This document shows positions 1 to 50,002 of a stretch of 50,002 nt of DNA, piece by piece. The notes under the pieces are model-generated. The model searched no databases. It was given only the letters and a program-made list of their open reading frames with translations, and was not told the DNA's origin. How positions within the stretch are numbered: position 1 is the stretch's first letter; each line of letters starts with the position of its first letter. Source of the DNA: Shigella phage phiL. The position numbers were made by a program, and so were the translations under genes. Location of the stretch: the sequence record PP134913, one strand, 5' to 3'.

Positions 1-331
1 GAATGCGCATCATTCGAACGCTCCCGCACACAGTAGTAACATGATTACGATCCCAACAATGGCATGACCCATGCAGAAGAACCAGACGGCAGACCATAAT
101 GCAATCGTGTTGAAGTTCATTTCAGTCCCTCGATCTTGTTGTCGCCGATTGAGTTTTCTACTCCCGATTGCGGGTCATCGCCAGGAACGCGCATGTAGAA
201 ATTCCTCACCGCCGTGAAGTTCCATTGACCGCGCCACTTGAAATAGACTCCGTGTTTTGCGCCCATTGCGTAGTGAGTGGATTTTGCCGGGATCATGTGC
301 CCGTTAACGCGGGTTAGTTGAGTTAGGTTGC
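1..331. repeat. Wrap-around overlap, copy 1 (matches 49672..50002 with 3 mismatches)
   Basis: Direct comparison of window ends; differences only at 127, 163, 204 (C here, A in the other copy). Confidence 0.9.
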
Positions 332-344
332 TGTAACGTGGCAT
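117..344 (-). CDS. hypothetical protein (75 aa)
   Basis: ORF in minus-strand early block, inside the terminal overlap. Confidence 0.45.
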   Translation of the reverse strand: MPRYSNLTQLTRVNGHMIPAKSTHYAMGAKHGVYFKWRGQWNFTAVRNFYMRVPGDDPQSGVENSIGDNKIEGLK

Positions 345-350
345 AATTAT

Positions 351-614
351 TTATTCCTCAATTAAAGTGCTGATATCGTCATAACCCTGAAATTCACCGT
401 TCCAGATCAAGAAGCTCGTTACACCTTCGATCTCAACCCACTTACCGTTTTCTTCGAGATACTCCTTGTAAATGTATGGTGAAAGCTCAATCACTGCATA
501 GCGGCGATACTGCACGCCACCATTGATGTTTGAGCAGTAGCGAGCAATGAATATCGCGTGTTGCTTGTTGTGGCGTGTTGCTTCTATTGCGTTACGGTTC
601 TTGACGATTGACAT
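351..614 (-). CDS. hypothetical protein (87 aa)
   Basis: ORF directly downstream of promoter-like element 654..699. Confidence 0.5.
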   Translation of the reverse strand: MSIVKNRNAIEATRHNKQHAIFIARYCSNINGGVQYRRYAVIELSPYIYKEYLEENGKWVEIEGVTSFLIWNGEFQGYDDISTLIEE

Positions 615-653
615 GGTGATTCCTCTGATTGGTATCTCGTTTTGATGGGGTAA

Positions 654-699
654 CTATAGCAAGATACCCCGATCCTGTTTTAACAATTCGTGCTATTTA
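654..699 (-). promoter_or_regulatory. conserved promoter-like element (motif at about -42, hairpin, TATAGT -10)
   Basis: Gene-strand AATAGCACGAATTGTTAAA, 22 nt, TATAGT, then conserved TACCCCATCAAAACGAG leader. Confidence 0.55.
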
Positions 700-1163
700 G
701 TGAGATACTTCACGCCGCTTCCGGCGACCTCGTTCCAACCATCCTCAAAGTGTATGATGCTATAGCAAGTTGCCGAACGCTGGCGAACCTTAGATACAGT
801 GCGCCATACCTTACGGCCTGAGTAACCAGTCAGCACACGCATTCCTGGCAATAACTCACCTGACTTCCTCACTTTAATGGTCACATCATAACAAAGCTCG
901 AACGACTCAAGGCGAACCGGATTGATCATCTCATACATTCGCATAACTTCGTGATCTTCTTTCCATTCGCAGCCGTCGCTAGCCTTAACCGCTTCAATAA
1001 AATTACTCAGCTTGTCAGTGAAATCTCCGTCGTAAGCCTCAATTGCGATGACCGTGTAATGAGTGTACGTGTGCCAGTGCGATCCGGTTTTATGCTCGAA
1101 CGCGAAGAATGACATTTCTCCGTCCAGTTCATCTTTAGCAAGAAATACGGTAATAGTTGTCAT
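693..1163 (-). CDS. hypothetical protein (156 aa)
   Basis: Long ORF, tightly packed with neighbours. Confidence 0.55.
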   Translation of the reverse strand: MTTITVFLAKDELDGEMSFFAFEHKTGSHWHTYTHYTVIAIEAYDGDFTDKLSNFIEAVKASDGCEWKEDHEVMRMYEMINPVRLESFELCYDVTIKVRKSGELLPGMRVLTGYSGRKVWRTVSKVRQRSATCYSIIHFEDGWNEVAGSGVKYLTK

Positions 1164-1165
1164 GA

Positions 1166-1360
1166 TTAAGCCTCAGCAAAGTAAGTGTTAAAGCCTTTGA
1201 GTTTGTAGTCGCTGCCAACTCGCACTACGTTCCAGGTAAGGCCCGAGTGATACGCAACCATATCTTCAATGTCGATCGTGATTTCGGCTCCTTTCTTGAA
1301 CAGACCCTTTTCATGAGTCGAGTCTCGCTGAACAACCACCACGTCAATTTGCGTTTCCAT
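1166..1360 (-). CDS. hypothetical protein (64 aa)
   Basis: ORF downstream of promoter-like element 1392..1437. Confidence 0.5.
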   Translation of the reverse strand: METQIDVVVVQRDSTHEKGLFKKGAEITIDIEDMVAYHSGLTWNVVRVGSDYKLKGFNTYFAEA

Positions 1361-1391
1361 CTTCGTTTCCTCATTCGTTGTCGATGGGATA

Positions 1392-1437
1392 ACTATACCA
1401 GGTTATCCCGATCCGGTTTTAACAAAAAGTGCTATTT
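1392..1437 (-). promoter_or_regulatory. conserved promoter-like element
   Basis: AATAGCACTTTTTGTTAAA, 22 nt, TATAGT, CATCGACAACGA. Confidence 0.55.
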
Positions 1438-1449
1438 ACCGCTCAGTGC

Positions 1450-1605
1450 TCACAGTCCACACTTTTCGATATGCGCTTTCATCTGGCGCACGATCTCATT
1501 GATGCTACTAAGTTGAATGCGGTTCGCGCTCAGTTTTTTAGTATCCAGCTTGAACGTGTCCAAGTGACGGCTAATGCTCTTTTTGCCTTCATTCTTCTTG
1601 TTCAT
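1450..1605 (-). CDS. small hypothetical protein (51 aa), not in ORF track
   Basis: ATG 1605 preceded by GGAGAAG; start abuts stop of 1608..2183. Confidence 0.4.
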   Translation of the reverse strand: MNKKNEGKKSISRHLDTFKLDTKKLSANRIQLSSINEIVRQMKAHIEKCGL

Positions 1606-1607
1606 GA

Positions 1608-2183
1608 TTACTTCTCCTCACCCAGTAAATGTGCGCGGAATTGCTCCACTAGTTTATTGAGATCCGATACCGAGATGTTGCTACCCTCAAACTCTCTCAG
1701 ATCGATTCTGAACGCCTCAACCTTCGCATTGAACACATCGGCTATGCTCTTACGCTTCCGTCCTCTCTTTCCCTGCTTCGCTTCGCCTATGACCTTTTCT
1801 GCTTCCTCACCTTCCAGTTCAGTGATGAATATCGTCACGCCATCCACCTGATCGCGATTGATTCGAACCGACACGGCCTTGTTATGCACCTTGAGCATGT
1901 GGCGCTTGATGATATTGGAAACATACGAAGCGGTGAGTCGTTCGAGCAACCAGGCTGAGCGCGACGTGTACTCGTTAATGATAGCCTCATCAATCTGGTC
2001 CTCGGTTAGCTCAATATCCTGAGTGACCTTTACGATCTCGGCTTGCTCATGCACGTAGATAGCTACCATTTGCTTTCCGGTGATTGAGAACTCACTCCCT
2101 GAATGGTGATTTTCAATCGCCTTGCGAATGTAGTCCGGCAAGTTGAGTTCGAATTCCGTTACTTCTTTAAGCTGAGTTTTCAT
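1608..2183 (-). CDS. hypothetical acidic protein (191 aa)
   Basis: First gene of leftward early block leaving divergent region 2184..2824. Confidence 0.55.
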   Translation of the reverse strand: MKTQLKEVTEFELNLPDYIRKAIENHHSGSEFSITGKQMVAIYVHEQAEIVKVTQDIELTEDQIDEAIINEYTSRSAWLLERLTASYVSNIIKRHMLKVHNKAVSVRINRDQVDGVTIFITELEGEEAEKVIGEAKQGKRGRKRKSIADVFNAKVEAFRIDLREFEGSNISVSDLNKLVEQFRAHLLGEEK

Positions 2184-2592
2184 TTGTCTATACCTCGTTG
2201 TCTACGGGCGTAACTTGCCGCCCCGAAAAACATGTTACAGCAACCTGGCTAGGCGCGTCAATGTCTATAGCTGCATTTTTTATTTTTGTAACCAGTGCAA
2301 CCGATGCAACCGACTTTTTATATAAAAGTACACACATCCATTTCGACGCGTGGAATAGTATGTTTTTTATACTATGCACCATGAAATATATGCCACCCTC
2401 CAAAAATGCGGTTGCACCTATTACGCCGATTACATGCCAATATATAATATAATAAATAAATAAATATATATTATCTATCTTATTATTATATATAGATATT
2501 TTAGTATAGTTAGGCTCATCCCTTCGAGGCCATTTTGTAACACCCATGATAGTATACAACTATTACGACAATTACAACGACAATATAGACGG

Positions 2593-2610
2593 ATAGCACT
2601 TTTTGCTAAA
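2593..2610 (+). promoter_or_regulatory. motif copy in divergent control region
   Basis: ATAGCACTTTTTGCTAAA. Confidence 0.4.
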
Positions 2611-2796
2611 AATGGAGATGGCTACCAGGCGAGCCGGGTAACACTAAATCCTCCCTCTCACAATCATTGCATTCTCATCAACAAATCAACCAACTGTTGC
2701 ACACCATGCAATAATCACGTTTCATCATTCGAGATCAATCGGGATCGCAATTATTCCACATATTCCAGTATTGATGGAATAATGAGCAATTATTGG

Positions 2797-2816
2797 AATA
2801 GCATTTTTCGCTAACG
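2797..2816 (+). promoter_or_regulatory. motif copy immediately upstream of methyltransferase-like gene start
   Basis: AATAGCATTTTTCGCTAACG ending 9 nt before ATG 2825. Confidence 0.4.
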
Positions 2817-2824
2817 ACTTAGCT

Positions 2825-3580
2825 ATGTTGGCAGGGTATGATTCATCACATCAACCAATCAGTATGGGATTTGCAATGAAACTAATTTGGTCACTATTCG
2901 ACGGTTCCGGCCTTGCTGGTCATGAACTGGCTAAGCAAGGTCATAAGGTGATGTGCTTCAACTTTGACGGGGCCGATCACGGAGATTATGCAAAGTACAA
3001 TGCCCGGGTAGAGCATCCGAATATTGAGTATGTGAACGTCTTCATTGATGATAAGTTCGAACGTGATGCGATCGCTGGTGTGTATGGCAAGCCGGATTTA
3101 ATCATGGCCTTTCCTCCATGCACTGACCTAGCTGTTAGTGGCGCTCGTCACTTTGCAAGTAAGCGTGAGCGCGATCCGTTATTCCAGGAGAAGGCTGTTG
3201 CAACCGCACGGATTGCTGCGAATATTGGCGACGCCCTGGGCGTGACCTACATCATTGAGAATCCGGTTAGCGTTCTGTCATCTGCCTGGAGAAAACCAGA
3301 TCACTCATTCAATCCCTGGGAGTATGGCGGCTATCTTCCCGAGAATGACTCACACCCCTGGTTCCCGATGTATATTGCGCCGCGCGATGCTTACCCGAAA
3401 AAGACGTGTCTTTGGACCTCGGACGATTTTGTCATGCCGGAGAGAAAGCCAGTAAGCCTGCCTGACGGGTACTCTGCGCAGCAAAACAAGCTGGGCGGCA
3501 AGTCGGCAAAGACAAAGCTGATACGATCCTTGTCGCCGCGTGGATTTTTCAAAGCGATCGCAAATAGCACTTTTTGTTAA
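2825..3580 (+). CDS. compact DNA cytosine-C5 methyltransferase-like protein (251 aa)
   Basis: Ordered motifs LFDGSGLAG (motif I-like), FPPCTDLAVSG (PC catalytic motif), IIENP (ENV-like); start codon uncertain. Confidence 0.5.
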   Translation: MLAGYDSSHQPISMGFAMKLIWSLFDGSGLAGHELAKQGHKVMCFNFDGADHGDYAKYNARVEHPNIEYVNVFIDDKFERDAIAGVYGKPDLIMAFPPCTDLAVSGARHFASKRERDPLFQEKAVATARIAANIGDALGVTYIIENPVSVLSSAWRKPDHSFNPWEYGGYLPENDSHPWFPMYIAPRDAYPKKTCLWTSDDFVMPERKPVSLPDGYSAQQNKLGGKSAKTKLIRSLSPRGFFKAIANSTFC

Positions 3581-3607
3581 AACTCGATCGGTGTGATTTG
3601 GCATAAT
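3563..3607 (+). promoter_or_regulatory. conserved promoter-like element
   Basis: AATAGCACTTTTTGTTAAA ... CATAAT TACCTCATCGAAACGAG. Confidence 0.5.
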
Positions 3608-3645
3608 TACCTCATCGAAACGAGATACACATCAGGAGCAGGAAA

Positions 3646-3981
3646 ATGAAATACGAAAATCGCGGTAACGAAATCATCAAAATCGAAAACGGCGTTGAGT
3701 ACATCATGGTAGCTTGCAAGGTTAACGGCATGGATTCCTTCGTATGGGAAGAAATCAAAACTGAAGACAAAGCTGCTAAATTCCTGACCTGTGTTAACCA
3801 GCCGGACGCGGAACGTGACACCTTCACCCGTTACGGTAAATATGAAATCGTTCGCGAGACTTCATGCTTCTGGTGGGTTAAGCCTAACAGCCAGTACAAA
3901 TTCCCGCGCAAAATAAGCAAGCGCACCATGCGTGAAGCTGGCTTCAAGAAAGCGTATGCCGCTGAGTTCGATATTGATTAA
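3646..3981 (+). CDS. hypothetical protein (111 aa)
   Basis: RBS CAGGAG upstream; promoter element 3563..3607. Confidence 0.5.
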   Translation: MKYENRGNEIIKIENGVEYIMVACKVNGMDSFVWEEIKTEDKAAKFLTCVNQPDAERDTFTRYGKYEIVRETSCFWWVKPNSQYKFPRKISKRTMREAGFKKAYAAEFDID

Positions 3982-4024
3982 TAGCACGAATTGCTAAACG
4001 CCCCGAAGGTGATCGGGGTATAGT
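3980..4024 (+). promoter_or_regulatory. conserved promoter-like element
   Basis: AATAGCACGAATTGCTAAA, 22 nt containing hairpin CCCCGA/TCGGGG, TATAGT. Confidence 0.55.
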
Positions 4025-4055
4025 AAACACATCAACAGCAAACGAGGAAAGAATC

Positions 4056-4427
4056 ATGCTTAAGCAGTTCACTGACCTGGACTTCTCAGCCAGCGAAGCA
4101 ATACATACTGACGAAAAAGAGCAGATTGCGATCGAGAACATTGCGCGCAAGATTTACAACAAGCAAGAGAAGTCCGTGAGGGCCGCTCTGATCGCTTATT
4201 ACGGCGTAAGTGATGCAATGGAGTGTGTTAACCGCGTAACGCGCGTGATGGACCATTTTGGCGTGTCTCGCTTCGTAGATAAAGATACTGGAGAGACGAT
4301 AATCCAGCTTAACAATCCATCAATGCGTACCGAGCTTGGCAATATTGCATTATGGGGAGTGGCAAACTACTCAATCACCGTCAATTCCTGCATTGCGCAC
4401 AGTGTTAAGGAGGCATTGTATGAGTGA
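4056..4427 (+). CDS. hypothetical protein (123 aa)
   Basis: RBS GAGGAAAG; promoter element 3980..4024. Confidence 0.5.
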   Translation: MLKQFTDLDFSASEAIHTDEKEQIAIENIARKIYNKQEKSVRAALIAYYGVSDAMECVNRVTRVMDHFGVSRFVDKDTGETIIQLNNPSMRTELGNIALWGVANYSITVNSCIAHSVKEALYE

Positions 4428-4620
4428 TAATATTTACCGCGTGGTGGCGATCTCACGCAAGACGCAAAAGAGCGTAGTTGCCTACATGGGAAATAGCGCA
4501 ATTGAGGCAACAGACGCCTTCGAGCTACTGAAGAATAACGAAGGATTTATGAACACGTTCCGAGTTCGACTTGAGCGTCTCGAACCTGTTATCATTGATG
4601 AAGCGCGAAAGCTATCCTGA
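4420..4620 (+). CDS. hypothetical protein (66 aa)
   Basis: ATG 4420 after AAGGAGG; overlaps upstream stop (trimmed from track ORF 4336..4620). Confidence 0.45.
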   Translation: MSDNIYRVVAISRKTQKSVVAYMGNSAIEATDAFELLKNNEGFMNTFRVRLERLEPVIIDEARKLS

Positions 4621-4636
4621 CTGGTTAGGGGGAATA

Positions 4637-4957
4637 ATGAACCACACTTATAAAATCACAACGAAATCACCGAAGATTAACGGAAGCACTGTCGCGGCAT
4701 TGAATAACGCGGCAGCAATCCACGAAAAAAACATCATGGAGCGCGTGAAGGCGGCAGTAGGCCGATTCTATGGAATCAACGCTGATATCGCCGACAGCAA
4801 GCGACTGTTCAAATACGTGCCAGGTCATCCATATAGACGGATGATCGATATTAAGCATGATAAAGAACTGGTTCGAATCGGATCTCTTATCATTGACGAG
4901 TTCGACCATAGCATCAACCTTGTGACGGCGTATCAAACATGGGACGGTAAAAAATGA
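4637..4957 (+). CDS. hypothetical protein (106 aa)
   Basis: ATG 4637 after AGGGGGA; trimmed from track ORF 4571..4957. Confidence 0.45.
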   Translation: MNHTYKITTKSPKINGSTVAALNNAAAIHEKNIMERVKAAVGRFYGINADIADSKRLFKYVPGHPYRRMIDIKHDKELVRIGSLIIDEFDHSINLVTAYQTWDGKK

Positions 4958-5097
4958 TTTATATTCACACTTTCTATACTGGCAAATTTAACAGCGTAAA
5001 AAATGTTCGCGTTTACGATAGTCACCAAAAAGCAATGATGCAGAAAGTAGTTCTAGGTGGAACAATCAAAGAGTGTAAAGTAATTTCCGAGTACTGA
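4954..5097 (+). CDS. small hypothetical protein (47 aa)
   Basis: ATGA overlap with upstream stop; not in ORF track. Confidence 0.3.
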   Translation: MIYIHTFYTGKFNSVKNVRVYDSHQKAMMQKVVLGGTIKECKVISEY

Positions 5098-5141
5098 TAG
5101 CACTAATTGCTAAAGACAATAAATAGGGAGTAAGGTATATT
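5097..5141 (+). promoter_or_regulatory. conserved promoter-like element
   Basis: GATAGCACTAATTGCTAAAG ... TATATT within hairpin GGGAGTAA/TTACTCCC. Confidence 0.5.
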
Positions 5142-5174
5142 ACTCCCACACCAAACGAAATAAAGGAATTAAAA

Positions 5175-5399
5175 ATGAGTATTAAAGTTGAGAATATCAT
5201 CAAGAATCTGAACTCGAAAGGGCGTGTAGTTATAAAAATGGATAAGTCTTCCGGTTTTGTTTCAATGACGGTAACTAAGGCTCGGAACGGTAATAACGTT
5301 ATTGGCAGCACACCAGGATCGCGCTTAGTAAATGCAACAGATGCGGATGTTCGCGCAACGCTTGAGGCTAACTCGATTTACATTAATTCATGGAGCTAA
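5175..5399 (+). CDS. hypothetical protein (74 aa)
   Basis: Promoter element 5097..5141 upstream. Confidence 0.5.
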   Translation: MSIKVENIIKNLNSKGRVVIKMDKSSGFVSMTVTKARNGNNVIGSTPGSRLVNATDADVRATLEANSIYINSWS

Positions 5400-5402
5400 T
5401 TA

Positions 5403-5615
5403 ATGGAACAGGATAATTTCTGGACTCGTTATTTTGCCGCGCTTGATGCCGGGCTTAGTGCGGAATGGTGTATCAATGTTGCATATAAAGAAATTACGCT
5501 TGACGACGCACTAGGGAATATGGATATGGACGCAGAAAGTGAATATAATCCCGACTTCGAGATGCCCGGCGATGATATTGGTGATAATGACGACGACGAT
5601 TATATTCCCTGGTAA
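5403..5615 (+). CDS. hypothetical acidic protein (70 aa)
   Basis: ORF 3 nt after upstream stop; Asp-rich C-terminus. Confidence 0.5.
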   Translation: MEQDNFWTRYFAALDAGLSAEWCINVAYKEITLDDALGNMDMDAESEYNPDFEMPGDDIGDNDDDDYIPW

Positions 5616-5659
5616 ATAGCACGATTTGTTAATATTTCCGTAAGGTCATTTGATAAAGT
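5615..5659 (+). promoter_or_regulatory. conserved promoter-like element
   Basis: AATAGCACGATTTGTTAAT ... TAAAGT. Confidence 0.45.
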
Positions 5660-5686
5660 GGCCTTATTCAAGATAACCAATCAGGA

Positions 5687-6112
5687 GTGAACGCAATGAA
5701 ATCCATCAAACTTAAATGTACTTCCGCAGACAAAATCACAGGATTTGAAGTTAACAACCTGTACAAAGGTCGAGAGCGCTACGATGGCACTCGTGAGGTT
5801 AAGTTAAAGTGCGGTAAGTATTTAAAACTTGATAAGCATGATGAATTACAGATTCACGGATCTGATGAAATCTTCTTCGCAAAATTCACTGAACTTAAAA
5901 CAAAAACACTCAAGTGTACCGGGCTTGACCATCGCAACCCAATGAAAAAATCATTCAAAGTTGGCAAGCGTTACCAGGTGGAAAGCGGTCGCGCTCTCGG
6001 TGGAGTGGCTGGTTACATCTTTGATGAGGACGGTTGCCGCTGGACATTATTCCGCGAAGAGGTTGGTTTTAGTATTGCTGACGGCACAACCTTTGAGGCC
6101 AAATACTTATAA
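5687..6112 (+). CDS. hypothetical protein (141 aa)
   Basis: RBS CAGGAGTG; promoter element 5615..5659. Confidence 0.5.
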   Translation: MNAMKSIKLKCTSADKITGFEVNNLYKGRERYDGTREVKLKCGKYLKLDKHDELQIHGSDEIFFAKFTELKTKTLKCTGLDHRNPMKKSFKVGKRYQVESGRALGGVAGYIFDEDGCRWTLFREEVGFSIADGTTFEAKYL

Positions 6113-6114
6113 CC

Positions 6115-6159
6115 AATAGCACTTTTTGCAAAACGCGTGTACCATTGGCGGTGTATCAT
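6115..6159 (+). promoter_or_regulatory. conserved promoter-like element
   Basis: AATAGCACTTTTTGCAAAA ... TATCAT in hairpin CGGTGT/ACACCG. Confidence 0.5.
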
Positions 6160-6188
6160 TCACACCGTCAACTAAGGAGTTTATTGTG

Positions 6189-7757
6189 ATGTTTAATATT
6201 AAGCCAAAACTGAATTACCAACAGATTATTGAGATCGCAAATAGCACTGGAGTGAATCCGGTGGCGATCGCAATTCGTGAAAACAGTTACGGGGATTCAG
6301 TTTCTTTTTGGCAAGATCCGATCGATATCAACAGCGGAAACGATAAGTTCCCTCTGATTTCGTTAGGTGGCGATAACCTGGTATTCGAATATGCAAAAGC
6401 AAAAGCTGAATCAGTCCAGTTCCCGGTTTCATCCGCGTATGCTCATTTTATCGGTTGCATATCAGCCGCGATGCTCGGGAAGTTTTGGGTGCAATATCAT
6501 GGAGAAGAACAGCCGACAGCGCTTTACATGGTAATTAGTCAGCCACCATCAACAGGTAAATCAGCGATTAACTCAGCGGCGATTACACCTATGCGTGCGG
6601 AGATTCAGCGACTGAATGAAGAGCGCAAAAAGGAACGTATCCGTTTAACCAGTCAGCTACGTCAGGTCGAGAAGGAAATAAAAAACGATCCGAAGGGTAA
6701 CACGACGGCGGCTCTGTACGAGGACAAAGAAAAACTGGAAGAGAAGATCAAGAAGATGGCTGATATTGTTTTCGCGGTATCAGATCCTACACCTGAAGGT
6801 CTTGCGAAAGTGGCGGCAGTGCAAGGTCACTTTTCCGTAATATCTGACGAGGCAACGGCAATCAATACATTGCTCGGGCTTACGTATGGCGGTTCAGATA
6901 AGAAATCTAACAGTGAGCTTATCCTTAAGGCGTGGGATAAAAACCATATGGAGGTCGCGCGTTCAAATCAGGACAACAACTTATCTCTTTGCCCGGTCGG
7001 TTCGATCTGCGTCATTGCGCAGGATGAAACAATCAATGGTATCATGGATGCAGGCCAGCGAGGTATCGGTGTATCCGAACGTTTCTTGTTGGTTCGCGAG
7101 GAGCCGCTTTTAGGTACTCGTATTCTTTGTGATGAAAATGGCGATGCGCTGTATAAGGAAGTCGATCGAGGATTGGTTAGTAAATATTATCGACTCGTGC
7201 ACAACATCATGAAGGAGGACAACGTTGTTCTCTCTGTGAGCCGTAATGCTATGCGTGAATTAAACCTTGCTCGCCAGGAGATGGAGCCTGATTTCGCTGC
7301 CGGGGGGAAATACTCTCACTCAATGCTTCGCGGTCATCTCGGCAAGTTCGATAAGCACGCTTTGCGTATTGCTTCAGTTCTCCACACGATCAAGAATTGG
7401 GAGGGTGAATCACCGAACCGTTCCAACCGTGAGATTGACCTTGAAACAATGCAGGAAGCGATCATGATCTTCAATGAGCTTTCCAGGACTTATCTGTCGT
7501 CTGCCAGCGCTGCCGGGTATGCTGGTGATGAGGCTGAATCTCGTAAGCTGATTGATGTTATCACTGAGATCGCGAAGAAGAACAAAGGCCGCGCACCTAT
7601 TCATAGTATTGTTGCAAAGTGCCGGAACGTTACGCCGTTCAACGGTCAACAGAAAGTATCTGAGCGAATCGACAGCCTTCTGATTACGCTCGAAGAGATG
7701 AACTACACTTGCCGAATTGATGATATTGTTTTCATCAATCCTCGACTGATGGGTTAA
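6189..7757 (+). CDS. P-loop NTPase, function unknown (523 aa)
   Basis: Walker A-like QPPSTGKS and Walker B-like VIAQDE; AAGGAG RBS before ATG 6189; promoter element 6115..6159. Confidence 0.55.
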   Translation: MFNIKPKLNYQQIIEIANSTGVNPVAIAIRENSYGDSVSFWQDPIDINSGNDKFPLISLGGDNLVFEYAKAKAESVQFPVSSAYAHFIGCISAAMLGKFWVQYHGEEQPTALYMVISQPPSTGKSAINSAAITPMRAEIQRLNEERKKERIRLTSQLRQVEKEIKNDPKGNTTAALYEDKEKLEEKIKKMADIVFAVSDPTPEGLAKVAAVQGHFSVISDEATAINTLLGLTYGGSDKKSNSELILKAWDKNHMEVARSNQDNNLSLCPVGSICVIAQDETINGIMDAGQRGIGVSERFLLVREEPLLGTRILCDENGDALYKEVDRGLVSKYYRLVHNIMKEDNVVLSVSRNAMRELNLARQEMEPDFAAGGKYSHSMLRGHLGKFDKHALRIASVLHTIKNWEGESPNRSNREIDLETMQEAIMIFNELSRTYLSSASAAGYAGDEAESRKLIDVITEIAKKNKGRAPIHSIVAKCRNVTPFNGQQKVSERIDSLLITLEEMNYTCRIDDIVFINPRLMG

Positions 7758-7761
7758 TTAT

Positions 7762-8169
7762 ATGCTTCTTCTTTTAGATCTGTTCAGGTTCTGCGAAGGT
7801 TACGACAAATACACTCGTCAGCACATAGCGAAATTTATATACGCCCACAAGGAAAGTGAGCGATTTGCTAAGGCCGCCGGGATGACTCACCGTGAATTTA
7901 CAAGCGCGCTATCTAAGGAGTTTTGCGCTCGTTGCGTTACTGATGGTTACTTGGATCGTAAGGATGGATTTTACTGGTGCAAGGGAAAGATCAAGCGCCC
8001 GGTAATGATGAAGCTGATGTGTATTGATGGCTACAACAATCGATATACGTGGGAAATGATGCATATTGGAGAAATGAGTGATGAGGAATTGTTTGGCGAA
8101 CGTAGAAACGTTGATAGATCGGAACGTCGAATTGTGCGCAAGACTCCAGCTTACGAAAGAAGAATTTGA
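7762..8169 (+). CDS. hypothetical protein (135 aa)
   Basis: Last ORF of plus early block before terminator 8284..8307. Confidence 0.4.
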   Translation: MLLLLDLFRFCEGYDKYTRQHIAKFIYAHKESERFAKAAGMTHREFTSALSKEFCARCVTDGYLDRKDGFYWCKGKIKRPVMMKLMCIDGYNNRYTWEMMHIGEMSDEELFGERRNVDRSERRIVRKTPAYERRI

Positions 8170-8283
8170 ACAAGGATTGCTCAGTCTATTGCTTACTTCT
8201 ATGAGGGCAAATAACGACAGTGAGCACAATCTTTGCGATCAGGAGGGCGAATTACTCCTCCATGTAAAAAGGCACAAATAAGA

Positions 8284-8307
8284 AAGGAGGCTAAGCCTCC
8301 TTTTTTT
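8284..8307. terminator. intrinsic terminator between converging plus early block and lysis cassette
   Basis: Hairpin GGAGGCTAAGCCTCC followed by 7 T. Confidence 0.65.
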
Positions 8308-8695
8308 CGCCCTTACGAATTGAAAAATAAACCAGCAACAGACCAATGAGAACGAGGGTCCAACCAACTATAGGATCATACCAGTTTCCGGGCTTAGTCA
8401 CAGTGATGCTTTCAGCGTTAACCGTGTTAGCCTTAATGGTTGACACTTCAATTGACTTCTTCACGGAAGAGTCAACCTTTCCTACATTGGACTTTTCAAC
8501 TTTAACATCTCGCTTATCTTCGGATTTTGCGGTTACTCCTGCTAATTGCTTTGTGTTCTCCTCTCCAATCTGTGCTGTAACTTCCGGTTTAGATCCGATT
8601 AAACCGCTCAGGGCAGATGGCATCGAGCAACCGGATAGAGAAATAACACCAACAGCCACTACAATCGCAATGCATGTTTTCTTCAGTTTCATCAT
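8291..8695 (-). CDS. unimolecular spanin (N-terminal lipoprotein signal plus C-terminal TM)
   Basis: Lipobox LSGC at N-terminus, hydrophobic segment [13 protein letters not shown] near C-terminus; last gene of lysis cassette. Confidence 0.65.
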
Positions 8696-9180
8696 AATTC
8701 CTTAACGCAATACGCGTATTCTTCAGCGCGTCTGTTCTTGAGTCCTCTAGACACTTCGCGCTTTTTGGTTTTTGGGTTGTAGTAGTATACCCATCGCCAT
8801 AACTGATTGCACGCTTCCCTGTGCTTACCCTGATTTATTAGCTTAAGCATTGTAGAAGATCCGAACGCGCCAGTACCAACGTTGAAAGTAAAGCTATACA
8901 ATGACGCGCGCATCGTTACAGGAATATCAACATTCACCTTTTTGTCTACGTATCTCTGAGCAACGCCGATGTGTTTTATCAACAAAGCATCGCATTCTCG
9001 CTTAGTGTATTTCTTACCAGGTATGACGTCCGGCCCGGTTATTCCGCTGCATACGGTAGGGACTCCGGCGATATCGTAATAAACCTCGTATTCTACACCT
9101 TCGATTCGTTCCAGTAGGGTAGGCGTCAACGTCAAAGCTGCCCCGATCGATGCGCCTATAACGTTATTTTTTAAACTCAT
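8692..9180 (-). CDS. endolysin, GH24 lysozyme-like, possible signal-anchor-release type
   Basis: E-x8-D-x5-T catalytic triad spacing ([19 protein letters not shown]); Gly/Ala-rich weakly hydrophobic N-terminus. Confidence 0.7.
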
Positions 9181-9422
9181 TATCTCCCCCTGATCTTAAG
9201 CGCCTTATTTAGATCGCCATCGTTTAACGCTTCCTGAATTGCCTTGCTATCGCGATACTTCCAGTACGCTCCCCAAGCGCCAAAAAGCAGAAAGCAAATG
9301 AATGTAGCGCCAGCAATATAAAGTTGACCTGTCGCTGCCCCCACCAACGAAGCACCGCCCGTGCTTGACGTAGCTGCTGTTAAAAATTCTTTCATAATCT
9401 CACCATATATTTTTTTGAACAA
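9180..9422 (-). CDS. holin (80 aa)
   Basis: Small membrane protein with charged C-terminus directly upstream of endolysin. Confidence 0.55.
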
Positions 9423-9514
9423 GTGAGTCGATTTTAACCTTCAAATTTACTTGATACAACGCAAAAAGGCCAGCATGTAAATCATGCCAGCCTGTAAGGT
9501 GATGAATGATATTG

Positions 9515-9691
9515 TTAATCTATCTCAATAAATTCCAGGTAGTAACCATTCAGAGGTGCTTGGATTACTGAGCCTCTACCGTCGTAAATCTCAAACAATC
9601 CCCCACCGAAATCATAACCAACACTATAGATCTGATTTACGCGGAATGGAAGTGTTTTGGAGTCATTTCGGATGCACTTAACTCGTTTCAT
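9515..9691 (-). CDS. small hypothetical protein (58 aa), not in ORF track
   Basis: ATG 9691 after AGAGG; downstream of promoter element 9723..9767. Confidence 0.35.
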   Translation of the reverse strand: MKRVKCIRNDSKTLPFRVNQIYSVGYDFGGGLFEIYDGRGSVIQAPLNGYYLEFIEID

Positions 9692-9722
9692 GATATGTAG
9701 CCTCTTTGTTTTTGATGTGGTT

Positions 9723-9767
9723 ACTATACCCGAATCCCTTCGGGCGTTTTTATCAATTAGTGCGATC
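9723..9767 (-). promoter_or_regulatory. conserved promoter-like element (degenerate motif)
   Basis: TATAGT plus AACCACATCAAAAAC leader; motif GGATCGCACTAATTGATA. Confidence 0.4.
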
Positions 9768-10908
9768 CTGTCATTTCTGGACGGTAGATGAATCGACCTA
9801 TCTCACCAAATTTCTTGTCGTAAACGATTACCGCCGCCTGACGATATGAGCGCCACCCGCCGCGCGCGGCGTATGCATCCTTCGCTCCTAACTGACCGTG
9901 AACCTCATCGATACCTAACGAGTGTTCAGTGATTGTCTGATGATGCCAGTGACCGCTATGAGTATACACATACTTGCTCTCTCCGAAGTCTGCACGGAAG
10001 TCTGCCGCCATCGCTGCAAGTCGCGTGTCTGCCTTTTTCATAGTGTGCCCGTGAGTGTATCCCAATAAGGTGTTTCCCCATCGAGTCTTATGCAGAATCA
10101 TAGGGCTAACGTCAACGAATACTCGCGGCTCGTCTTCATAATATGCCGACATTGCAGCACGTAGCCAAATCATACCGGCCTGGTCGTGGTTCCCTTCAAT
10201 AATCTGAACCTCGACTTCTTTGTGTTTCATAAGCATTTTGTCGATAGCGCGACGCACAGAACGGATCGCAACATGCACCAATTTTGCGTATCGTGAATCC
10301 TGATCCAGAACGTGACCGCTTGCCGGGGTAACAGCATCAAGACCGTCCGAGTGAAGGAAGTCACCGCCAATTAACAGAACAGCCTTCTCTGCGTTAGGGG
10401 CAATATCGATCGCGTAATTGAAGAAGTCGCCAAGCACTTTTTCAGCTACGTCGGTAGAGTAGTTCTCTCCGCATTCATGTTTGTGAGCAAGCGCACCAAT
10501 ATGAAGATCGAATACCGGATAGAGTGCCAGCTTACCAATCGCTGTCGTAAGCCCTTGCGAGGTTAGTAGCTCGGTTGGCTTTGCTCGCGGCAGGTCTTCA
10601 CAGAATGCAATACGCGCCGCTTCCATCATTGCCGCAATCTTCTCACGGTCCTGATCGGTTTTTACCCAGCGCACTACCTCGGTCCCATCGCCGCGAATCA
10701 TCGTCGACGTGCCTTTTACCATGAATCCCTCTGGCACGTTTTTAGCAACATGCTCGTTACCGTGAAAATGACCTTCTTTTGCCAGCTTTGCATGGCGCGC
10801 TTCAACAGTGCGAATGTGCATACCGTATTTTTCCGCGATTTCGCGAAGTGTTAGGCCGCTCATGCGCTCTTCAATAAGTTGCTCGGTGGTGATTTTAGCT
10901 TGTGACAT
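9757..10908 (-). CDS. metallophosphoesterase with N-terminal HTH domain
   Basis: Calcineurin-like motifs DLH, GDFLH, GNHD, GHTH, GHWH; N-terminal LTLREIAEKYG HTH. Confidence 0.65.
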   Translation of the reverse strand: MSQAKITTEQLIEERMSGLTLREIAEKYGMHIRTVEARHAKLAKEGHFHGNEHVAKNVPEGFMVKGTSTMIRGDGTEVVRWVKTDQDREKIAAMMEAARIAFCEDLPRAKPTELLTSQGLTTAIGKLALYPVFDLHIGALAHKHECGENYSTDVAEKVLGDFFNYAIDIAPNAEKAVLLIGGDFLHSDGLDAVTPASGHVLDQDSRYAKLVHVAIRSVRRAIDKMLMKHKEVEVQIIEGNHDQAGMIWLRAAMSAYYEDEPRVFVDVSPMILHKTRWGNTLLGYTHGHTMKKADTRLAAMAADFRADFGESKYVYTHSGHWHHQTITEHSLGIDEVHGQLGAKDAYAARGGWRSYRQAAVIVYDKKFGEIGRFIYRPEMTGSH

Positions 10909-10986
10909 ATTTTAATCCTTACATGATAATGAAATACATTACTGAAAATGAAATTAGCGGTGTTAATACTACAGCAAAATAAAGTT

Positions 10987-11388
10987 TCATGCCACAGCCT
11001 TTAACCAGAATCCTAGATCCGAAGATTTAAACTCAACAAGTTTTCCGTCAACCTCAAGCATCATACTGTTTCTGCCTGGTGAGTAGTAACCTATATGCAA
11101 CTCCTGCTCAATACCGATAGTGCAAAGCACATTAACAAAGTCAGGTGGCAACCAGTCAGAGAAAGGGATTTGTTTAACCTGCCTTTTCCCGATCCATATT
11201 GTCTGGTAGTAATCTGAGTTAATATTTAAGCCTGGAAGGCTTGTTGCTCTTTGCGTTCTTTCGTTCTCGCTCAATTCTCTTTCCTTCTTCACGATAAAAC
11301 TCAAGTGACGGGGTTGCTGGCACTCTATGCATTTTTCTCGGCATATCTTCCATAAATGAAATCTTTCCGTTTGATATAATGCTAACAT
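10987..11388 (-). CDS. hypothetical protein (133 aa); start doubtful
   Basis: Overlaps 11219..11491 by 170 nt in another frame; poor RBS at 11388. Confidence 0.3.
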   Translation of the reverse strand: MLALYQTERFHLWKICREKCIECQQPRHLSFIVKKERELSENERTQRATSLPGLNINSDYYQTIWIGKRQVKQIPFSDWLPPDFVNVLCTIGIEQELHIGYYSPGRNSMMLEVDGKLVEFKSSDLGFWLKAVA

Positions 11389-11491
11389 CCTTTATATCGA
11401 AATATTTTGCTATTAGTGCTATATCGTCTGATATTCCGCATTCCTTTGCGTGCTCCCAAACCTCTCGTTTACCTTGTTTTTTTATCAGCAT
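11219..11491 (-). CDS. hypothetical protein (90 aa)
   Basis: ATG 11491 preceded by GGAGA. Confidence 0.45.
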   Translation of the reverse strand: MLIKKQGKREVWEHAKECGISDDIALIAKYFDIKDVSIISNGKISFMEDMPRKMHRVPATPSLEFYREEGKRIERERKNAKSNKPSRLKY

Positions 11492-11678
11492 TGGTTAGTT
11501 TCTCCACGCTTTCAATAAAACACTCAACATCTTTGACTGAGCATAGGTAATAAGCCATTTTAAGGAAGTTAATAGCAATATCCCAATCAAAGTTACCGCC
11601 TTTCTTGTTGGTGATATGAACAGCCATTTTTGCTGACTGTTGAGCGATATTGAAAAAGTTTGCGTTAATGCGTGCCAT
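11469..11678 (-). CDS. hypothetical protein (69 aa)
   Basis: Start moved to second ATG (GAGGA RBS); promoter element 11711..11755. Confidence 0.45.
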   Translation of the reverse strand: MARINANFFNIAQQSAKMAVHITNKKGGNFDWDIAINFLKMAYYLCSVKDVECFIESVEKLTNADKKTR

Positions 11679-11710
11679 CTTTTGATTCCTCATCTTGTCT
11701 CAATGAAATA

Positions 11711-11755
11711 ACTATACCCGACTTTCGCCGGGTATTTTTAGCAATTAGTGCTGAA
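11711..11755 (-). promoter_or_regulatory. conserved promoter-like element
   Basis: TTCAGCACTAATTGCTAAAA ... hairpin ... TATAGT. Confidence 0.5.
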
Positions 11756-11996
11756 CGATCGTATCTGCTTTAAGTTCCTCTACGTCTTTCTGGATAATTG
11801 AAGGCCAATTCTCGATATGTTCATTTTTTATCTCATCGAAAGACATATCAAGAGAACTAGTGAAATCCCACAGTTCGCAACCAATAACATCCTTAGTCAA
11901 TCCGTTTCGCTCCATAATTTCGCAGCACGTAGCTCGATAAAGTAGCCATAAACCTTGATCAGTTAACTTAACAGGAATCATTTTCTCGTTCATCAT
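11745..11996 (-). CDS. hypothetical protein (83 aa)
   Basis: ATGA overlap with Dam gene stop. Confidence 0.5.
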   Translation of the reverse strand: MMNEKMIPVKLTDQGLWLLYRATCCEIMERNGLTKDVIGCELWDFTSSLDMSFDEIKNEHIENWPSIIQKDVEELKADTIVQH

Positions 11997-12706
11997 ACTT
12001 TCCTTACTTTTGCGCGCTTGTTTTTAACCGAAGGGCAAATGCTTGTGATTGGGATATAGTGAGTCTGTTGAACCTCACCCTCTTTCAGTTCGCGCATAAT
12101 GAAAATTACCGAACCTTTGTTATTGCCGTCAACCGCCTTTCCTGTTTCGCCGGATATGAACGCCAGACGACCTGAACGTGCGTACTCGTTCCCGTCGATA
12201 TCCTCAGTCAAATCCGCTTCAATCCAGATAATCTCAGCCGCGTGCTGTCGTGCCTCAGTAAACCACGCTGTAGAATTATCGGCAGGCAACAGAATATCAA
12301 TCTGGTTGTTGTGCTCCATTTGCTCGATCGCCTTCTTGACGAATATATCAGGTCGACTGTAAGGAGGATTTAACCATACATGCTTATTTTTACCCCACCA
12401 ACGTTTTAAGCAGTTTGTTTCCTGAGAATAGAACTTCTCGCAAACTTTATTTTCTTTACTTGCCGCAGCGTCGAGATCATATTTTCCATAGCGCCCCTCA
12501 AGGTATGCAATAACCTCTCGTGGAGTTGACCATAAATCACGAACTGCGTCAGGGGTATTTGTTCCCTTATATCGACGACCTGAAATCTCTTTGCAGGTTG
12601 GCGTTTTTAGCGCCTGATAATAACCGCCTGATGCTATTGCTTCGCGAGTGAATGAGCAACCAGTATCTGCAAAGTCGATGGTTTCAATATCATTGAAGTC
12701 TTTCAT
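11993..12706 (-). CDS. dam: DNA N6-adenine methyltransferase (phage Dam-type)
   Basis: NPPY catalytic motif (WLNPPYSRPD); size and position typical of T1-like Dam. Confidence 0.75.
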   Translation of the reverse strand: MKDFNDIETIDFADTGCSFTREAIASGGYYQALKTPTCKEISGRRYKGTNTPDAVRDLWSTPREVIAYLEGRYGKYDLDAAASKENKVCEKFYSQETNCLKRWWGKNKHVWLNPPYSRPDIFVKKAIEQMEHNNQIDILLPADNSTAWFTEARQHAAEIIWIEADLTEDIDGNEYARSGRLAFISGETGKAVDGNNKGSVIFIMRELKEGEVQQTHYIPITSICPSVKNKRAKVRKV

Positions 12707-12733
12707 TTTTAGTCCTCTCGTTTTGGTGAAATA

Positions 12734-12779
12734 ATAATGCCAGATTCCATTCCGGCAGTTTTAACAAAAAGTGCTATTT
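12734..12779 (-). promoter_or_regulatory. conserved promoter-like element upstream of Dam gene
   Basis: AATAGCACTTTTTGTTAAAA ... CATTAT ... CAAAACGAGAGG leader. Confidence 0.5.
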
Positions 12780-13190
12780 CATCATTTCGTAGATTGAGAT
12801 CTTGAATTGCGCGAATCCGTATGCGACGGCAGAGAAGCCGCCACGCTCCCGGACCTTTCGAAGAAACTCCCTTTGCTTGTCGCTGACTGGTGACGCCTTT
12901 CCTTTGCCTGACTTATTAACCCGCTTTAGTTCTATTGCTGCAAACGGATATTTTGAGTTGACACCAATCAGGATAACGAAGTCTGACACGCCTTTAAGTA
13001 ATCCAGCCTGTTCATCCCTTAGTGCCGATGTGATTGTTTTTTCACCTTCATTGACGGTGTGCCAAAATAGAAGGTGAGGGAAATTGTATTTCAACCAGGA
13101 CACGCAATCCACCTGATGAGCATCCTCCTTTCGAATGTCGCTGGGATCTCGCTCGTAAAACTCTAAGTAATCTCCTTTGTCTGTAATCAT
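12774..13190 (-). CDS. VRR-NUC domain nuclease
   Basis: PD-(D/E)xK-type residues (SDFVILI ... AIELK); ATGA overlap with helicase stop. Confidence 0.65.
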   Translation of the reverse strand: MITDKGDYLEFYERDPSDIRKEDAHQVDCVSWLKYNFPHLLFWHTVNEGEKTITSALRDEQAGLLKGVSDFVILIGVNSKYPFAAIELKRVNKSGKGKASPVSDKQREFLRKVRERGGFSAVAYGFAQFKISIYEMMK

Positions 13191-15205
13191 TGCGGGATAT
13201 CCTCCATACCGAAATCTTTACGTGAAATAATATCTTCCTTCTTCTGGTTGCGTCGGTGTGTGACTCGTACCGGATGAGCAATATGATGTGAGTACTGCAC
13301 GATCTTGATTGCGTTCTTCATTCCGATAAAGTAGCGACGCATTTTAGGATCTGACACATGAGGCAATACGCCCTTCGTTTTCCATAGCGTACCGCAAATC
13401 TTAGAGTCGGACTCAGGGAAGAATTTTTCATACGCCTTGAACTCATCACCATCATCGTTAATCAGCGTGTATTTGTATATCACGCCCTTTTGGTTTTTGG
13501 TTAGCGTTACCTCAAAATTCTTGACCTCATACCAGTCATTCTTGGTGTACGCCTTGCCGGACAATTTCAGGTTAGGATCGACAAGTGACACATCACAGCA
13601 ACGACAAACTCGGGCGACAACGTCATTCTCGGCACCACATCCTTTAACAAGAATTTTCCCGGTTCGCTCATCAACCTGATCCTCGCAAATCTGAGAAGTC
13701 CAGAAGTGATCGCATCTCTCACCGTCTATAACGTTAACGCATCGGCGAGCGTAGAAGCTATTAACGCAACCACACTTAGGACACGTTTTCGGGTCTTTGC
13801 CGTTTTCAAAACGCTTCTGGAATTGCGCCTGCTCAAGTATCGGATCGAAATAAAGTTGGCCCAACTCATCCATAGTGCCAGCGAAATCCCATACCAGATG
13901 GTCTTGCTTAACCATTCCTTCAGCAACCTGCCATGATTTAAGCAGCCGCATACCCCTACCCAAAAGCTGAATCAACAGAGTGAGAGATCCTATCTTGCGG
14001 AGTATGACACTAAAATCCCAATTTGGAACGTTAACGCCAGTAGTGAGCGCCATTACCTGAAAGGTGTATTTAATCTTCCCGGCCCTTACATCGTCCAGAA
14101 TCTTCTTGCGCGTTTTGGTGTCTGTGTCGCCAGTGATGATTGCATAGGTGCTTCCTGGAGGCAGTGCTGCCGCCGCCTCTTTACAGTGACGCACCCCAGC
14201 GCATGTAATCAGAACCGCGTTACGCTCTTCAGCCTTTTTGGCGACCATTTGCATGATTCGCTGAGTAAGAGATTTATCATGAAGGATCTCATCTTCCATT
14301 GCCTTCATATCTTTCTCTGTAAAGTCCTGTACGCCGTCCTCGCTTGATGCCTTGAACTTATCCAGATCGTAGTGTACGCCGTCAGTTGAACCGAATATCG
14401 TCGGCACAACAGATCCGAACTCAATCAGATAGTTTGTGTCGATATCAGTTACTCGCTCACGCCAGAATCCCAGCGCTTTATGATTCTCTACCAGAATAGG
14501 AACTACACCCCGAAATTCAGATCCGGTCATACCAAATATTCTGAGATCGTGACCGTGAACCTTTTTACAGCGCCGCATCATTTCCATGATTACGATCGTG
14601 TACTGACTGCGCTTGGTTCCAAGTAAAGGTTTTCCATCATTACCAATCATGGGGACATCTCCGTCCATGATAACTTTCCCTTTTTCTCCCCTCATCTGTT
14701 CCATCGTTTCCTTGCCTTCTATTGCTTGCGCAAGGTCTTCCCAATCCACCTGGTGACATTCGTCGATCCCAATTACATGCGGGACAAAATCAGCCAACTC
14801 ATTGTCGAGGCCATTTGCAACCGTACCCTCAGAGCCAACCACGATCGGGAAGTAGCAGGACTTGATTCCAAGCGATGCTGAGAAGATGGAGTTCGTTACC
14901 CCGAAGTTGTCGATCTCCTCACTATCCTGATCGACAATCTCACCCTGCCGGGCAAGCACAAGCATTTTCAGGCCCATTTTTTGACACTGCTTTGCCACCA
15001 TAGCGAATATGATTGTTTTACCCGCAGATACTGACGCTTTAACAAAGAATGGATGCTCGTAATTTGACAGGCGTTTTGCGATCTCGGCATAAGCAACAAC
15101 CTGATACGGATAAGGAACGACCTCACCGACAGTAAATCGTTCTTGAGTGCGTTTTATATAGTCCTCGCCAAGTAATGCGATTTGCTTCTTGATGTTAATT
15201 GTCAC
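13187..15205 (-). CDS. SF2 DNA helicase with C-terminal Cys-rich region
   Basis: Walker A SAGKT, DECH box, C-terminal CPKCGC...C...C cluster. Confidence 0.8.
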   Translation of the reverse strand: MTINIKKQIALLGEDYIKRTQERFTVGEVVPYPYQVVAYAEIAKRLSNYEHPFFVKASVSAGKTIIFAMVAKQCQKMGLKMLVLARQGEIVDQDSEEIDNFGVTNSIFSASLGIKSCYFPIVVGSEGTVANGLDNELADFVPHVIGIDECHQVDWEDLAQAIEGKETMEQMRGEKGKVIMDGDVPMIGNDGKPLLGTKRSQYTIVIMEMMRRCKKVHGHDLRIFGMTGSEFRGVVPILVENHKALGFWRERVTDIDTNYLIEFGSVVPTIFGSTDGVHYDLDKFKASSEDGVQDFTEKDMKAMEDEILHDKSLTQRIMQMVAKKAEERNAVLITCAGVRHCKEAAAALPPGSTYAIITGDTDTKTRKKILDDVRAGKIKYTFQVMALTTGVNVPNWDFSVILRKIGSLTLLIQLLGRGMRLLKSWQVAEGMVKQDHLVWDFAGTMDELGQLYFDPILEQAQFQKRFENGKDPKTCPKCGCVNSFYARRCVNVIDGERCDHFWTSQICEDQVDERTGKILVKGCGAENDVVARVCRCCDVSLVDPNLKLSGKAYTKNDWYEVKNFEVTLTKNQKGVIYKYTLINDDGDEFKAYEKFFPESDSKICGTLWKTKGVLPHVSDPKMRRYFIGMKNAIKIVQYSHHIAHPVRVTHRRNQKKEDIISRKDFGMEDIPQ

Positions 15206-15219
15206 GGCTATTTAATCCT

Positions 15220-15248
15220 TTGAATCGTTGTATCGTTTACGCTATAAT
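15220..15248 (+). promoter_or_regulatory. sigma70-like promoter TTGAAT-N17-TATAAT for Cro-like gene
   Basis: Near-consensus hexamers with 17-nt spacer, about 50 nt upstream of ATG 15300. Confidence 0.6.
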
Positions 15249-15267
15249 ACACGACATACAGTAAACG

Positions 15268-15286
15268 TTTTTAGCAAAAATTGCTA
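15268..15286 (+). promoter_or_regulatory. perfect palindromic motif copy in leader of Cro-like gene
   Basis: TAGCAAAAATTGCTA between -10 (15243..15248) and RBS. Confidence 0.5.
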
Positions 15287-15299
15287 CAGGAGAATTAAG

Positions 15300-15752
15300 A
15301 TGAATATGCAACGTATCGCAGAGTCAACTGGTGAAATCGATAAACGTCACATTAATGGTAACAACGGAACGCGACGCGGTAAAGACAAAAAGCCTCGCCA
15401 GCGCTGCGGCTTCTATATTCATAAAGAAGAAACACGAGCGGGACTGCGAGCGCGACTTGACGCTCTTATTGAATATTACGGCGGCCCAGCGGCCTGCGCA
15501 AAAGCTCTGAAGGTTAGCAATCAGACCGTGCAAGGATGGAAAGATCGCAACATGATTTCGTGGCAAGGTGCTGAAGCTGCGCATCGTGCTTACCGCCGTC
15601 AGGGGTGTAAAGGATTCCGCGCCGCATGGCTGCGATTCGACCTGAAGTTTGACGGTAACGGAAAATGCCTTGAGAAGAGATGCAAGAATAAGAAATTTAT
15701 GCGCGTCGTGAAGAAGGAAGATATCGGAACGACCAATAGCATTTTTAGTTAA
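15300..15752 (+). CDS. Cro/YdaS-like HTH DNA-binding protein
   Basis: GGPAACAKALKVSNQTVQGWKDRN HTH resembling YdaS/Cro family; AGGAGA RBS; own sigma70-like promoter. Confidence 0.55.
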   Translation: MNMQRIAESTGEIDKRHINGNNGTRRGKDKKPRQRCGFYIHKEETRAGLRARLDALIEYYGGPAACAKALKVSNQTVQGWKDRNMISWQGAEAAHRAYRRQGCKGFRAAWLRFDLKFDGNGKCLEKRCKNKKFMRVVKKEDIGTTNSIFS

Positions 15753-15756
15753 AACA
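15737..15756 (+). promoter_or_regulatory. motif copy at 3' end of Cro-like gene
   Basis: AATAGCATTTTTAGTTAAAA followed by terminator hairpin. Confidence 0.4.
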
Positions 15757-15761
15757 ATAGA

Positions 15762-15797
15762 CGCGTAGCGGGTTAACATCCTTCTACGCGTTTTTTA
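15762..15797 (+). terminator. intrinsic terminator after Cro-like gene
   Basis: Hairpin CGCGTAG...CTACGCG followed by TTTTTTATTT. Confidence 0.5.
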
Positions 15798-15812
15798 TTT
15801 GGAGATCTGGAA

Positions 15813-16748
15813 GTGAACGAAGAATTTATGATGTTTCAGAAAGAGGACGTATTGCCGTATATGAAGGGGTTATGGCGTGAGGCGTTCCAGTCCGTATGCG
15901 GATTACCTAACGAGGTTTTCAACAAGAAGCATCAACCTTGCCCTAACTGCGGCGGCAAAGACCGTTTTCGCTGGACTGATAATCTGAATACTCCTGGCGA
16001 CGGCGGCGCGATCTGCAACTCCTGCGGTAACGACTCCGGGATCGGTTGGTTGATGAAGTTAACTGGTATGCCGTATAGCGATTGCATAAACATCCTGGGA
16101 AGATTTCTCGGAAAAGTCCCTCAGGAATACATCGTCAAGGCAAACAAGAAAGCACGCAGGACTCCGGTGTCTGGTGTCAATGTGATGATGGCAGATCATG
16201 AAGCAGTGATGAAAGTAATGGAGCGCACAGAGAAGCGCGTAAACACACCTCTAAGCATGTTTGAATCTCTACCAACTGAATCATTCGACGTTGGCGTAAA
16301 ACGTCGCGATGATGGCAGGGAGGGCGTATTTCACACTATCCCGTGTCAACTTGTACACGAGGACGGTCTTGATGACGAGTTTTGCAATATTTTGATTATT
16401 GATGAAGAAGGAAGGGAATCGTTTTACGCTAAGAAATATACGAGTTGTTCGGTTGCCGTGACTGGTAAAACAGAAAAAGCGATCTACTTATGCCTTAATT
16501 GGATTGATGCTCAGCATATTGCATTTCACACAAAGCAAGAGGTATGGGCCTGCTTCACTCCTGAGAATCTGGAAATGGTTGCATACAGATATAAAGGGGA
16601 TCGAGAAGTAAGGGTTGCGTGCGAACCTTCAGACAAGGAGACTTTATACATGGCAGACGACCGACAATTAAAAATAATCATCCCAAATCCTGGAGGATAC
16701 CGCTCAGGGATGCAAGCCAAGTTATTCTCAGCGAGTGACCTACTCTAA
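15813..16748 (+). CDS. primase-like protein with zinc-binding motif
   Basis: CPNCGG...CNSCG zinc ribbon near N-terminus; follows helicase region. Confidence 0.5.
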   Translation: MNEEFMMFQKEDVLPYMKGLWREAFQSVCGLPNEVFNKKHQPCPNCGGKDRFRWTDNLNTPGDGGAICNSCGNDSGIGWLMKLTGMPYSDCINILGRFLGKVPQEYIVKANKKARRTPVSGVNVMMADHEAVMKVMERTEKRVNTPLSMFESLPTESFDVGVKRRDDGREGVFHTIPCQLVHEDGLDDEFCNILIIDEEGRESFYAKKYTSCSVAVTGKTEKAIYLCLNWIDAQHIAFHTKQEVWACFTPENLEMVAYRYKGDREVRVACEPSDKETLYMADDRQLKIIIPNPGGYRSGMQAKLFSASDLL

Positions 16749-16770
16749 CCGCCTTCTGGCGGTTTTTTAT
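16749..16770 (+). terminator. intrinsic terminator after primase-like gene
   Basis: Hairpin CCGCCTTCTGGCGG followed by 6 T. Confidence 0.65.
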
Positions 16771-16786
16771 TGTCCATTGCAAGTCA

Positions 16787-16830
16787 GATAGCACAATGAT
16801 AAAATCATTGTTTAGCAATTCGTGCTATTT
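16787..16830 (+). promoter_or_regulatory. motif copy plus half-site and palindrome CAATGAT-AAA-ATCATTG upstream of tail fibre RBS
   Basis: GATAGCAC, CAATGATAAAATCATTG, TTTAGCAATTCGTGCTATTT ending 8 nt before AAGGAG. Confidence 0.45.
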
Positions 16831-16848
16831 ACTTAAGGAGTTTATACT

Positions 16849-18633
16849 ATGGCTTTATACAGACGCGGTACTGCATCAATGGATGCAGACGGTACGGTTC
16901 ACGGAACAGATACAAAATGGAAAGATCAGCTTGCTCTGATTCGAGTCGGTGCAACTATCGTATTCCTGGAGCAACCAATTAAGCTGGCTGTAATTAGCGA
17001 TATTGTGAGCGACACAGAGCTAAAGGCTATCTCTACGGATGGTCAGACCGCATCTGACGGAAAGTATGTGATCTTGCTTAACGATTCGTTAACTGTTAAC
17101 GGCTTAGCTCAAAACGTTGCCGAGACGCTTCGATACTATCAAAGCAAAGAGACTGAGATCGCGGCAGCTATAGATCTGATAAATCAGCTTGATATGAATA
17201 AACTTGAGCAAATAGTTGCTGATGTGAATAAGGCGAAATCTGATTCTCAAGCTGCGCAAAATCAGGCTGAATTAGCGCGTGACGCAGCCAACGCTGCGCG
17301 TGATGAAACTAACTCAATCAAGAGTCAGACACAGCAGATTGTTGACAGTGCTGTCGGTGGAATTAATGCCGCAAAAGATCAGGCTATCACTGATATCGGC
17401 TCTAAGGAATCATCTGTCATCTCTCACATCGACACGGAAGAGGCTTCGGCTATTCAGGCAATTAATGATGCTAAAGGTGATTTATCGGTTTACGTTAACG
17501 ACGCTCAAACGGCAGCGCAAACGGCAACCTCTGCAAAAAACGATGCTCAGGCAGCGCGTGACGATGCCGTAAGATCAAAAGATGCGGCTTCGGTAAGCGC
17601 TCAAGAAGCTAAAGACGCAGCTAATAGCATTAATGCCGATAATCTTTTAACTAAGGATGGTAATCTTTCTGGTCTTGTGGACAAAAAAGAGTCTAGAAAA
17701 AATATTGGTTTAGGTGAAAATGATGCTGTTAACTTTCTTACTATTAACACCACGGGGGCTATAGGTGCAGGAAGGAACTCATGGAACGGTTCTAACTGGG
17801 GTAGTCAGTCCATATTGTCATCATTGATGATTATGTCACCTGATGGAGTGTCTGAGCCAGGGATTTACGTCAGAAAAAAAAATAGCAGTGATGGATATGC
17901 TGGGACTTTATTATTTTATGAGGGGGCAAACTACTTCGAGACTAACAATAGATTCAGGGCCAATCAGTTTTTATGCCAGAAAACAACTATGGGTTATAAC
18001 CAGATGTGGTCCGCTTCATGCTTTCAAGGAAATGCTTACACCGCTGATAGTGGTGTTGAAAACTATCAATCACTTATTGCTGGATCGTGCGACACTAGAG
18101 GTCAGGGATACTTTGGCGGCGTAGCTTTTGGCATGATGACTACGGGCAATCCTGAATGGCCCAGGGCACAAATATCAGTAGGTGCTCAAGATATGGATGG
18201 AGCAGGCAATATTGGTATGCAAATGCATTTCAGGTTTATTGCTTCAGGGCAAATATCTTACTCTGGACCGCAAGCGGCTGGAAGTTTCCAACAAGTTCCG
18301 GCATCTGACAGAAATATAAAGCACAGCATAAAGGATGATAAATCAAGCATTGCATACAACAATATAAAATCAATGAGATTTAGGAACTTTATATTTAACG
18401 ATGATGAGCAAGAAAGGGTAAGGCGAGGTGTTATAGCTCAGGAGATAGAAGAGATCGACAATCTATATGTTAAGAGAAGGTTGTATGAGAGCCACGAGCT
18501 AAACGGGCCAAAAGTTGAAAGGCTTGAGCTTGATACAACTCCTTTATTGCTTGACACTATGAGAGCTTTGCAGGATACAATAAAGAAAGTTGAAGAGTTA
18601 CAAGAAGAGATAAAAATGTTGAAGTCCAAATGA
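16849..18633 (+). CDS. tail fibre protein with C-terminal intramolecular chaperone (self-cleaving) domain
   Basis: Coiled-coil N-terminal half, Gly-rich middle, C-terminal SDRNIK cleavage motif at residue 486 (nt 18304). Confidence 0.75.
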   Translation: MALYRRGTASMDADGTVHGTDTKWKDQLALIRVGATIVFLEQPIKLAVISDIVSDTELKAISTDGQTASDGKYVILLNDSLTVNGLAQNVAETLRYYQSKETEIAAAIDLINQLDMNKLEQIVADVNKAKSDSQAAQNQAELARDAANAARDETNSIKSQTQQIVDSAVGGINAAKDQAITDIGSKESSVISHIDTEEASAIQAINDAKGDLSVYVNDAQTAAQTATSAKNDAQAARDDAVRSKDAASVSAQEAKDAANSINADNLLTKDGNLSGLVDKKESRKNIGLGENDAVNFLTINTTGAIGAGRNSWNGSNWGSQSILSSLMIMSPDGVSEPGIYVRKKNSSDGYAGTLLFYEGANYFETNNRFRANQFLCQKTTMGYNQMWSASCFQGNAYTADSGVENYQSLIAGSCDTRGQGYFGGVAFGMMTTGNPEWPRAQISVGAQDMDGAGNIGMQMHFRFIASGQISYSGPQAAGSFQQVPASDRNIKHSIKDDKSSIAYNNIKSMRFRNFIFNDDEQERVRRGVIAQEIEEIDNLYVKRRLYESHELNGPKVERLELDTTPLLLDTMRALQDTIKKVEELQEEIKMLKSK

Positions 18634-18636
18634 TAA

Positions 18637-18662
18637 AATCCCCGCATTGCGGGGATTTTTGT
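18637..18662. terminator. intrinsic terminator between tail fibre and SSB genes
   Basis: Hairpin TCCCCGCATTGCGGGGA followed by TTTTTG. Confidence 0.65.
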
Positions 18663-19075
18663 TAGAACGGGATATCATCATCGAAAGTTGATTGAGGATT
18701 TGGCTGTGGCTGTGATTGCGTTCGTTGTTGTTGCTGCGGTGCTCGTTGTTGATTGCTTTGTCCTCGCTGACTAAATACCAACTTAGGGAAATCAGCAGCC
18801 TGCAATGAATTGTAAGTCGTTCCGTTATGCTCACGGGATGAGATCTTCAACGTTTCGCAAGATACTGAAATTACCCGACCAACCTGAAACGCTTCGCGAT
18901 ACCAGTCAGCAAGACCAGGCTTTCCACCATCGCTAAAAAAGAATGTGTAGTTTGTGTATTCGCGATCGCCATCACGAGGCTTGTAGCTTTCTGCCAGTTC
19001 GATGATATAAGTATTTCCTCCGTTACGTTCCAGAATCTTTGGTTCTTTGCGGATCTCGCCAGTGATAATATGCAT
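18662..19075 (-). CDS. ssb: single-stranded DNA-binding protein
   Basis: Gln/Pro-rich linker and acidic C-terminal tail DDDIPF. Confidence 0.7.
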   Translation of the reverse strand: MHIITGEIRKEPKILERNGGNTYIIELAESYKPRDGDREYTNYTFFFSDGGKPGLADWYREAFQVGRVISVSCETLKISSREHNGTTYNSLQAADFPKLVFSQRGQSNQQRAPQQQQRTQSQPQPNPQSTFDDDIPF

Positions 19076-19121
19076 GTTTTTCTCTCCTAAATTTTATGGG
19101 CGACCGAAGCCGCCCTGATGA

Positions 19122-19769
19122 TTATTCGAAGTTGGTGATTGATTGAGATTGTACAGGCTTCGCGCTCGTTGCTTCAACCTGTTTTTTCTGTTCCGGTTGC
19201 GCTGGGCGAATGCCGCGAGCTTTTCCGATCTCAAACTTAGCTTTCAGTGCGTTGTAGTGATCCTGAATGATTGACTTGCTCGCTGTGTCAGTCTGGCGGT
19301 AAGCATTGGCCCAAACATCCTTCAGTGACTCGATATCTTCACACGCATCAAGTTCTTTCTTCCAGTCCTTGACAGATTTCACCGCAAGCTGCGCGTCGTC
19401 GTCACTTTGGCTAATTCCCAGCGCGGCGGCTAGAGAGTAACGTCGAGCATACGTCATTGCGGAACCTACGCCTTGAGGATCTCGTTTTGCAATCGGCATC
19501 ATCATGAAGAATTTGGCCCACTGCCCTGATTTGTGAATCAGCATAGTTTCAAGATGGAAAGTAGTTTCTGTACTGGTATCCAGCATTGATTGCAGGATCA
19601 TGATATCGTTGTCGGTTAACGCCGGACTGACTGCCGCCATCATTGCGTCAAGAGTTGCGTATGAATTTTTCAGGTGATTGTTTTTCGCGTCCTTCTTTGC
19701 CTTCGCGAATTTATTGCGAGCGTTGAACAGAGCCGGAAGGATTTCGTTTGTTTCTGGTGATAATTGCAT
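19122..19769 (-). CDS. erf: Erf-family single-strand annealing protein
   Basis: KNSYATLDA and YARRYSLAA motifs; start set at ATG with AGGAGA RBS. Confidence 0.65.
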   Translation of the reverse strand: MQLSPETNEILPALFNARNKFAKAKKDAKNNHLKNSYATLDAMMAAVSPALTDNDIMILQSMLDTSTETTFHLETMLIHKSGQWAKFFMMMPIAKRDPQGVGSAMTYARRYSLAAALGISQSDDDAQLAVKSVKDWKKELDACEDIESLKDVWANAYRQTDTASKSIIQDHYNALKAKFEIGKARGIRPAQPEQKKQVEATSAKPVQSQSITNFE

Positions 19770-19843
19770 CTTAACTTCTCCTGATTGGTGTATGAGGTGC
19801 ATTATAACACCTCATTAATTATTTGTTTAGCTATTTGTGCCGT

Positions 19844-20908
19844 TTACTTGTTTTGGTAGCGTACCCATGACGGCGTTTCAAGTTCAATCTCGCTTGCATC
19901 GCCAGCGTATCCAGGCCAAACATCCATTTCAGAGCAAGCCTTGTAGGTGTGGACTACGCTAATGTACTGACTACGACCGATCCTGATTTGCTCCATCGTC
20001 ATACGATAAGCAAGGGCGATGTAAGGCTCTTTTTTCTCCTGTGCCAGCAATCGAACTACGATCGGGATATCTTCCGGAAAATTTCCTTCAAAAGCGCCAG
20101 CCTGGATTGCACGTCGTAGCAGGTCATGCTGCAAGGCCATTTTCAGATAATACCCGTGATTGTATGCCAGTCTCGGGAACTCTAACGGGTTGGCGCTCAT
20201 CGTAGTTTTGAAGTCAGTAATAATCAGCGCTTCCGGGAAAATTACGTCTTCATACACCGGATCGCCATTCTCATCATAACCAGTCAGCACACGACCCGGT
20301 ACATTCTCTTTGTAGTCAAGATGATCGAGTCGAACCTTAACTTTGACACCGGATATCTCACCGAAGATTGAAATCTCACGCTGCGCCGTTTCACTGTTGA
20401 TGCACGCTTCATGATCCGGGTTTTGCTCAAGGATGGCTCTCATCTTCATGCAGGCGTCGTATTTGTCGGCGTCAACGAGTTTCTTTCCTTCAGCACGCGC
20501 CTCAGCTTCTGCGATCAGTTCAATCAGGTATTGAACGTTGAGTTCTTCACCACAATCAACCATCATTTTGATGAGGTCAGGGTACTGTTTACCGGATGTA
20601 CCTTTCAGTCCAAAAGATTTTAACTTTGCTGCCAGCGCCGCCTGCGAAGTAATCAGATCCTTAAACTCTGATGGAGCCGGGCAGCGGGAATACGATGCAG
20701 TAAACAGATCGCGACTCTCAAAGTTAGTATGCGACTGAGTACCAAATTCCAGCGCTTTAGTTGTCTCGTTCTTCTTGAATCGCCAGTTAGCCGGGCAAGT
20801 CTGATAGATTTCAGCAAGGCTAGATCCGCTTACATACTCCGCAGCCCAACCTTCATTGCTGTGATACTCGTCGTTAGAAAGCTGGCTTGATGTGAATACC
20901 TGGAACAT
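19844..20908 (-). CDS. PD-(D/E)xK exonuclease (RecE/YqaJ-like)
   Basis: ITDFKT D-x-K motif; adjacent to Erf; sigma70-like promoter upstream. Confidence 0.65.
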   Translation of the reverse strand: MFQVFTSSQLSNDEYHSNEGWAAEYVSGSSLAEIYQTCPANWRFKKNETTKALEFGTQSHTNFESRDLFTASYSRCPAPSEFKDLITSQAALAAKLKSFGLKGTSGKQYPDLIKMMVDCGEELNVQYLIELIAEAEARAEGKKLVDADKYDACMKMRAILEQNPDHEACINSETAQREISIFGEISGVKVKVRLDHLDYKENVPGRVLTGYDENGDPVYEDVIFPEALIITDFKTTMSANPLEFPRLAYNHGYYLKMALQHDLLRRAIQAGAFEGNFPEDIPIVVRLLAQEKKEPYIALAYRMTMEQIRIGRSQYISVVHTYKACSEMDVWPGYAGDASEIELETPSWVRYQNK

Positions 20909-20939
20909 TGTGTTTATCTCCTTCGTTTACGATGGATTC

Positions 20940-20967
20940 ATTATAGCCATTAACAGCGTTTAGTCAA
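20940..20967 (-). promoter_or_regulatory. sigma70-like promoter TTGACT-N16-TATAAT for exonuclease/Erf/SSB block
   Basis: Near-consensus hexamers on minus strand about 30 nt upstream of ATG 20908. Confidence 0.6.
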
Positions 20968-21376
20968 CCTGATACATGTAATTGGTGTGTAATAGCGTGT
21001 CTATATCGCTCAAGTTACAACCAGCATTAACAGAATCAATGGCTTAAGTATGTTTTTATGTTATGTCTATTGTGTAATGCTTGTAACCGCTTTTTCTTAG
21101 AAATGCAGAGATACCTACAAATGGAATCCAGATTGATTAAATTTTGAACATATATGATAGAGGTTTGACGAATCAATCAAATCACCTGTTACACGATAGA
21201 CAACTGTTACACAACAATAATTATATATATAAAGCTAAAATTAAATATTATCTATCTATATATATTATATAGAGTTTTTATCATATCTCTCTGCTGTCGG
21301 ATGTGGTGGATTTTGTAACACCCGCTCCGGTTACAAAAATAGACACCTGTTACACGAAAAAATTGTAATAGTGCTA

Positions 21377-21405
21377 TTGCAATAAAAGTAAATGCGACAT
21401 ACAAT
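21377..21405 (+). promoter_or_regulatory. sigma70-like promoter TTGCAA-N17-TACAAT for lipoprotein gene
   Basis: Hexamers with 17-nt spacer about 25 nt upstream of start. Confidence 0.55.
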
Positions 21406-21434
21406 GCAATTACACTAACGACGAGGACATGCAA

Positions 21435-21665
21435 ATGAAAAAGTTAATCACCATTATCGCTGCGGCAGTCATCCTGACTGGTTGCTCTCAGAATATTAAA
21501 AATGGAGACTGCGTTACTTACTCTTACGGATCTTGCATGATGCGATTCGTTGACGGCAGGAAGATTCCGGCTGGCGAAATCGATATGCGATTCAAAGGTC
21601 TGTCATCCGACGACGATCAGGGTAACTTCAGCGGCAAGGTATCAATCAAAACTAAAGAGTGGTAA
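21435..21665 (+). CDS. small lipoprotein, candidate superinfection-exclusion protein
   Basis: Signal peptide with lipobox LTGC; own sigma70-like promoter 21377..21405. Confidence 0.55.
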   Translation: MKKLITIIAAAVILTGCSQNIKNGDCVTYSYGSCMMRFVDGRKIPAGEIDMRFKGLSSDDDQGNFSGKVSIKTKEW

Positions 21666-21667
21666 TT

Positions 21668-22624
21668 ATGGGGCAAGGAATATACATAAATCTAAATGAC
21701 GGTCGTCCGGCAATGGAGATAACCTCTGGACTTCGCGCACCGTCATGGTGCGGACCAATACAAGCGGACGGGGTTGATTCATCCGGATCGGTTTTTGATT
21801 TTGGTCTGCAAATGAGTCCTGGATCTACTGCTTTTTGCCTTCCATCTCAGGCTATCTACATAGATGATATGGATTACATACCAGAGGTGTATTATTTAAC
21901 AAGTTTCCAGAAGGTTAATGATTCAACAGGTCGAATAACGGTAGGTAATTTTAACGGGCACGGTGGGAGAAGGATGAGATTTTATGGCAACTGCTACGAA
22001 ATTCTCCCCGCTCAGGCTGGTAATCAAGGCATACTCGTTAACGATTCAACTAACTTCGCGGCGATACCGAATAACGCAAGGTTAATGAGCGCTGCATTTG
22101 TTGGAGGTATTCAGGTTAACGGTCAAGCTCAGTTGCCAGTACAGGGCGTTCCTTTCGGTATGTGGGATAATCCAAACGTAACACTTGAATCTGACGGCAA
22201 CACAATATGGTGCAGGGATGCAAACTATAACGGGATTGATGACGTTGGCGCGAGCGTATACGTGCAACTCGTAATATTTAATAACACTCCACCACCCCCA
22301 GGACCAGGAATAACCATGAGTAATCCTGCTGGTCAGATCGTCTTCTCAAGCGTTAGACGCCCATTCGTTCTCGGCGGGACTATGGCGATAAATGACGGGT
22401 GGCAGTGGTGTGGTGGATTTTTCCCAATACTAAGAACAGGTACGATATGTAGAGTTACAGGTGGATATAATAACATTAGATACAAGGGCGTGTGTATGAG
22501 CGGCGGTAACGTTAGAAGCGCCCCAGGAACAAGAGTAGGTAATTATTCCACCAAAAGCGGAGCGCGATTCCCCTTCAATATAAACATTTCAATGCCAATT
22601 CCTTTCACTCCGAACATGTATTAA
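21668..22624 (+). CDS. hypothetical two-domain protein with PPPPGPG linker (318 aa)
   Basis: Co-oriented with lipoprotein; convergent on J gene; terminator 22623..22652. Confidence 0.5.
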   Translation: MGQGIYINLNDGRPAMEITSGLRAPSWCGPIQADGVDSSGSVFDFGLQMSPGSTAFCLPSQAIYIDDMDYIPEVYYLTSFQKVNDSTGRITVGNFNGHGGRRMRFYGNCYEILPAQAGNQGILVNDSTNFAAIPNNARLMSAAFVGGIQVNGQAQLPVQGVPFGMWDNPNVTLESDGNTIWCRDANYNGIDDVGASVYVQLVIFNNTPPPPGPGITMSNPAGQIVFSSVRRPFVLGGTMAINDGWQWCGGFFPILRTGTICRVTGGYNNIRYKGVCMSGGNVRSAPGTRVGNYSTKSGARFPFNINISMPIPFTPNMY

Positions 22625-22652
22625 AAAAAGGGGGCCAATCGGCCCCTTTCTG
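22623..22652. terminator. bidirectional terminator between 21668..22624 and J gene
   Basis: Hairpin GGGGCCAATCGGCCCC flanked by A7 and TTTC. Confidence 0.65.
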
Positions 22653-25600
22653 TTACCAGACACCAACAACCACTCGGCCCCCGTTAGGTAGGTTGACCGT
22701 GATACCGTTATTGTTTATCTGAACCGTGTTATTTGTTCCGTTAAATGCAAACTCTCCGTTATTTGCGTAAATTCTACCCCTCACTGTTGCATTCATGAAT
22801 GAAGCGTCGCCATTCTTGTTTATGGCCCATCCATTATTCCCATCCCAATTGTTAGATTGAATCCAGTTTCCAATCATGGCATTAGTAATAAAGCCATCCT
22901 TAATGATCGCGCTACTCAGGATAACTTGACCATTCTCAACCACGAAAGGATACTGAGTCTGACCATTCATTCCTGTCATGATTGCAAATCGTGATGCCTC
23001 AAACAAAATCTGCGCCTTAACCGCATCTCCGGAACCAATCAGAGACATAGCCATGCCTGCACTGTATTCTTGGCCGTTATACTTCAGACCGAGCTTGACG
23101 CCGTACATTGCACCAGTCGAATCCGCATTGCTCCACGAATCAAGTTTTTGAGAAAGTGCTGCCTCATTATTCCCAAGCCTCGCGCTTAACGACAAGTCAG
23201 CTTGCGTTCTCGCCTCAGTCTCGTTTGCTATAGCCTCTCTGATATCAGTCAAACTTGCCTGGATATCATCACCAATCTCTGCCTTGAGTTGGTCAATTTC
23301 ACGCGATAGCGCTCCAGTCTCAGTCGCTATAACTTCACGCAATTCGCTATTGCTTGCGCTAATCTGATCGTCAAAACTTGCCTTCAACTGCTCGATCGAC
23401 GTCACTCGCGCCTGCGTCTCATCAGCAATAAGTTTCAGTGATTTCGTGTACTCAGCTTTTCGTTTTCCGTTCTCCTTCTTCATGTAGATCGCGTCTTTAT
23501 CATTGGCGAGCGCGTTTTCTATTGCTGCCTCTGCGTTAGCTGCGTTCTGCGCCGCGTTGTCTGTTGCGTTATCAACAAGCCACTCGTAACCCGGCGAGTT
23601 TTCGATATCGACAGAAATCTCTCCGATGATATCGTCAACGTTTGTTGATGCCATACCTCTGACAAAATCAGTCCACTGAGACACGTTACCGATCCTGTCA
23701 ACCGTCCTTACCCGATACCACACAATATTCCCTCCAGGCATCGGTGAGTGATAATACTCATGCTGCGGGTACGGAATCAAAGAAAGCAAACTTGCGTTAT
23801 CCACTGTTCCATCCGGTGACTGTTGCAACTCTGTATAGGCCGTATCTCCAGAACCATCAGAGAACCCCCATTTTGTACGGATACCAAAAACAACATCATC
23901 CGTAGCTGTAAGGTTAATAGGTCGTCCCGGCTCACCTTGTTTACCCGTCAGCGTCGCAGCTACGATATTTGACCATCCTGAAGTCGTACCTGAGCCAGCT
24001 ACAGATCGAACGCGAACCTGATAGTTTCCAGCGTAAATCCCTTCAACGTAAACCTCTTTGTTTGCCGTCTGCGGAACGTTCTGCCAGTTGCCATTATCCT
24101 TTCGCCACTGGACGTCATAGAAAACTGCGTACGGAACTTTATCCCAGCTAACAATCATCGTTTCTACGCTCATCCCCTGGACGATTCGTGATTCTGAGGA
24201 CACTTGCACGTTTTCCGGTCTAGGGATCTGATCTGGTTCAACGATGCTCGTCGGTCGGTCGTCGATATTAACTCCGTAATCAATCTCATCGTACTTGTTA
24301 GGATCGTACTCCACCGCCGTGATTTTGTAGGTAAATTCCTCATCATCATCGCCCTTATCGATTTTTGTCACGACGTACTGCTGTAACGCAATGTCGGTGC
24401 GGTCGATAGCGAATACCGTGTTTGGCTTCACAGGAAAGCCAAAGCCGATGTTAACCTCTATAGTCTTACCATCCGCACTAACACTTGAGATTGTGCGCTT
24501 CACGGGCTTACCATCGGGCTTATTTACGATAATAAAGTCACCTGCGCGAGCATCAACGCGGAACGGCAGGAAAATCTGACTACCGGATACTTCGAGCAAA
24601 CGCCCTGACAGGTTCATCGTCAAGTTACTTGACCAGAAGTTATCAGCTATTGCTACAACATCTCCGATTGTCGGGATCATGCCCTCAAGTCCGGTAGCGA
24701 AGTTTACCGTAGTGCTGCGGAGGTTAGTTTTCAGAATCCACCTCCCGCGTCGGTTGGCCTCGCTTCGACGTGTGCAACCGATCGCTGTAATACTCGTTAC
24801 GTTGTTCCCAAAACGTAGAGTAGCCTCACGATCGAATACTGGCTCAACGTCCTGCTGATACATGTTTTGTTCATCATCAAACATCACATTACACGTCGTG
24901 TACATGCTCTTTTCGCTTGCGAACGTGTAGGAGAAGTCACCATTAACCACGTTGTCGTTAGTGAAGATGTACGCAGGTTCACGCGGCCTGTCGATGATTA
25001 CCGAAATGCTTTCACCATTCCAAAAGCTCATGCCACGGAAGATTGAGCAAATATCTCGAATCACCTTGTACGCATCAGTCTGTGACTGAATTATCACGTC
25101 ACAAAGGTAGCGAGGCTCCGTACCGCCTTTACCGTCAGGAACCATCTGATCGCAATATTGCGCCGCCTCATATAGCGCCCATTTATCGACAGATATTCCA
25201 AGCTCTTTCTGATCCAGCCCATAACGCTGATTAATCATCAGGTCATAAAGCACCCAAGCCGGATTATTCGTCCACGCCTTCTTAAAAGTTCCATCCCAAT
25301 TTCCGTTATAAGTTCGCGATTCTGGATCATAGTTTGACGGAACGTTTACAATCTTCCAGCGCTTACGAATTGAGATCGTAGGCAACTGGTTTGGGAACAT
25401 CTTCGAATCGAACTCGACGAAAAGAAGACCAGTCAGAGGGTAACGGAATTTAGCATCAATCACCTCGGCATAGCTCTTTACCTGAATCGCGTCAACAACG
25501 TTCGAGTCGTTAGAGTCTGGAGTTTTACGAACGACTCTGAATATCACCTGATTGTTGAAGTTAGGTAGGTTTACACGCCTGCTTCGATCGTAACCTGACA

Positions 25601-26102
25601 TTGTTTTGCCTTCGATTACATCGGTGAGCACCGTCTCAAACGAGCCGCCATCAACAGCTTGTTGCACCTCATACTCAACTCTTACGCCGTTTTTATCACC
25701 GTTGCTTTCAATTCGTACTCCGCGAGGCATAAACATTTTGATACGGATTGCAGAAAGCGTTTTGTTGGTTACTGAGATCGTGTATGGGTTATCTGTAGTA
25801 ACCTCACGGCTTACAGTTACCTCACTAGAGCTATCTTCCATCCCCTTGATATATTCCTGAGTCTGCGTCCCCGGCCTAAACTCTGCCTTTACTCCCTCGA
25901 AGTTAAATGAGCCATCCTCGTTTTGCACCGGGACTGAGTTAAACATCAACTGCTTTAGGCTGAATGTTTCGTCAATCTCGCCATCAGACACAGCTAACAG
26001 GATCTTGATTTTGTTGATTGAGATTAGATTATCTTCCATCTCAACTGGCTTATGCGGCTTAGGTGAACCGCCTTTCGATCCGCTTATCACTTTTTGAATC
26101 AT
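22653..26102 (-). CDS. central tail fibre / host specificity protein (lambda J-like)
   Basis: 1149 aa at end of tail module after I/K/L/M-like genes. Confidence 0.85.
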   Translation of the reverse strand: MIQKVISGSKGGSPKPHKPVEMEDNLISINKIKILLAVSDGEIDETFSLKQLMFNSVPVQNEDGSFNFEGVKAEFRPGTQTQEYIKGMEDSSSEVTVSREVTTDNPYTISVTNKTLSAIRIKMFMPRGVRIESNGDKNGVRVEYEVQQAVDGGSFETVLTDVIEGKTMSGYDRSRRVNLPNFNNQVIFRVVRKTPDSNDSNVVDAIQVKSYAEVIDAKFRYPLTGLLFVEFDSKMFPNQLPTISIRKRWKIVNVPSNYDPESRTYNGNWDGTFKKAWTNNPAWVLYDLMINQRYGLDQKELGISVDKWALYEAAQYCDQMVPDGKGGTEPRYLCDVIIQSQTDAYKVIRDICSIFRGMSFWNGESISVIIDRPREPAYIFTNDNVVNGDFSYTFASEKSMYTTCNVMFDDEQNMYQQDVEPVFDREATLRFGNNVTSITAIGCTRRSEANRRGRWILKTNLRSTTVNFATGLEGMIPTIGDVVAIADNFWSSNLTMNLSGRLLEVSGSQIFLPFRVDARAGDFIIVNKPDGKPVKRTISSVSADGKTIEVNIGFGFPVKPNTVFAIDRTDIALQQYVVTKIDKGDDDEEFTYKITAVEYDPNKYDEIDYGVNIDDRPTSIVEPDQIPRPENVQVSSESRIVQGMSVETMIVSWDKVPYAVFYDVQWRKDNGNWQNVPQTANKEVYVEGIYAGNYQVRVRSVAGSGTTSGWSNIVAATLTGKQGEPGRPINLTATDDVVFGIRTKWGFSDGSGDTAYTELQQSPDGTVDNASLLSLIPYPQHEYYHSPMPGGNIVWYRVRTVDRIGNVSQWTDFVRGMASTNVDDIIGEISVDIENSPGYEWLVDNATDNAAQNAANAEAAIENALANDKDAIYMKKENGKRKAEYTKSLKLIADETQARVTSIEQLKASFDDQISASNSELREVIATETGALSREIDQLKAEIGDDIQASLTDIREAIANETEARTQADLSLSARLGNNEAALSQKLDSWSNADSTGAMYGVKLGLKYNGQEYSAGMAMSLIGSGDAVKAQILFEASRFAIMTGMNGQTQYPFVVENGQVILSSAIIKDGFITNAMIGNWIQSNNWDGNNGWAINKNGDASFMNATVRGRIYANNGEFAFNGTNNTVQINNNGITVNLPNGGRVVVGVW

Positions 26103-26113
26103 GATGTTTACCT

Positions 26114-26131
26114 TTTTGTGCTATTTATCGG
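26114..26131 (-). promoter_or_regulatory. degenerate motif copy immediately upstream of J-like gene start
   Basis: Gene-strand AATAGCACAAAAAGGTAAAC then ATCATG. Confidence 0.3.
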
Positions 26132-26150
26132 TGAACCCATTATACAGGCG

Positions 26151-26173
26151 AAAAAAAACCCGCGCAAGGCGGG
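26151..26173 (-). terminator. intrinsic terminator between I-like and J-like genes
   Basis: Hairpin CCCGCGCAAGGCGGG with 8 T on gene strand; identical hairpin at 28332..28346. Confidence 0.6.
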
Positions 26174-26179
26174 TTAATT

Positions 26180-26779
26180 TTAACTCATATCCTCGGCATA
26201 AGAACCTGCTGAGAAAGTTGCGCCACCTCCGGCTCGATATCCATACGGGACCGGGAGAGGGTATCCCGCCGCCGTCGTGTTGACAGCACCGCCGAACGCG
26301 TACGAAGGTTTATTCTTGCTTGATTGAACTTCAAAGTTTGCTCCACCCGGCTGCGGTGAAATCATTTGCATCACGCCGCCCAGCACCATAGCGCCGCCCA
26401 TCATAAACAGAGAAGATGACATTGTTCCCATTAATGCCAGAGACGCACCTCCAGTATAGAACGCAGCAACCATTATTGCTGCACCCAATACAACCTGAAA
26501 TAGACCGCCGGACTTAGAACCAGTCGGGATCGGGACAATCCTTATCTCTTTGGCGCACTTGAATTTTTCCTCTTCATGGTGTCCAACGTTAACGCCGTCA
26601 ACAAATATTGCAAACTTACTTCGAGAGCCAACCTCGCTCTGCATGTATTCTTTAAATCCATCTACCTGACTGGATAGTGCGCGAATGGCTTCCGGGTAAG
26701 ATTCAACAGCAAAGCGGTGAAAGACGCCGAAGCGCCTACCAAGCGAACCTGATAACTTGATTACTTTTACATCATTCAT
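26180..26779 (-). CDS. tail assembly protein (lambda I-like)
   Basis: Position between K-like and J-like; Gly/Ala-rich hydrophobic C-terminal half. Confidence 0.7.
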   Translation of the reverse strand: MNDVKVIKLSGSLGRRFGVFHRFAVESYPEAIRALSSQVDGFKEYMQSEVGSRSKFAIFVDGVNVGHHEEEKFKCAKEIRIVPIPTGSKSGGLFQVVLGAAIMVAAFYTGGASLALMGTMSSSLFMMGGAMVLGGVMQMISPQPGGANFEVQSSKNKPSYAFGGAVNTTAAGYPLPVPYGYRAGGGATFSAGSYAEDMS

Positions 26780-27510
26780 AGTTTAAGATCCTTATGGCGA
26801 ACAATTAAAACCGTGTGATCCTGATACCAGCCTGAATAAATATCACGACGCGATAGCTTTCCGAATGCGTGATGCAAGATCTGATTATCACCCAGGTAAA
26901 TCCCTGCATGGTTCCACACCGGAACATTTTGCCCTATTTGCATGATTACCATATCACCAAATGAAGGATTATTCTGATCTGGAATTTCAACAAATCCATC
27001 TTGCCTGTAATAGTCCTGATAGAGATTAATTCCGTACTCAGGTTTCCACCATTCAAAATTCAACCTTCGATCGCGCAATTCTACGCCGTGCTCTTTGTGC
27101 CAAGCCATAACAAGACCGTAACAGTCAAATGAGCCTAAAGACCACGGACGACCAATCAGAGGTAATTTCTCAGGCTTGACAAATCGCATATCTCCTTCCG
27201 GTACGCTAACAATAATCCATGTCACTTCCATCTCATTACACATGCACGTATCGTGAGCGCTTGGAAGAGTTGTAGCTCCGTCCCCGGTGTGACTATGAAC
27301 AATTGCGATCGTGGTTGATTCCGCATCGTCCTCAATACATGCGTACTGCACAGCATCCATCATGAAATGATTTTCAGGATCACGATGCACATTATCGACT
27401 CTGTGGTATTTTTGCACACGGCCCTTTTGGGTAACTACCCCACAGCATTCGCGTGGGTATTCTTCCTGAGCGTGAGTCATAATTTCAAGTTTAATTTTTG
27501 CACTAATCAT
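26776..27510 (-). CDS. tail assembly protein (lambda K-like, JAB/MPN plus NlpC/P60)
   Basis: HSHTG metal-binding motif and Cys/His peptidase-like region; ATGA overlap with L-like stop. Confidence 0.75.
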   Translation of the reverse strand: MISAKIKLEIMTHAQEEYPRECCGVVTQKGRVQKYHRVDNVHRDPENHFMMDAVQYACIEDDAESTTIAIVHSHTGDGATTLPSAHDTCMCNEMEVTWIIVSVPEGDMRFVKPEKLPLIGRPWSLGSFDCYGLVMAWHKEHGVELRDRRLNFEWWKPEYGINLYQDYYRQDGFVEIPDQNNPSFGDMVIMQIGQNVPVWNHAGIYLGDNQILHHAFGKLSRRDIYSGWYQDHTVLIVRHKDLKL

Positions 27511-28289
27511 TGATTTTTCCTCTGTAGTGAAGCGACAGCGCAACCGCCAAAATCCAATTCATTGTTTGCACCGAACCGCAGGCGGCAGGCAGTTACCGTT
27601 CCCGGGCAGAAGTCGAGCGCGGGATCATCTACAGGATTATTGTCTTTGTCAAAGTAACCGCTTTGCCCGTTGTATCCGCAACCTTTCCCTGTTTTATACC
27701 AGCCACGCTGCGCCCAATAGCAAACGCTTTGCGTGAGTCGTGACGGTATCATGATTCCATCCATATCATACGGCGACGTGAGATCGAATCGTGCAACACT
27801 CTTATCGACATAGCTCGGGCGTTCGATATAGTATACCAGCTTCCGATAAGCACCGTCAGCGATTGAGCCATCAGGTTTAATCAAGTCCTTTTGAGTTATC
27901 CAGATTGTCACCTTCGCCTGCATCAATCCGTTATACGCGCGAATCATAGCAGACACTCGACTATCAATGTTTGCTACCGTTAATTGTGGTTTTGTCGCCT
28001 TACCTGAACTGTCGAACGAGATCCCGGATATACCGAACGGTCGCGCGCCGTACTGTTCACCACGGAAGGTAATTTCTTTCGGCGGTAGCGTTCCTGTTTG
28101 CTGGGCCTGCATGATTTCTTCTGGAGTGTACTGGATATTCTCCCCGTGGAATCGGTACACCTGAGCACCGAACTTACTACCATCAACTTCAATAAGGGTG
28201 ATTATCTCGCCAGGATACAGTGATTGTAGGCAGTTGTGAAACAGGCTTCTCCCGCTTTCTTCATCATAAAGTTTTTTGTTTTCGCTCAT
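27507..28289 (-). CDS. minor tail protein (lambda L-like)
   Basis: Position between M-like and K-like; start set at ATG with AGAGGA RBS. Confidence 0.7.
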   Translation of the reverse strand: MSENKKLYDEESGRSLFHNCLQSLYPGEIITLIEVDGSKFGAQVYRFHGENIQYTPEEIMQAQQTGTLPPKEITFRGEQYGARPFGISGISFDSSGKATKPQLTVANIDSRVSAMIRAYNGLMQAKVTIWITQKDLIKPDGSIADGAYRKLVYYIERPSYVDKSVARFDLTSPYDMDGIMIPSRLTQSVCYWAQRGWYKTGKGCGYNGQSGYFDKDNNPVDDPALDFCPGTVTACRLRFGANNELDFGGCAVASLQRKNQ

Positions 28290-28324
28290 TGATTTTTCCT
28301 CTTGTTTACCTGCAACCATTCTAC

Positions 28325-28346
28325 AGCTACAAAAAAACCCGCGCAA
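28325..28346 (-). terminator. intrinsic terminator between M-like and L-like genes
   Basis: Same 15-nt hairpin CCCGCGCAAGGCGGG with 7 T. Confidence 0.6.
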
Positions 28347-28368
28347 GGCGGGATTTTGTTATGTGGCG

Positions 28369-28722
28369 CTAGTTCATAGATGTAAATTGCTCAATAAACG
28401 TTACGTTAATCTCCATCACGTCGCGTGATACTGGCTTCGCTCCCAGGCTGTTAGGCTTAACAACCCACATCCCGATCTTCCCGTCCGGCGGCATCCATGC
28501 GAACGGCTTAATGCGGTGAGAATCGCAGAAGTCGTAAACAGCCATGAAATCTTCCCCGGCATAGACAACTGAATACTCGCGTCGAGTGGTGTTAAATCCA
28601 GACGACGCAAGCTGCATGTAGCCATTACCAAACTGGATGGATCTGTCGTTATTGGTAGTGGTAAGGGAGCCACCGCCCCCTTGAACCTGCGTACACCAGC
28701 CGAAAGTGTCAAGTGTCGCCAT
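28369..28722 (-). CDS. minor tail protein (lambda M-like)
   Basis: 117 aa ORF directly after tape measure gene. Confidence 0.7.
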   Translation of the reverse strand: MATLDTFGWCTQVQGGGGSLTTTNNDRSIQFGNGYMQLASSGFNTTRREYSVVYAGEDFMAVYDFCDSHRIKPFAWMPPDGKIGMWVVKPNSLGAKPVSRDVMEINVTFIEQFTSMN

Positions 28723-28724
28723 TA

Positions 28725-31598
28725 TTAACCTCCTGTTTTTTCCTGAATGTAATTATAAACCTCGCCGCCCTGAGAACAAGACTCACGAATCATTTTTTTG
28801 AACATCATTTCTACACCCTGAGAAATGCCTCTCGGATCTGAACCGTTGTCAACTTTAACCTCCATACCCCTAACGTCAACGACCGTCCCACCTGCTGATT
28901 GGTTTACTGCCTTCGGCGCTGCTTTGGATGCGTTAAATCCAGATGTTGCCACACTACCAGATGCGGCAGCGAGCGAGGTAACAGCAACGCCAGATGATAA
29001 AGACCTAAAACCGGAGGCGGCAGGCGTAGGGGCTGCCTGTGATGCCGCAGAAGCACCAGACGACGCCACTCCAGCAAAGCTCCACGTCTTACCGCCCATC
29101 ATGCCTGAGATCGTATTGAAGATTACCATCTGAGCAATCATCTTTATAATCATGCTAATGATGTTTTTCGCAAAGTCCTCAAAGTTTGCCTTACCTGTAG
29201 TCAGGAATTGGGTCATCATATCACTCATTCCGTTAAGTGAACTTGACGCTATATCATATACGTTACCATACATATCCATTGCGGAATCGCCGTAATCTGC
29301 AAATGCGCTTTCAGCACCTGCCAACCAGTCAGCACGCTTGGCATCTTCCGCTGCATAGTAATCATTTTGTGCCTTGATCATGTTCTGGAGTTTTTCATCT
29401 CCTTCGCTGCCACCTGCATTAATATAATCAGTGGTGATCTTAGCCAACTCAGCTTGTCGTTCCATTTCTCGGGTGCTCATCCCGCGAGACGCGTTTAGCT
29501 GCTCTGTAGCTGCCGTCAAATCATTGACAAATTTCAGTGACTTATCGGTAAGATAGTTCAACTGCTGCTGCTTAACAATCTGATCGCCAATCTCAGCCTT
29601 CTGTTTCGCAAGCTCTAAAACTTTCTCCTGATTTGCAAGTAGTGATTTTTCTTCCGCAGACAACTGACGCTTAGAACTAGCCTCGCGAAGAACAGCGATC
29701 GTAGCCTCAGTAGTAAACAGCGCCTTTCTCTGCGCGGAAAGTTTTTGCCCGATCTCCTTGTGCTCCTGCAATACCTTAAGTTGAGCCTTGAGTGAAATTA
29801 GCTCCTTGTCGAATTGCTCTGTAGGTGAGCGTAAAATTTTCGACTGCTTATTTCGCTCACGGTTTCGCTTTTCGATCTCTTCAGCTTCTTCCTTGATAGC
29901 GTCCTTAGTTTCCTGGATGTACTGCTTCTCAATGGTACGACGCTGCTTCATTGCTTCAACGTATCCCATCTCACCTTTTTCAACACGGGCGTTAATGGCA
30001 TCAAGCTCTGAAGCCAACTGTTCGTAGTTGTCGCGAGAACTTTTTACGATGTTCTCCTGCTCCTTCAGCACATCAGCACCAAAATCACTCATACCAGGCA
30101 GGGATTGCGTGGCCTTGATTGCAGATGCTATAAAGTTTGAGATGTACTCATCACCCTTCGCTAGAATCATTTTTACCTGAATTACCGTCCCCTGAACTAC
30201 GTCAATAATCAGGTTTAATGCCCCGAGAGTGTGATCCCCAACCCACCCCCACGCATCAGAGGCCCACTGCTTAATATCGTTCCACATTTTTTCAAGAGGT
30301 GTGGCATTGTCTGCGATCGACTTCATTCGCTTTTCCATAACTTCGGCGAATAATTTCGTTGCTTCAGACACTGCTTCCGTTTCACCCTTAGTACGGCTTA
30401 GCGTATCGATATATGTCAGTTGTCCTTTTTCCAAAAAGTTGTATTGCTCGTTAAGTTTAGCAAGGCCCTTTACAGGATCGCTTGCGATTTTATCGAACTC
30501 AGCAATGATTTTACTTGCTGATTTTCCTGTTGCTGTAGACCACTCGGCGGTAGCTTTTGTGATGTTCTGAATCTGCTCTCGCGTATATTTCCCCGTGCTG
30601 GCAAGTTCAGTAACAATCTCACGAATGCTTGAAATTGTTGAGTTGCTCGTCTGAGCTACCTTTTTAGCAACAGAATCAAGGTCTTCAGCCGTGACTCCTG
30701 CATAACCTCCAGTCTCAACAAGAGCATTCTGCATATCAGTTATTGACTTGTAAGAGTCATAACCAGCTTTCGCGAGAAGACCTAACGAACCAACGAGAAC
30801 ACCAATACCTGCTGTGACCGGATTAATATAACTGAGCAATACCTTAAACGTGTTGCCGATACCGCCGAAAGAATCCTTAATCTGCCCTCCCTGCTGGATA
30901 GCAACCATCCATACAGGCATACCAGAAGCAAGAGACGTTACGACGTCTGTGATCTGCGCAGGAAGCATTCGCATTGCCTGCCTATATTGCCCTGCGCTAA
31001 TGCCTGCGGCATTCATTGCCCGACCCTGATCTTTCAGTTTTGCGATTAGTGGCGCTGCTTCTTTCGATAAGCCAAGCTCAGCCGCTTTCAGTTCCATCAA
31101 TTCAGCGTGAGTCTTGCCGATCGCGTTAACTTGACCATTCAGGGCATCCATGAATGCCTTGCTTCGTGCTGCCGCCTGTTCTTTTGCTTTCGCTTCCTGC
31201 AATGCCGCCTGGCCCTCTTCCGTCAGCATCGCCCGACTGCGAGCAAGTTTTGCGTTTTGCATATCCAGCATTTCACCTAAACGGAAAAACGTGTCATCTG
31301 GAATAACGCCTTGCTGCCATAGTTTATCAAGCTGCTGGGAAGCAACTTTTAACCTCTCCATTTTTGCAACTGTAGGATCGATTGCTTTCTCTACCGCTTC
31401 GTACTCTTTTCTCTGTCGCTTGAGTTGTTCTGCGTGTTCTTTAGCCTTCTGCTTCGCTACTTCTGCCTCATTGATTAAAGATCCCATAGAGTCAGCGGCT
31501 TGGTCGTTGGCCCTTGAAAACTCTTTCAGTGACTTGACGGCGCGCTGTACTGTTGACACGTCAACGTCAAGAGACAAACCTGCTACTTTATCAACCAT
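28725..31598 (-). CDS. tail tape measure protein
   Basis: 957 aa, coiled-coil rich, Gly/Ala/Ser-rich C-terminal segment; follows G/GT chaperone. Confidence 0.8.
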
Positions 31599-31615
31599 AT
31601 AGCCCCCTATATACG

Positions 31616-31635
31616 AAAAAACCGCCAAACGGCGG
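31616..31635 (-). terminator. intrinsic terminator between chaperone T frame end and tape measure start
   Basis: Hairpin CCGCCGTTTGGCGG followed by TTTTTT. Confidence 0.55.
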
Positions 31636-31636
31636 C

Positions 31637-32271
31637 TTAGTTATTCTGCTTAGCAATCATTTCAAGCGCTTTCGCTTCCATGATTCTAACGTCCTGCAAT
31701 GCCAGTTCTTCATCATCTATTTTATAGATTTTGAACAGCATAGGCAAAACATTATAGTCAAGACCATAAGCTCCAGCGCCTGAACTTCTCCACTGAGTGA
31801 GCATTGACGTAAAAACATTCCACGCCTTCACCATTTCAGCGTCGCCAATTATCGTTTCCGGTTCCTCGTCTTCATAGTCAGAAAGACTGAGGCCAACCGA
31901 TCGTAATTGCTCTTCTGTCGGCGGTTTCTGATATAACAGATAAACCGCCCGTTTTAGTTTTTTGCGCGGTGTCCGGCGAGCGCCTTGATGTAAGTTGCCG
32001 TCAGATTGTACGCTGCGGAAGGGTAATACTGTACCAGTTTACGCGCATTCTCTTCGTTAAATTCTTCTTCCAGATTCCACCCGGACGCGATCTTAGTGAT
32101 GAAATCGCTATCATTCATTTCTCCCTGTTTAGTGTACATATCCTGTACTTCTTTACTGGAAAGGTGGCGCACGGTAAAAATAATCGTCGCATCTTCACCG
32201 TTTGGCATGGTGAAAGTAACCGGAAGTTTGAAGTCTGGAAGCTGGCCCAGCACAAAATTGAATTTAGCCAT
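31637..32271 (-). CDS. tail assembly chaperone G-T fusion made by -1 frameshift
   Basis: -1 frame open from slippery site to stop at 31637 with no intervening stop. Confidence 0.5.
31954..32271 (-). CDS. tail assembly chaperone (lambda G-like)
   Basis: Between major tail and tape measure; ends with slippery A_AAA_AAC. Confidence 0.6.
   Translation of the reverse strand: MAKFNFVLGQLPDFKLPVTFTMPNGEDATIIFTVRHLSSKEVQDMYTKQGEMNDSDFITKIASGWNLEEEFNEENARKLVQYYPSAAYNLTATYIKALAGHRAKN
31957..31963 (-). other. -1 programmed frameshift slippery heptamer A_AAA_AAC
   Basis: Heptamer in G frame immediately before the G stop codon. Confidence 0.5.
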
Positions 32272-32290
32272 GATGTTCTCCTGATTGGTT

Positions 32291-32310
32291 GATAGCACTT
32301 TTTGTTAAAA
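32291..32310 (-). promoter_or_regulatory. motif copy immediately upstream of tail chaperone RBS
   Basis: Plus-strand GATAGCACTTTTTGTTAAAA adjacent to CAGGAGA RBS. Confidence 0.45.
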
Positions 32311-32339
32311 GTGAATTGAATAAAGTTGATACGATGATT

Positions 32340-32372
32340 CTACAGAAATGAAGAAGGGGGCGCAAGCCCCCT
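32340..32372 (-). terminator. possible terminator after major tail gene
   Basis: Hairpin GGGGGCTTGCGCCCCC followed by TTCTTCATTT (weak U-tract). Confidence 0.4.
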
Positions 32373-32383
32373 GTGGATGTGAT

Positions 32384-33052
32384 TTAGGCACCTGGAGATG
32401 CCAGAGTGGATGAGACGAAAGTAAAATCACCTTTCAGGGATACGGCGAGTTGTACTGTTTCCATTTCGTTCACTTGCGTAGATGGGATGTCGTTAAAAGA
32501 CAAGATGCCAGCCCACATGCGCATCTCGTTCGCTTTTGGAACATACATACGAACCGCAGTTACCTGACCAGAAGAATCCAGCTTACGCAGAATTGGGTAG
32601 ATCGGGTTATCAAATTCGTGCGCGAAGGTGTAGGTTAGTGAGATCGCGGATTTAAATGTCGGGATCTGCTGCTCCTTATCGTCGGACAAACACTGATAAG
32701 TGTAGTACTGCTGCTCGCCGCCGTCCTGACCAATCTCCTGCACGCATGGGATCTCAGTCCACCCGGTAATTTTTGCAAAGCTCATTGTCCCGCCAGCCGG
32801 AAAAACTAGAGTGTCAGAGGTGTCAATTCCAGCAAGTGTAATCTTTGTTTCCTGGGCGTCAGTGACAATTAGCACACGGCTAACCATTTTAGCCCACGTT
32901 GACTGAGTTACAATAACGTAATTACCTTTAGCTAAATCACCCTTAGATGCAACTGTAGCAACAGGCTGTTTTGCATTAGTAATAGCAGTTGCCTCGATCT
33001 CTTCTCCGCGAGAAGTTTCTACGAAAATTTGCGCGCCATTTGGTAAGTGCAT
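32384..33052 (-). CDS. major tail protein
   Basis: Upstream of G/GT and tape measure; AAAGGAGA RBS; terminator downstream. Confidence 0.65.
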   Translation of the reverse strand: MHLPNGAQIFVETSRGEEIEATAITNAKQPVATVASKGDLAKGNYVIVTQSTWAKMVSRVLIVTDAQETKITLAGIDTSDTLVFPAGGTMSFAKITGWTEIPCVQEIGQDGGEQQYYTYQCLSDDKEQQIPTFKSAISLTYTFAHEFDNPIYPILRKLDSSGQVTAVRMYVPKANEMRMWAGILSFNDIPSTQVNEMETVQLAVSLKGDFTFVSSTLASPGA

Positions 33053-33054
33053 AA

Positions 33055-33453
33055 TTAAGTCTCCTTTGTATCTACTCGTACTGTAAAGCGAACCGGAATC
33101 ATCCACCCGCTTTCATGTTTAACAATTTGATGCACGATTGCACCTTCGAAAATATAACCAACGTTAAGCATTTTACCATCTTTGAAAAAATCGGCAATCT
33201 CTTTTGCTTTCAATCTTGCCTCGTCAACGCCGGAGCCTGGAGGGAACACTACGCCGATCTGAACGATTGCGATGTAAGATTTACACTTTCGGTCAATTGA
33301 TAGATAAAGCGTATCACCTTCAATGTAGTTGAACCTTAGCCACATGCCGCCACCCTTCGGAGGTGTAAAGTTCCTGTTTTCCATGTAGTGAGGAAAGTCT
33401 CTATACTTCGACAGAAATGCGGCGCGCGCCGCCGCTGATAACTCATAGTGCAT
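33055..33453 (-). CDS. tail completion / tail terminator-like protein
   Basis: Position directly upstream of major tail gene. Confidence 0.45.
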   Translation of the reverse strand: MHYELSAAARAAFLSKYRDFPHYMENRNFTPPKGGGMWLRFNYIEGDTLYLSIDRKCKSYIAIVQIGVVFPPGSGVDEARLKAKEIADFFKDGKMLNVGYIFEGAIVHQIVKHESGWMIPVRFTVRVDTKET

Positions 33454-33886
33454 TTTGTTGTCTCCTTGCTTGCTTTATTGCGTCTGCCATATACGATCGC
33501 AATCTCAATGCAACCAGTCCGACGACGCCGTTTGGTGCTTGTTGTGAATGACCGTACTCAAGAGAGTTTGCATAAATCAACATGTTTGAGAAGTGAACTG
33601 ATGTTATCGCACCTCCACGGCTGAACATGCCATAAGTTTTTGCTTGCTCCTCACTACGGACGACGCTGCCAGTTTTATCGTATCGATTTAATGCGTAGTT
33701 AGGGATTTCGTTAAAAGTTATCTGCCAGTTACCCTTAAATCGCCCTGTGTCGACAGGAGAGCGGCTAACTAGCGCATCGTGAACATCCCTTACGAATATC
33801 TCAATGGCATGTTCTAACGTGCTTTCAGCGGCCTTAATCCACGCATCAATCTCGCCTTGAAATCTACGAATCTGATAATTAGCCAC
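33443..33886 (-). CDS. neck protein, HK97 gp10-like
   Basis: VDTGRFKGNW motif typical of gp10 family; position in head-tail joining block. Confidence 0.55.
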   Translation of the reverse strand: MANYQIRRFQGEIDAWIKAAESTLEHAIEIFVRDVHDALVSRSPVDTGRFKGNWQITFNEIPNYALNRYDKTGSVVRSEEQAKTYGMFSRGGAITSVHFSNMLIYANSLEYGHSQQAPNGVVGLVALRLRSYMADAIKQARRQQNAL

Positions 33887-34259
33887 CGACTGATACCCTC
33901 CGCAATACTGGACGATAGGCGACTGGTTTCAGTGACGCCTGAACCGGGCGAGCATCAACGACAACATGACGAATGCCATCAATCTCTATATAGTCACCTT
34001 CGTTTATTTCATGATCATTATTGAAGATTCCCAAAATGTCTGAGGCGCGGATAGTTTCCCCGTCAATTTCACGCGCGTTCGGTCTTCGCGTCGTGCCGGA
34101 TATTGGAATAACCTGTTCCATAGGTGGGATCTCGAATCCGTTTTCATCATATCCGTATTCACCTTGCTTTATCAGGTTCATAGGTCTTGACGGATCGGTG
34201 AAGAAAGCTACGCCTTTACGAGCCATCCTTTCAATCTGTGAGTAGTTCATTAGCGGCAT
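33879..34259 (-). CDS. head-tail joining (head closure) protein
   Basis: Position and size. Confidence 0.45.
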   Translation of the reverse strand: MPLMNYSQIERMARKGVAFFTDPSRPMNLIKQGEYGYDENGFEIPPMEQVIPISGTTRRPNAREIDGETIRASDILGIFNNDHEINEGDYIEIDGIRHVVVDARPVQASLKPVAYRPVLRRVSVGG

Positions 34260-34660
34260 CCTCCACGGAGTCCTGTCATTAATGCGAATCGACCACGGCG
34301 TCGTGCTTTAAGCTGTTCGAACATCTTACCCCACGGCGTCGATAGCATCATGTTTCCTGACTGGTTCTTCGTCACCTCTCCGAAAGTCTGGCTAAATTCA
34401 CCGCTCAGGGAGAATGACGTAATGCGTTGTGAGTACGATTCAAGATCCTCATCTTCACCTTTTAGCGCCCCATCAAGGAAAGCAAGGTGCAATGCATAAA
34501 GAGCAAGCGCCTTGACGTATGCATCTTTAAAGGTCTTCTGGCATACAAATAGCTCAGCCATTTCTACCCACGCATAAAGCGTTTCGTCTGGAACCTTACG
34601 AAGTGCCGGAACCAGCTTTCGCATTTGCTCGATAACTGCAATTAAAGTTTCTTGATTCAT
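34250..34660 (-). CDS. head-tail connector protein (gp6-like)
   Basis: Position after capsid block. Confidence 0.45.
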   Translation of the reverse strand: MNQETLIAVIEQMRKLVPALRKVPDETLYAWVEMAELFVCQKTFKDAYVKALALYALHLAFLDGALKGEDEDLESYSQRITSFSLSGEFSQTFGEVTKNQSGNMMLSTPWGKMFEQLKARRRGRFALMTGLRGGCR

Positions 34661-34673
34661 AATTTACCCCCAT

Positions 34674-34699
34674 AAAAAAAGGCGCTACGTGAGCGCCTT
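34674..34699 (-). terminator. intrinsic terminator upstream of connector gene
   Basis: Hairpin AAGGCGCTCACGTAGCGCCTT followed by 7 T. Confidence 0.6.
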
Positions 34700-34704
34700 G
34701 ATGA

Positions 34705-34992
34705 TTAATATTCGCCGCCGTCCTCAAGCTCTTTAACGCTTTTGCTATCCCACGGATCTGGCTTCGTGATCTTTGCCATTTCATCGCGGATTTTGCGGTT
34801 GGTTGCACTGTCGTCTTTAACTTCGATTTCTTCGCGAGCAATTAAGCAACGCAGGCCAGGTAAATCAAGAACGGAAGCCGGAAGCGTGACCTCTTCATCT
34901 GGAAGAACTTTAGCAAATGAACCATCTTCAAGACGGAACATCTGAAGAGCTACACCAACGTTTACGATAACAACAGTTTTTTCTTTAGCCAT
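34705..34992 (-). CDS. hypothetical head-associated protein (95 aa)
   Basis: ORF directly downstream of capsid gene, bracketed by terminators. Confidence 0.5.
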   Translation of the reverse strand: MAKEKTVVIVNVGVALQMFRLEDGSFAKVLPDEEVTLPASVLDLPGLRCLIAREEIEVKDDSATNRKIRDEMAKITKPDPWDSKSVKELEDGGEY

Positions 34993-35006
34993 TTTGATTT
35001 CTCCAA

Positions 35007-35034
35007 TAAAAAAGGGACTAACTAAGTTAGCCCC
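35007..35034 (-). terminator. intrinsic terminator directly after capsid gene
   Basis: Hairpin GGGGCTAACTTAGTTAGTCCC (one mismatch) followed by TTTTTTATT. Confidence 0.5.
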
Positions 35035-35041
35035 TATAATA

Positions 35042-36001
35042 TTACACGCCAGTGATTAAGACAATAGTCATCGGGCGATAAATTGTAAGACCAGTACACT
35101 TAGAGGTGCAAGGCACTTTAAAGTGCAAGTCTTTCGGCTGCGCTGGCAGCATGTTAAATGCTTCCGGGATCTCGATGGACATATTCATCGGATTTTTTTC
35201 GTACACCAGCACGCCTTTAGTACCAGCACCGTCGATATCTTCAAGCTCTGCGATAGAGTCGATTTCGATACCCGCATTCTGAGACTTGAAATAGTCCAGG
35301 TAAGACATGGTAGTTTCAGGCATACGGATCGCCAGAACCTTACGCATGGACGGCGGGATCAGGATGTTGGTTGCACGATGCTGGCCGCGTGTAATCGTCT
35401 CGATGGTTTCGATCGCCTGAGTCAATTCCGCTTCAGCAGTTTCCGGCTTCGGAGTTGCTGCATTCATCCACTTACCCGAGGTGATTTTGGTGATGTTCGG
35501 ATGATTGAACACAGACACGATCTTGTGCGGAGCAGAACCTTTGAACACCAGGCGGTTAACCAGTTGGTCGTGTGCTAACTGACATGCGCTTGCCTTGCGG
35601 GTTGACAGTGGTCGACCAGTTGCCTGACCTGCTTTGATTTCATCAATTGAGATCAGATACGCGTTACCCAAACGAAATACCTTGCCGAACTCAGAAGTAC
35701 CCAGGGCATCAACAAGCGGCAGGTCATCTGTATAGTCAGCGATAATCTGCGCAGTACCAACCTTATCAAAGGTCATATACTCAAACGTCTTGTCGGTCGG
35801 AGAAAGATCGGTAGTGACCGGGAATACTCGAAGTGCGGAGCCTACCGGGTAGTCTTCTTCATAGGACTGACTCTTGATGCGGTGTAGTTCCTGAGCGGTC
35901 CAGATACCCATCGTTGCGGCTGCATCCTGTTTTACTCCAGCCTGGATCAGATACATTTCAACATTGCTCTTATCTGCTTCATCAAATTTTTTAGTAGTCA
36001 T
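35042..36001 (-). CDS. major capsid protein
   Basis: 319 aa; AAGGAGAAG RBS; flanked by terminators; follows scaffold and head proteins. Confidence 0.65.
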   Translation of the reverse strand: MTTKKFDEADKSNVEMYLIQAGVKQDAAATMGIWTAQELHRIKSQSYEEDYPVGSALRVFPVTTDLSPTDKTFEYMTFDKVGTAQIIADYTDDLPLVDALGTSEFGKVFRLGNAYLISIDEIKAGQATGRPLSTRKASACQLAHDQLVNRLVFKGSAPHKIVSVFNHPNITKITSGKWMNAATPKPETAEAELTQAIETIETITRGQHRATNILIPPSMRKVLAIRMPETTMSYLDYFKSQNAGIEIDSIAELEDIDGAGTKGVLVYEKNPMNMSIEIPEAFNMLPAQPKDLHFKVPCTSKCTGLTIYRPMTIVLITGV

Positions 36002-36021
36002 GATTACTTCTCCTTAGTTAA

Positions 36022-36049
36022 TAAAAAAGCCGTGATTATGTTCACGGCT
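36022..36049 (-). terminator. intrinsic terminator immediately upstream of capsid RBS
   Basis: Hairpin GCCGTGAACATAATCACGGC followed by TTTTTTATT. Confidence 0.6.
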
Positions 36050-36054
36050 TCAAT

Positions 36055-36074
36055 AATAGCACTTTTTGTTAAAG
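36055..36074 (-). promoter_or_regulatory. motif copy upstream of capsid gene, followed by terminator hairpin
   Basis: Plus-strand AATAGCACTTTTTGTTAAAG. Confidence 0.45.
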
Positions 36075-36092
36075 CGTCAAAGTATTTTTATG

Positions 36093-36857
36093 TTATGAGT
36101 CTTCTTCGGCTGGCGTAGCATCAAAGACATAAGTGATCGATTCTTTAGTTTTGCTGGCATCGTTAGCCACCCAATTTACGTTTACGCTACCTGCTGAATC
36201 TCCACCAATTGGAGTAAGAACGCCAGATTTTGGATCTATTGTCGCAACATTTTCAGCATCAACAGACCACACGCCAGTTTTATTGGTGGCGTTGTCAGGT
36301 TTTACGGCAACGTTAAATTGCACAGGTGCATTGTTTGGCTGCGGACTCTCCTTGTTAGTGGTAATCGTCGCAGACTTAACAAGAACCACAGGAGCGGGTG
36401 GAGGTGGGGTAATGAAAGCATTTTGCTTCACCTGTACCTCAATAATGTACCCGTCATCGTGCTTAACAAATCCACCAGCAAATGTCCAACCTACGGAACC
36501 AGAGCTACCAGTAACAACACCACCAGATCCAAATTGTAACTTTGAGAATAAGGCCGGAGATTCATCAAGAGAAGTGAGGGTCCACATGCGACCATGAGAA
36601 ACGACGTTGCAAACTTCACCGTCTAGGATTTTACCGCTCAGGTGTTCATATTGGGAACGGAAAGCTATACCGTAAGGAGTTCCACCATCAGCAAGCGCCT
36701 TTACAACCTTCACTCCATCAACGATCCCGACAACCTGAACCGCAGCGCCGAACTCAATATCACCCTGAGCAACACAAGATCCATCAATATTGTAGGCTGA
36801 AGTATCAGAAAGATTCCCTGGGCACGCTGGGCGCAACATTAAATTTTCGTAAGCCAT
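36093..36857 (-). CDS. head protein with C-terminal Ig-like domain (paralog of 36918..37394)
   Basis: N-terminal 150 aa aligns with neighbour (YNIDGxCV, GAAVxVV, YGxAxRS, SxGRxW); PPPPAP linker then beta-rich domain. Confidence 0.55.
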   Translation of the reverse strand: MAYENLMLRPACPGNLSDTSAYNIDGSCVAQGDIEFGAAVQVVGIVDGVKVVKALADGGTPYGIAFRSQYEHLSGKILDGEVCNVVSHGRMWTLTSLDESPALFSKLQFGSGGVVTGSSGSVGWTFAGGFVKHDDGYIIEVQVKQNAFITPPPPAPVVLVKSATITTNKESPQPNNAPVQFNVAVKPDNATNKTGVWSVDAENVATIDPKSGVLTPIGGDSAGSVNVNWVANDASKTKESITYVFDATPAEEDS

Positions 36858-36871
36858 AATAATTTCTCCAT

Positions 36872-36902
36872 AAAAAAAGGACCATCCAAAAAGGATAGTC
36901 CT
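36872..36902 (-). terminator. intrinsic terminator between the two paralogous head genes
   Basis: Hairpin AGGACTATCC...GGATGGTCC (one mismatch) followed by 7 T. Confidence 0.5.
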
Positions 36903-36917
36903 CATATTAAACGCTAA

Positions 36918-37394
36918 TTACAGTTGATGCAACTGAACTTCTACAAGCTGAATATCTTTGTATTTAGTCCAGCCGCCAGCGTAAGTCCAGGTAGTTTCGA
37001 TCGTGCCATCAGATTTCTCTTGACCGTCAACGTCAAGTTTAACGGCGGTTCCGAAAGTTGGTGCTTCTTCTGATTTTGAAAGCATCCATACTCGACCGGA
37101 GGTCATGACGTTGATTGCGCCGCCTTCTTCATAAACCATTTGGTTTTTAGAGTTCACAGTCTGCCAGTGAGATCGAATAGCTACACCATAAGGCACTTTA
37201 GATGCCTCCATAGCTTTAACCAGTTTATGACCGTCAACAGCCTGAGCCTGGACAACATGGACGGCAGCGCCAACAAAAACATCACCTTCGTTAACGACAC
37301 AAGCGCCGTCAATGTTGTACTTGGAAGTGTCTGCAACCATACCCGGAAGGGCGATCGCCATATCGCGCTGATAAGATGCGTTAATTTGTGCCAT
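36918..37394 (-). CDS. head protein (158 aa), paralog of 36093..36857
   Basis: Shared motif set with downstream gene. Confidence 0.55.
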   Translation of the reverse strand: MAQINASYQRDMAIALPGMVADTSKYNIDGACVVNEGDVFVGAAVHVVQAQAVDGHKLVKAMEASKVPYGVAIRSHWQTVNSKNQMVYEEGGAINVMTSGRVWMLSKSEEAPTFGTAVKLDVDGQEKSDGTIETTWTYAGGWTKYKDIQLVEVQLHQL

Positions 37395-37405
37395 GATATT
37401 TCCCC

Positions 37406-38518
37406 TTACATTACTTTGCTTAAACGTGAATTTGGCGTAACAGGCGCGGCGTCGTTTTTCTCTTCCGGCTTACCGCCTTCGATAGAGTCGCCTTTTACTG
37501 CTTTACGCTGAATAGCCATGATATCAGAATCTTTAGCAACATCAAACATAGCGTCGATATATGCATCAGATTTTTCGCTCACATCTTTGTTCAGCATTGC
37601 TTTGACTACTGCGACCTTAACGTCTTTGATTTCAAGGCCATCATGCTTAACGCCTGCGGTTTCTGCCACTGCGGTAACTTCTGCACGTGCTGCGGCGTCA
37701 GCTTTCTGCTTCTCTACTTCTGCTTTTACCAGTTCAGGGATAGAATCAACCTTAACCTTAAGAGCGTCGCGTTCAGCTTCGAAGCCATCAGCTTTCCCCT
37801 GAATGGTTGCAATCTGTGCGGTTAATTTTTCGATATGGTTAGCAACGTCTTCGGTTACTTCCACATCAACGGAGTCGATCTTGATTTTTTTCATTTGCTT
37901 GTCCTCGTTAGTTGATTGAACGTTATTATCATACGGAAATTCCTGTTCAGCATCAAGGTTTAATTTAGCAATTCCAGCACGACCCTTGAAAACTAGTGCG
38001 ATATGGTTGACCTTGATATTAGTCTGTACCGCGTCAAATTTCACCCATCCTTCCGGCGGCGCTTCATCCTGCTTCATATCCTCTTCGAAGATATATTCTC
38101 CAGTCTCGTTTGAACCCCAGCCTGGCTTATCAATATCTACCGACGTGTACCCTACAGATAATTCCCCGGCCTCCTTCGCTTTAGCTTTGCTGATCGCGTA
38201 GTCGCTGTAAATACTCAAAGGAACTTCAACGCCAACCCCTGAAGCAATACCAGCGCCAGCGCACGATCCCACAACAACATCCTTAGCATTTTGGGGAGTT
38301 ACCGTTACGTGACCTACTGTAATCGGCTTGCCTGCAAAACTTTGCAATGAATCTTGCTTGAAAACTTCTGACGCCGGACGGAACTCAACGCGATCGCCGT
38401 GTGGCGTTTTGTAAACCTGAGCGCCGATTCGCGCCACGATTGGGCGGTCAACTAAAAAACCGTTATCATCAAAATGCGCCTTGATTTTTACTGAATCAAA
38501 TCTTTGCTTTGCCTTCAT
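37406..38518 (-). CDS. scaffolding / prohead protease-like protein
   Basis: Position between MuF-like and capsid genes; Lys/Glu-rich coiled-coil C-terminal half. Confidence 0.55.
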   Translation of the reverse strand: MKAKQRFDSVKIKAHFDDNGFLVDRPIVARIGAQVYKTPHGDRVEFRPASEVFKQDSLQSFAGKPITVGHVTVTPQNAKDVVVGSCAGAGIASGVGVEVPLSIYSDYAISKAKAKEAGELSVGYTSVDIDKPGWGSNETGEYIFEEDMKQDEAPPEGWVKFDAVQTNIKVNHIALVFKGRAGIAKLNLDAEQEFPYDNNVQSTNEDKQMKKIKIDSVDVEVTEDVANHIEKLTAQIATIQGKADGFEAERDALKVKVDSIPELVKAEVEKQKADAAARAEVTAVAETAGVKHDGLEIKDVKVAVVKAMLNKDVSEKSDAYIDAMFDVAKDSDIMAIQRKAVKGDSIEGGKPEEKNDAAPVTPNSRLSKVM

Positions 38519-38520
38519 TT

Positions 38521-39282
38521 TTAATCTCCTGTGGAAAAGTCTGGAACAGCCCAACAACGGCAGTTGTATTCTTCACCCGGGAATACGTGATCGGAATCTA
38601 CCGCTATGCGCTTACCTTCCCATCTTACATGTTTTTCACGTTCTCGTAAATCCATCACCCCGCGCCAGAAATAGTAAGAGACACCAGCATCTTTTATGCG
38701 TTGGCGCATTAGTCTACTGTTCCATGTTCCGACAATTCCAGACGCTCTATTTTTGGCCCAATTACGGTAAATACCAAATCTCTCCTTAGCAAGCTCAACA
38801 ACAAAATCCTTGCTTTTACCCTGACCGGATGCTGCACGAAGTTTATCAGTGAAATCAGTAACCATGTTGGCGGCAAATTTCCTAATAGAAGTAGTCACCT
38901 GAGATCGCCACAGATTATATTGTCCTGAGTACCAGCTTTCGGCAGCGGTAGGACCAATCAGGGAAAGTAGCATTACGGCCTGATTCTTCTTCCCTCCAGA
39001 GTTGCGAGCGATACGCAACCACTGCTTAGAGTTGAATTTATAGATCGTGAGCGCAACGGATGATAGAGAACCGATAATCGGCGCGATGAGCGATTCAACG
39101 TAATCAAGCAATGACCTTTCTGCCTGGTCTATCTCTTCGTCGGTAGCGTCAAATTTCATCGGCTTTAATTCGTCACGCATTTTCTCAGTTAGCTTGGCTG
39201 CAACATCCTGTAGGGAGCGCGACATTGCGCGCTCGCTAATTTCAGGATAGCGCCACTGAGTAGCAACGCCATTAATTTTCAT
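38521..39282 (-). CDS. head morphogenesis protein (Mu F / SPP1 gp7-like)
   Basis: Directly after portal; C-terminal NCRCW motif. Confidence 0.65.
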   Translation of the reverse strand: MKINGVATQWRYPEISERAMSRSLQDVAAKLTEKMRDELKPMKFDATDEEIDQAERSLLDYVESLIAPIIGSLSSVALTIYKFNSKQWLRIARNSGGKKNQAVMLLSLIGPTAAESWYSGQYNLWRSQVTTSIRKFAANMVTDFTDKLRAASGQGKSKDFVVELAKERFGIYRNWAKNRASGIVGTWNSRLMRQRIKDAGVSYYFWRGVMDLREREKHVRWEGKRIAVDSDHVFPGEEYNCRCWAVPDFSTGD

Positions 39283-40555
39283 CTTCTAACTTCTCCCCCA
39301 ATCCCGGCTCCGGTTCAGTTGTTTCTTCCGGTTCGCGAATATTGATGTTATTACCGTCCTTGAGTTTAAACTCAGGAGCGATAGAGCGCAACGTATCGCG
39401 AGCCTCTTCCAGATCGATGATTTGCTCAGTGATGGCTTTCGTCACCGAATCAACGTTATTCTTCGTGATCTCTGATTCCTCTTTCTTGCTCGGAACAGAT
39501 AAAGGCTCAAACTCGATCGACCACTCTTGCTCGTCAACAATGAACGGCAGCAAGAACTCAAGAAGCGGCCTGTAATCTTCCTCACGCTTACGATCGACCA
39601 ACTTATAGAAAGTCTCAAGCGCTGTGTTTTGGCTCGCTGATACGCCGCCTACGTTCTTATTTTTGATGATAATCTCATGAATCCCGGAAAGGGAAACAAT
39701 ACGATCCATCTTGCTTGATAAGAACTCAGGTACTCCGCTGATATCAGAGTTTAGAACATCGTATTCTTCCGTCTCAGCATCGATACCGATCGCGCGGCCT
39801 ACGCCGGAGTTATCATCAACCTGAGCAAGTCGCAGGCGCGCAGCATACTGAGCGTCGTCATCATCGCACATTTCGGCAAGGCCTTTAACCTTCCATACCG
39901 CCTGTTGCTTACGCCGCAGAATCTGAGTTGCAAGTGATTCGCAATAGTCGTAGTCGCAGATTGCATCAATAAGTGACTTATTCAAAACTGAAGCACCCCA
40001 CCCATGATTCTGCCTTCGAATCTGAGGGGTAACTCTCTCACCATCAGCAATGAAAATTCTCGTGTGGTGGATTAAGTAAGGTTGAACATTGTCACCTGGC
40101 GACACCTTATAGATCTCAGGATCACCATAGCGAGGCGATCTCGCATTGGTTACTCTTTTTTCTATTGTAATTGAGAACCTATCGTAAACACGCACACCTT
40201 CAAGTTTAGCCCCAGGCTTAGCTGGACTGGTTAGCATTCTGTTGTCATTAATGATTGCTACAATAGCTGCCCCACCGTATAGGCGCGCCCAGCAAAGAAC
40301 ATCAACCAAGCTAGGATCAATTTTGTAACTATCCCACAGTGATTTGAACTCTTTTTCATCCTTAACGCCTGAAATTTTAAACCCAGCCGTCACCATTTCT
40401 TCCGGGATCACATCTACAATTCTCTTCGCTGTTGCGTTATCGTTATAGAAAGATCCTACGTGATATGATGCGTCTGACATAAAAAATGGCTTTGGTGAAC
40501 CGTCCGCGCCGCCGTTAAAGATATCGTTATATCCATCATGCTTAACAATTTTCAT
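39272..40555 (-). CDS. portal protein
   Basis: 427 aa directly downstream of TerL; GGAGGAAAC RBS. Confidence 0.7.
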   Translation of the reverse strand: MKIVKHDGYNDIFNGGADGSPKPFFMSDASYHVGSFYNDNATAKRIVDVIPEEMVTAGFKISGVKDEKEFKSLWDSYKIDPSLVDVLCWARLYGGAAIVAIINDNRMLTSPAKPGAKLEGVRVYDRFSITIEKRVTNARSPRYGDPEIYKVSPGDNVQPYLIHHTRIFIADGERVTPQIRRQNHGWGASVLNKSLIDAICDYDYCESLATQILRRKQQAVWKVKGLAEMCDDDDAQYAARLRLAQVDDNSGVGRAIGIDAETEEYDVLNSDISGVPEFLSSKMDRIVSLSGIHEIIIKNKNVGGVSASQNTALETFYKLVDRKREEDYRPLLEFLLPFIVDEQEWSIEFEPLSVPSKKEESEITKNNVDSVTKAITEQIIDLEEARDTLRSIAPEFKLKDGNNINIREPEETTEPEPGLGEKLEDEN

Positions 40556-40565
40556 GTTTCCTCCA

Positions 40566-40593
40566 ATAAAAAAGGCCGTCAATTGACAGCCTT
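40566..40593 (-). terminator. intrinsic terminator between TerL and portal
   Basis: Hairpin AAGGCTGTCAATTGACGGCCTT followed by TTTTTTATT. Confidence 0.55.
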
Positions 40594-40606
40594 GATTATA
40601 TCTTAT

Positions 40607-42178
40607 TTATTGCCGCTTAACCATCCCGGCAAGTCGCTTCATTCGCTCTATAGGATCGTCAATAGTCAGCAATTCAATGTTCGCCGCATCCATGAAGTTA
40701 TCGACAATGTCATCATGCGGATGTGTGTCATCATATGTGAAAGCGCTATGCTCTGCGATGATTTCCGCAAGCATAGGGTGCTCTTCTGGAAGAACTACAC
40801 GCCCGGCCTTAATAACTGGCTGAGCATCCATCGCTCGGGTAACTTTATCTTTGTTACGTTGCAATGGTGTAATTGAGATCGGGGTCTTTTTCCTTAAGTT
40901 CTGAATCAAGCCCGTTCCGCTCGCTTTATCTTCCACGTAGATTTTGCGAAGCACGCCCATTGATTTATTGTGCCTCCATGCCTGATTCACAAAGGCGGTA
41001 AATTGTTTCTCCATATCAGGCGCTTCCCACTTGCCGCGAATGCCGTCGATAAAGTAAACCTTATCGTTTTTCTTACCCCATAAACAAAAGACTGTGTAGT
41101 CGTTTAGCTCGCCAGTCTTCTGAGCGGTATCTGCTGTGATAAAACGGTAATCATATTTACCAGGATCTGGCTCGTCAGCGTCAAGGCTGCTACCGTAATA
41201 AGTCCACCATTCCGAGTTAAACACGGAGCCACCAAGCGCGATCGGCTTCTGCTGATACTGAGAGTCAAAGGTGTACTGGTCCGCTTCGCGCAAAGCTAAC
41301 AGGTCGTGTACACTTTCCTTGCTGGGCCAGAATGAGTAATGCTTAACTCCATCCAACTCTACATATTCAGACGACAAAACGTCGCGCTCAAAGTAAGGCT
41401 GCAACCAGTCAGGAAGCGTCTTTCCGTATTCTTCAGTAACCAGTGCCGGAATTGAGATCTGATCAAACTCAATACCCATGCCGCCATTCATCATGAACCA
41501 TGTTGAATCCTGAGCATGTAGTCGTTGCTGAATTGCAATAATAGGCGTCTCGTTATGCATACGACGGGATCGTATGGTGTTCTTCAATAGCATATGGGTA
41601 CGCTCACGCTTAACCTTTGAGAACATATCATCAGGCTTATCGATATCGTCTAGCATTACCATACCTGAGAATCCCGGCATCATGTAGCCACCACGCGAAC
41701 CAGTAATGCGACCGCCAGCCGCAGCGGATATCAACTCAAACCAAACCTTTCCATCCTCGTTAAGAACCTGCATCTCTTCGTCTTTCGATGTACCGAATTT
41801 GCAAGGCCATAGCTCTTGAAATTCGTTGCTGCTGATAATCTCACGCACACGCTTACTGTTACGCTTAACCAAGCTGTCGGCAAACGACACGTTAAGGTTT
41901 CGCACCTTCTTACACTTGAGCATTGCGTATACCGGAAGGTGGATTGAGAACACTTCAGTTTTACCGGAGCCTGGCGTGACGTTAAAGATAGTGTTACCGC
42001 GTCGGCCTGCAATAATTTCCTCCACTTCGTGACATAGGTAAAGGTGATGCCAGTTAGGCTGGAACTGCTGAGCCTGCATAAGCTGAAACCAGATCCGAAT
42101 CATTTTTTCGAAATTGGCCTCGCTCATTTTTTTGATCGCCAACTTCTGAGTTGCGTCGAGTTCTTCCCATTGAATCAT
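40607..42178 (-). CDS. terminase large subunit
   Basis: 523 aa with P-loop-like TPGSGKT and nuclease-like C-terminus; between TerS and portal. Confidence 0.85.
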   Translation of the reverse strand: MIQWEELDATQKLAIKKMSEANFEKMIRIWFQLMQAQQFQPNWHHLYLCHEVEEIIAGRRGNTIFNVTPGSGKTEVFSIHLPVYAMLKCKKVRNLNVSFADSLVKRNSKRVREIISSNEFQELWPCKFGTSKDEEMQVLNEDGKVWFELISAAAGGRITGSRGGYMMPGFSGMVMLDDIDKPDDMFSKVKRERTHMLLKNTIRSRRMHNETPIIAIQQRLHAQDSTWFMMNGGMGIEFDQISIPALVTEEYGKTLPDWLQPYFERDVLSSEYVELDGVKHYSFWPSKESVHDLLALREADQYTFDSQYQQKPIALGGSVFNSEWWTYYGSSLDADEPDPGKYDYRFITADTAQKTGELNDYTVFCLWGKKNDKVYFIDGIRGKWEAPDMEKQFTAFVNQAWRHNKSMGVLRKIYVEDKASGTGLIQNLRKKTPISITPLQRNKDKVTRAMDAQPVIKAGRVVLPEEHPMLAEIIAEHSAFTYDDTHPHDDIVDNFMDAANIELLTIDDPIERMKRLAGMVKRQ

Positions 42179-42216
42179 ATCAATTCTCCTGTATGGGCGC
42201 TTGCGCGCCCGTAACG

Positions 42217-42741
42217 TTAAAGCATGTCAAGAATACTGTTTACAGCCTCTTTCATTGCTTCCTCAGTAGTGGCGACAGCGGTCGACGCTGAAGCTGCCGA
42301 GTTTTCGATGTTGATTGAAGCTGGCTTGTCGATTCCGAGATCCTTGCCGATAAATGAGGCGTTAATAACGCCGTTTGCGGCAAGCTGAAATTTTTGCTCG
42401 TTGATTACGGATTCCACGAACTCCATAACCTCACTGTATTCTTCCTCACGCTTCCACTTAATGATTGCGGCCTCGCTTGCACCGATAAACAGTCGATATC
42501 CGGTCCAGGTGAAGACGCGCGGCTTATGAACAAGCGATTCATAAACGCCACCCTGAAAGCTGGCTGATTCTGAAGCCTTTATCGCGTTGTCCTCAGCCCA
42601 TTCGAAATACTTCACCGACAGATCGAATAGTTGTTCTGGCGTCATCGCACGGTTCTTCGCAAGAACAGTGCCGAATTTTTTCTTGTATAGCTCTTTGAAA
42701 TTACCTCCCTGGACTACGGGAGCATTCTTAGGTTCACTCAT
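42217..42741 (-). CDS. terminase small subunit
   Basis: Directly upstream of TerL; start set at ATG with AGAGGA RBS. Confidence 0.55.
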   Translation of the reverse strand: MSEPKNAPVVQGGNFKELYKKKFGTVLAKNRAMTPEQLFDLSVKYFEWAEDNAIKASESASFQGGVYESLVHKPRVFTWTGYRLFIGASEAAIIKWKREEEYSEVMEFVESVINEQKFQLAANGVINASFIGKDLGIDKPASINIENSAASASTAVATTEEAMKEAVNSILDML

Positions 42742-42757
42742 AAATCCATCCTCTTTG

Positions 42758-42778
42758 TTTAACATTTAGTGCTATTTT
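42758..42778 (-). promoter_or_regulatory. motif copy immediately upstream of TerS RBS
   Basis: Gene-strand AAATAGCACTAAATGTTAAAC then AAAGAGGA RBS. Confidence 0.45.
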
Positions 42779-42793
42779 ACCATATTGCAGGCA

Positions 42794-42816
42794 TAAAAAA
42801 ACCCGCCGAAGCGGGT
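42794..42816 (-). terminator. intrinsic terminator upstream of TerS
   Basis: Hairpin ACCCGCTTCGGCGGGT followed by 7 T. Confidence 0.6.
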
Positions 42817-42825
42817 TAGTATTTA

Positions 42826-43053
42826 TCACGATAATCGTCGTTTAATGCCTTTGGGGTGGGTCTGAGCTTTAGAGTAGCAGTGAGCAAGGTCGCCAGTCAT
42901 TTCCCATTGGTCCTTCTTAGGTGAGTAGGTAAGCCATACACCAGTTTTATCCTTCGCGTCCATCGCAATTGCTGCTGCCACAAGTGCGAATCCAGCAAAC
43001 AAACCAGCACCAAAAATAACGATACCAGCGATAATCAATAAAAAAATGGTCAT
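42826..43053 (-). CDS. small membrane protein (75 aa)
   Basis: N-terminal hydrophobic stretch IFLLIIAGIVIFGAGLFAGFALVAAAIA. Confidence 0.5.
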   Translation of the reverse strand: MTIFLLIIAGIVIFGAGLFAGFALVAAAIAMDAKDKTGVWLTYSPKKDQWEMTGDLAHCYSKAQTHPKGIKRRLS

Positions 43054-43054
43054 G

Positions 43055-43240
43055 TTAAATCTCCTTGATTAATTCAATGTTTATTTTGTGAGTGTCAAGA
43101 TTAGCGCCGGAAAGTTTCTTCGCTTTCGTGATGGCTTCTGCCTGACTGGTTGCAGATAATTCTGTTTCGAAAGATTGTTTGCACGACTGGCAAAACATCC
43201 CCATCTTTCGAATAATTAATTTAACTTTGAATCGCTTCAT
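43055..43240 (-). CDS. hypothetical protein (61 aa)
   Basis: ORF packed against neighbours. Confidence 0.45.
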   Translation of the reverse strand: MKRFKVKLIIRKMGMFCQSCKQSFETELSATSQAEAITKAKKLSGANLDTHKINIELIKEI

Positions 43241-43382
43241 CTTCCTGCGCCTTAATCATAACGCCAGCAATGCGACCAATAACAGCCTCGCCAGGATTTA
43301 ATCGCTTTTTATAACGAGTAGTTTCACCGTTGCGAGTTACTTTAATTTCAATTTTGACTGATTCGTCTTTGGTGTTTTGCAT
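43221..43382 (-). CDS. small hypothetical protein (53 aa), not in ORF track
   Basis: ATG 43382 after AAGAGGA; first gene after 164-nt gap holding promoter 43512..43541. Confidence 0.35.
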   Translation of the reverse strand: MQNTKDESVKIEIKVTRNGETTRYKKRLNPGEAVIGRIAGVMIKAQEDEAIQS

Positions 43383-43511
43383 TATGCAATCCTCTTGAAT
43401 TGTTGCCGCTTACGGGTCTGCGGCGTTGCTTAACCACTATGCAACCGAGCTTGTTAGCTGGAATGGTGAGAATCGTCTCACGCGTTGCTACTCATTGCGC
43501 CTCGTTTGTCT

Positions 43512-43541
43512 ACGGGATTAATACTATCACCGCTCAGGGAC
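43512..43541 (-). promoter_or_regulatory. sigma70-like promoter TTGACC-N18-TAGTAT in 164-nt noncoding gap
   Basis: Hexamers read on minus strand; drives gene starting 43382. Confidence 0.4.
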
Positions 43542-43546
43542 GTAGG

Positions 43547-43750
43547 TCAATCATTAATTTCAAATTGACCCTTAGTCATATCTTGCGGGTAATCAATCTC
43601 ATGCAGGTTTCCATCGTCGCCGTACACATATACGAGTCTCTTTGCTTTACTAACCTTTTCCACATCGTAAGAGCAACCAGCAGAGAAAGCCTCGCCATTG
43701 CGTGACGTTACGCATCGAACCTGATCGCCTTTCCTCGGTAAATTAGCCAT
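43547..43750 (-). CDS. hypothetical protein (67 aa)
   Basis: ORF in early block. Confidence 0.5.
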   Translation of the reverse strand: MANLPRKGDQVRCVTSRNGEAFSAGCSYDVEKVSKAKRLVYVYGDDGNLHEIDYPQDMTKGQFEIND

Positions 43751-43980
43751 TATTCGTAATCCCCTTCTTTGTTACCTACACGCCCGGCAATATACCCTGC
43801 AGTCCAGACAAATTTGTAGCGATCGATGAGTAATTCGACCTTTTTGTGGTGAGCAGAAATAACGTCAATCATGATCTTGTCGTTTTTCCGATCTTCTTTT
43901 TTCATGCCACTGACGAATTTATTTAATTCCTTCGCCGCGCGCTTTACCACGTTCCATTCCGCTTCACTTAAACCGAACAT
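43750..43980 (-). CDS. hypothetical protein (76 aa)
   Basis: Overlapping start/stop with neighbours. Confidence 0.5.
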   Translation of the reverse strand: MFGLSEAEWNVVKRAAKELNKFVSGMKKEDRKNDKIMIDVISAHHKKVELLIDRYKFVWTAGYIAGRVGNKEGDYE

Positions 43981-44324
43981 TATTTACCTCTCCCAAATGA
44001 AAAATTAGCACCTAAAACCTGATTGCAAACTGATTCCATGTATCGCAACTGATATTGAGCAACCTTTGAAGGACTTAATTCATCTGTAAATAAATCCTCA
44101 ACGTTGATTTCTTTTTTATGCTTGCGCTTCCATGCATTGATGATATTTGGCAAGATGCGCTCGCTCTTCCAGGCTGCAAACTCAGATTGATTCGTTGATG
44201 CTGGGGTAAGCTGCCTTTCGATCTGGTTAAGAAGTTCGGCGGTATCGCCTTTGATGTGTAACTGGTCGCCTATCGTATCCAGTATTTCACGGGCTTGCTT
44301 CTCTGACAGGTTAATCGTAATCAT
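43980..44324 (-). CDS. hypothetical protein (114 aa)
   Basis: Overlapping start/stop with neighbours. Confidence 0.5.
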   Translation of the reverse strand: MITINLSEKQAREILDTIGDQLHIKGDTAELLNQIERQLTPASTNQSEFAAWKSERILPNIINAWKRKHKKEINVEDLFTDELSPSKVAQYQLRYMESVCNQVLGANFSFGRGK

Positions 44325-44530
44325 GCCTCTTCTCCATCTTCCTCGATCGGGGTAAAAAACTGCGTGTTAACTGCCGGGTTGTAATAAACTCCTTCGTCAT
44401 AGTCGCTTTCTTTCACTTCAATGAAAACATCGCAACCGTCATGCATGAAATCACCGTTGTCAGTATGAACCAGTTCGAATACCTCGGAAGTTTTAGTGCA
44501 AGTAAAAAACTTATCAGTTGATACCATCAT
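44321..44530 (-). CDS. hypothetical protein (69 aa)
   Basis: Downstream of promoter element 44563..44608. Confidence 0.5.
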   Translation of the reverse strand: MMVSTDKFFTCTKTSEVFELVHTDNGDFMHDGCDVFIEVKESDYDEGVYYNPAVNTQFFTPIEEDGEEA

Positions 44531-44562
44531 TTCGATTTTCTCTATTCGTTGTCGATGAGGTA

Positions 44563-44608
44563 ACTATATCAAATCACCCCATCGACGCTTTAGCAATTCG
44601 TGCTATTT
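44563..44608 (-). promoter_or_regulatory. conserved promoter-like element
   Basis: AATAGCACGAATTGCTAAAG, 22 nt, TATAGT, TACCTCATCGACAACGAA. Confidence 0.55.
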
Positions 44609-45175
44609 ATTGATGAATGTGGCGGCTATGTGATGAGCGGTAATTTCTGGATGACCTTCGACAGAGAAGAAGTCACACTCCTGATAACCGTTAACCCCGA
44701 TCATATCGTCCAGGTAGATATAGTCTCGACTGTCATTATCGAAGTTGCAACCGTTGCGATGTATTCGACATAGCTTGACTTGGATATCACCTTCAATCAT
44801 CTGCAAGATTTCGTCTTTGAATCCACCATCAGTAAATACCGAAAGGGAGTGTGACTCTTTCACCTTGCTTTCCGCTCGCATACCGAAGAAGCGATTTCCG
44901 AACTGCGGCTTGATGACTTCCTCGCTAATCCAGATCATAAACTGGCGCGGGCTTTTACCGTTCAGGATAGATGCTGGCTCTTCTTTATATCGTCGGTCCT
45001 CATACAAGAACATGAAATACTCGTAGTTAGCTTCACCCAGGATTGCCCGGGCAATCTCAAACATTGGCGCTTTGAAGCTGCGCAAGGCTACGTGATCGTA
45101 AGTGTCAGCAAGGATGCATCCGATAGTGTCTTTTCCCGATCCAGGTGCGCCGTTTAAAATGATAGCTGTTTTCAT
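44603..45175 (-). CDS. deoxynucleoside monophosphate kinase-like P-loop kinase
   Basis: P-loop NGAPGSGKDT and LNGKSP motif resembling T4 gene 1 dNMP kinase. Confidence 0.6.
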   Translation of the reverse strand: MKTAIILNGAPGSGKDTIGCILADTYDHVALRSFKAPMFEIARAILGEANYEYFMFLYEDRRYKEEPASILNGKSPRQFMIWISEEVIKPQFGNRFFGMRAESKVKESHSLSVFTDGGFKDEILQMIEGDIQVKLCRIHRNGCNFDNDSRDYIYLDDMIGVNGYQECDFFSVEGHPEITAHHIAATFINK

Positions 45176-45176
45176 G

Positions 45177-45287
45177 TTAGTATCTCCCTAAAAATAATTT
45201 TGCTACATTGATGATAGTGTGATTGATGATTAACAGGATGATAACCGTCAATACCGGATGTGCTGCAATAAATTCGTACAGGTTCAC
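45177..45287 (-). CDS. possible very small hydrophobic peptide (36 aa, GTG start)
   Basis: GTG overlapping upstream TGA; AGGAG RBS. Confidence 0.25.
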   Translation of the reverse strand: MNLYEFIAAHPVLTVIILLIINHTIINVAKLFLGRY

Positions 45288-45895
45288 TTCAATAACTCCT
45301 TGCACTTAATGCATATTTTATCGCCAAATGGCGGTAGCGGCTCAGATGGTTCATGATTGCAAACCTCATCCACCCCGTGAGATTTTAAATGATCGTGAAC
45401 GTTATCGCCATAGTCAACTACGGCATACGTTGTTATTCCAAGCGATCGGAATAATGGAATAATTTGCGGTGAGTCATCCCAGGCCGCCAGAATGTTATCA
45501 ATGCCGATCGCGCGCACCGCCTCTTCTTTCATTACCGTGTCTTTGCGGTTGTCGGTATGCGGCCTCATGACTAAGTAATCATATCGCGCGCCGTGATGCT
45601 TAAGCCATAACTCAGATGCGTAACGCACCTCATCGCTTCGCCCGGTTAAAATGATCACATGATGACCAGCGGCATACATAGAGTTCATCACTTCAATCGT
45701 ACTCTGGATTGGGTTATCAAATATTGCCGCCCTGTTAAACTCAGACCAGCTTTCAGTCAAGTGCAAATCTTTTGTCGGTAGCAGGTGAAGACGTTTTGAG
45801 CCGTCACTCAGCGTTCAGTCGAAGTCAAAGATTGCCACGCGGCGAGTGCCGAGAAACAGGTTGATTGTCTGGCCCCAAATTGTGATTTTATCCAC
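45284..45895 (-). CDS. HAD-superfamily phosphatase interrupted by an in-frame TGA at codon 27
   Basis: GTG 45895 with AGGAGA RBS; reads VAIFDFD-TGA-TLSDG then intact HAD motifs (ILTGR, AWDDS); TGA at 45815..45817. Confidence 0.5.
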
Positions 45896-46098
45896 TATGC
45901 TTTCTCCTGTAAGCGAATGATTTTGATGGTTAATTCTTCTTCAACAATTTTGTAGCCGGATGATTCAAATTTACTCTCACGAGTCTGATTGCATGAATCA
46001 ATAACGACCTGGCTATTCTGAATATCGTCAGCCATGCCGATTAGAATGTTAACGATCTGCGTTCTCGTTTCGTTGCTCATTCCGGTAATAGTTTTCAT
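45895..46098 (-). CDS. hypothetical protein (67 aa)
   Basis: Downstream of promoter element 46138..46182. Confidence 0.5.
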   Translation of the reverse strand: MKTITGMSNETRTQIVNILIGMADDIQNSQVVIDSCNQTRESKFESSGYKIVEEELTIKIIRLQEKA

Positions 46099-46137
46099 GG
46101 TGATTACTCTGATTGGTTGCTTAACTCAACGAAGGGC

Positions 46138-46182
46138 ATTCTATCAAATACCCTTGAGCAAGTTTTAGCAATTCGTGCTATT
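46138..46182 (-). promoter_or_regulatory. conserved promoter-like element
   Basis: AATAGCACGAATTGCTAAAA ... TAGAAT. Confidence 0.5.
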
Positions 46183-46627
46183 ACCAGCAACTGATCTCAT
46201 AATCAGCCCAAGTGTCAAAGCTACACTGGCTGAAGTCGCCGCCGTAGTTTTCCATAATTTCATCGACCAGGAAGTAACAGGACTCACCGTTACGGTAGAA
46301 GTATGAATCTGCAACGTTACGCGCCCAGCGTCCGGCATCCTTCTTGCTCATCTTCCAGTATTTCATTGCAATTTTCTTGAATGCACGCACAACACGCTTG
46401 CGGATCTTAATGTGCTTGTACACCGCGTTGCAGCCGTAGGCCATATATTCGTTATCGCCAAGATTCTGCATAATGTACGGATTTACTTCTTTTGACGTAA
46501 TCATCAGATCGCCATCGCATAGACGCGCATCATGAATACTTGCTGTCATGTAGTGACCTTTGAACATTCCGATGCCGTGAAGAGTGTATTCATCGTTAGG
46601 CGTTTCAATGCAAATTAAGTGTTTCAT
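46181..46627 (-). CDS. hypothetical protein (148 aa)
   Basis: Start set at ATG with GAGGAAG RBS; promoter element 46658..46702. Confidence 0.5.
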   Translation of the reverse strand: MKHLICIETPNDEYTLHGIGMFKGHYMTASIHDARLCDGDLMITSKEVNPYIMQNLGDNEYMAYGCNAVYKHIKIRKRVVRAFKKIAMKYWKMSKKDAGRWARNVADSYFYRNGESCYFLVDEIMENYGGDFSQCSFDTWADYEISCW

Positions 46628-46657
46628 TAGTGCTTCCTCGTTTGTTGGTGTAGGGGA

Positions 46658-46702
46658 ATCATAGCGCATTCCCCTTGATAGGTTTTAGCAATTCGTGCTA
46701 TT
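46658..46702 (-). promoter_or_regulatory. conserved promoter-like element
   Basis: AATAGCACGAATTGCTAAAA ... hairpin GGGGAAT/ATTCCCC with TATGAT. Confidence 0.5.
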
Positions 46703-46903
46703 CGTTTTAATAGTGATGCAAAAATAATTTTTTAAGCACGTCACCACGCGCGCTGAATCGACTTGTGGGAGCCTTAAAATCTCGTGGACCAATTGCACTG
46801 CCGACACCTCAGATTTGTAGTAGTGGGCGATTCTGGAGGTATTTGGGCGCATTCCTTCCACTGCGTCGCGTGCTGCATCTTCTGCTGTCATGATAGTAGC
46901 CAT
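46685..46903 (-). CDS. hypothetical protein (72 aa)
   Basis: ORF whose 3' end reads through motif copy. Confidence 0.4.
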   Translation of the reverse strand: MATIMTAEDAARDAVEGMRPNTSRIAHYYKSEVSAVQLVHEILRLPQVDSARVVTCLKNYFCITIKTNSTNC

Positions 46904-46998
46904 AAAACACCCTTAAGAGATAATGTCAGGATCAGGAGGCAAAATAGCAACTCCTGAAATGATGGCGGCTCGTTATTCCAGTTAGAAAAGTCTGGCAT
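46894..46998 (-). CDS. possible small membrane peptide (34 aa)
   Basis: ATG after GGAGAAAAC; hydrophobic FCLLILTLSL. Confidence 0.3.
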
Positions 46999-47051
46999 AG
47001 TGTTTTCTCCAAAAGAAAGGGGAACCGTTCAGAGCCGATTCCCCATTAGCA

Positions 47052-47690
47052 TTACATGATGAACAACAGCGAAATCGAAGCGACCATGAGAACAAGAGCG
47101 ATAGCCAGACCAGACAAATCTGCCTTCTCTTCAAACTTCGTCGCTGGCTTGCGGTCAACTTCTGACGGCTTGACGTTGTGGATATTGTTCGCCTCAACCT
47201 TACCCTTGACGCAGAAAGTACGCTTGCGCTTCTTGCCGAACGTTGCGAACTTAGTGCCGCCGCTGTTCCAACGAAGACCTTCACCGTTGTGCGTTACGGT
47301 TGCAATGCGGTGGCGGCCCGTGTCGTCGGTCAGTGCTACAGTGTGCTTTGCGTGCTCAGTAGGCACGTCGTAGATTTTGCCAACGGTAAATTTTTTAGTG
47401 TTATCACTGATACATTCGAATTTCATAAATTTTACCTCTTTATTATGCAGTTGGTTGATTGCTTCGATTACGTCGTTAAATTTAACACCATCCACGATTC
47501 GATGGAAGATATATTTTGAGCTACCGCCATACGGAAGGAATATTTCCTGGTATTCGTGACGCCGGACAACATTCACGTTGCAACCGTGCTCATCAATAAT
47601 AACGAAGCTGTCATCATTCACTCTAGCGCCTTCGTACACCCTACCCCACTTAAAACCAGATCCGCTACTTGATACGCATTCAAATTTCAT
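47052..47690 (-). CDS. membrane-anchored protein with internal tandem duplication (212 aa)
   Basis: Two copies of an ~80 aa unit each starting MKFEC; C-terminal TM LSGLAIALVLMVASISLLFIM. Confidence 0.55.
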   Translation of the reverse strand: MKFECVSSSGSGFKWGRVYEGARVNDDSFVIIDEHGCNVNVVRRHEYQEIFLPYGGSSKYIFHRIVDGVKFNDVIEAINQLHNKEVKFMKFECISDNTKKFTVGKIYDVPTEHAKHTVALTDDTGRHRIATVTHNGEGLRWNSGGTKFATFGKKRKRTFCVKGKVEANNIHNVKPSEVDRKPATKFEEKADLSGLAIALVLMVASISLLFIM

Positions 47691-47974
47691 GGTCTAACCT
47701 TCCTGTAAGGTTTGATTGATAACATCACGTATTGCGTGAAGTCGCACCCTTGATCGTCATACCCGCGATTAATGTATGGCGTCACATCGGTAACATCGGA
47801 TACCCTGGCGTGAACTTCCCACCCGGTAAACTCACCGCGCTCGAACTCTCGTAGCTCCAGGATATCACCAACCTGGAAGTTGCGGTCATTGACGCGGAAC
47901 TCTGCCGTTTTGGTTCCGTTCATTACTCCGATGAAATGTACCGGAGCAATCTTAAGTTTATGAATCTTGATCAT
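47687..47974 (-). CDS. ASCH-like (DUF3850-type) small protein
   Basis: N-terminal HKLKIAPVHF...GTKTAEFRVNDRNFQVGD pattern. Confidence 0.5.
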   Translation of the reverse strand: MIKIHKLKIAPVHFIGVMNGTKTAEFRVNDRNFQVGDILELREFERGEFTGWEVHARVSDVTDVTPYINRGYDDQGCDFTQYVMLSIKPYRKVRP

Positions 47975-48164
47975 CTTTCTTTACCTCGAATGTCACGTTC
48001 CAAAACTTGTTTCCGCATGAGTGATAGGTTACGTCTGGCGGCGTGAGTTCGTGCAATGCGTGCCCGATAATCTCCATTCGGTCATTCGGAGTCAGTCCGC
48101 GAAGTGATTCACGTAGGCGCGATGCCTTGTCGTAAATCTGCCATTGAGTGAGTCGTGTAGCCAT
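47958..48164 (-). CDS. hypothetical protein (68 aa)
   Basis: Start set at ATG 48164; promoter element 48205..48250. Confidence 0.4.
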   Translation of the reverse strand: MATRLTQWQIYDKASRLRESLRGLTPNDRMEIIGHALHELTPPDVTYHSCGNKFWNVTFEVKKDDQDS

Positions 48165-48204
48165 AGCTGATTCCTGTGATTGGTTGCTCTGCTTCAATAA
48201 GGCC

Positions 48205-48250
48205 ACTATATCAAATGGCCTTGCGGAAGGTTTAGCAATTCGTGCTATCG
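48205..48250 (-). promoter_or_regulatory. conserved promoter-like element
   Basis: GATAGCACGAATTGCTAAA ... hairpin GGCCA/TGGCC with TATAGT. Confidence 0.5.
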
Positions 48251-48394
48251 TTTAACGCACATCGTTTTTACTTCATATCCGAACGGCTTGTTCTCTGCGA
48301 TTACTTCCCTAGCCTTGTTGCATGATTGCTGACTTTCCATGTATACGTGATCCGGCCCGGTACTCATCAAGATAATCAAAACCCATGCAGCCAT
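48245..48394 (-). CDS. small hypothetical protein (49 aa), hydrophobic N-terminus
   Basis: ATG overlapping upstream TAA; GAGGTG RBS; not in ORF track. Confidence 0.3.
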   Translation of the reverse strand: MAAWVLIILMSTGPDHVYMESQQSCNKAREVIAENKPFGYEVKTMCVKR

Positions 48395-48879
48395 TATTTC
48401 ACCTCGTAGCGTACAAGTGTTCCGCGCTTAATGCTGATTTCACCTGATGCCGTCTTGTGCTTAAAGCCGCCGTAATGCAACAGGAGAATCACCACATCAT
48501 CGTGCACCTCAATAGTTTTAGGCGTGGCGGTAATATCGAGCCATGATTCGCTATCAAGTTGGACACCCTTTAGTGTCGCGCTAACTGGCATGTTCTCGAT
48601 CTGAGTACATTGTAGCATTGGCTTGATTTCTTGCTTTGCGCTATGAAAGATTGCTCGGCCAGCCTTCCAACCAGATCCAACACACTCAACATAATATGGA
48701 AGAGATGGGATGTTATCAGGGTTGTGATTATTGTGAAGCTCAATGAGATTGCCAACAATAGACGGATGACACTCATTGAATGACGAGTCTGTTGCACAGT
48801 CTTTGCTATGGCAGGTTATTTTTCCGCAGCTAATAGTGTTAAAAACTACAGGGAATTTAATCTCGTTTAATTTCAACAT
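48394..48879 (-). CDS. hypothetical Cys-rich protein (161 aa)
   Basis: Downstream of promoter element 48910..48954. Confidence 0.5.
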   Translation of the reverse strand: MLKLNEIKFPVVFNTISCGKITCHSKDCATDSSFNECHPSIVGNLIELHNNHNPDNIPSLPYYVECVGSGWKAGRAIFHSAKQEIKPMLQCTQIENMPVSATLKGVQLDSESWLDITATPKTIEVHDDVVILLLHYGGFKHKTASGEISIKRGTLVRYEVK

Positions 48880-48909
48880 AACTCTTTCATCTTAGTGGTT
48901 GATGTGGGG

Positions 48910-48954
48910 ATTATACCAGTCAGGCCAAATCCCCTTTTAACAATTCGTGCTTAG
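48910..48954 (-). promoter_or_regulatory. conserved promoter-like element
   Basis: AAGCACGAATTGTTAAAA ... TATAAT ... CACATCAACCAC. Confidence 0.5.
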
Positions 48955-49439
48955 TAAACTAACTCGCACTCAATATCGAACGGCTCGGCGTTACAGTGGA
49001 AGAAGCAAAGTGCCTCTTTATTCATCCCGCCGACAAATCCAACGGCTCGCAACTGCTCATCGTTAACGTATGCCAGATTGCTAGTAATTTCTTCAAAGTC
49101 CACGATAACTGGGAATGTGCGGTTCTCATAGCCTTGTCGCAGCGGGTAGCCGCCATTGTTGAGAAGTCGAACCTTGCGCGGCTTGACGTTCGCTTGAACT
49201 TCCCATTCAAAAAAGAACATAGTTACGTCATTCTCGTTAAAGTCAGCTGGACCAAATACAGGGCTAACTGAAAGTCCATAGTCCAGATCGTACACGCCAG
49301 CCTTAACTAGATCGTCAACCTTAACGCGGTAGCCTCCAGTGCCGGAATCGCATTTAACCGCATCAACCACGATAGGGTCTGCTTCCAGGTCGCGGGTAAA
49401 GCCTTTGTAACCGCCAGTGCAAAGTAATTTGATTTTCAT
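48951..49439 (-). CDS. hypothetical protein (162 aa)
   Basis: Start set at ATG with ACGAGGG RBS; promoter element 49471..49515. Confidence 0.5.
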   Translation of the reverse strand: MKIKLLCTGGYKGFTRDLEADPIVVDAVKCDSGTGGYRVKVDDLVKAGVYDLDYGLSVSPVFGPADFNENDVTMFFFEWEVQANVKPRKVRLLNNGGYPLRQGYENRTFPVIVDFEEITSNLAYVNDEQLRAVGFVGGMNKEALCFFHCNAEPFDIECELVY

Positions 49440-49470
49440 GTTTGTGCCCTCGTTCGTTGTCGATGTGGTT

Positions 49471-49515
49471 ACTATATCGCAACCCCGGAATTGAGTTTTA
49501 ACAAAAAGTGCTATT
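49471..49515 (-). promoter_or_regulatory. conserved promoter-like element
   Basis: AATAGCACTTTTTGTTAAAA ... TATAGT AACCACATCGACAACGAACGAGGG. Confidence 0.55.
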
Positions 49516-49684
49516 CGCAAGTGATTTCATTTGATGTGATTGGTAGCAATACGTTTCCAACCATCACGAAAGTAGTAACCTGGTTTCCGGTTTCATGGCA
49601 TCTCTCTTTTACCTCTCCGCAGCCGGACACTACCATGATAGCCAGGGCGACCGCCGCCATCATGCAAATCAGAATGCGCATCAT
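49511..49684 (-). CDS. small lipoprotein (57 aa)
   Basis: Signal peptide MMRILICMMAAVALAIMVVSGC with lipobox; GGGAG RBS. Confidence 0.5.
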   Translation of the reverse strand: MMRILICMMAAVALAIMVVSGCGEVKERCHETGNQVTTFVMVGNVLLPITSNEITCE

Positions 49685-50002
49685 TCGAACGCTCCCGCAC
49701 ACAGTAGTAACATGATTACGATCCCAACAATGGCATGACCCATGCAGAAGAACCAGACGGCAGACCATAATGCAATCGTGTTGAAGTTCATTTCAGTACC
49801 TCGATCTTGTTGTCGCCGATTGAGTTTTCTACTACCGATTGCGGGTCATCGCCAGGAACGCGCATGTAGAAATTACTCACCGCCGTGAAGTTCCATTGAC
49901 CGCGCCACTTGAAATAGACTCCGTGTTTTGCGCCCATTGCGTAGTGAGTGGATTTTGCCGGGATCATGTGCCCGTTAACGCGGGTTAGTTGAGTTAGGTT
50001 GC
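49672..50002. repeat. Wrap-around overlap, copy 2 (genome unit length 49,671 bp)
   Basis: Matches 1..331; A at 49798, 49834, 49875 where copy 1 has C. Confidence 0.9.
49788..50002 (-). CDS. partial second copy of 117..344 ORF (runs off window end)
   Basis: Overlap duplicate; carries the three C-to-A differences. Confidence 0.4.
   Translation of the reverse strand, partial: NLTQLTRVNGHMIPAKSTHYAMGAKHGVYFKWRGQWNFTAVSNFYMRVPGDDPQSVVENSIGDNKIEVLK

Follow-up and report, generated by a model that had tools for sequence, protein, structure and literature searches.

Two paralogous AT-rich modules in the genome of the T1-like Shigella phage phiL are candidate replication origins

Shigella phage phiL carries two copies, 19 kb apart, of a noncoding AT-rich module that is under strong selection, and we tentatively interpret both as phage replication origins or origin-like unwinding sites of the iteron-plus-unwinding-element type, a reading to which we assign a probability of about 0.4. 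The sequence analyzed (record PP134913; 50,002 nucleotides, referred to as the window) is the complete genome of a T1-like phage (Tunavirus, Drexlerviridae). Each module consists, in order, of short repeats, a core of ~75 bp with an AT content of ~90%, a spacer of fixed length, a box (ATTTTGTAACACCC), and further repeats. Our interpretation draws on this anatomy, on the paralogy of the copies, the pattern of selection, the instability of the duplex, and conservation across the family.

T1 belongs to the seven classic T phages and is notorious as a contaminant of laboratories and fermentations. To our knowledge, its replication origin and early control sites have never been mapped. We found neither a mapped T1-family replication origin nor a transcript map in the published literature, and recent genome papers report that neither an origin nor iterons were found for T1-like phages (PMC11447400, PMC7718038). 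The modules provide two precise candidates of ~170 bp each, with defined subelements, a clear signature of selection, and a family-wide architecture, and the analysis points to the DUF3987 helicase and small HTH proteins as those worth testing. Should the two sites prove to be origins, they would offer a handle for engineering T1-like phages or blocking their replication.

Two words, each present at both sites in the same orientation and nowhere else in the phiL genome, define the pair: the 12-mer TATTATCTATCT, at 2469-2480 (A) and 21246-21257 (B), and the 14-mer ATTTTGTAACACCC, starting at 2532 (A) and 21310 (B). The 14-mer is the actual shared word, within which falls TTTTGTAACACCC (2533-2545 and 21311-21323). 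A sequence-only reading of the genome had pointed to a module at these places; it is real at both sites, with the coordinates for A off by one. The same reading put about 68 bp between the words, whereas the gap is 52 nt in A and 53 nt in B (64 and 65 bp from the start of TATTATCTATCT to that of TTTTGTAACACCC, and 63 and 64 bp to that of ATTTTGTAACACCC). It also suspected a similarity beyond AT-richness, which pairwise alignment bears out: the local alignment of A with B scores 59, and 0/1000 shuffles preserving local composition reached this value (24-28, sd 3-5, maximum 48). All 6 genomic copies of TGTTACA/TGTAACA (TGTWACA) lie in regions A and B (2e-10), in both phiL and T1. Other motifs are concentrated in the two regions as well, with 6 of the 7 copies of ATAGACA and 10 of the 24 copies of GTTACA/TGTAAC. 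Because the spacer and flanking repeats are wholly different between A and B, the pair is, to judge from the sequences, an old paralogy maintained by selection rather than a recent duplication. The cassette had been sized at roughly 90 bp; it is indeed duplicated and strongly selected but longer, reaching ~160-170 bp with its flanking repeats. The elements of region A are as follows.

2232..2261, minus strand: promoter-like site of the leftward 191-aa gene (TTGACG-18-TAACAT, 9/12 match), presumed active
2233-2239: palindromic heptamer TGTTACA, overlapping the -10 of TTGACG-18-TAACAT
2288..2314: three tandem 9-bp repeats, GTAACCAGT GCAACCGAT GCAACCGAC; diversity 0.000 in 5 phages
2418..2436: repeats on the left flank of module A (CTATTACGCCGATTACA), directly repeated at 2560-2578
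2437..2511: AT-rich core A (alignable to core B), with an AT content of 91% and TATTATCTATCT at 2469-2480
2512..2531: variable spacer A, 35% AT, diversity 0.165; its sequence is nearly free and its length almost fixed
2532..2545: box A, ATTTTGTAACACCC, containing TGTAACA; diversity 0.029
2560..2578: repeats on the right flank of module A (CTATTACGACAATTACAAC); diversity 0.036
2593..2613, plus strand: 21-nt Drexlerviridae direct repeat (ATAGCACnnnTTGnTAAAA; consensus in PMC11447400), outside the duplicated module
2798-2817, plus strand: degenerate copy of the 21-nt repeat (relaxed match), 78 nt before the probable methylase start ATG at 2876

Several smaller features of region A had been read from the letters as well. 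The three GyAACC repeats are present, starting at 2288 (GTAACC), 2297 (GCAACC), and 2306 (GCAACC), with a spacing of 9 and 9 bp rather than 8-9 bp; the triple is unique in the phiL genome, and T1 has three copies of CGATTAACA at the equivalent position. An additional site, CATGTTACAGC, lies at 2231-2241. As for two further motif copies, that at 2593-2613 fully matches the published 21-nt Drexlerviridae repeat, but that at 2798-2817 is degenerate. Both belong to this transcription-directed family, which has 15-18 copies genome-wide and is separate from the AT-rich module; its consensus is aaATAGCACnnnTTGnTAAAA, and it is described as intergenic, transcription-directed, and located ~76 nt ahead of a start codon (PMC11447400). 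Region B, where the module adjoins recE, erf, and ssb, comprises the following elements.

20940..20967, minus strand: near-consensus sigma-70 promoter-like site of recE (TTGACT-16-TATAAT, 11/12), outside the module
21185..21212: repeats on the left flank of module B, CCTGTTACAC + ATAGACAACTGTTACAC, partly within the block 21197-21287
21213..21287: AT-rich core B, 88% AT, containing TATTATCTATCT at 21246-21257
21288..21309: variable spacer B, 22 nt, diversity 0.191, approximately neutral, fixed in length
21310-21323: box B, ATTTTGTAACACCC, within 21310..21338 and including the left arm of the 9-bp dyad; diversity 0.010
21311-21319 and 21330-21338: arms of the 9-bp dyad, TTTTGTAAC and GTTACAAAA, around a free loop of 10 nt (loop diversity 0.298)
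21339..21355: repeat on the right flank of module B, ATAGACACCTGTTACAC, matching 21196-21212 at 16/17 positions; diversity 0.037
21377..21405, plus strand: cor promoter-like site (TTGCAA-17-TACAAT), outside the module; diversity 0.009

Comparison with relatives, which the sequence-only reading had put forward as a check, revealed repeat-plus-core and box sequences that are nearly invariant and a spacer that diverges about as much as synonymous sites. Among 15 Tunaviruses, diversity in module B is 0.011 over the 91-bp block 21197-21287 (repeat plus core) and 0.010 in the box, versus 0.191 in the spacer and 0.298 in the dyad loop; third codon positions of recE (0.210) served as the synonymous reference. 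Region A repeats the pattern, with values computed over 5 phages: 0.029 in the block 2395-2511, which holds the left repeats, 0.165 in the spacer, and 0.029 in the box, versus 0.219 at synonymous sites. The internal spacing, anchored on ATTTTGTAAC, equals 64 bp in all B modules (16/16) and in 4/5 A modules and holds despite the drifting spacer sequence. The exception is phiL A (63 bp), in which the spacer is 1 nt off those of its four relatives, so that the claim of identical spacing fails by 1 bp in phiL itself but stands for nearly all modules in its relatives.

The exact pair of 12-mer and box occurs in region A of phiL, AV106, SH6, DELF2, and Chapo only, and most Tunaviruses have it in B only. 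A gapped two-motif scan of viral contigs returned 15 true module matches on 13 Tunavirus contigs, 2 of which (SH6 and DELF2) carry both copies; the remaining 8 matches were unrelated chance hits, as were nearly all those of an exact 14-mer scan of viral contigs. In a search for satellite or prophage copies, neither module matched E. coli genomes or plasmids. The earlier remark that coding features do not explain the duplicated cassette was upheld: the mechanically called open reading frames spanning it (2188-2559 and 21252-21434, both on the minus strand) are broken by indels in relatives. A small annotated T1 gene in region B, CPTT1_049, is missing from many relatives or carries a frameshift there, and it lacks codon periodicity.

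The architecture is more widespread than the sequences. T1 and TLS each have an A/B pair of their own, with alignment scores of 66 (shuffle maximum 45) and 63 (shuffle maximum 34), respectively. Region A of the T1 type is not alignable to phiL A by BLAST, yet it shares the architecture and carries a related box, ATTTTGTATACGA; the TLS pair is built from sequences unlike those of phiL, including ATCCGGCGTA, which was found at TLS A and TLS B only. Repeats of the ATTACGCC type had suggested that module A of T1 is inverted; alignments to B in the same orientation score higher (66 and 61) than inverted ones (36-48), and hence there is no evidence for inversion. Across 23 diverse Drexlerviridae representatives, an AT-rich maximum (75-88% AT over 80 bp) lies upstream of recE in all 23, at a distance of 256-313 bp in 21. 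In the representatives that we inspected, this core is flanked by genus-specific short repeats, namely GAACA/AAACA in opposed directions in TLS-like phages, GATTACA in L140, and GTTACAC in Tunavirus, and is followed by a box-like element (AATTTTACGCCGG and variants). Motifs differ between genera and the architecture is constant. The modules had been placed between diverging gene blocks, which is true of phiL and also of T1 but does not hold generally: module B of TLS follows a terminator and lies between the co-directional tspJ and recE, indicating that the module is not tied to divergent promoters.

The cores are also exceptional in their physical properties. Core A is the least stable 80-bp duplex of the phiL genome (-72.4 kcal/mol versus a genome mean of -108 +/- 5.8), and core B is the second least stable (-75.5 kcal/mol). 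The same two cores rank as the two least stable 80-bp windows in each of phiL, T1, TLS, and AV106, with energies of -69 to -78 kcal/mol; the genome means are -106 to -108 +/- 6, and the next-ranked windows reach -87 to -89. In all four genomes, the cores lie more than 5 sd below the mean and so have the low helical stability expected of an unwinding element.

Unstable cores with iteron-like flanks are more in keeping with an element of the replication-origin type than with a promoter cassette. The label "regulatory" given to the cassette by the sequence-only reading is not established, the cores having no good sigma-70 promoter and module B of TLS lying off the strand switch. Repeats flanking an AT-rich region, the arrangement expected of an origin, are found at A and B and at their equivalents in the inspected representatives. 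We infer protein binding, the identity of the binder, and origin activity. A phage initiator would bind the TGTTACAC/ATTACG-type repeats and the box on either side of the core, with the fixed 64-bp distance holding the bound sites in register; the unstable AT core would then melt and the helicase load itself, after which the phage primase (15813-16748) would prime and the host polymerase elongate. Later, replication would pass into a RecE/Erf-dependent mode that yields concatemers for headful packaging. The sites in the module may double as operators, in the manner of plasmid Rep proteins, which combine initiation with autoregulation. phiL encodes a primase, small HTH proteins, among them one of 135 aa (7762-8169), and a helicase, the last by the following gene.

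6126..7757, plus strand: DUF3987 gene (Pfam DUF3987, 2e-42), PHROG "DNA helicase" (phrog_2373)

The true start of this gene is probably ~21 codons downstream, and the T1 ortholog has 522 aa. DUF3987 proteins have been proposed to be SF6 MCM-like replicative helicases with a C-terminal winged helix (wHTH) (PMC4889955), and a sequence search found no solved structure related to the phiL protein. We regard the helicase as a candidate trans-acting initiator, which might act through its winged-helix domain or be replaced in this role by an adjacent small HTH protein. No DnaA-type initiator is encoded in phiL, and neither region contains DnaA boxes. Between phages with different repeats, the helicase diverges most in its N- and C-terminal parts and p141 (5687-6112) in its N-terminus, which is at most suggestive of cognate binding.

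Other observations sit less easily with an origin. The DUF3987 gene is not adjacent to either module, lying 3.3 kb from A and 13 kb from B. Two copies per 50-kb genome are unusual; T4 and T7 have several origins each. A simple unwinding element would not require near-total invariance over ~90 bp of AT-rich DNA, and the repeats of Tunavirus are mostly direct rather than opposed. One TGTTACA overlaps a promoter -10, and ATAGACAmCTGTTACAC looks like a -35-plus-spacer unit, both of which are compatible with a role in transcription. In TLS and T1, pac has likewise been placed in region A (PMC11447400, PMC7718038). Cumulative GC skew and AT skew track transcription direction only, with no inflection at module B of TLS. 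Scans of both regions yielded a single IHF consensus site, at 21034 and outside the module, and no GATC cluster (none in B and two in A, both outside the module).

Transcriptional control is the main alternative, although we consider it rather unlikely. In this view, a phage regulator, such as the Cro/C2-like protein encoded at ~15.3 kb (about 15300-15752) or RipR-like HTH proteins, would use TGTWACA, the TTTTGTAAC-N10-GTTACAAAA dyad, and the ATAGACA-CTGTTACAC units as operators or activator sites and would switch the early promoters of both regions on or off jointly, as happens through the operators shared by lambda O_L and O_R; the AT core would be bent or UP-like DNA, or a factor-dependent promoter. 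The motif is a short palindrome, typical of a dimeric HTH operator, and in B lies within the 9-bp dyad with its 10-bp loop. The overlap of TGTTACA with the -10 of the 9/12 promoter-like site in A has a counterpart in T1, where TTGACA-16-TAACAC is accompanied by two inverted TGTWACA sites around the start; in phiL, a further copy of the motif falls within the spacer of a weak promoter-like site in B. In addition, CCTGTTACAC sits within the spacer of TAGACA-18-TGTAAT, a promoter annotated in one relative, and a promoter scan detected a weak rightward site, TAGACA-16-AATTAT (21197-21224), ahead of core B; reading by eye, we also noted a conserved -10-like CTATATAAT in the cores of phiL, T1, and TLS. 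However, the cores lack an acceptable -35/-10 pair, and neither box nor core overlaps a credible promoter. The strong promoters, P_recE (20940-20967), which is annotated in relatives and whose TTGACT hexamer recurs in inspected distant genera, and P_cor (21377-21405), lie ~90-270 bp beyond the module edges. Nor does an operator need a 75-bp invariant AT block of extreme duplex instability, TGTWACA is missing from the promoter region of the regulator itself, module B of TLS follows a terminator among co-directional neighbors, and the genera swap motifs while keeping the architecture.

An improbable elaboration of the origin reading is that Drexlerviridae have a composite origin of an undescribed kind, with two paired paralogous copies. 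In each, a self-loading MCM-like (DUF3987) helicase and a small RipR-like HTH specificity factor would recognize the sequence-specific ~90-bp AT block jointly with a 13-14-bp box beyond the neutral, length-fixed spacer, along with genus-specific iterons. The copies, being 19 kb apart in the same orientation, might fire in sequence, or they might loop together and couple the start of replication to the early-transcription switch at both regions.

It is quite improbable that the module serves packaging or another DNA transaction, as a pac-type platform for the small terminase or a RecE/Erf recombination hotspot. The pac sites of P1 and SPP1 have repeats flanking a bendable center, and we take the repeats on both sides of the AT-rich center in phiL to resemble P1 pac. 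In T1-type phages, the packaging series begins at a single pac, whereas the module is present twice, and module B, although beside recE, erf, and ssb, is 19 kb from region A and distant from the terminase genes. The start of the TLS record is ~155 bp away from the A box, and cuts in several Tunavirus records also fall in region A, in which pac has been placed in TLS and, by homology, in T1-like phages (PMC11447400, PMC7718038); the pac of the TLS authors is, however, a different sequence (AGATTT) outside the module.

We consider it very unlikely that the identical words are a functionless recombination scar or recent gene conversion, left by exchange between AT-rich intergenic regions. These phages do encode an active recombination system, and the 12-mer and box pair in A is limited to phiL and four relatives, but the identity is confined to exactly the blocks under purifying selection, with wholly different spacers and flanks, T1-type A keeps the architecture and related box despite its BLAST non-alignability, and TLS has its own pair on other sequences. 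A small RNA or intrinsic terminator, in which a spacer hairpin and the U-run of ATTTTGT would end a short rightward transcript through the core (an sRNA or, as at T4 oriF/oriG or the T7 origin, an R-loop primer), has scarcely any credibility: short GC stems followed by TTTT can be drawn in both spacers and the weak rightward site precedes core B, but no matching promoter lies left of core A, the terminator scan was blank in B and at the A spacer, no Rfam family matched across the whole phiL sequence, and the spacer evolves nearly neutrally. A structured RNA element is largely refuted, folds of spacer plus box being weak on both strands in both regions (consensus -4.6 kcal/mol; no compensatory pair among 14 distinct sequences).

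Among known systems, the lambda operators O_L/O_R, a pair of regions governing divergent early transcription, resemble the modules in that one dyad-type motif is limited to two control regions, with one copy over a promoter -10. They differ in that phiL is virulent and has no adjacent repressor gene, that a large AT core lies amid the motif arrays, and that TLS B lies away from a divergent promoter pair. The T7 origin comprises phi1.1A/B plus an AT-rich region. T4 oriF and oriG are promoter-plus-unwinding-element origins (PMC3016281). Shared with these phages are an intergenic AT-rich unwinding element near promoter-like sequences and the setting of a lytic phage that has several origins and turns to recombination-dependent replication later on; in phiL, however, no convincing promoter leads into core A, and there is no sign of an R-loop transcript.

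Ori-lambda consists of four iterons, an AT-rich region, and then a palindrome, and module B has the same order of repeated sites, AT-rich segment, and inverted repeat (TTTTGTAAC-N10-GTTACAAAA). The origins of SaPIs and lambda sit beside or inside the initiator gene. The TLS authors did not find lambda-type iterons in the helicase gene (PMC11447400). Ori-lambda lies inside gene O and needs O/P and host DnaB, whereas phiL has no O/P homologues and carries repeats on both sides of the core.

SaPI and PICI replication origins are reportedly bound by self-loading Rep helicases, as Ubeda et al. 2007 are said to have described. In SaPI origins, iterons flank a central AT-rich region, and self-loading SF3/SF6 Rep helicases bind through a winged-helix domain (PMC9371898). 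The phiL module differs from these origins in being away from the helicase gene and present in two copies per genome, in its nearly invariant core of ~75 bp, in the extra 14-bp box at a fixed 64 bp, and in the mostly direct repeats of Tunavirus. It resembles them in having an AT-rich center bordered on either side by short repeats (5-8 bp), of which TLS-like phages have at least two per side in opposed directions, and in the encoded primase and SF3/SF6 helicase with a winged-helix domain, without DnaA boxes. If confirmed, the modules would extend the paradigm of a self-loading MCM-like helicase and an iteron origin beyond staphylococcal satellites to a large family of virulent enterobacterial phages.

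The window holds a complete T1-like phage genome, and it is most closely related to Tunavirus phages (family Drexlerviridae). Bases 1-300 recur at 49672-49971 (99% identity over 300 nt), so that the ends overlap, which indicates a single genome of ~49,671 bp in a circularly closed or terminally redundant assembly. Two intergenic regions, A and B, each contain one copy of an AT-rich module.

Regions A and B and promoter-like sites of region B.
2184 to ~2875: region A, between a leftward 191-aa gene and the rightward methylase gene
20909-21428: region B, between recE (exonuclease VIII, leftward) and cor (rightward)
20940-20967: P_recE, strong promoter-like site (TTGACT-16-TATAAT) outside the module
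21377-21405: P_cor, strong promoter-like site outside the module

The methylase ORF is given from ATG 2825; in relatives, the start is the ATG equivalent to 2876, which places a degenerate 21-nt repeat (2798) 78 nt upstream, the repeat-to-start distance reported for TLS being ~76 nt (PMC11447400), and region A thus probably extends to 2875. The linear records of T1 and TLS were opened at the place equivalent to region A. Positions 1608-2592, comprising the 191-aa gene and the left two-thirds of region A, represent an alternative allele found elsewhere in the phage collection only in AV106, SH6, DELF2, and Chapo; T1 has an unrelated gene, likewise of 191 aa, at this position. Both alleles nonetheless have a promoter-like site, a triple 9-bp repeat, and an AT core in the same layout.

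The sequence-only reading had described a duplicated ~90-bp regulatory cassette at both strand-switch points. Its 2 shared words are real, TATTATCTATCT lying at 2469 and 21246 and ATTTTGTAACACCC at 2532 and 21310, on the same strand and at no other site, although its region A coordinates were shifted by one base, the gap measures 52/53 nt rather than ~68 bp, and the internal spacing, taken to be identical, differs by 1 bp between A and B. Similarity between the copies exceeds compositional expectation, with a gapped local alignment score of 59 versus 24-28 in shuffles preserving local composition (0/1000 reached it), and extends from TTACA(T/C) across the AT-rich part. The triple GyAACC repeat (2288, 2297, and 2306; 9-bp period) and CATGTTACAGC (2231) are also present, and the "motif copies" at 2593 and 2798 proved to be members of the published 21-nt T1-like repeat aaATAGCACnnnTTGnTAAAA (PMC11447400).

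The same block pattern emerged in both regions when region B was aligned across 16 Tunaviruses and region A across the 5 phages having this A allele.

Module features in the window, with sequence diversity of region B blocks among 15 of the aligned Tunaviruses.
2418 and 2560: direct repeats CTATTACGCCGATTACA and CTATTACGACAATTACA, bracketing core A
21196 and 21339: direct repeats ATAGACAACTGTTACAC and ATAGACACCTGTTACAC, bracketing core B
21197-21287: B repeats ATAGACAACTGTTACAC and core, 0.011
21288-21309: B spacer, 22 nt, 0.191
21310-21322: B box, 0.010
21323-21329: B dyad loop, 0.298
21330-21356: B right repeats, 0.037
recE third codon positions: neutral baseline, 0.210
2185, 2262, 20998, 21064, 21196, and 21339: ATAGACA/TGTCTAT copies

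Among the 5 phages, diversity in region A was 0.029 in repeats and core and likewise 0.029 in the box, but 0.165 in the spacer, versus 0.219 at synonymous sites; the three 9-bp repeats were invariant. Measured from TATTATCTATCT to ATTTTGTAAC, spacing is 64 bp in 16/16 B modules and 4/5 A modules (63 bp in the A module of the window), and since spacing is constant while spacer sequence varies, the spacer is free in sequence and fixed in length; the 2 shared words are the constrained ends of the module. The B box forms the left arm of a 9-bp dyad, TTTTGTAAC-N10-GTTACAAAA, of which A has the left arm only.

Short motifs are concentrated in the same regions. All 6 genome copies of the palindromic heptamer TGTTACA/TGTAACA lie in A or B (binomial 2e-10), as do 10/24 copies of GTTACA/TGTAAC (1e-10) and 6/7 of ATAGACA/TGTCTAT (1e-9). 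In T1, too, the heptamer has 6 copies, all confined to A or B, though T1 region A is not BLAST-alignable to that of the window. ATAGACA/TGTCTAT is fused to the TGTTACAC repeat in B, one copy in A adjoins the -35 of the leftward promoter-like site, and its T1 counterpart is ATATACA. Cores A and B are the 2 least stable 80-bp windows by nearest-neighbour energies (-72.4 and -75.5 kcal/mol; third-ranked, -89.0; genome mean, -108.0, sd 5.8), and the same 2 positions are the stability extremes in T1, TLS, and AV106.

The exact word pair is single-copy (B) in most Tunaviruses and duplicated only in the window, AV106, SH6, DELF2, and Chapo. The A allele of T1 nevertheless has ATTACGCC repeats along with an AT core and the related box ATTTTGTATACGA, and aligns to T1 B in the same gene orientation with a score of 66 (shuffle maximum, 45). 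TLS belongs to another subfamily and possesses an A/B pair of its own (63 versus 34), with ATCCGGCGTA in both copies and nowhere else, and with ACAAAAAGAACAAA, CTATATAATA, and GTGAACA/GGAACA repeats oppositely oriented on the 2 sides of each core. Its B module lies between co-directional genes, directly after the tail-fibre terminator, and the module is thus not dependent on a strand switch. Across 23 non-redundant representatives from throughout the family, with RecE identities of 42-99%, the 80-bp window richest in AT reaches 75-88% AT and lies 256-313 bp upstream of recE in 21/23; the representatives inspected have genus-specific short repeats and a box-like AATTTT(A/G)CGCC element. Neither module had a copy in the E. 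coli genomes and plasmids searched.

Short sites on both sides of a very unstable AT core, a dyad, and a conserved architecture, maintained while repeat sequence differs between genera, together correspond to an iteron-type origin design, and we tentatively interpret A and B as 2 origin-type modules (probability of roughly 40%), where we infer every step, from protein binding through melting to initiation. The main rival, less probable, is that the sites are operators: a TGTTACA copy covers part of the -10 in TTGACG-18-TAACAT, the leftward promoter-like site in region A, T1 has TTGACA-16-TAACAC with 2 inverted sites, and the ATAGACA-CTGTTACAC unit resembles a -35 plus spacer. Both readings could hold together: plasmid Rep proteins initiate replication at iterons and regulate their own expression through inverted half-sites. 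No acceptable sigma-70 site was detected inside the cores, no DnaA boxes or GATC cluster in regions A/B, and no ORF across the modules conserved in relatives. The 46-aa CDS CPTT1_049 annotated in T1 (window 21036-21176 (-); 2628-2768 in phage record L001) is probably not a gene, since the window, AV106, and several further Tunaviruses lack it or carry it frame-shifted, with no codon periodicity among variable columns. A packaging or recombination role is improbable, and a recombination scar highly so. Least credible is an RNA or terminator, with no Rfam family match, no terminator call at the A or B spacers, and no compensatory pair in the "hairpin plus TTTT" spacer RNA, for which the consensus energy is -4.6 kcal/mol.

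For the origin reading, a candidate initiator is the following protein.

6126-7757: DUF3987 protein (Pfam 2e-42; PHROG "DNA helicase")

This family has been described as comprising MCM-like replicative helicases of SF6 that carry a winged helix at the C terminus (PMC4889955), and helicase activity has been demonstrated (PMC11724360). A zinc-ribbon primase, SSB, and RecE/Erf are encoded as well, and there is no DnaA-like initiator. The ORF is listed from TTG at 6126 (543 aa), orthologs in T1, TLS, and phage record L258 have 521-526 aa, and identity falls in the first ~21 residues (6126-6188); the real start is therefore probably downstream. Compared with L258, a relative with GATTACA instead of GTTACAC as its origin-like repeats, the helicase is most divergent at its ends (38% identity over the first 50 residues, 60-72% over the last 93, 68-94% in segments between). 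In the RipR-like p141 (5687-6112 (+)), encoded just upstream, the N-terminal 50 residues are 34% identical versus 95% for the C-terminal part. Divergence of these parts alongside repeat type is a lead rather than a test; p141 is a candidate specificity determinant.

The 21-nt repeat, ATAGCAC-N3-TTGyTAAA, has 18 relaxed copies genome-wide, including 696(-), 1435(-), 3981(+), 44606(-), 46181(-), 48248(-), and 49514(-). In 10/18, a -10-like TAnnnT (usually TATAGT) begins exactly 38 nt past the repeat start, 22 nt after TTGyTA (the offset from the repeat start is 39 nt in an 11th copy), often within a hairpin whose stem sequence varies between copies. This arrangement suggests a class of factor-dependent, non-canonical promoters; in the TLS paper, the function of the repeat is given as an open question (PMC11447400).

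In the literature searched, we did not find the modules, their duplication, the composite recognition layout, or the family-wide conservation, and recent T1-family papers report finding no origin or iterons (PMC11447400, PMC7718038). The modules provide a concrete, testable, unproven candidate answer to where a classic phage starts replication. An origin combining iterons with an unwinding element is an already known kind of element, and the mechanism, if true, would not surprise a specialist. Among described elements the SaPI origin comes closest, resembling the modules in its short repeats flanking an AT-rich centre: iterons occur to either side of the AT-rich middle, and a self-loading Rep helicase of SF3 or SF6 binds them through its winged-helix domain (PMC9371898).

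Follow-up and report, generated by a model that had tools for sequence, protein, structure and literature searches.

Phage K42, a KarlJaspers strain, encodes the one experimentally characterised relative of the enzyme analysed here. Mutants of K42 which escaped the retron Ec86 all carried lesions in the 711-bp dcm gene, and expression of K42 Dcm was found toxic only in the presence of Ec86 (10.1101/2023.08.16.553469). As determined by LC-MS, K42 Dcm raised the amount of 5-methylcytosine (5mC) on Ec86 msDNA, and the MG1655 host with the empty vector showed low msDNA 5mC only (10.1101/2023.08.16.553469). For the C82A/E128A/K175A/K176A mutant of K42 Dcm the raised 5mC was lost and no retron toxicity was observed; K175 and K176 were named substrate-binding residues after superposition on DNMT3A (10.1101/2023.08.16.553469). 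A change of the CCTGG motif of the msDNA abolished Ec86 defence. The CCWGG specificity of K42 Dcm was assumed from the host Dcm, with the bulk 5mC and the msDNA CCTGG mutation as support (10.1101/2023.08.16.553469). Among 35 Ec86-sensitive phages from three families, 34 were stated to encode Dcm (10.1101/2023.08.16.553469). A journal version of this study followed (Wang et al., Cell Rep 2024;43:114857), as listed in reference 25 of PMC12640716. When the literature was searched for methylomes determined directly in phages carrying this enzyme, the retron Ec86 work was the only result.

The window, i.e., the whole analysed stretch of 50,002 nucleotides of Shigella phage phiL (record PP134913), shared ~91% nucleotide identity with its closest relative, Shigella phage SH6 (megablast, region). 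Judged by its sequence, it is a T1-like phage of the genus Tunavirus, family Drexlerviridae. Bases 1-300 recur at 49672-49971, and therefore the window holds one full genome length (about 49.7 kb) and then repeats its beginning. The longest open reading frame of the locus, 2825..3580 on the plus strand, had been described in the earlier note as a compact C5-methyltransferase-like gene of 251 aa which carries FDGSGLAG, PPC and ENP in the order and spacing of C5-methyltransferase motifs. This frame is indeed present in the window, and the three motifs were found in the given order at ORF residues 25-32, 97-99 and 145-147. The length of 251 aa applied to the open reading frame only, since the gene itself was assigned a later start:

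2825..2875, plus strand: 5' extension of the longest open reading frame, probably an untranslated leader; relatives have in-frame stops or no ATG here
2876..3580, plus strand: gene of the probable Dcm-like DNA cytosine-C5 methyltransferase, 234 aa plus stop (corrected coordinates)

Sequence comparison places the true start of the methyltransferase almost certainly at ATG 2876, which is Met18 of the longest open reading frame and the methionine of an MKLI sequence, because relatives carry stops or no ATG upstream, have a Shine-Dalgarno sequence in front of the MKLI methionine and are annotated with 705 bp. In SH6, BIFF and Sfin-1 in-frame stops were found upstream, and the MKLI methionine is the first ATG after the last of these stops; for LeonhardEuler, no ATG was found in the upstream stretch examined. 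In all four, the MKLI methionine is preceded at a distance of 6-9 nt by a Shine-Dalgarno sequence. The genes of SH6, Eco_BIFF and Sfin-1, annotated as "DNA methyltransferase", and that of LeonhardEuler all measure 705 bp, as in the window. A weak Shine-Dalgarno sequence, GGGA at about 2865-2868, serves ATG 2876, and homologs aligned only from ORF residue 18 onward. The additional upstream methionine of the window at 2825 arose because ATGGG replaces the AGGAG found at the same place in LeonhardEuler; a start at 2825 was rejected, as this extra in-frame ATG is absent from the relatives. For annotation purposes, the start at 2876 and the product name Dcm-like C5 cytosine methyltransferase should be used.

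The C-terminus had been called uncertain, since it is encoded by a copy of a repeated motif. The repeat copy does encode the last six codons and the stop; the uncertainty itself was rejected, because the 95%-identical LeonhardEuler ortholog ends with the same ...STFC and the conservation of the family extends to N232, the codon of which is the first one inside the repeat copy.

Two relatives were of special value for the comparison. The LeonhardEuler (Bas13) gene bas13_0055, annotated as "Dcm-like C5 cytosine methyltransferase", encodes a protein of equal length which differs from the window protein by point substitutions only; like the gene of the window, it is the first gene of a rightward early cluster. 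The KarlJaspers (Bas06, MZ501090) gene bas06_0055, 711 bp in length and also annotated as Dcm-like, showed 56% identity over 229 aa (E=5e-88) in a collinear alignment. When counted from Met 2876, C82, E128, K175 and K176 carry the same numbers in the KarlJaspers and the window protein, and E128 corresponds to E128 of K42 Dcm, a residue which was mapped there on DNMT3A. With 236 aa for K42/KarlJaspers Dcm versus 234 aa here, both proteins belong to the same family and share its architecture. Both are early gene products of Drexlerviridae and co-occur with a Dam gene, although KarlJaspers belongs to Tempevirinae/Hanrivervirus and the phage of the window to Tunavirinae/Tunavirus.

The small size is not special to these phages. 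Using the PHROG profiles, the protein matched phrog_757 ("DNA methyltransferase") with E=1.2e-84, with residues 13-248 of the open reading frame on profile positions 9-217 of 247. Homologs were found in 1521 phage records, including phages of Escherichia, Klebsiella, Salmonella, Campylobacter and Vibrio, and a total of 4921 protein clusters (90% identity) matched at E<=0.001. Two family searches listed 240 homologs with lengths of 158-259 aa (median 233), and therefore the compact size is the norm of the family; with 234 aa the window protein also falls within the range of about 226-250 aa expected for the single-domain members. The names found in GenBank included "DNA methyltransferase", "putative site specific DNA methylase", "DNA cytosine methyltransferase" and, for the BASEL phages, "Dcm-like C5 cytosine methyltransferase". 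The compact architecture is thus the norm of a very large annotated phage family and no peculiarity of this phage. The gene is an ordinary, already annotated and already known member of a widespread phage family with a characterised member; for the window it represents a routine component of a T1-like phage.

The earlier note had made the assignment dependent on a significant match to a C5-methyltransferase profile, and here the outcome was divided. In the Pfam search, the window protein scored 11.8 bits for PF00145, below the gathering cutoff of 22, whereas the match to phrog_757 was significant. Three relatives with 62-64% identity passed PF00145 with 24.7-28.5 bits, over profile positions 4-94 only, and just 4 of 56 diverse family members reached E<=0.01. 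The NCBIfam search with the window protein gave no match. Searching the PDB sequences with the window protein retrieved no methyltransferase, the sole match being a spurious one to TrwG (E=1.1), and the family profile found no PDB sequence even at E<=10. The sub-threshold PF00145 score was nevertheless overridden because of the PHROG, structural and orthology evidence. In this respect the compact C5-methyltransferase-like enzyme proposed before, alongside Dam, was supported by the full-length phrog_757 match, the conserved cysteine and glutamate, the 56% identity to a phage enzyme reported to raise 5mC on retron msDNA, and the confirmed Dam gene.

Profile-profile comparisons (hhalign) aligned motifs I-IV of the family with DNMT3A (E=1e-4). 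With E. coli K-12 Dcm only 30 columns around motif IV were aligned, at E=0.078 and a probability of 0.7%. Comparison of the family profile with M.HhaI and with a 14-sequence profile of the M.HhaI family returned motif IV only, or nothing; the latter profile was narrow, as the M.HhaI homolog search gave only relatives with at least 71% identity. Orthology with the host Dcm was rejected, as the alignment with E. coli Dcm was not significant, and on the basis of these sequence comparisons "Dcm-like" is a functional nickname which does not denote orthology with the host Dcm. In local alignments of the C-terminal half with DNMT3A and M.HhaI, one of four segments reached z=3.2, with a score below that of the best shuffle and with the canonical motifs unplaced, and C-terminal fragments of nine family members gave no PF00145 match in Pfam. 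Within the protein, the following features were assigned:

2897..2911, plus strand: motif I, F8-D-G10-S-G12 (FxGxG, predicted SAM-binding loop), aligned by hhalign with SLFDGIATG of DNMT3A
3113..3121, plus strand: motif IV, P80-P81-C82 with the putative catalytic cysteine, aligned by hhalign with the PC motif of DNMT3A
3257..3265, plus strand: motif VI, E128-N129-P130 (ENV-type glutamate), invariant in 56 sequences
3398..3403, plus strand: K175-K176 in front of strand beta7 (TCLWT), at the putative motif VIII position; K175 invariant
3416..3493, plus strand: variable loop of 26 residues (residues 181-206), GYSxQ type, with lower pLDDT of 73-84
3494..3544, plus strand: C-terminal block GGKS...IRSLSPRG (residues 207-223); G207, R217, S218 and R222 invariant

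In the family alignment G10, S11 and G12 of motif I were invariant, and P80 and C82 of motif IV were invariant across 56 sequences. Motif IV also aligned with the PC motif of E. coli Dcm and M.HhaI, and the alignment with phrog_363, which holds canonical methyltransferases, ran through the region of motif VI. Counted from Met18, F8 and C82 are separated by 74 and C82 and E128 by 46 residues, close to the spacings of 71 and 46 counted on the verified DNMT3A sequence, in agreement with the spacing claimed before. At the putative motif VIII position, placed there by the published superposition only, the sequence K175-K176-T-C-L-W was found, without an Arg, and the pairwise alignment at this place was not significant. 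None of the catalytic residues varied among 56 homologs, the most distant of which shared 33% identity. Because of this invariance, the hhalign result with DNMT3A and the predicted C5-methyltransferase fold, the resemblance of the motifs is not due to chance. Compared to E. coli Dcm/M.EcoRII and M.HhaI, the window protein differs by PPC-T in place of PC-Q and by ENP in place of ENV.

For structure prediction, an AlphaFold2 model was built on the 56-sequence alignment (33-85% identity). The model was compact, with a pLDDT of 90.9 and a pTM of 0.89. Motif I is formed together with strand beta1, motif IV with beta4 and motif VI with beta5, and the strand T177-C-L-W-T181 follows K175-K176. Using Foldseek against the PDB, the top 42 matches were all DNMT3A/3B, MET1, DIM2 or DNMT1 (best E=7e-7), and the predicted fold is that of a class I SAM-methyltransferase of the C5 type. 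Closest in the shape of the model was the catalytic domain of DNMT3A/DNMT3B, with about 15% identity to the window protein. No evolutionary link is claimed. In DNMT3 enzymes motif IX is retained, motifs VIII and X are roughly 90 residues apart (26 here), and the active form is an oligomer with regulatory domains. Fold, family membership, conserved catalytic residues and gene boundaries were established in this analysis.

Strand beta7 and GGKS are just 26 residues apart, with no target recognition domain (TRD) or motif IX in between, so that the little room for a TRD seen before was borne out. The stretch from motif VIII to motif X spans about 135 residues in M.HhaI and about 90 in DNMT3A (counted on verified sequences). 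The protein is small because the 26-residue loop replaces the TRD plus motif IX: E. coli Dcm comprises 472 aa and M.HhaI 327 aa, compared to 234 aa here without both elements. At the C-terminal end, two short terminal helices follow the invariant block G207-G-K-S...I-R217-S-L-S-P-R-G, in which GGKS (207-210) and RS (217-218) are the candidates for the equivalent of motif X.

Taken as a whole, the data are best explained by a compact, single-domain, SAM-dependent Dcm-like C5-methyltransferase, of a family present in Drexlerviridae and many other phages, with standard chemistry that methylates the DNA of its own phage, a reading to which we assign a probability of about 0.82. The window protein is a real, unusually small and probably active DNA cytosine-C5 methyltransferase. 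Its activity, target sequence and biological role are inferred. Judged from the chemistry of the family and the conserved residues, the FDGSG loop would bind SAM and the target cytosine would flip out of the duplex. The Cys82 thiolate would then attack C6, with Glu128 of the ENP motif holding N3/N4, and after transfer of the methyl group to C5 beta-elimination would free the enzyme. With the 26-residue loop in place of the TRD and motif IX, the enzyme would be little more than a catalytic domain.

That the protein is a decayed or inactive remnant of a methyltransferase, or binds DNA or SAM in a non-catalytic role, might be suspected from a sequence which lacks TRD and motif IX and stays below the Pfam cutoff, as well as from the BASEL phages, the methyltransferase genes of which did not correlate with restriction phenotypes. 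We consider it highly improbable, since all catalytic residues are invariant in more than 50 sequences with identities as low as 33%, the AlphaFold2 model is compact and of high confidence, and the four-residue catalytic mutant of the K42 ortholog kills both 5mC signal and retron toxicity. Moreover, that more than 1500 phage genomes have kept the family points to selection for function.

The motif X region bears on the chemistry of the transferred group. CmoX (PMC12783734, PDB 8yf3) possesses a full-size TRD, an SPPC motif and Arg350, which binds the carboxylate of Cx-SAM, and is usually accompanied by a phage CmoA and a ligase (PMC12783734). The enzyme of the window might likewise transfer a carboxymethyl group from host Cx-SAM, forming 5-carboxymethylcytosine instead of or beside 5mC. 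E. coli makes Cx-SAM (PMC12783734). Of the CmoX hallmarks, SPPC and an Arg at the position of M.HhaI N304, the SPPC motif is absent from the window protein, which reads A-F-P-P-C; its family has FPPC, and a basic residue, K209 or R217, is found at either motif X candidate. In a distant branch of the family the consensus of motif IV is F-P-E-C. However, the K42 ortholog yielded 5mC, DNMT3A uses SAM in spite of its GRS at this position, and the mapping of motif X is tentative here. No CmoA or amide ligase was annotated in the regions inspected of LeonhardEuler and KarlJaspers. Overall, carboxymethyl transfer appears extremely improbable.

The compact methyltransferase would most likely be expressed early and methylate the phage's own DNA at a short site. 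With the K42 ortholog as model, CCWGG is the best guess for this target. A second methyltransferase, an NPPY Dam, had been reported before, and this assignment held:

11993..12706, minus strand: Dam-type N6-adenine DNA methyltransferase (NPPY), PF05869 with E=6.4e-69

In Pfam this open reading frame reached 231 bits for PF05869, with a cutoff of 28. Together with Dam (GATC), the enzyme may protect frequent short sites which cannot be purged from the genome, with 6-bp palindromes being avoided instead. The genome tolerates 85 CCWGG and 263 GATC sites, but many 6-bp palindromes are close to missing from it. AAGCTT was observed 0 times (16.5 expected), GGATCC 0 times (9.5 expected) and GAATTC once (11.4 expected), and RCCGGY was found once with 27 expected. 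These counts are circumstantial and fit an avoidance of long sites combined with methylation of short, frequent ones. In the BASEL study, the restriction resistance of Drexlerviridae was not linked in any simple way to their methyltransferase genes. The phage probably carries both 6mA from Dam and 5mC, which would affect restriction sensitivity, methylation-aware sequencing and cloning. As a side effect, enzymes of this kind can trigger the retron Ec86/Eco1, and the window enzyme may expose its phage to this retron, which is native to E. coli BL21.

The variable loop raises the question of the target once more. Among the 142 homologs that were parsable by pattern (of 240), 77 carried a GYSxQ-like and 58 an NPGW loop, so that two discrete types share one slot of 26 residues. 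K42/KarlJaspers Dcm has the NPGW type and the window protein the GYSxQ type. The enzyme could therefore be an active C5-methyltransferase with a target other than CCWGG, in which the loop is the specificity element and the GYSxQ type reads a different, possibly shorter or relaxed site. The sole characterised enzyme, K42 Dcm, is of the NPGW type, and its motif was inferred and not mapped. E. coli K-12 is dcm+, and since the msDNA 5mC of MG1655 was low all the same, the host Dcm is apparently no substitute for the phage enzyme. On the other hand, the encoding of Dcm by 34 of the 35 Ec86-sensitive phages would be most easily explained if most variants, of whichever loop type, share CCTGG, and a contact of the loop with DNA was deduced only from its position and its lower pLDDT. 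We regard a deviating target as possible, if on balance unlikely, and retain CCWGG. A bolder version, in which the TRD-less family forms a minimal system of swappable specificity, the site of the GYSxQ type differs from CCWGG and, as a longer shot, Cx-SAM is used via the basic residue of motif X, appears rather doubtful. The wider question behind these considerations is how a site is read by an enzyme of 234 aa without TRD, with loop types that possibly differ in specificity.

Finally, the repeated motif at the end of the gene was inspected together with its upstream copy:

2592..2614, plus strand: upstream copy of the same motif, reference copy of repeat family D5
3562..3584, plus strand: copy of the repeated promoter-associated motif AATAGCACTTTTTGTTAAAA (repeat families D5/D6; inverted pairs I3, I5, I6 and I15)

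The repeat family of AATAGCACTTTTTGTTAAAA comprises more than 20 copies on both strands, which are typically located 50-80 nt upstream of genes and oriented in their direction of transcription. The copy at 3562..3584, which covers the last six codons of the methyltransferase plus its stop, precedes the next gene at 3646..3981 and most likely serves that gene. The copy at 2592..2614 lies about 260 nt before the start of the methyltransferase gene and, from its position only, is a candidate promoter element for it.

E. coli K-12 is dcm+. With an empty vector in MG1655, msDNA 5mC was only low, and Ec86 activation was seen only upon expression of the enzyme of phage K42, a KarlJaspers strain (10.1101/2023.08.16.553469). 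The compact phage enzyme therefore apparently behaves unlike the host Dcm, from which it seems to differ in substrate preference, activity level or exact site. Might a difference in substrate preference lie in the use of hairpin or single-stranded DNA? In an escaper of K42 from retron Ec86 the dcm mutation was given as "dC-to-dA 9 bp upstream" (10.1101/2023.08.16.553469). KarlJaspers 15799-15815 (minus strand) holds the SD sequence GAGGT, located 8-12 nt upstream of the dcm start, and the position of the escaper mutation corresponds to a coding-strand G inside this sequence. This is consistent with a ribosome-binding-site knock-down of dcm.

A repeat search of the window revealed a 300-nt direct repeat with one copy at each end (1-300 and 49672-49971, 99% identity). 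The window thus covers a single full genome, ~49.67 kb long, and wraps around as a result of either terminal redundancy or circular assembly. Comparing observed and expected counts, 6-bp palindromes were found to be strongly avoided in window 1-49671, while no avoidance was observed there for GATC (n=263), the site of the phage Dam, or CCWGG (n=85), the best-guess site of the Dcm-like enzyme.

Observed versus expected site counts, window 1-49671
AAGCTT: 0 versus 16.5
GGATCC: 0 versus 9.5
GAATTC: 1 versus 11.4
GCATGC: 0 versus 8.7
GGCGCC: 0 versus 8.1
GCCGGC: 0 versus 7.8
RCCGGY: 1 versus 27
CTAG: 28 versus 67

The repeat search also identified a motif, ATAGCAC-N5-TTG(T/C)TAAA, recurring across the window on both strands:

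2592, 3563, 3975, 5096, 5610, 6115, 15732, 32291, 36055: plus strand, motif copies
672, 1411, 12753, 16804, 42751, 44582, 46157, 46677, 48201, 48929, 49490: minus strand, motif copies

Many small genes in the window are preceded by a copy 50-80 nt upstream, and the copies are always oriented in the direction of transcription. Some extend to ~70 nt, with a TATAGT/CATAAT-like box ~22 nt 3' of TTGTTA. The spacing within the repeat does not match a plain sigma-70 -35/-10 pair. The repeat is probably a phage promoter or a regulator-binding element.

An inverted-repeat search of the window detected a self-complementary, extremely AT-rich stretch at 2441-2494 (TATATAATATAATAAATAAATAAATATATATT...), which sits in the divergent region separating the leftward from the rightward early gene clusters; the methyltransferase gene (2876..3580) lies downstream of it. 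Mosaic differences flank this gene among the close relatives Sfin-1, SH6 and SA30RD. Sfin-1 carries an additional 213-bp gene (483-695) overlapping the methyltransferase start, and SH6 two additional small genes 3' of the methyltransferase gene (1444-1830). In SA30RD nothing more than a DNA methylase of 549 bp (800-1348), labelled "partially similar", is annotated; it may be truncated or have a misassigned start.

Follow-up and report, generated by a model that had tools for sequence, protein, structure and literature searches.

Introduction

The product of gene 11 of phage T1 (gp11) is the prototype and defining member of the unimolecular spanins (u-spanins), single proteins that do the work of the two-component pair Rz/Rz1 of phage lambda: with its wild-type lipobox, LSGC, T1 gp11 complements the lambda Rz/Rz1 lysis defect, although no sequence similarity is detectable between the T1-type and lambda spanins (PMC6139136). 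The periplasmic domain of T1 gp11 has been reported to be β-rich. The T1 u-spanin family, as listed in Table 5 of Kongari et al. (2018; PMC6139136), includes phages T1, Shfl1 and pSf-2 together, and u-spanins are found to accompany both signal-anchor-release (SAR) and canonical endolysins (PMC6139136).

The remaining two lysis proteins of T1 have been classified by prediction, gp12 as a SAR endolysin and gp13 as a pinholin (PMC6139136; PMC11447400; PMC13164509). SAR behaviour has been demonstrated for the phage 21 enzyme (R21), whereas for the T1 enzyme it is a prediction only, and for no T1-like phage did the searchable literature yield an experiment on either SAR or pinholin behaviour. Descriptions of the T1 holin differ: its GenBank record gives a single transmembrane domain, and a re-annotation from 2024 gives two segments and assigns the protein to the class II pinholins. 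Here, we compare with these systems a lysis cassette from Shigella phage phiL (sequence record PP134913), located in a stretch of 50,002 nucleotides that was analysed as a whole and is referred to below as the window.

Overall organization and phage identity

Positions 8291..9422 of the window are filled by three tightly packed open reading frames (ORFs) on the minus strand, which encode a holin, an endolysin and a spanin, in that order. The holin stop codon overlaps the endolysin start and the endolysin stop codon overlaps the ATG of the spanin gene (ATGA). The cassette and its surroundings comprise the following features.

8283..8303, both strands: hairpin AAAGGAGGC-TTA-GCCTCCTTT overlapping the stop of the spanin gene and bearing T-runs on both strands (−18.3 and −18.7 kcal/mol, z ~−3)
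8291..8695, minus strand: orthologue of T1 gene 11, with a unimolecular spanin predicted from PHROG 1804, the alignment with T1 gp11, a lipobox and a C-terminal helix
8692..9180, minus strand: endolysin of the GH24 (T4-lysozyme) type, 162 residues, PF00959, orthologue of T1 gene 12, predicted to be an R21-type SAR enzyme
9180..9395, minus strand: holin, 71 residues, identical to T1 gp13, PHROG 2877, predicted class II pinholin
9431..9459, minus strand: weak candidate promoter for the cassette, found by eye (TTGTAT at 9459-9454, a 17-nucleotide spacer, TAAAAT at 9436-9431)
9467..9493, minus strand: hairpin followed by a U-run, resembling an intrinsic terminator (−16.9 kcal/mol, z −3.1), between the DUF7244 gene and the holin gene
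9515..9691, minus strand: DUF7244 protein, 58 residues, orthologue of T1 gp14, a standalone SH3-like domain encoded immediately upstream of the cassette

The cassette DNA is 98.5-98.8% identical to that of pSf-2 and Shfl1, two Shigella phages with RefSeq entries in which this locus is annotated as a holin, an endolysin and an Rz-like spanin, and the remainder of the window aligns lengthwise with Shfl1 and its relatives. At the protein level, the identity to phage T1 is 100% for the holin (gp13), 97% for the endolysin (gp12) and 78% for the spanin (gp11), and the gene order and the convergent terminator are also those of T1. Nucleotide comparison identifies the window as the genome of a T1-like phage (Tunavirus); an earlier sequence-only reading of this DNA had counted the lysis genes as support for a T1-like assignment, and the near-identity to pSf-2 and Shfl1 over the cassette bears this out. 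Searches against the PHROG families returned `Rz-like spanin' (2e-45), `endolysin' (2e-51) and `holin' (3e-38) for the three products, and these three matches indicate that the features described here are not chance patterns.

We consider it very likely that the cassette is the canonical T1-like set of a pinholin, a SAR endolysin and a unimolecular spanin. Both the annotation and the interpretation of the cassette, like the cassette itself, are known already from the RefSeq records of near-identical phages and from the spanin literature. The significance of the cassette lies mostly in correct annotation and in confirming the window as that of a T1-like (Tunavirus) phage.

The spanin

The last gene of the cassette encodes a protein of 134 residues if translation starts at ATG 8695, or of 133 residues if it starts at the adjacent second ATG at 8692. 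The protein can be divided into a signal peptide (residues 1-22), a lipobox (LSGC) with Cys23, a periplasmic domain (residues ~24-107), a helix (residues ~108-126) and a cytoplasmic tail, RKGEKKEA. Both membrane attachments had been proposed by the sequence-only reading, and both are recovered here. The N-terminus fits a PROSITE-style lipobox pattern, and the helix is the sole strongly hydrophobic stretch downstream of the signal peptide (Kyte-Doolittle 2.2 over 19 residues; Hessa-type sum −1.4), with the basic tail next to it. Here and below, Hessa-type sums were calculated with the insertion-energy scale of Hessa et al. (2005). The only cysteines are C8, within the signal peptide, and C23 of the lipobox, and the periplasmic domain has none.

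The conservation of these features was assessed in 37 aligned homologues with 33-99% identity. The lipobox cysteine is invariant and the preceding glycine nearly so; the pattern used recognizes a lipobox in 36 of the 37 sequences, with SIAC in the one remaining. A C-terminal helix with a Kyte-Doolittle value of at least 1.9 is present in 36 of 37, the exception being a sequence that looks frameshifted, and in all 36 helix-bearing sequences the helix is followed by a tail that contains Lys or Arg. Periplasmic cysteines are absent throughout (0 in 37/37). Conserved motifs are carried by the N-terminal two-thirds of the periplasmic domain, and the C-terminal region retains its hydrophobicity rather than its sequence. 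The residue at position +2 after Cys23 is Ser, and Ser or Ala occupies this position in all 37 homologues. Under the sorting rule of the Lol pathway, a lipoprotein that lacks Asp at +2 after the lipidated cysteine goes to the outer membrane, so with Ser at this position the spanin would be sorted there.

A homology search against known unimolecular spanins, which had been put forward as a check on the assignment, places the protein firmly among them. It matches the PHROG 1804 profile, and its alignment with T1 gp11 (8e-77) extends over 133 residues with the 78% identity given above; identity is 99% to the Shfl1 protein and 95% to the pSf-2 protein. The rule used for grouping spanins asks for no less than 40% identity across at least 40% of the length (PMC6139136), and the phiL protein reaches this with members of the T1 u-spanin family. 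Judged by these identities, the allele is of the Shfl1/pSf-2 type and not of the T1 type. The spanin is far more diverged from its T1 counterpart (78%) than are its two cassette neighbours (97-100%).

T1 gp11 and the phiL spanin have in common the LSGC lipobox, Ser at +2, the C-terminal helix with its basic tail and the lack of periplasmic cysteines, and their genes are both the last of the cassette, overlap the endolysin stop codon and are followed by a bidirectional terminator. The 29 substitutions between the two proteins are clustered in the stretch directly behind the lipobox and in the membrane-spanning helix, which in phiL is less hydrophobic than that of T1 (VCWILVFIVLLLFYFLI) and lacks the cysteine found there. 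The start regions also differ, in that phiL has an extra ATG one codon upstream (8695), whereas T1 has only the second ATG. Lambda Rz/Rz1 has the same role and cassette position and likewise bridges the periplasm, with a lipid anchor in the outer membrane at one end and a helix in the inner membrane at the other. The lambda system consists of two polypeptides, whereas the phiL spanin is a single one whose gene holds no embedded or overlapping second ORF, and, unlike lambda Rz/Rz1, the phiL protein has no periplasmic cysteine through which disulfide-linked dimers could form.

That the spanin is unimolecular rather than one half of a two-component pair, as the sequence-only reading had held, agrees with the orthology to T1 gp11 and with a scan of the cassette strand, in which no other lipobox ORF was found between 8100 and 9500, which argues against a hidden Rz1-like gene. 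A hidden two-component spanin was considered and rejected: no lipobox ORF, embedded or overlapping, exists on the cassette strand, and the window has just two further lipoprotein ORFs, a Cor-like one (21435..21665) and one for an uncharacterized early protein (49511..49681), neither of which belongs to a spanin family.

The last gene could instead encode a membrane lipoprotein with no part in lysis, acting for example in superinfection exclusion, with the outer membrane being disrupted by other means. Phages do encode small exclusion lipoproteins, and the Cor-like ORF places a candidate of this kind in the window itself. We regard such a role as extremely improbable for the cassette gene, since its product is an orthologue (78%) of a protein that functionally replaces lambda Rz/Rz1, the ATGA overlap couples translation of the gene to that of the endolysin gene, the gene comes last in the cassette of every relative examined, and the window offers no other spanin candidate, neither of its two further lipobox ORFs matching a spanin family. 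The evidence supports the last gene as the orthologue of T1 gp11 and as a probable unimolecular spanin, complementation being known for T1 gp11.

Structure prediction added little to the description of the periplasmic domain. An AlphaFold2 model of the monomer, built with the 37-sequence alignment, has a mean pLDDT of 54 and only two predicted helices, one at each terminus (the C-terminal one spanning residues 106-128); over most of residues 24-93 the pLDDT is below 50 and no secondary structure is called. A test for β-structure by the period-2 hydrophobic moment gave a value that does not differ significantly from shuffled sequences (p ~0.11), a search of the spanin sequence against solved structures gave no match at E up to 10, and Pfam and NCBIfam contain no model for either the spanin or the holin. 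The allele may be used as natural-variation data on how a single, reportedly β-rich protein fuses two membranes.

The endolysin

The endolysin matches the Pfam family Phage_lysozyme (PF00959; 8.8e-34), and its closest solved relatives are the SAR lysozyme of phage 21 (PDB codes 3HDE and 3HDF; 1.6e-34) and RrrD from the DLP12 prophage of Escherichia coli K-12 (PDB code 4ZPU). The putative catalytic triad, E27/D36/T42, aligns with E35/D44/T50 of RrrD. The assignment to GH24 in the sequence-only reading is thereby secured by both the family match and the conserved triad. The Gly/Ala-rich, weakly hydrophobic N-terminus noted in that reading can be delimited to residues 7-23, a stretch of 17 uncharged residues, nine of which are Gly, Ala, Ser or Thr, with a proline at position 20. 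This segment aligns with the anchor of R21 and RrrD and ends three to four residues before the catalytic Glu27. Cysteines occur at positions 44, 63, 124 and 158 only; since none lies in the anchor segment, the enzyme would belong to the R21 type and not to the disulfide-caging type of P1 Lyz.

The phiL enzyme shares with R21 and RrrD the GH24 fold family, the E-x8-D-x5-T triad and the uncharged Gly/Ala-rich segment in front of the catalytic glutamate. Its N-terminal part is approximately eight residues shorter: two fewer residues are present at the very N-terminus, and the six-residue linker TGPSGN, which in R21/RrrD separates the anchor from the catalytic glutamate, is absent. The enzyme also has a six-residue insertion near the C-terminus relative to R21/RrrD. 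The anchor itself is weaker than that of R21/RrrD and contains a proline, with a Kyte-Doolittle value over 19 residues of 1.13 (2.11 for R21/RrrD) and a Hessa-type sum of +2.7 to +6.8 (+0.15 to +0.8 for RrrD). In eight Drexlerviridae cassettes the corresponding segment is uncharged, 17-18 residues long and rich in Ala, Gly, Ser and Thr, with a drifting sequence, and the segments of the other cassettes are more hydrophobic (Kyte-Doolittle ~2.0) than that of phiL. Such retention of character while the sequence drifts is what one would expect of a membrane segment.

These features bear on the question of whether the enzyme is tethered to the membrane at all. As an anchor the segment is marginal, at 17 residues with Pro20 and an unfavourable insertion sum, and u-spanins pair with canonical as well as with SAR endolysins (PMC6139136); both points would speak for a soluble cytoplasmic enzyme. 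Against a soluble enzyme stand the preservation of an uncharged stretch before the catalytic glutamate in all eight Drexlerviridae cassettes, with greater hydrophobicity in those other than phiL, and the layout shared with the nearest solved homologue, for which SAR behaviour has been demonstrated.

A further alternative would be that the segment serves as a cleavable Sec signal peptide, giving a soluble periplasmic enzyme that is restrained by some means other than tethering. The layout of the N-terminus, MSLK followed by the uncharged stretch and then a polar region, would suit a signal peptide. The proximity of the segment to Glu27 makes this reading very doubtful, because cleavage after it would risk the loss of part of the active site. 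The N-terminal domain is moreover retained in the structure of full-length R21 (PDB code 3HDE; 165 residues), and work by Sun et al. in 2009 is said to have found that this domain stays with the enzyme and refolds to give the active form.

On balance, the assignment of the endolysin as a SAR enzyme of the R21 type is plausible. The SAR character suggested by the sequence-only reading is compatible with the features described above and agrees with the published predictions for T1 gp12; it retains the status of a prediction.

The holin

The holin gene was delimited by comparison with its relatives. The sequence-only reading had taken the upper end of the cassette to be 9422, where an in-frame TTG would open an ORF of 80 residues. 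The holin family profile covers residues 10-80 of this ORF, and in T1 gp13, as in six more relatives, the start is the methionine equivalent to ATG 9395. Together with the behaviour of the TTG frame in the relatives, this defines the holin as 9395..9180, with 71 residues, and the upper coordinate has to be corrected to 9395. A Shine-Dalgarno-like GGTGAG (9404-9399) precedes this ATG. The TTG at 9422 was also considered as the start of a longer, Lys-rich, antiholin-like product and was rejected: no Shine-Dalgarno sequence precedes it, the profile of the family begins at the ATG, in T1 the TTG lies in another frame (an A-run being shorter there by one A), and in the six other relatives stop codons block the frame in four and an in-frame TTG occurs in none.

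The protein contains an uncharged region of 42 residues, which is divided by a turn (TGQ) into a weakly hydrophobic first segment rich in Gly, Ala, Ser and Thr (TMD1, residues ~4-21) and a strongly hydrophobic second segment (TMD2, residues ~25-45); a charged C-terminal tail follows. The Hessa-type sums are +5.0 for residues 4-21 and −0.6 for residues 25-41, and those of EssD, an S21-like pinholin, are +6.5 and +0.2. S21 68/EssD and the phiL holin have the same length (71 residues), a very weak first segment, a single strong helix and a charged C-terminal tail, and for both the next gene downstream is that of a SAR-type endolysin, predicted as such in phiL. They differ in sequence, with no similarity detected between them (BLASTP against EssD gave no alignment at E up to 100), in that the phiL gene has no dual-start (antiholin) motif, and in that the turn between its segments comprises only ~3 residues. 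The phiL holin belongs to a family of its own (PHROG 2877), apart from S21. As far as sequence comparison allows, the holin probably works like a pinholin without being a member of the S21 family, the resemblance being one of function and topology only. The pairing with a pinholin-type holin that the sequence-only reading had anticipated is in line with the weak TMD1 and strong TMD2, which recall EssD, and with the published predictions for T1 gp13; this too stays at the level of prediction.

The main alternative for the first two genes combines a canonical large-hole holin having a single transmembrane helix with the soluble cytoplasmic endolysin discussed above, and would leave the interpretation of the spanin unchanged. 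The holin has only one strongly hydrophobic segment, is described with a `single transmembrane domain' in the T1 record and is not homologous to S21, all of which would accord with a large-hole holin; the Gly/Ala/Ser/Thr-rich first segment, in contrast, mirrors the hydrophobicity of S21 TMD1, and specialists in the field class the cassettes of the T1 family as pinholin plus SAR endolysin. We regard this combination as unlikely. Were it correct, the published pinholin/SAR label would be wrong for Tunavirus, with a cytoplasmic enzyme let out through the large holes of a very small holin having one helix, an outcome to which we attach a similarly low probability. It is suggested chiefly by the Tunavirus endolysin segment, which, with 17 uncharged residues, a proline and an insertion sum ~2.5 kcal/mol worse than that of R21, may not engage the membrane.

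Proposed mechanism of lysis

Spanin function is established for T1 gp11, and for phage 21 the same holds of the SAR and pinholin mechanisms; from these, the steps in phiL can be proposed by analogy, all of them being transferred by homology and sequence features. By analogy with S21 68, the 71-residue holin would accumulate in the inner membrane until a set time, at which TMD1 would exit the bilayer and TMD2 would oligomerize to form small holes, of ~2 nm in pinholins and too narrow for a folded endolysin, collapsing the membrane potential. Homology to R21 suggests that the endolysin would meanwhile have been exported by the Sec system and held inactive in the inner membrane by residues 7-23. 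Depolarization would then free it into the periplasm, where it would refold and cut the glycan strands by means of E27/D36/T42.

The spanin would enter through its lipoprotein signal peptide, be lipidated at Cys23 and processed by signal peptidase II, and then move to the outer membrane. Its C-terminal helix would remain in the inner membrane, so that one polypeptide would thread the peptidoglycan mesh. Once the wall has been degraded, the spanin may collapse or oligomerize and fuse the inner and outer membranes, fusion being the published model, and the virions would be let out.

Flanking elements

The hairpin at 8283..8303 is, by its sequence, a predicted terminator for both the minus-strand lysis cassette and the convergent plus-strand genes, and a terminator is annotated at the equivalent position in T1. 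Upstream of the holin gene, the candidate promoter at 9431..9459 matches the −35 consensus at only three of six positions, and hence the scanning tool made no call there.

The product of the next gene upstream, the DUF7244 protein, has been proposed in a 2026 paper to be an accessory component of the lysis module. The protein has no signal sequence, and the terminator-like hairpin at 9467..9493 separates its gene from the holin gene; a real role for this signal-less SH3-like protein in the timing of lysis seems possible but unlikely. All seven of the relatives examined have a hairpin with a T-run at the equivalent site, although its sequence differs.

Lysis region compared with phage T1

The junction between the endolysin gene and the gene for the unimolecular spanin (8692-8695) reads TTATGATGAAA, with two in-frame ATGs and a stop/start overlap ATGA, whereas the corresponding junction of phage T1 (L002:7579-7584 in the T1 sequence) is CTATAATGAAA, with one ATG and the overlap TAATG. 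The predicted signal peptide of the spanin stays functional with either Met as the start.

Gene upstream of the holin gene
9515-9691, minus strand: standalone DUF7244 SH3-like protein, 58 aa, orthologue of T1 gp14, directly upstream of the holin gene

The DUF7244 protein has been proposed as an auxiliary lysis factor that binds the cell wall (PMC13164509, 2026). Neither a signal peptide nor a hydrophobic segment was found in the 58-residue protein, and a strong terminator (9493-9467) separates its gene from that of the holin, so that a role in binding peptidoglycan in the periplasm does not fit easily with a cassette based on a pinholin. T1 carries an HNH homing endonuclease gene, gp15 (L002:5957-6583), between the DNA-repair exonuclease gene and gp14. 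The window lacks this HNH insertion: its DUF7244 gene comes straight after the exonuclease gene (10908..9757; compared stretch 9692-9757).

Repeated elements

A conserved box of the form TAGCAC-N-AATTG-N-TAAAA, counted across the window with up to three mismatches allowed, occurs in 24 copies against 0.68 expected.

Example sites of the box
678-695, minus strand
3982-3999, plus strand
9748-9765, minus strand
16810-16827, minus strand
46163-46180, minus strand
46683-46700, minus strand

At the roughly 12 sites that fall within longer repeat families, a TATAGT-like hexamer lies about 20 nt downstream of the box, preceded by TG in some copies; the intervening stretch is variable and in some copies forms a hairpin. 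Box and hexamer resemble a family of promoters specific to the phage, in which an operator-like box lies upstream. About 22 nt separate the TTGCTA part from TATAGT, a distance too great for a plain sigma-70 -35/-10 pair. Orientation relative to flanking genes was read at the 9748-9765 copy only, which lies just upstream of the DUF7244 gene preceding the lysis cassette.

The terminator-like element AAAAAAACCCGCGCAAGGCGGGTT is present three times with conserved flanks.

Copies of the terminator-like repeat (family D4)
26132-26182
28311-28361
42775-42825

Ends of the window and other predicted small lipoproteins

Positions 1-300 and 49672-49971 form direct repeats, 99% identical, one at each end. 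The window therefore contains a single complete genome of the T1-like type, about 49.67 kb long, with about 330 bp repeated. Either terminal redundancy or an overlap from assembly or circular permutation may explain this end repeat.

Two other small proteins are predicted lipoproteins; the first also matches phrog_1119 'Cor' weakly.

Other small predicted lipoproteins
21435-21665, plus strand: Cor-like superinfection-exclusion candidate, 76 aa, lipobox LTGC, phrog_4281
49511-49681, minus strand: 56 aa, lipobox VSGC, phrog_8628

Follow-up and report, generated by a model that had tools for sequence, protein, structure and literature searches.

A dispersed promoter element of T1-like phages matches the MarA/SoxS/Rob marbox and may serve the helicase promoter facing pir

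Results

The pir gene and its product

The window analysed here is the whole 50,002-nucleotide stretch of Shigella phage phiL (sequence record PP134913), a T1-like coliphage ~97% identical to Shigella phage Shfl1. Between its helicase and primase genes lies a homologue of T1 orf23, named pir for 'prophage induction regulator' (Laganenka et al. 2019, PMC6737242). The reading frame, which starts at an ATG preceded by GGAG, agrees with the initial annotation. That annotation had also placed the gene alone on the plus strand; it does sit between helicase and primase, but the primase and tail-fibre genes follow on the same strand. A terminator-like hairpin with a T run lies 3' of pir, where the T1 record annotates a terminator; its long loop caused a simple scan to miss it. 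Coordinates of all features are collected in Table 1.

The Pir protein is 97% identical to the T1 orf23 product and is assigned to PHROG 2856 ('transcriptional regulator', E 2e-76). Full-length similarity and the helicase/primase-flanked position, syntenic in nine genomes, place it in one orthologue group. Homologues occur in 824 phage records. The proposed Cro/YdaS-like family finds some support in the helix-turn-helix (HTH) core: in Pfam, P22_Cro (PF14549) matches with E 5.5e-5 and YdaS (PF15943) with E 1e-3, but the scores of 23.3 and 19.2 bits fall under the gathering cut-offs of 30.2 and 30, and the alignments span only ~30 HTH residues. A profile search against the PDB returned the Cro structures 5w8y, 1rzs and 3bd1 (E 2e-3 to 1e-2), and the HTH, residues ~54–91, matches the structures of P22 Cro and Xylella prophage Cro. 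The T1 record cites an HHpred value of 97% to P22 C2 for the same product. Pir also has two conserved segments that are missing from Cro proteins, a basic N-terminal one (DKRxxNGNNGxxR..DKKxR) and a C-terminal one. A single-sequence AlphaFold model was unusable (pLDDT 39). Nor is pir the only regulator candidate, as had been supposed: T1 Orf65, whose counterpart occupies 46181..46627 of the window, has been shown to regulate, and T1 orf7 and orf10 are marked as HTH-like.

In T1 reporter assays, Pir represses its own promoter, activates Phol and Pdam and represses PrecE; Orf65 and cAMP-CRP act as further repressors of Ppir; and Orf65 activates Porf65, on which Pir has no effect (PMC6737242). 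The T1 promoter fragments, including Ppir-gfp, are active in uninfected E. coli (PMC6737242), and host machinery is thus sufficient. The lysogeny claim of that study has been contested (PMC8262962). The T1 and phiL systems share the flanking genes, and their promoter and leader are alike save for a few bases, among them a T rather than a G at 15282 in phiL. We expect no functional difference between the two Pir proteins. The gene pir has already been characterized; what is new here is a marbox reading of the dispersed element and a corrected picture of the pir region.

Table 1. Positions of genes, promoters and element copies in the window; distances in bp are from the element to the −10 hexamer
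Feature	Coordinates	Strand	Remarks
helicase gene (T1 orf22 homologue)	13187..15205	−	GTG start 15205; open reading frame and Shfl1/T1 annotation; predicted to be driven by P_hel
P_pir	15220..15248	+	−35 TTGAAT 15220-15225, 17-bp spacer, −10 TATAAT 15243-15248
7-bp inverted repeat	15234..15267		CGTTTAC (15234-15240)/GTAAACG (15261-15267); brackets both −10 hexamers
P_hel −10 TATTAT	15244..15249	−	overlaps pir −10 by 5 bp; predicted start near 15237
marbox-type element, 20 bp	15268..15287	−	GTAGCAATTTTTGCTAAAAA; palindrome core 15272..15286; predicted upstream element of helicase promoter
pir (T1 orf23 homologue)	15300..15752	+	150 aa, ATG start, GGAG ahead; open reading frame and ribosome-binding site
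terminator-like hairpin and T run	15762..15799	+	3' of pir; read from sequence, GACGCGTAG...CTACGCGTTTTTT
dam promoter marbox-type element	12758..12777	−	CATTAT at 18 bp; T1 Pdam fragment contains copy, Pir-activated
orf65 promoter marbox-type element	46682..46701	−	TATGAT at 18 bp
class II-type promoter element	677..696	−	TATAGT at 18 bp
class II-type promoter element	1416..1435	−	TATAGT at 18 bp
class II-type promoter element	3564..3583	+	CATAAT at 18 bp
class II-type promoter element	3981..4000	+	TATAGT at 18 bp
class II-type promoter element	5097..5116	+	TATATT at 19 bp
class II-type promoter element, one mismatch	5616..5635	+	TAAAGT at 18 bp; upstream of orf7 homologue
class II-type promoter element	6116..6135	+	TATCAT at 18 bp
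class II-type promoter element	9747..9766	−	TATAGT at 18 bp; upstream of orf14 homologue (precedes holin gene)
class II-type promoter element	11735..11754	−	TATAGT at 18 bp
class II-type promoter element	19824..19843	−	TATAAT at 17 bp; upstream of erf
class II-type promoter element	44587..44606	−	TATAGT at 18 bp
class II-type promoter element	46162..46181	−	TAGAAT at 18 bp
class II-type promoter element	48229..48248	−	TATAGT at 18 bp
class II-type promoter element	48934..48953	−	TATAAT at 18 bp
class II-type promoter element	49495..49514	−	TATAGT at 18 bp
tail-fibre copy, reversed	16809..16828	−	after promoter TTGCAA-17-TAAAAT (16777-16805), before ribosome-binding site; repressor-type position
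capsid copy, reversed	36056..36075	+	within spacer of minus-strand promoter TTGACG-16-TATTAT
tail-chaperone copy, reversed	32292..32311	+	adjoins ribosome-binding site; TACGAT 18 bp downstream on antisense strand
TerS copy	42756..42775	−	right after extended −10 (TGgTAAAAT), right before ribosome-binding site
J-like tail gene copy, half match	26105..26124	−	ATAGCACAAAAAGGTAAACA; after TGtATAAT
copy without −10 hexamer	2593..2612	+	divergent intergenic region

Two predicted promoters share the pir/helicase intergenic region

The near-consensus promoter TTGAAT-N17-TATAAT noted earlier ahead of pir was borne out. It matches 10 of 12 sigma-70 consensus positions, is the best factor-independent promoter in the region, and has its equivalent within the T1 Ppir-gfp fragment. 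Between its −10 and the ribosome-binding site lies the palindrome TAGCAAAAATTGCTA, with 6-bp arms and a 3-nt centre. The initial annotation had recognized this palindrome in the leader, though at 15268..15286 rather than 15272..15286, and had called it the most perfect copy of a dispersed motif. It is indeed perfect here, but as a private one-base variant (T at 15282). At this site the asymmetric form, GTGCT, is found in four close relatives and in 67 of 67 related contigs.

The palindrome is the core of a 20-bp element that sits at ~+13..+32 of the pir transcript and, read on the minus strand, agrees exactly with GCANNWWNTGNNAAA; a −10 hexamer follows after 18 bp, and the copy scores 14.1 bits on the ChIP-derived matrix described below. 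Its 22-nt spacing to this hexamer, TATTAT (15249..15244), is that of the other copies at −42. In all 9 genomes and all 67 distinct IMG/VR contigs compared, the helicase strand carries the element with a −10 at 17–18 bp. A copy in what had been described as a repressor-type position could still hinder pir transcription; it is better read as part of a divergent helicase promoter. From sequence, then, the supposed operator palindrome before pir most likely belongs to the neighbouring helicase promoter as its upstream element, and in place of a simple leader operator the pir region is predicted to comprise two divergent promoters that overlap in a common AT-rich −10 segment.

The inverted repeat that brackets both −10 hexamers is a weak candidate operator for Pir or Orf65. 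Its arms extend to 9 bp at pir in T1, and it is not conserved outside Tunavirus. A post hoc search found TTTACG and two A-runs to be the only k-mers common to the four Pir-responsive T1 fragments among five; the dam TTTACG is not kept in phiL, where it reads TCTACG.

A conserved, oriented element precedes early and middle promoters

Across the window the motif family counts 24 matches (≤3 mismatches) against 2.56 expected, and none of 100 shuffles reached 24. The full element is an asymmetric 20-bp sequence, AATAGCAC-nWW-TTGYTAAAA. Some 17–18 copies lie in forward orientation, centred near −42 and 18 bp before a −10 hexamer, at early/middle promoters. Of 21 exact matches to the MarA consensus GCANNWWNTGNNAAA (see below), 16 are followed by TAnnnT at 18 bp, or at 19 bp for one of them, each of the 16 being forward-oriented; CATAAT or CATTAT follows a further two at 18 bp.

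In seven genomes, 74 of 87 promoters keep the same element-to-−10 spacing. A profile of these 74, built from a symmetric seed pattern and oriented by the −10 hexamer only, is asymmetric (C at position 6 versus T at position 10) with AA on both flanks. It is degenerate where the marbox is, at Y14 and the central W positions. TGn is frequent, a CA start-site signal occurs 7 nt after the −10, and nothing resembling TTGACA appears in the profile 17 bp upstream of the −10. The motif stays invariant from one Drexlerviridae genus to the next; genomes of Webervirus, Hanrivervirus, Braunvirinae and Enterobacter phages each have 13–21 copies. 'Pseudomonas phage Motto' carries the same promoters; at 45% G+C its host label is doubtful, which makes it uninformative as a test of host range.

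The remaining copies are placed differently. The tail-fibre layout is the same in T1, BHUENT2 and 12210III, and the copy at the capsid promoter is kept in T1, TLS, A13a and Klebsiella phage cp25. Of the copies that had been reported just upstream of ribosome-binding sites, those of the tail-fibre (16813), tail-chaperone (32293) and TerS (42760) genes are so placed; a hairpin separates the capsid copy (36057) from its ribosome-binding site, and the J-gene copy is only a half match.

The element matches the host marbox

The published 15-mer consensus for MarA, GCAnnWWnTGnnAAA (GCANNWWNTGNNAAA; PMC12052159), has 21 exact matches in the window compared with ~3 in shuffles, and seven other Drexlerviridae genomes behave likewise. 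This 15-mer and the real micF and mar sequences were the forms checked directly. A longer, 19-mer marbox consensus is AYnGCACnnWnnRYYAAAY, with 20 window matches (≤1 mismatch) against ~3 in shuffles. We also built a matrix from 70 Salmonella ChIP-seq sites occupied in vivo by MarA/SoxS/Rob/RamA, on which the phage copies score 14–17.5 bits; the ChIP sites themselves, in leave-one-out scoring, reach 17.1 at most, with a median of 10. The ChIP upper quartile is reached by 25 window sites versus 1.6 in shuffles.

The likeness extends to promoter geometry. The micF promoter of E. coli MG1655 has ACAGCACTGAATGTCAAAAC-18 bp-TAGAAT, the arrangement of the phage copies, and the mar marbox is ATGCCACGTTTTGCTAAAT. 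At the class II promoter micF, the RamA site is reported to be centred near −41 with the core CACT-N7-AAA, and at the class I promoter acrA to read TTT-N7-CGTG; phage T-type copies have CACT-N7-AAA and G-type copies CACG-N7-AAA. Class II promoters under MarA, SoxS, Rob or RamA control are reported to have no −35 hexamer (Salmonella regulon paper). With promoters such as micF the phage copies thus share forward orientation, a centre at ~−41, the 18-bp distance, the lack of a −35 and a GCAC-N7-AAA-type core. They differ in being phage-borne, at ~20 per 50 kb, and in forming a near-identical 'super-consensus', whereas host sites are degenerate. The phage copies also fix A3, T11, T15 and A19, and these extra fixed positions could point to a different or additional reader.

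A marbox within the promoter spacer represses E. coli pbpG. The phage capsid promoter likewise holds the element in its 16-bp spacer; the tail-fibre, TerS and pir promoters have it just downstream of the −10, and repression in the phage would be by analogy.

Discussion

The match to the host marbox suggests that the early phage genes may be driven by a host factor and not by a protein of the phage itself. On this proposal, the element would be bound by the monomeric two-HTH activators MarA, SoxS and Rob of the host (RamA in Klebsiella, Enterobacter and Salmonella). At ~18 early/middle promoters it would occupy ~−50 to −31, with no −35 and often a TGn extended −10; in this class II arrangement the activator would replace −35 recognition and contact RNA polymerase. 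The copy at 15268..15287 would serve the minus-strand P_hel, and activator and polymerase together there would switch the helicase gene on. Because the P_hel −10 overlaps that of pir and the element falls within the early part of the pir transcript, occupation of P_hel should hinder pir transcription. Where copies lie over or just after the sigma-70-like promoters of the capsid, tail-fibre, TerS and J genes, a bound protein would repress. We infer binding by a host marbox protein, the points where transcription starts, interference of the two promoters with each other and the repression of late promoters. We put the chance that the element is a marbox read by MarA, SoxS or Rob, with class II activation, a copy at the helicase promoter and repression by late copies, at a little better than even.

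A more sweeping version is tentative, and we would sooner expect it to fail in some part than to hold throughout: that some 20 near-perfect class II marboxes per genome wire the early/middle programme of the whole Drexlerviridae, a family of virulent enterobacterial phages, to MarA/SoxS/Rob (or RamA), while reversed or overlapping copies hold pir, capsid, tail-fibre and terminase genes down. On that view, replicating phage DNA might titrate the host factor and so bring about the switch from early to late expression, or competition with Pir might do so. A point against any host-marbox reading is that T1 grows very well, while MarA and SoxS are normally uninduced. Rob, too, is largely sequestered under standard growth, as cited in the Salmonella regulon paper. 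Our tblastn searches found no AraC/MarA-like protein encoded by the phage, and we set aside a phage-borne reader of that type. In the literature searched we found neither a link of Rob, MarA or SoxS to T1-like phages nor mapped start sites.

The initial annotation had suggested one factor, possibly Pir, that autoregulates and acts at −42 elsewhere. Stated fully, a Pir dimer would bind TAGCA-N5-TGCTA, activate the −42 promoters and shut off pir through the leader copy. In T1, Pir does repress Ppir and activate Pdam, and a T-type copy is found in each cloned fragment, at ~+13..+32 in the former and at −42 in the latter; the protein probably has a Cro-type HTH; and P_pir, needing no activator, would suit a master activator made first. 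Pir is also present in every motif-bearing genome tested, but the 80 IMG/VR Pir loci are all Drexlerviridae-like and share at least 51% identity, so that phylogenetic distribution cannot separate Pir from the motif. Against this stands the T1 Porf65 fragment, which begins 10 nt upstream of a consensus G-type copy at −42 and does not respond to Pir, whereas the cloned Phol and PrecE fragments are Pir-regulated and contain no copy; the link between Pir and the motif is therefore weak. Moreover, an element that is asymmetric and oriented over 74 promoters is not what would be expected of a symmetric dimer site, and the perfect palindrome, absent from 67 of 67 related contigs, is private to phiL. 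The predicted recognition helix varies by genus (NQTVQGW, IQVVQQW, PQAVEEW, LKTVWGW) while the DNA element is constant, and agreement with the marbox in sequence, orientation and 18-bp spacing is unlikely to have arisen by chance. We consider Pir unlikely as the reader; it represses its own promoter, as published, and probably acts through other sequences. On the Pir model, the protein would be made at once from its sigma-70 promoter and may replace or compete with a host marbox protein.

That another phage protein reads the element, be it Orf65 or an HTH-like homologue of orf7 or orf10, seems to us very improbable. T1 Orf65 activates Porf65, with its G-type copy at −42, and represses Ppir, with its leader copy, so both responsive fragments carry the element; for orf7 and orf10 the T1 record gives weak HHpred similarity to HTH proteins. 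However, Orf65 homologues occur in only 65 phage records, and tblastn found no Orf65 match in the Webervirus, Hanrivervirus, Braunvirinae and Enterobacter-phage genomes. As a general factor Orf65 was rejected, being absent from most motif-carrying genera. Pfam assigns no DNA-binding domain to Orf65, orf7 or orf10, and their genes themselves lie behind marbox-type promoters, which would leave them unable to start the programme. There might also be no dedicated protein at all, the element acting as UP-like or displaced −35 DNA contacted by polymerase, or as an RNA signal, with its marbox likeness coincidental. UP-like or 'stoperator' roles were proposed for the repeat of phage TLS (PMC11447400), many element promoters possess an extended −10 and might fire without help, and unusually strong structure is seen in the spacer and −10 segments (mean z = −2.3 over 104 promoters). 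Yet the 22 bp between TTGYTA and the −10 exceed the spacer range of sigma-70, and TTGCTA was accordingly rejected as a −35 hexamer. UP elements are A/T tracts, whereas this element contains G/C and is sequence-specific; it stands at the very top of the range of a matrix derived from protein binding by ChIP. An RNA role fits poorly with an element upstream of the start site at the −42 promoters, and the hairpin of the pir leader was discarded in its own right: it has a 6-bp stem in phiL alone, relatives forming TAACA...TGCTA with an A-C mismatch. We regard a protein-free explanation as quite doubtful. A sigma-54 promoter (TGGCAC-N5-TTGC, whose GG and GC doublets stand 10 bp apart) was likewise rejected despite some resemblance, since the element reads TAGCAC-N3-TTGC, with spacing 2 bp short and AG for GG.

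The element itself has been seen before. A 21-nt direct repeat of phage TLS, aaATAGCACnnnTTGnTAAAA, was described in 2024 and its function left open (PMC11447400). It is the same element, with ~20 copies oriented with transcription, ~76 nt to start codons and the same A, T and G subtypes. The options its authors considered were a stoperator, an enhancer site or an UP element; their report ties the repeat neither to the marbox nor to a −10 at a constant distance of 18 bp, nor to the pir/helicase intergenic region. New here are the marbox match, the class II geometry, the proposed helicase-promoter role of the pir 'leader' copy and the private palindrome.

If the host-marbox reading is true, it explains a conserved element of all T1-like phages. 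A lytic phage would then use a host regulator of antibiotic stress as the activator of its early genes; on the more sweeping version, its growth would follow the signals that switch on multidrug resistance, among them salicylate, oxidants and bile salts. One would also predict that drugs or stresses inducing mar, sox or rob change susceptibility to T1-like phages, which are common laboratory contaminants and members of therapy cocktails against E. coli and Klebsiella.

Pir as an autoregulated regulator

The product of the gene at 15300..15752 (+) matched PHROG 2856 (E 2e-76). Pfam returned only sub-threshold helix-turn-helix hits (P22_Cro, 23.3 bits, cut-off 30.2; YdaS, 19.2 bits, cut-off 30), and with a six-orthologue profile, residues 54-91 aligned with the solved Cro structures 5w8y, 1rzs and 3bd1 (E 2e-3 to 1e-2). 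Over 13000..17000, identity is 96.9% with Shigella phage Shfl1 and 91% with coliphage T1; the gene order is that of both records, read in reverse orientation, and the counterparts of this gene are Shfl1p58 and T1 orf23 (RefSeq label, transcriptional regulator). The name Pir for T1 orf23 comes from Laganenka et al. 2019 (PMC6737242), whose gfp fusions in E. coli showed activation of Phol and Pdam by Pir, repression of PrecE and of the pir promoter, Ppir, and no effect on Porf65. In the same reporter study, Orf65 raised Porf65 and repressed Ppir; the paper also gives cAMP-CRP as a repressor of Ppir, Pdam and PrecE, and defines no binding site. Its lysogeny claim was later contested, but its reporter data were not (PMC8262962). 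Pir is thus already known as an autoregulated regulator, and the autoregulation proposed in the initial annotation agrees with the published T1 assays.

An asymmetric element oriented towards the helicase gene

The sigma70 promoter proposed ahead of pir is present, with 10 of 12 consensus positions in a promoter consensus scan. A palindrome does precede the pir RBS, with a start 4 nt from that first assigned; the gene, described as alone on the plus strand, is not so in the ORF map. On the minus strand the palindrome forms part of a copy of a 20-bp repeat (the element), which has the same spacing to a -10 hexamer on that strand as the other element promoters and points towards the helicase gene. 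This arrangement occurs in all nine genomes examined and in every one of 67 distinct regions upstream of pir recovered from IMG/VR, with constant orientation and the -10 always at 17-18 bp. The helicase and pir -10 hexamers share five base pairs, so the two promoters cannot be occupied simultaneously; in the pir transcript, the element lies at about +13..+32.

Features of the pir/helicase region and of copies lacking a -10 at 18 bp
Feature	Position	Strand	Context	Source
Ppir -35 TTGAAT	15220-15225	+		read from sequence
Ppir -10 TATAAT	15243-15248	+	17-nt spacer after -35	
Palindrome TAGCAAAAATTGCTA	15272-15286		between Ppir -10 and GGAG	read from sequence
pir start ATG	15300	+	GGAG ahead	
Element copy GTAGCAATTTTTGCTAAAAA	15287..15268	-	upstream of helicase gene	
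Helicase promoter -10 TATTAT	15249..15244	-	18 bp after element	
Helicase start GTG	15205	-	leader of ~30 nt, then AAGGA	read from sequence
Tail-fibre copy			downstream of TTGCAA-17-TAAAAT promoter	consensus scan
Capsid copy			within spacer of TTGACG-16-TATTAT	layout kept in five genomes
TerS copy, J copy			each after extended -10 hexamer	

With the symmetric TAGCA-N5-TGCTA as seed, seven genomes representing at least four Drexlerviridae genera were searched, and a -10 hexamer was the sole criterion of site orientation; this recovered 87 promoters, of which 74 have one and the same spacing. The profile of these 74 reads aAATAGCAC(t/g)WWTTGYTAAAAc, tGnTAtaaT and, 7 nt further, CA. It has no -35 hexamer, and its asymmetry is clear: C stands at position 6 in 68/74, T at the mirror position 10 in 72/74, and AA on both flanks, where a symmetric site would need TT on one. 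It is a T at 15282 that makes the window's palindrome "perfect"; in Shfl1, Eco_BIFF, Sfin-3, T1 and all 67 IMG/VR contigs the site is asymmetric, with GCAC or GCAT. The initial annotation was probably wrong as to the nature of the palindrome.

Across the window, the motif family has 24 matches at up to 3 mismatches (2.56 expected), and flank comparison places a TATAGT-like hexamer after 22 nt in most copies, followed by a conserved leader and RBS. Copies adjoin the RBS of the tail fibre, tail chaperone and TerS genes and another lies upstream of the capsid gene, as first listed, but at the J gene only half of the motif matches; the observation as a whole is largely real. The same repeat was reported in 2024 in phage TLS as aaATAGCACnnnTTGnTAAAA, its function left open (PMC11447400), and is in itself already published.

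Each class II-type promoter also carries a G+C-rich inverted repeat of varying sequence, inside the 18-bp spacer or around the -10 hexamer, within 40 nt after the element (for example, 46640..46681, 44547..44586 and 48189..48228). Compared with shuffles, this segment shows excess structure over 104 promoters in 8 genomes (mean z -2.3, with 53% of them below -2); it might act as a weak terminator of the upstream gene, as a site of RNA processing or by helping the promoter to melt. A recurrent leader module, CATCGA(A/C)AACGA, upstream of the Shine-Dalgarno, and an extended RBS, AACCAATCAGGAG, occur in many genes (620..650, 46100..46130 and 32270..32292, among others) and in several genera, including TLS and 'Motto'. 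'Pseudomonas phage Motto' (ON843697.1) and 'Campylobacter phage A13a', deposited with non-enterobacterial hosts, have the marbox-type promoters and RBS modules of the coliphages and, like them, a G+C content of about 45%; their host labels look doubtful.

Resemblance to the host marbox

The MarA consensus of Grainger's laboratory, gcannwwntgnnaaa (PMC12052159), has 21 exact matches in the window versus about 3 in shuffles, with a similar excess in seven other genomes. In 16 of these matches the 20-bp element is followed by TAnnnT after 18 bp (19 bp for one of them), and in two more by CATAAT or CATTAT after 18 bp. The micF promoter of E. coli, of class II, in which the activator takes over -35 recognition, reads ACAGCACTGAATGTCAAAAC, 18 bp, TAGAAT in the MG1655 genome, the same spacing as in the phage promoters; the mar marbox there is ATGCCACGTTTTGCTAAAT. 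In a RamA cryo-EM paper, the class II micF site lies near -41 and has the core CACT-N7-AAA, and the acrA core is TTT-N7-CGTG; phage T-type copies share the micF core, and G-type copies have CACG-N7-AAA. A matrix was derived from 70 ChIP-seq sites occupied in vivo by Salmonella MarA, SoxS, Rob or RamA. On it, phage copies score 14-17.5 bits, the top of the ChIP sites' own range, and the upper quartile of the ChIP sites is reached by 25 sites in the window versus 1.6 in shuffles. According to the Salmonella ChIP-seq paper, class II promoters of these regulators have no -35 hexamer, a property that the phage element promoters share. A search of the phage sequence found no encoded MarA-like protein.

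On the best-supported reading, to which we attach moderate probability, the pir-leader copy serves the helicase promoter as a host marbox in the class II position; protein binding and transcription starts are our inference. The initial annotation had instead proposed one factor, possibly Pir, that autoregulates and acts at -42 elsewhere. Every motif-bearing genome tested does have Pir, the pir promoter is factor-independent, and the element is present in the fragments of both Ppir, which Pir represses, and Pdam, which it activates. Yet Porf65 gave no Pir response with a consensus copy 10 nt inside its cloned fragment, whereas Phol and PrecE respond and have no copy; moreover, the element is asymmetric and constant between genera, whereas the predicted recognition helix of Pir is variable. 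We consider binding of the element by Pir unlikely. Orf65 was ruled out as a general reader, since it occurs only in Tunavirus and a few others.

A 7-bp inverted repeat, CGTTTAC (15234..15240) and GTAAACG (15261..15267), surrounds the overlapping pir and helicase -10 hexamers. Its arms are 9 bp in T1, it is not conserved outside Tunavirus, and a second GTAAACG lies in the recE leader near 20925. In a post hoc search, each of the four T1 reporter fragments that respond to Pir had TTTACG, and Porf65, which does not respond, lacked it. The repeat is a possible, if weak, candidate for the true Pir or Orf65 site. The segment 20977..21420, between recE and cor and ahead of the recE promoter, which is near-consensus (TTGACT-16-TATAAT), contains iteron-like repeats, ATAGACA(C/A)CTGTTACAC (21183-21217 and 21339-21360, plus inverted partners), flanking an AT-rich (TA)n palindrome (21220-21268), and resembles either an origin of replication or a dense regulatory region.

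Predicted effects on transcription

Within 32292..32340 (+), a reverse-oriented copy adjoins the tail-chaperone RBS and has TACGAT exactly 18 bp away on the antisense strand; it could direct a short antisense transcript into the major tail gene terminator. The capsid leader has a terminator-like hairpin, GAAGCCGTG...CACGGCTTTTTT at 36002..36055 (-), after the promoter and ahead of the RBS, which suggests attenuation or processing in this leader; the T1 record annotates a promoter and terminator at this place.

Repression has been reported for a marbox in the spacer of the E. coli pbpG promoter (Grainger laboratory paper, PMC12052159), a position like that of the capsid copy. The copies without a -10 at 18 bp all occupy positions at which a bound protein would repress; a protein on the 15268..15287 element would favour helicase transcription and impede that of pir.

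Follow-up and report, generated by a model that had tools for sequence, protein, structure and literature searches.

The window analyzed here, a stretch of 50,002 nucleotides from Shigella phage phiL (record PP134913), holds the complete genome of a Tunavirus, a T1-like member of the Drexlerviridae. The genome unit measures 49,671 bp, and bases 1-331 recur at the end of the window. T1 itself belongs to the original set of T phages and is notorious as a contaminant in laboratories. The region of interest is a gap at 20909-21428, 520 to 526 bp long, which separates recE from a Cor-like lipoprotein gene. The first-pass annotation had described it as the divide between a leftward exonuclease/Erf/SSB block and a rightward lipoprotein operon and had noted repeats and an AT-rich module between back-to-back promoters. 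The gap is indeed real and noncoding, and all of these elements are present. Together with its flanks, it gives full-length matches, at 88-94% identity, to Shigella phage SH6, JMPW1, T1 and ~60 other records, and most GenBank records of relatives annotate no gene within it. The coordinates of the features are collected in Table 1.

Table 1. Features of the gap (module 1), its paralogue (module 2) and genes considered as partners, in window coordinates
Feature	Position	Strand	Description
recE	19844-20908	minus	PDDEXK domain; reading frame ends at 20908
PrecE, sigma-70 promoter	20967..20940	minus	TTGACT-16-TATAAT; 11/12 consensus match; serves the recE-erf-ssb operon
Promoter-proximal repeat sites	20988..21087		TGTAAT 20988, GTTACA 21014, TGTCTAT 21064, TGTAAT 21073, TGTAAC 21082
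Exact IHF core consensus	21034-21046		
46-codon ORF	21036-21176	minus	TTG start
Inverted repeat GATTGATT/AATCAATC	21131-21138 and 21171-21178		
Left iteron array	21183..21214	plus	CACCTGTTACACG-ATAGACA-ACTGTTACACAA; adjoins AT core
CACCTGTTACACGA, two copies	21183-21196 and 21344-21357		
CAACTGTTACACAA, third copy	21201-21214		
Promoter-like match	21197-21224	plus	TAGACA-16-AATTAT; 9/12
AT-rich core, putative DNA unwinding element	~21213-21292		contains ATATTATCTATCT
TATTATCTATCT	21246-21257		inside AT core
Right iteron array	21311..21357		TTTTGTAACACCC (inverted), GGTTACAAAAA, ATAGACA-CCTGTTACACGA
TTTTGTAACACCC	21311-21323		
Rightward promoter (ATAGTGCTATTGCAATAAAAG)	21377..21405 (element 21368..21405)	plus	TTGCAA-17-TACAAT; 9/12; lipoprotein operon
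Cor-like lipoprotein gene	ORF start 21429, more likely 21435	plus	Pfam PF24052; 21435 is the start in relatives' annotation
Module 2, paralogous	2184-2824		641-bp gap between divergent early genes
Module 2 repeats	CACCTATTACGCC at 2415, CAACTATTACGAC at 2557		142 bp apart
Module 2 AT core	~2440-2500		least stable 100-bp stretch genome-wide
Canonical ATAGCACTTTTTGCTAAAA element	2593		aligns with rightward promoter ATAGTGCTATTGCAATAAAAG of module 1
138-aa protein	5696-6112		upstream of helicase
DUF3987 helicase (MCM-like, SF6)	ORF 6126-7757; helicase 6198..7757	plus	543 codons; Pfam PF13148
135-aa HTH-like protein	7762-8169		downstream of helicase
Cro/YdaS-like HTH regulator	15300-15752		encoded between primase and helicase
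Primase, T7-type zinc ribbon	15813-16748	plus	Pfam PF08273, E = 5.5e-16

In an alignment of 16 distinct Tunavirus sequences, mean column conservation was 0.935 across the gap and 0.78 at the third codon positions of recE, and the segment 21200-21280 and every GTTACA/TGTAAC core were essentially invariant. As judged from this alignment, the gap is under strong purifying selection. It is very improbable that the gap conceals a gene for a small protein or a structured RNA. The 46-codon ORF is intact in 16/16 of the Tunavirus sequences, and hypothetical proteins appear in the gap in a few GenBank records, but the variable sites of this ORF are distributed 9/16/15 by codon position, the 16 genomes encode 14 variants of the protein, and net indels disrupt its frame in SRT8 and IME347. 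The other two ORFs in the gap are broken in 4/16 and 7/16 of the Tunavirus sequences. As for RNA, an Rfam scan of the gap returned only subthreshold snoRNA and miRNA noise, and the two arms of a TTTTGTAAC/GTTACAAAA hairpin are noncomplementary in SRT8.

The AT-rich tract reported in the gap proved to be one of the two stability outliers of the genome. Its lowest 60-nt window has a GC content of 10%, and its sequence is essentially 100% conserved in the 16 Tunavirus sequences. By nearest-neighbor calculation, its duplex stability is −102 kcal per 100 bp, compared with a genome mean of −136.7 (standard deviation, 6.7), which makes it the second least stable 100-bp stretch in the genome, more than 5 standard deviations from the mean. 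Only two windows stand out genome-wide in this way, the third-ranked one reaching just −115.

Short repeats lie on both sides of this AT core. GTTACA/TGTAAC hexamers are concentrated in the gap, which holds 7 of the 24 copies in the window (0.25 expected), accompanied within the 520 bp by related TGTAAT/TGTCTA words, and all three exact copies of CTGTTACAC in the 50-kb window fall within it. The hexamers that flank the AT core are at 21188(+) and 21206(+) on one side and at 21314(−), 21330(+) and 21349(+) on the other; GTTACA at 21206 (plus) and TGTAAC at 21314 (GTTACA on the minus strand) face inward across the core. In the left array, TGT-type words are spaced at 9 bp, and conservation in Tunavirus is 0.96 to 1.0. 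The GTTACA/TGTAAC cores of the promoter-proximal sites are likewise invariant in Tunavirus. The first-pass annotation had listed two copies of CACCTGTTACACGA and the related TTTTGTAACACCC. All of these exist, but the former were placed 1 bp and the latter 2 bp away from their true positions, and the third copy, CAACTGTTACACAA, was overlooked. The inverted repeat GATTGATT/AATCAATC, which had been given as 21133..21179, exists as well. However, the region contains 36 short inverted pairs in all, and this one is not retained in SRT8 or IME347, so that its conservation does not extend past Tunavirus and it is probably a chance occurrence.

The other stability outlier marks a second, paralogous module, which is collinear with 21140-21400 in an alignment. 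The 13-mer ATATTATCTATCT is common to both AT cores, and the 14-mer ATTTTGTAACACCC occurs in both modules at the same relative position. The spacing between the two repeats of module 2 has its equivalent in module 1, where CACCTGTTACACG and its copy are 143 bp apart. In all five Tunavirinae genomes compared (the window, LeonhardEuler, SRT8, BrunoManser and IME347), the two modules coincide with the two windows of lowest GC content in the genome, and both modules head early operons in the Tunavirinae. The second module of KP36 has an AT core almost identical to that of its own first module and carries the GTAAGAT words of KP36. In the window, module 2 shares only some of its repeat words with module 1, and in SRT8, module 2 has mostly other words (TAGACA and TGTATAAG). 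Module 2 does not adjoin recombination genes.

We next consider the promoters on either side of the gap. PrecE, the leftward promoter, lies exactly where it had been placed, and it is the only match of at least 11/12 to the sigma-70 consensus genome-wide. Its transcription start is predicted at ~20933. PrecE is invariant in the 16 Tunavirus sequences, its TTGACTAAA is retained in SRT8, IME347 and other genera from T1 through the Tempevirinae, and it carries a promoter annotation in record OL960578. The rightward promoter that had been proposed for the lipoprotein operon (predicted start, ~21412) is present, preceded by ATAGTGC, and is conserved in Tunavirus, but its 9/12 match taken alone is at chance level (9 promoter-like sites were found in the scan, compared with 8.8 expected in shuffles). 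Record OL960578 annotates a nearby rightward promoter, at ~21340-21369 in window coordinates. Both good promoters point away from the AT core, whereas at a transcription-primed origin of the T7 primary or T4 oriF/oriG type a promoter would read into it; the only promoter-like match directed into the core is the TAGACA-16-AATTAT sequence listed in Table 1, again a chance-level match.

A 21-nt direct repeat, aaATAGCACnnnTTGnTAAAA, has been described in TLS, T1, Rtp and Rogue1 (PMC11447400). The consensus of this family-wide element, ATAGCACnnnTTGnTAAAA, has 26 copies in the window at no more than 3 mismatches, compared with 2 expected. The rightward promoter in the gap represents a degenerate copy of this element: module 2 and other genera place a canonical copy where the gap has ATAGTGCTATTGCAATAAAAG. 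The gap copy departs from the consensus by indels, such that a search allowing up to 3 mismatches misses it, and it has the normal 17-bp sigma-70 spacing, whereas canonical copies lie ~19 to 22 bp from TATAGT. Upstream of cor in G29-2 and in several further genera lies a canonical ATAGCACnnnTTGnTAAAA-type element plus TATAGT, a combination predicted to drive cor.

The layout extends well beyond Tunavirus. Mishu (Tlsvirus), G29-2 (Hanrivervirus), KP36 (Webervirus) and Sd1 (Wilsonroadvirus) each have a gene-free gap of 410 to 590 bp ahead of the recE operon. We collected 73 loci from IMG/VR and GenBank, covering the Tunavirinae, Tempevirinae, Rogunavirinae and Webervirus, and found that the lowest-GC 60-nt window (8 to 20% GC) was ~300 to 355 bp upstream of recE in most of them. 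The AT core itself was mostly ~310 to 350 bp upstream of recE and was further upstream at loci with extra inserted genes, and among the 73 loci, a clear AT core was missing from a few incomplete contigs and from two loci. In KP36, the gene upstream of the module is not cor but the primase gene, which is on the same strand and has a terminator, implying that the conserved feature is a module upstream of recE rather than a divergent gene pair.

Each lineage has its own repeat word, present in 7 to 13 copies within 560 bp, where ~1 would be expected, and phased 9 to 10 bp apart inside the arrays. The word is GTAAC in the T1 group and the Rogunavirinae, GTAAT in SRT8, GTAAG in Webervirus, and GAACA/GAAAC (TGTTYC) in the Tempevirinae. 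We followed the change of word site by site in an alignment of the window, T1, IME347 (Badaguanvirus), and SRT8 and BrunoManser (both Sertoctavirus). At six of seven homologous sites, TGTAAC/GTTACA in T1 has become TGTAAT/ATTACA in both Sertoctaviruses, with the site positions conserved, and IME347 has TGTCAC/GTGACA at three of the seven. The change includes the promoter-proximal sites, where SRT8 and BrunoManser have ATTACA/TGTAAT at the homologous positions, and the left array, which reads TGTAAT in Sertoctavirus and TGTCAC/TGTAAC in IME347. The window phage, T1, IME347, SRT8 and BrunoManser all infect E. coli laboratory strains. The word therefore differs between phages of the same hosts, which makes it unlikely that a host protein reads the variable base. 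By the same sequence comparison, a phage-encoded repeat binder that coevolves with its sites is implied.

The word change also bears on whether the gap is simply a structural or host factor site, either bound by H-NS, IHF or Fis or serving as a hot spot for recombination or processing by RecE/Erf. The AT content is extreme, the gap contains one exact IHF core consensus, and module 1 always adjoins the recombination operon, all of which would fit such a site. Nevertheless, we regard it as improbable: T1 has a different word from SRT8 and BrunoManser although they share E. coli strains as hosts, the IHF match is lost in SRT8 and IME347, and module 2 is located away from the recombination genes. 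Matches to the DnaA box in the gap are limited to three with one mismatch each to the relaxed consensus TTWTNCACA, with no exact match, and GATC does not occur (2.75 expected); the gap thus also lacks the cluster of boxes and GATC sites of a DnaA-dependent, oriC-type origin.

Among the proteins scanned against Pfam and PHROGs, which made up part of the proteome, we found no DnaA-, lambda O- or RepA-type initiator. The candidate initiator is instead the DUF3987 helicase, whose tie to the repeats we infer by analogy. An AlphaFold2 model of this protein (35 homologues) had a mean pLDDT of 89, and the closest PDB folds were MCM2-7 subunits (Foldseek E values down to 2e-5). Residues 444-513 of the model, at the C terminus, form the helix-strand-helix-helix-strand-strand pattern of a winged helix, although the putative recognition helix of this domain is acidic. 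Published profile analyses assign DUF3987 to helicase superfamily 6 and give it a C-terminal winged helix (PMC4889955), and the model agrees with this and with the published biochemistry of a PriCT-DUF3987 helicase (PMC11724360). The primase is the presumed partner at the origin.

If the helicase reads the repeats, its C-terminal domain might be expected to follow the repeat word. In sequence comparisons, it appears to track the repeat class weakly. Identity to the window's domain is 79% in IME347 (same word) and 69% in SRT8 (different word), and the domain is relatively closer in the Rogunavirinae, which also have GTAAC, than in the Tempevirinae; this closeness of the Rogunavirinae runs against most other replication-region proteins tested. 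In the helicase C-terminal domain, we found no diagnostic residue pattern that follows the word, and covariation tests of four candidate proteins picked out none of them as the repeat binder. A PDB sequence search with the helicase and the Cro/YdaS-like regulator gave no matches.

Three other proteins were considered as the binder and set aside. The Cro/YdaS-like regulator has an identical recognition helix in SRT8 (GTAAT) and IME347 (GTAAC/GTCAC). The 138-aa protein was the top proteome-wide outlier in the comparison of T1, IME347 and Sertoctavirus, but its N-terminal domain varies inside one repeat class, in the TLS-like phages, and the T1-type N-terminal domain also occurs in Webervirus (GTAAG). 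The 135-aa protein has the same HTH in L116 (GTAAC) and in TLS-like phages (GAACA).

The first-pass annotation had left a choice between an operator-controlled early switch and a replication origin. As a switch, the repeats would be operator or enhancer sites through which a phage regulator controls the outward early promoters, and the AT tract would be curved or upstream-activating DNA. The repeats are flanked by two conserved outward promoters, both modules lead early operons in the Tunavirinae, some sites are 20 to 50 bp upstream of −35 hexamers, and the Cro/YdaS-like HTH protein is encoded by the phage. In addition, the concerted change of word calls for a phage-encoded binder but not necessarily for an initiator. 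However, the −35 and −10 hexamers are free of repeats, unlike the arrangement at lambda OR; at either promoter, ~20 bp separate the −35 hexamer from the end of the closest repeat word upstream, most sites are >200 bp from PrecE, and most sites plus the AT core span 220 to 390 bp from it. The neighbors are recE and the lipoprotein gene, with no regulator gene adjoining, and the KP36 module has no divergent partner gene. The HTH regulator, the only one in the replication module, keeps its recognition helix in SRT8 and IME347 despite their different words, and the repeat word is absent at the regulator's own promoter. An extreme, invariant 80-bp AT core would also be unusual for an operator. We therefore think it unlikely that transcription control is the main function of the gap, although such control could coexist with origin function.

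Taken together, the comparative evidence favors the other half of that choice. We infer, with a probability of roughly 55%, that the gap is an iteron-type replication origin, one of two paralogous modules per genome, located between outward promoters. This reading is favored because repeats flank an AT core, the layout is family-wide, the repeat word changes in concert, a second module exists, and the phage has a gene for an MCM-like, winged-helix helicase. In such an origin, a phage-encoded, sequence-specific protein would bind the 5- to 6-nt words (GTAAC/TGTAAC core) in phased arrays flanking the ~80-bp AT core. The binder would most plausibly be the DUF3987 helicase itself, acting through its C-terminal winged helix as do the Rep proteins of staphylococcal islands. 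Binding would melt the AT core and load the helicase, the phage primase would then prime, and host polymerase III would extend. Outward transcription from PrecE and the lipoprotein promoter might add negative supercoiling and so aid melting.

Several observations weigh against an origin or are neutral. The helicase gene is 13 kb from module 1, whereas module 2 lies 3.3 kb upstream of it. Since both modules are at the heads of early operons in the Tunavirinae, their location is just as compatible with a role in transcription. T1-like phages encode RecE, Erf and SSB, so that much of their replication may be recombination driven. Cumulative GC skew, which had been suggested as a check for an origin, gave no origin signal when we ran it; it follows gene orientation and is therefore uninformative. 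Nor does the gap resemble a lambda-type origin, with iterons inside the initiator gene, as the region is noncoding.

A more specific version of the origin reading is that the two paralogous modules at early-operon heads are both origins and that the MCM-like helicase, or an unrecognized partner, reads a GTAA-C/T/G code. We hold this version only tentatively and would sooner bet against it. If it is true, the modules would double as origins and early-transcription enhancers, like the homologous regions of baculoviruses, and the natural word variants would represent orthogonal origin/initiator pairs.

An origin was sought, and none was found, in the re-annotation of TLS in 2024 (PMC11447400) and in the SU57 paper of 2020 (PMC7718038), and the accessible literature, which does not include the 2004 T1 genome paper, contains no mapped origin or transcription start map for the T1 family. 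The present analysis offers two precise candidate origin sites and a candidate class of initiator for this family. The question can be tested by swaps, given that relatives with the same host provide natural specificity variants (GTAAC in T1 and GTAAT in SRT8). If the origin reading is true, the combination of a self-loading, MCM-like helicase of the SaPI type with an iteron/AT-rich ori would also operate in a large family of phages that are virulent on enterobacteria, and it would provide a handle on engineering or blocking the replication of T1-like phages.

The closest known system is the Rep/ori of the staphylococcal pathogenicity islands (SaPIs), especially the SF6/MCM-like Rep2/SaPIbov1 type. 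SaPI Rep helicases (SF3 or SF6) self-load, and their C-terminal winged helix reads 6 to 12 penta- or hexanucleotide iterons around an AT-rich center (PMC9371898). The gap likewise has short iterons, in this range of number, around a central AT-rich region, and they occur on both sides of it with at least one pair in opposite directions. As in the SaPIs, there is an AAA+ helicase with a modeled C-terminal winged helix (here SF6, DUF3987) and a separate primase, and the iteron word varies between related elements as it does among T1-like phages. The two systems differ in that the SaPI ori is immediately downstream of rep, whereas 13 kb separate the phage module from the gene of the helicase; in that the phage has two paralogous modules per genome; and in that its module sits between active-looking promoters. 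Moreover, the phage is a virulent siphovirus of enterobacteria, and its helicase is a putative binder of the repeats.

Satellite phage P4 has two cis regions, ori and crr, with the same octamer iteron, of the TGTTCACC type, read by the C-terminal winged helix of alpha, an SF3 primase-helicase fusion. This iteron resembles the TGTTCAC/TGTTACAC words of this phage and of TLS-like phages, but ori and crr, unlike the gap, are not known to have a conspicuous AT core in the center with iterons to either side. In lambda ori and in SPP1 oriL and oriR, iterons adjoin an AT-rich unwinding region. The iterons of lambda and SPP1 oriL are inside the initiator gene and are bound by the dedicated origin-binding proteins O and G38P, whereas the modules of this phage are intergenic and no dedicated protein of the O/G38P type has been assigned to them. 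Bacillus phage SPP1 has two origins per genome, both bound by one initiator, and a neighboring exonuclease/annealase/SSB module.

The gene-free gap between recE and the Cor-like lipoprotein gene, a putative iteron-type origin, is probably not the only stretch of its kind in the phiL genome. We found a second gene-free, divergent gap, which contains the genome's least stable 100-bp stretch and is collinear with the first: the flanking repeats are equally spaced, a 13-mer and a 14-mer are common to both, and a canonical ATAGCAC...TAAAA element lies at 2593. This second module is probably another copy of the same type of element. Klebsiella phage KP36 has a second AT-rich/iteron module of its own, overlapped by an annotated "hypothetical protein gp01" (NC_029099, 110-415) that is probably not a gene.

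Features located in the phiL window
Feature	Position	Strand	Remarks
Second gap	2184-2824		gene-free, divergent
138-aa protein, phrog_2684	5696-6112	+	no assigned function; directly upstream of the helicase gene
TTGAAT-17-TATAAT (10/12)	15220-15248	+	in the short intergenic stretch where the SNF2-like helicase gene and the Cro-like regulator-primase operon diverge
Inverted repeat, arms	20867-20877, 21415-21425		CTCGTCGTTAG / CTAACGACGAG
IHF core match	21034-21046	+	AATCAATGGCTTA
76-aa early ORF	43750-43980	-	
End repeat	1-331, 49672-50002		second copy repeats the first
19-mer sites (examples)	678, 1417, 2593, 3564, 12759, 32292, 46163, 49496		

The entire recE-lipoprotein gap is enclosed by a perfect 11-nt inverted repeat, one arm of which lies within the start of the recE coding sequence and the other in the 5' leader of the lipoprotein gene; about 0.05 such pairs would be expected by chance in that span. 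The IHF core consensus (WATCAANNNNTTR) has a single exact match, which is kept in Tunavirus and absent from SRT8 and IME347. The lipoprotein ORF could begin at an ATG at 21429, but related annotations use the start equivalent to ATG 21435, a codon that is preceded at 7 nt by a GAGGA ribosome-binding site and yields a standard lipoprotein signal peptide, MKKLITIIAAAVILTGC.

Elsewhere, the TTGAAT-17-TATAAT sequence is a likely promoter of the Cro-like regulator/primase operon. When the proteomes of T1, IME347, and Sertoctavirus were compared, the strongest case of a Sertoctavirus difference with T1 and IME347 alike was the 138-aa protein, in which the C-terminal half is conserved and the N-terminal ~63 residues are hypervariable. 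The second-strongest outlier was the 76-aa ORF, with Sertoctavirus-specific positions numbering 17, versus 5 and 5. The window as a whole is a 49,671-bp unit plus the end repeat, an arrangement compatible with a circularly permuted or wrapped assembly.

A 19-mer, ATAGCACnnnTTGnTAAAA, is dispersed over the window at 26 sites (3 or fewer mismatches; 2 expected), mostly 5' of genes and in the same orientation as those genes. Downstream of the 19-mer there is usually a short GC hairpin and, at ~19 to 22 bp, a TATAGT-like hexamer, a distance too great for a normal -35/-10 pair. The element may mark a phage-specific class of promoter, and it corresponds to the 21-nt repeat reported without explanation in the TLS paper (PMC11447400).
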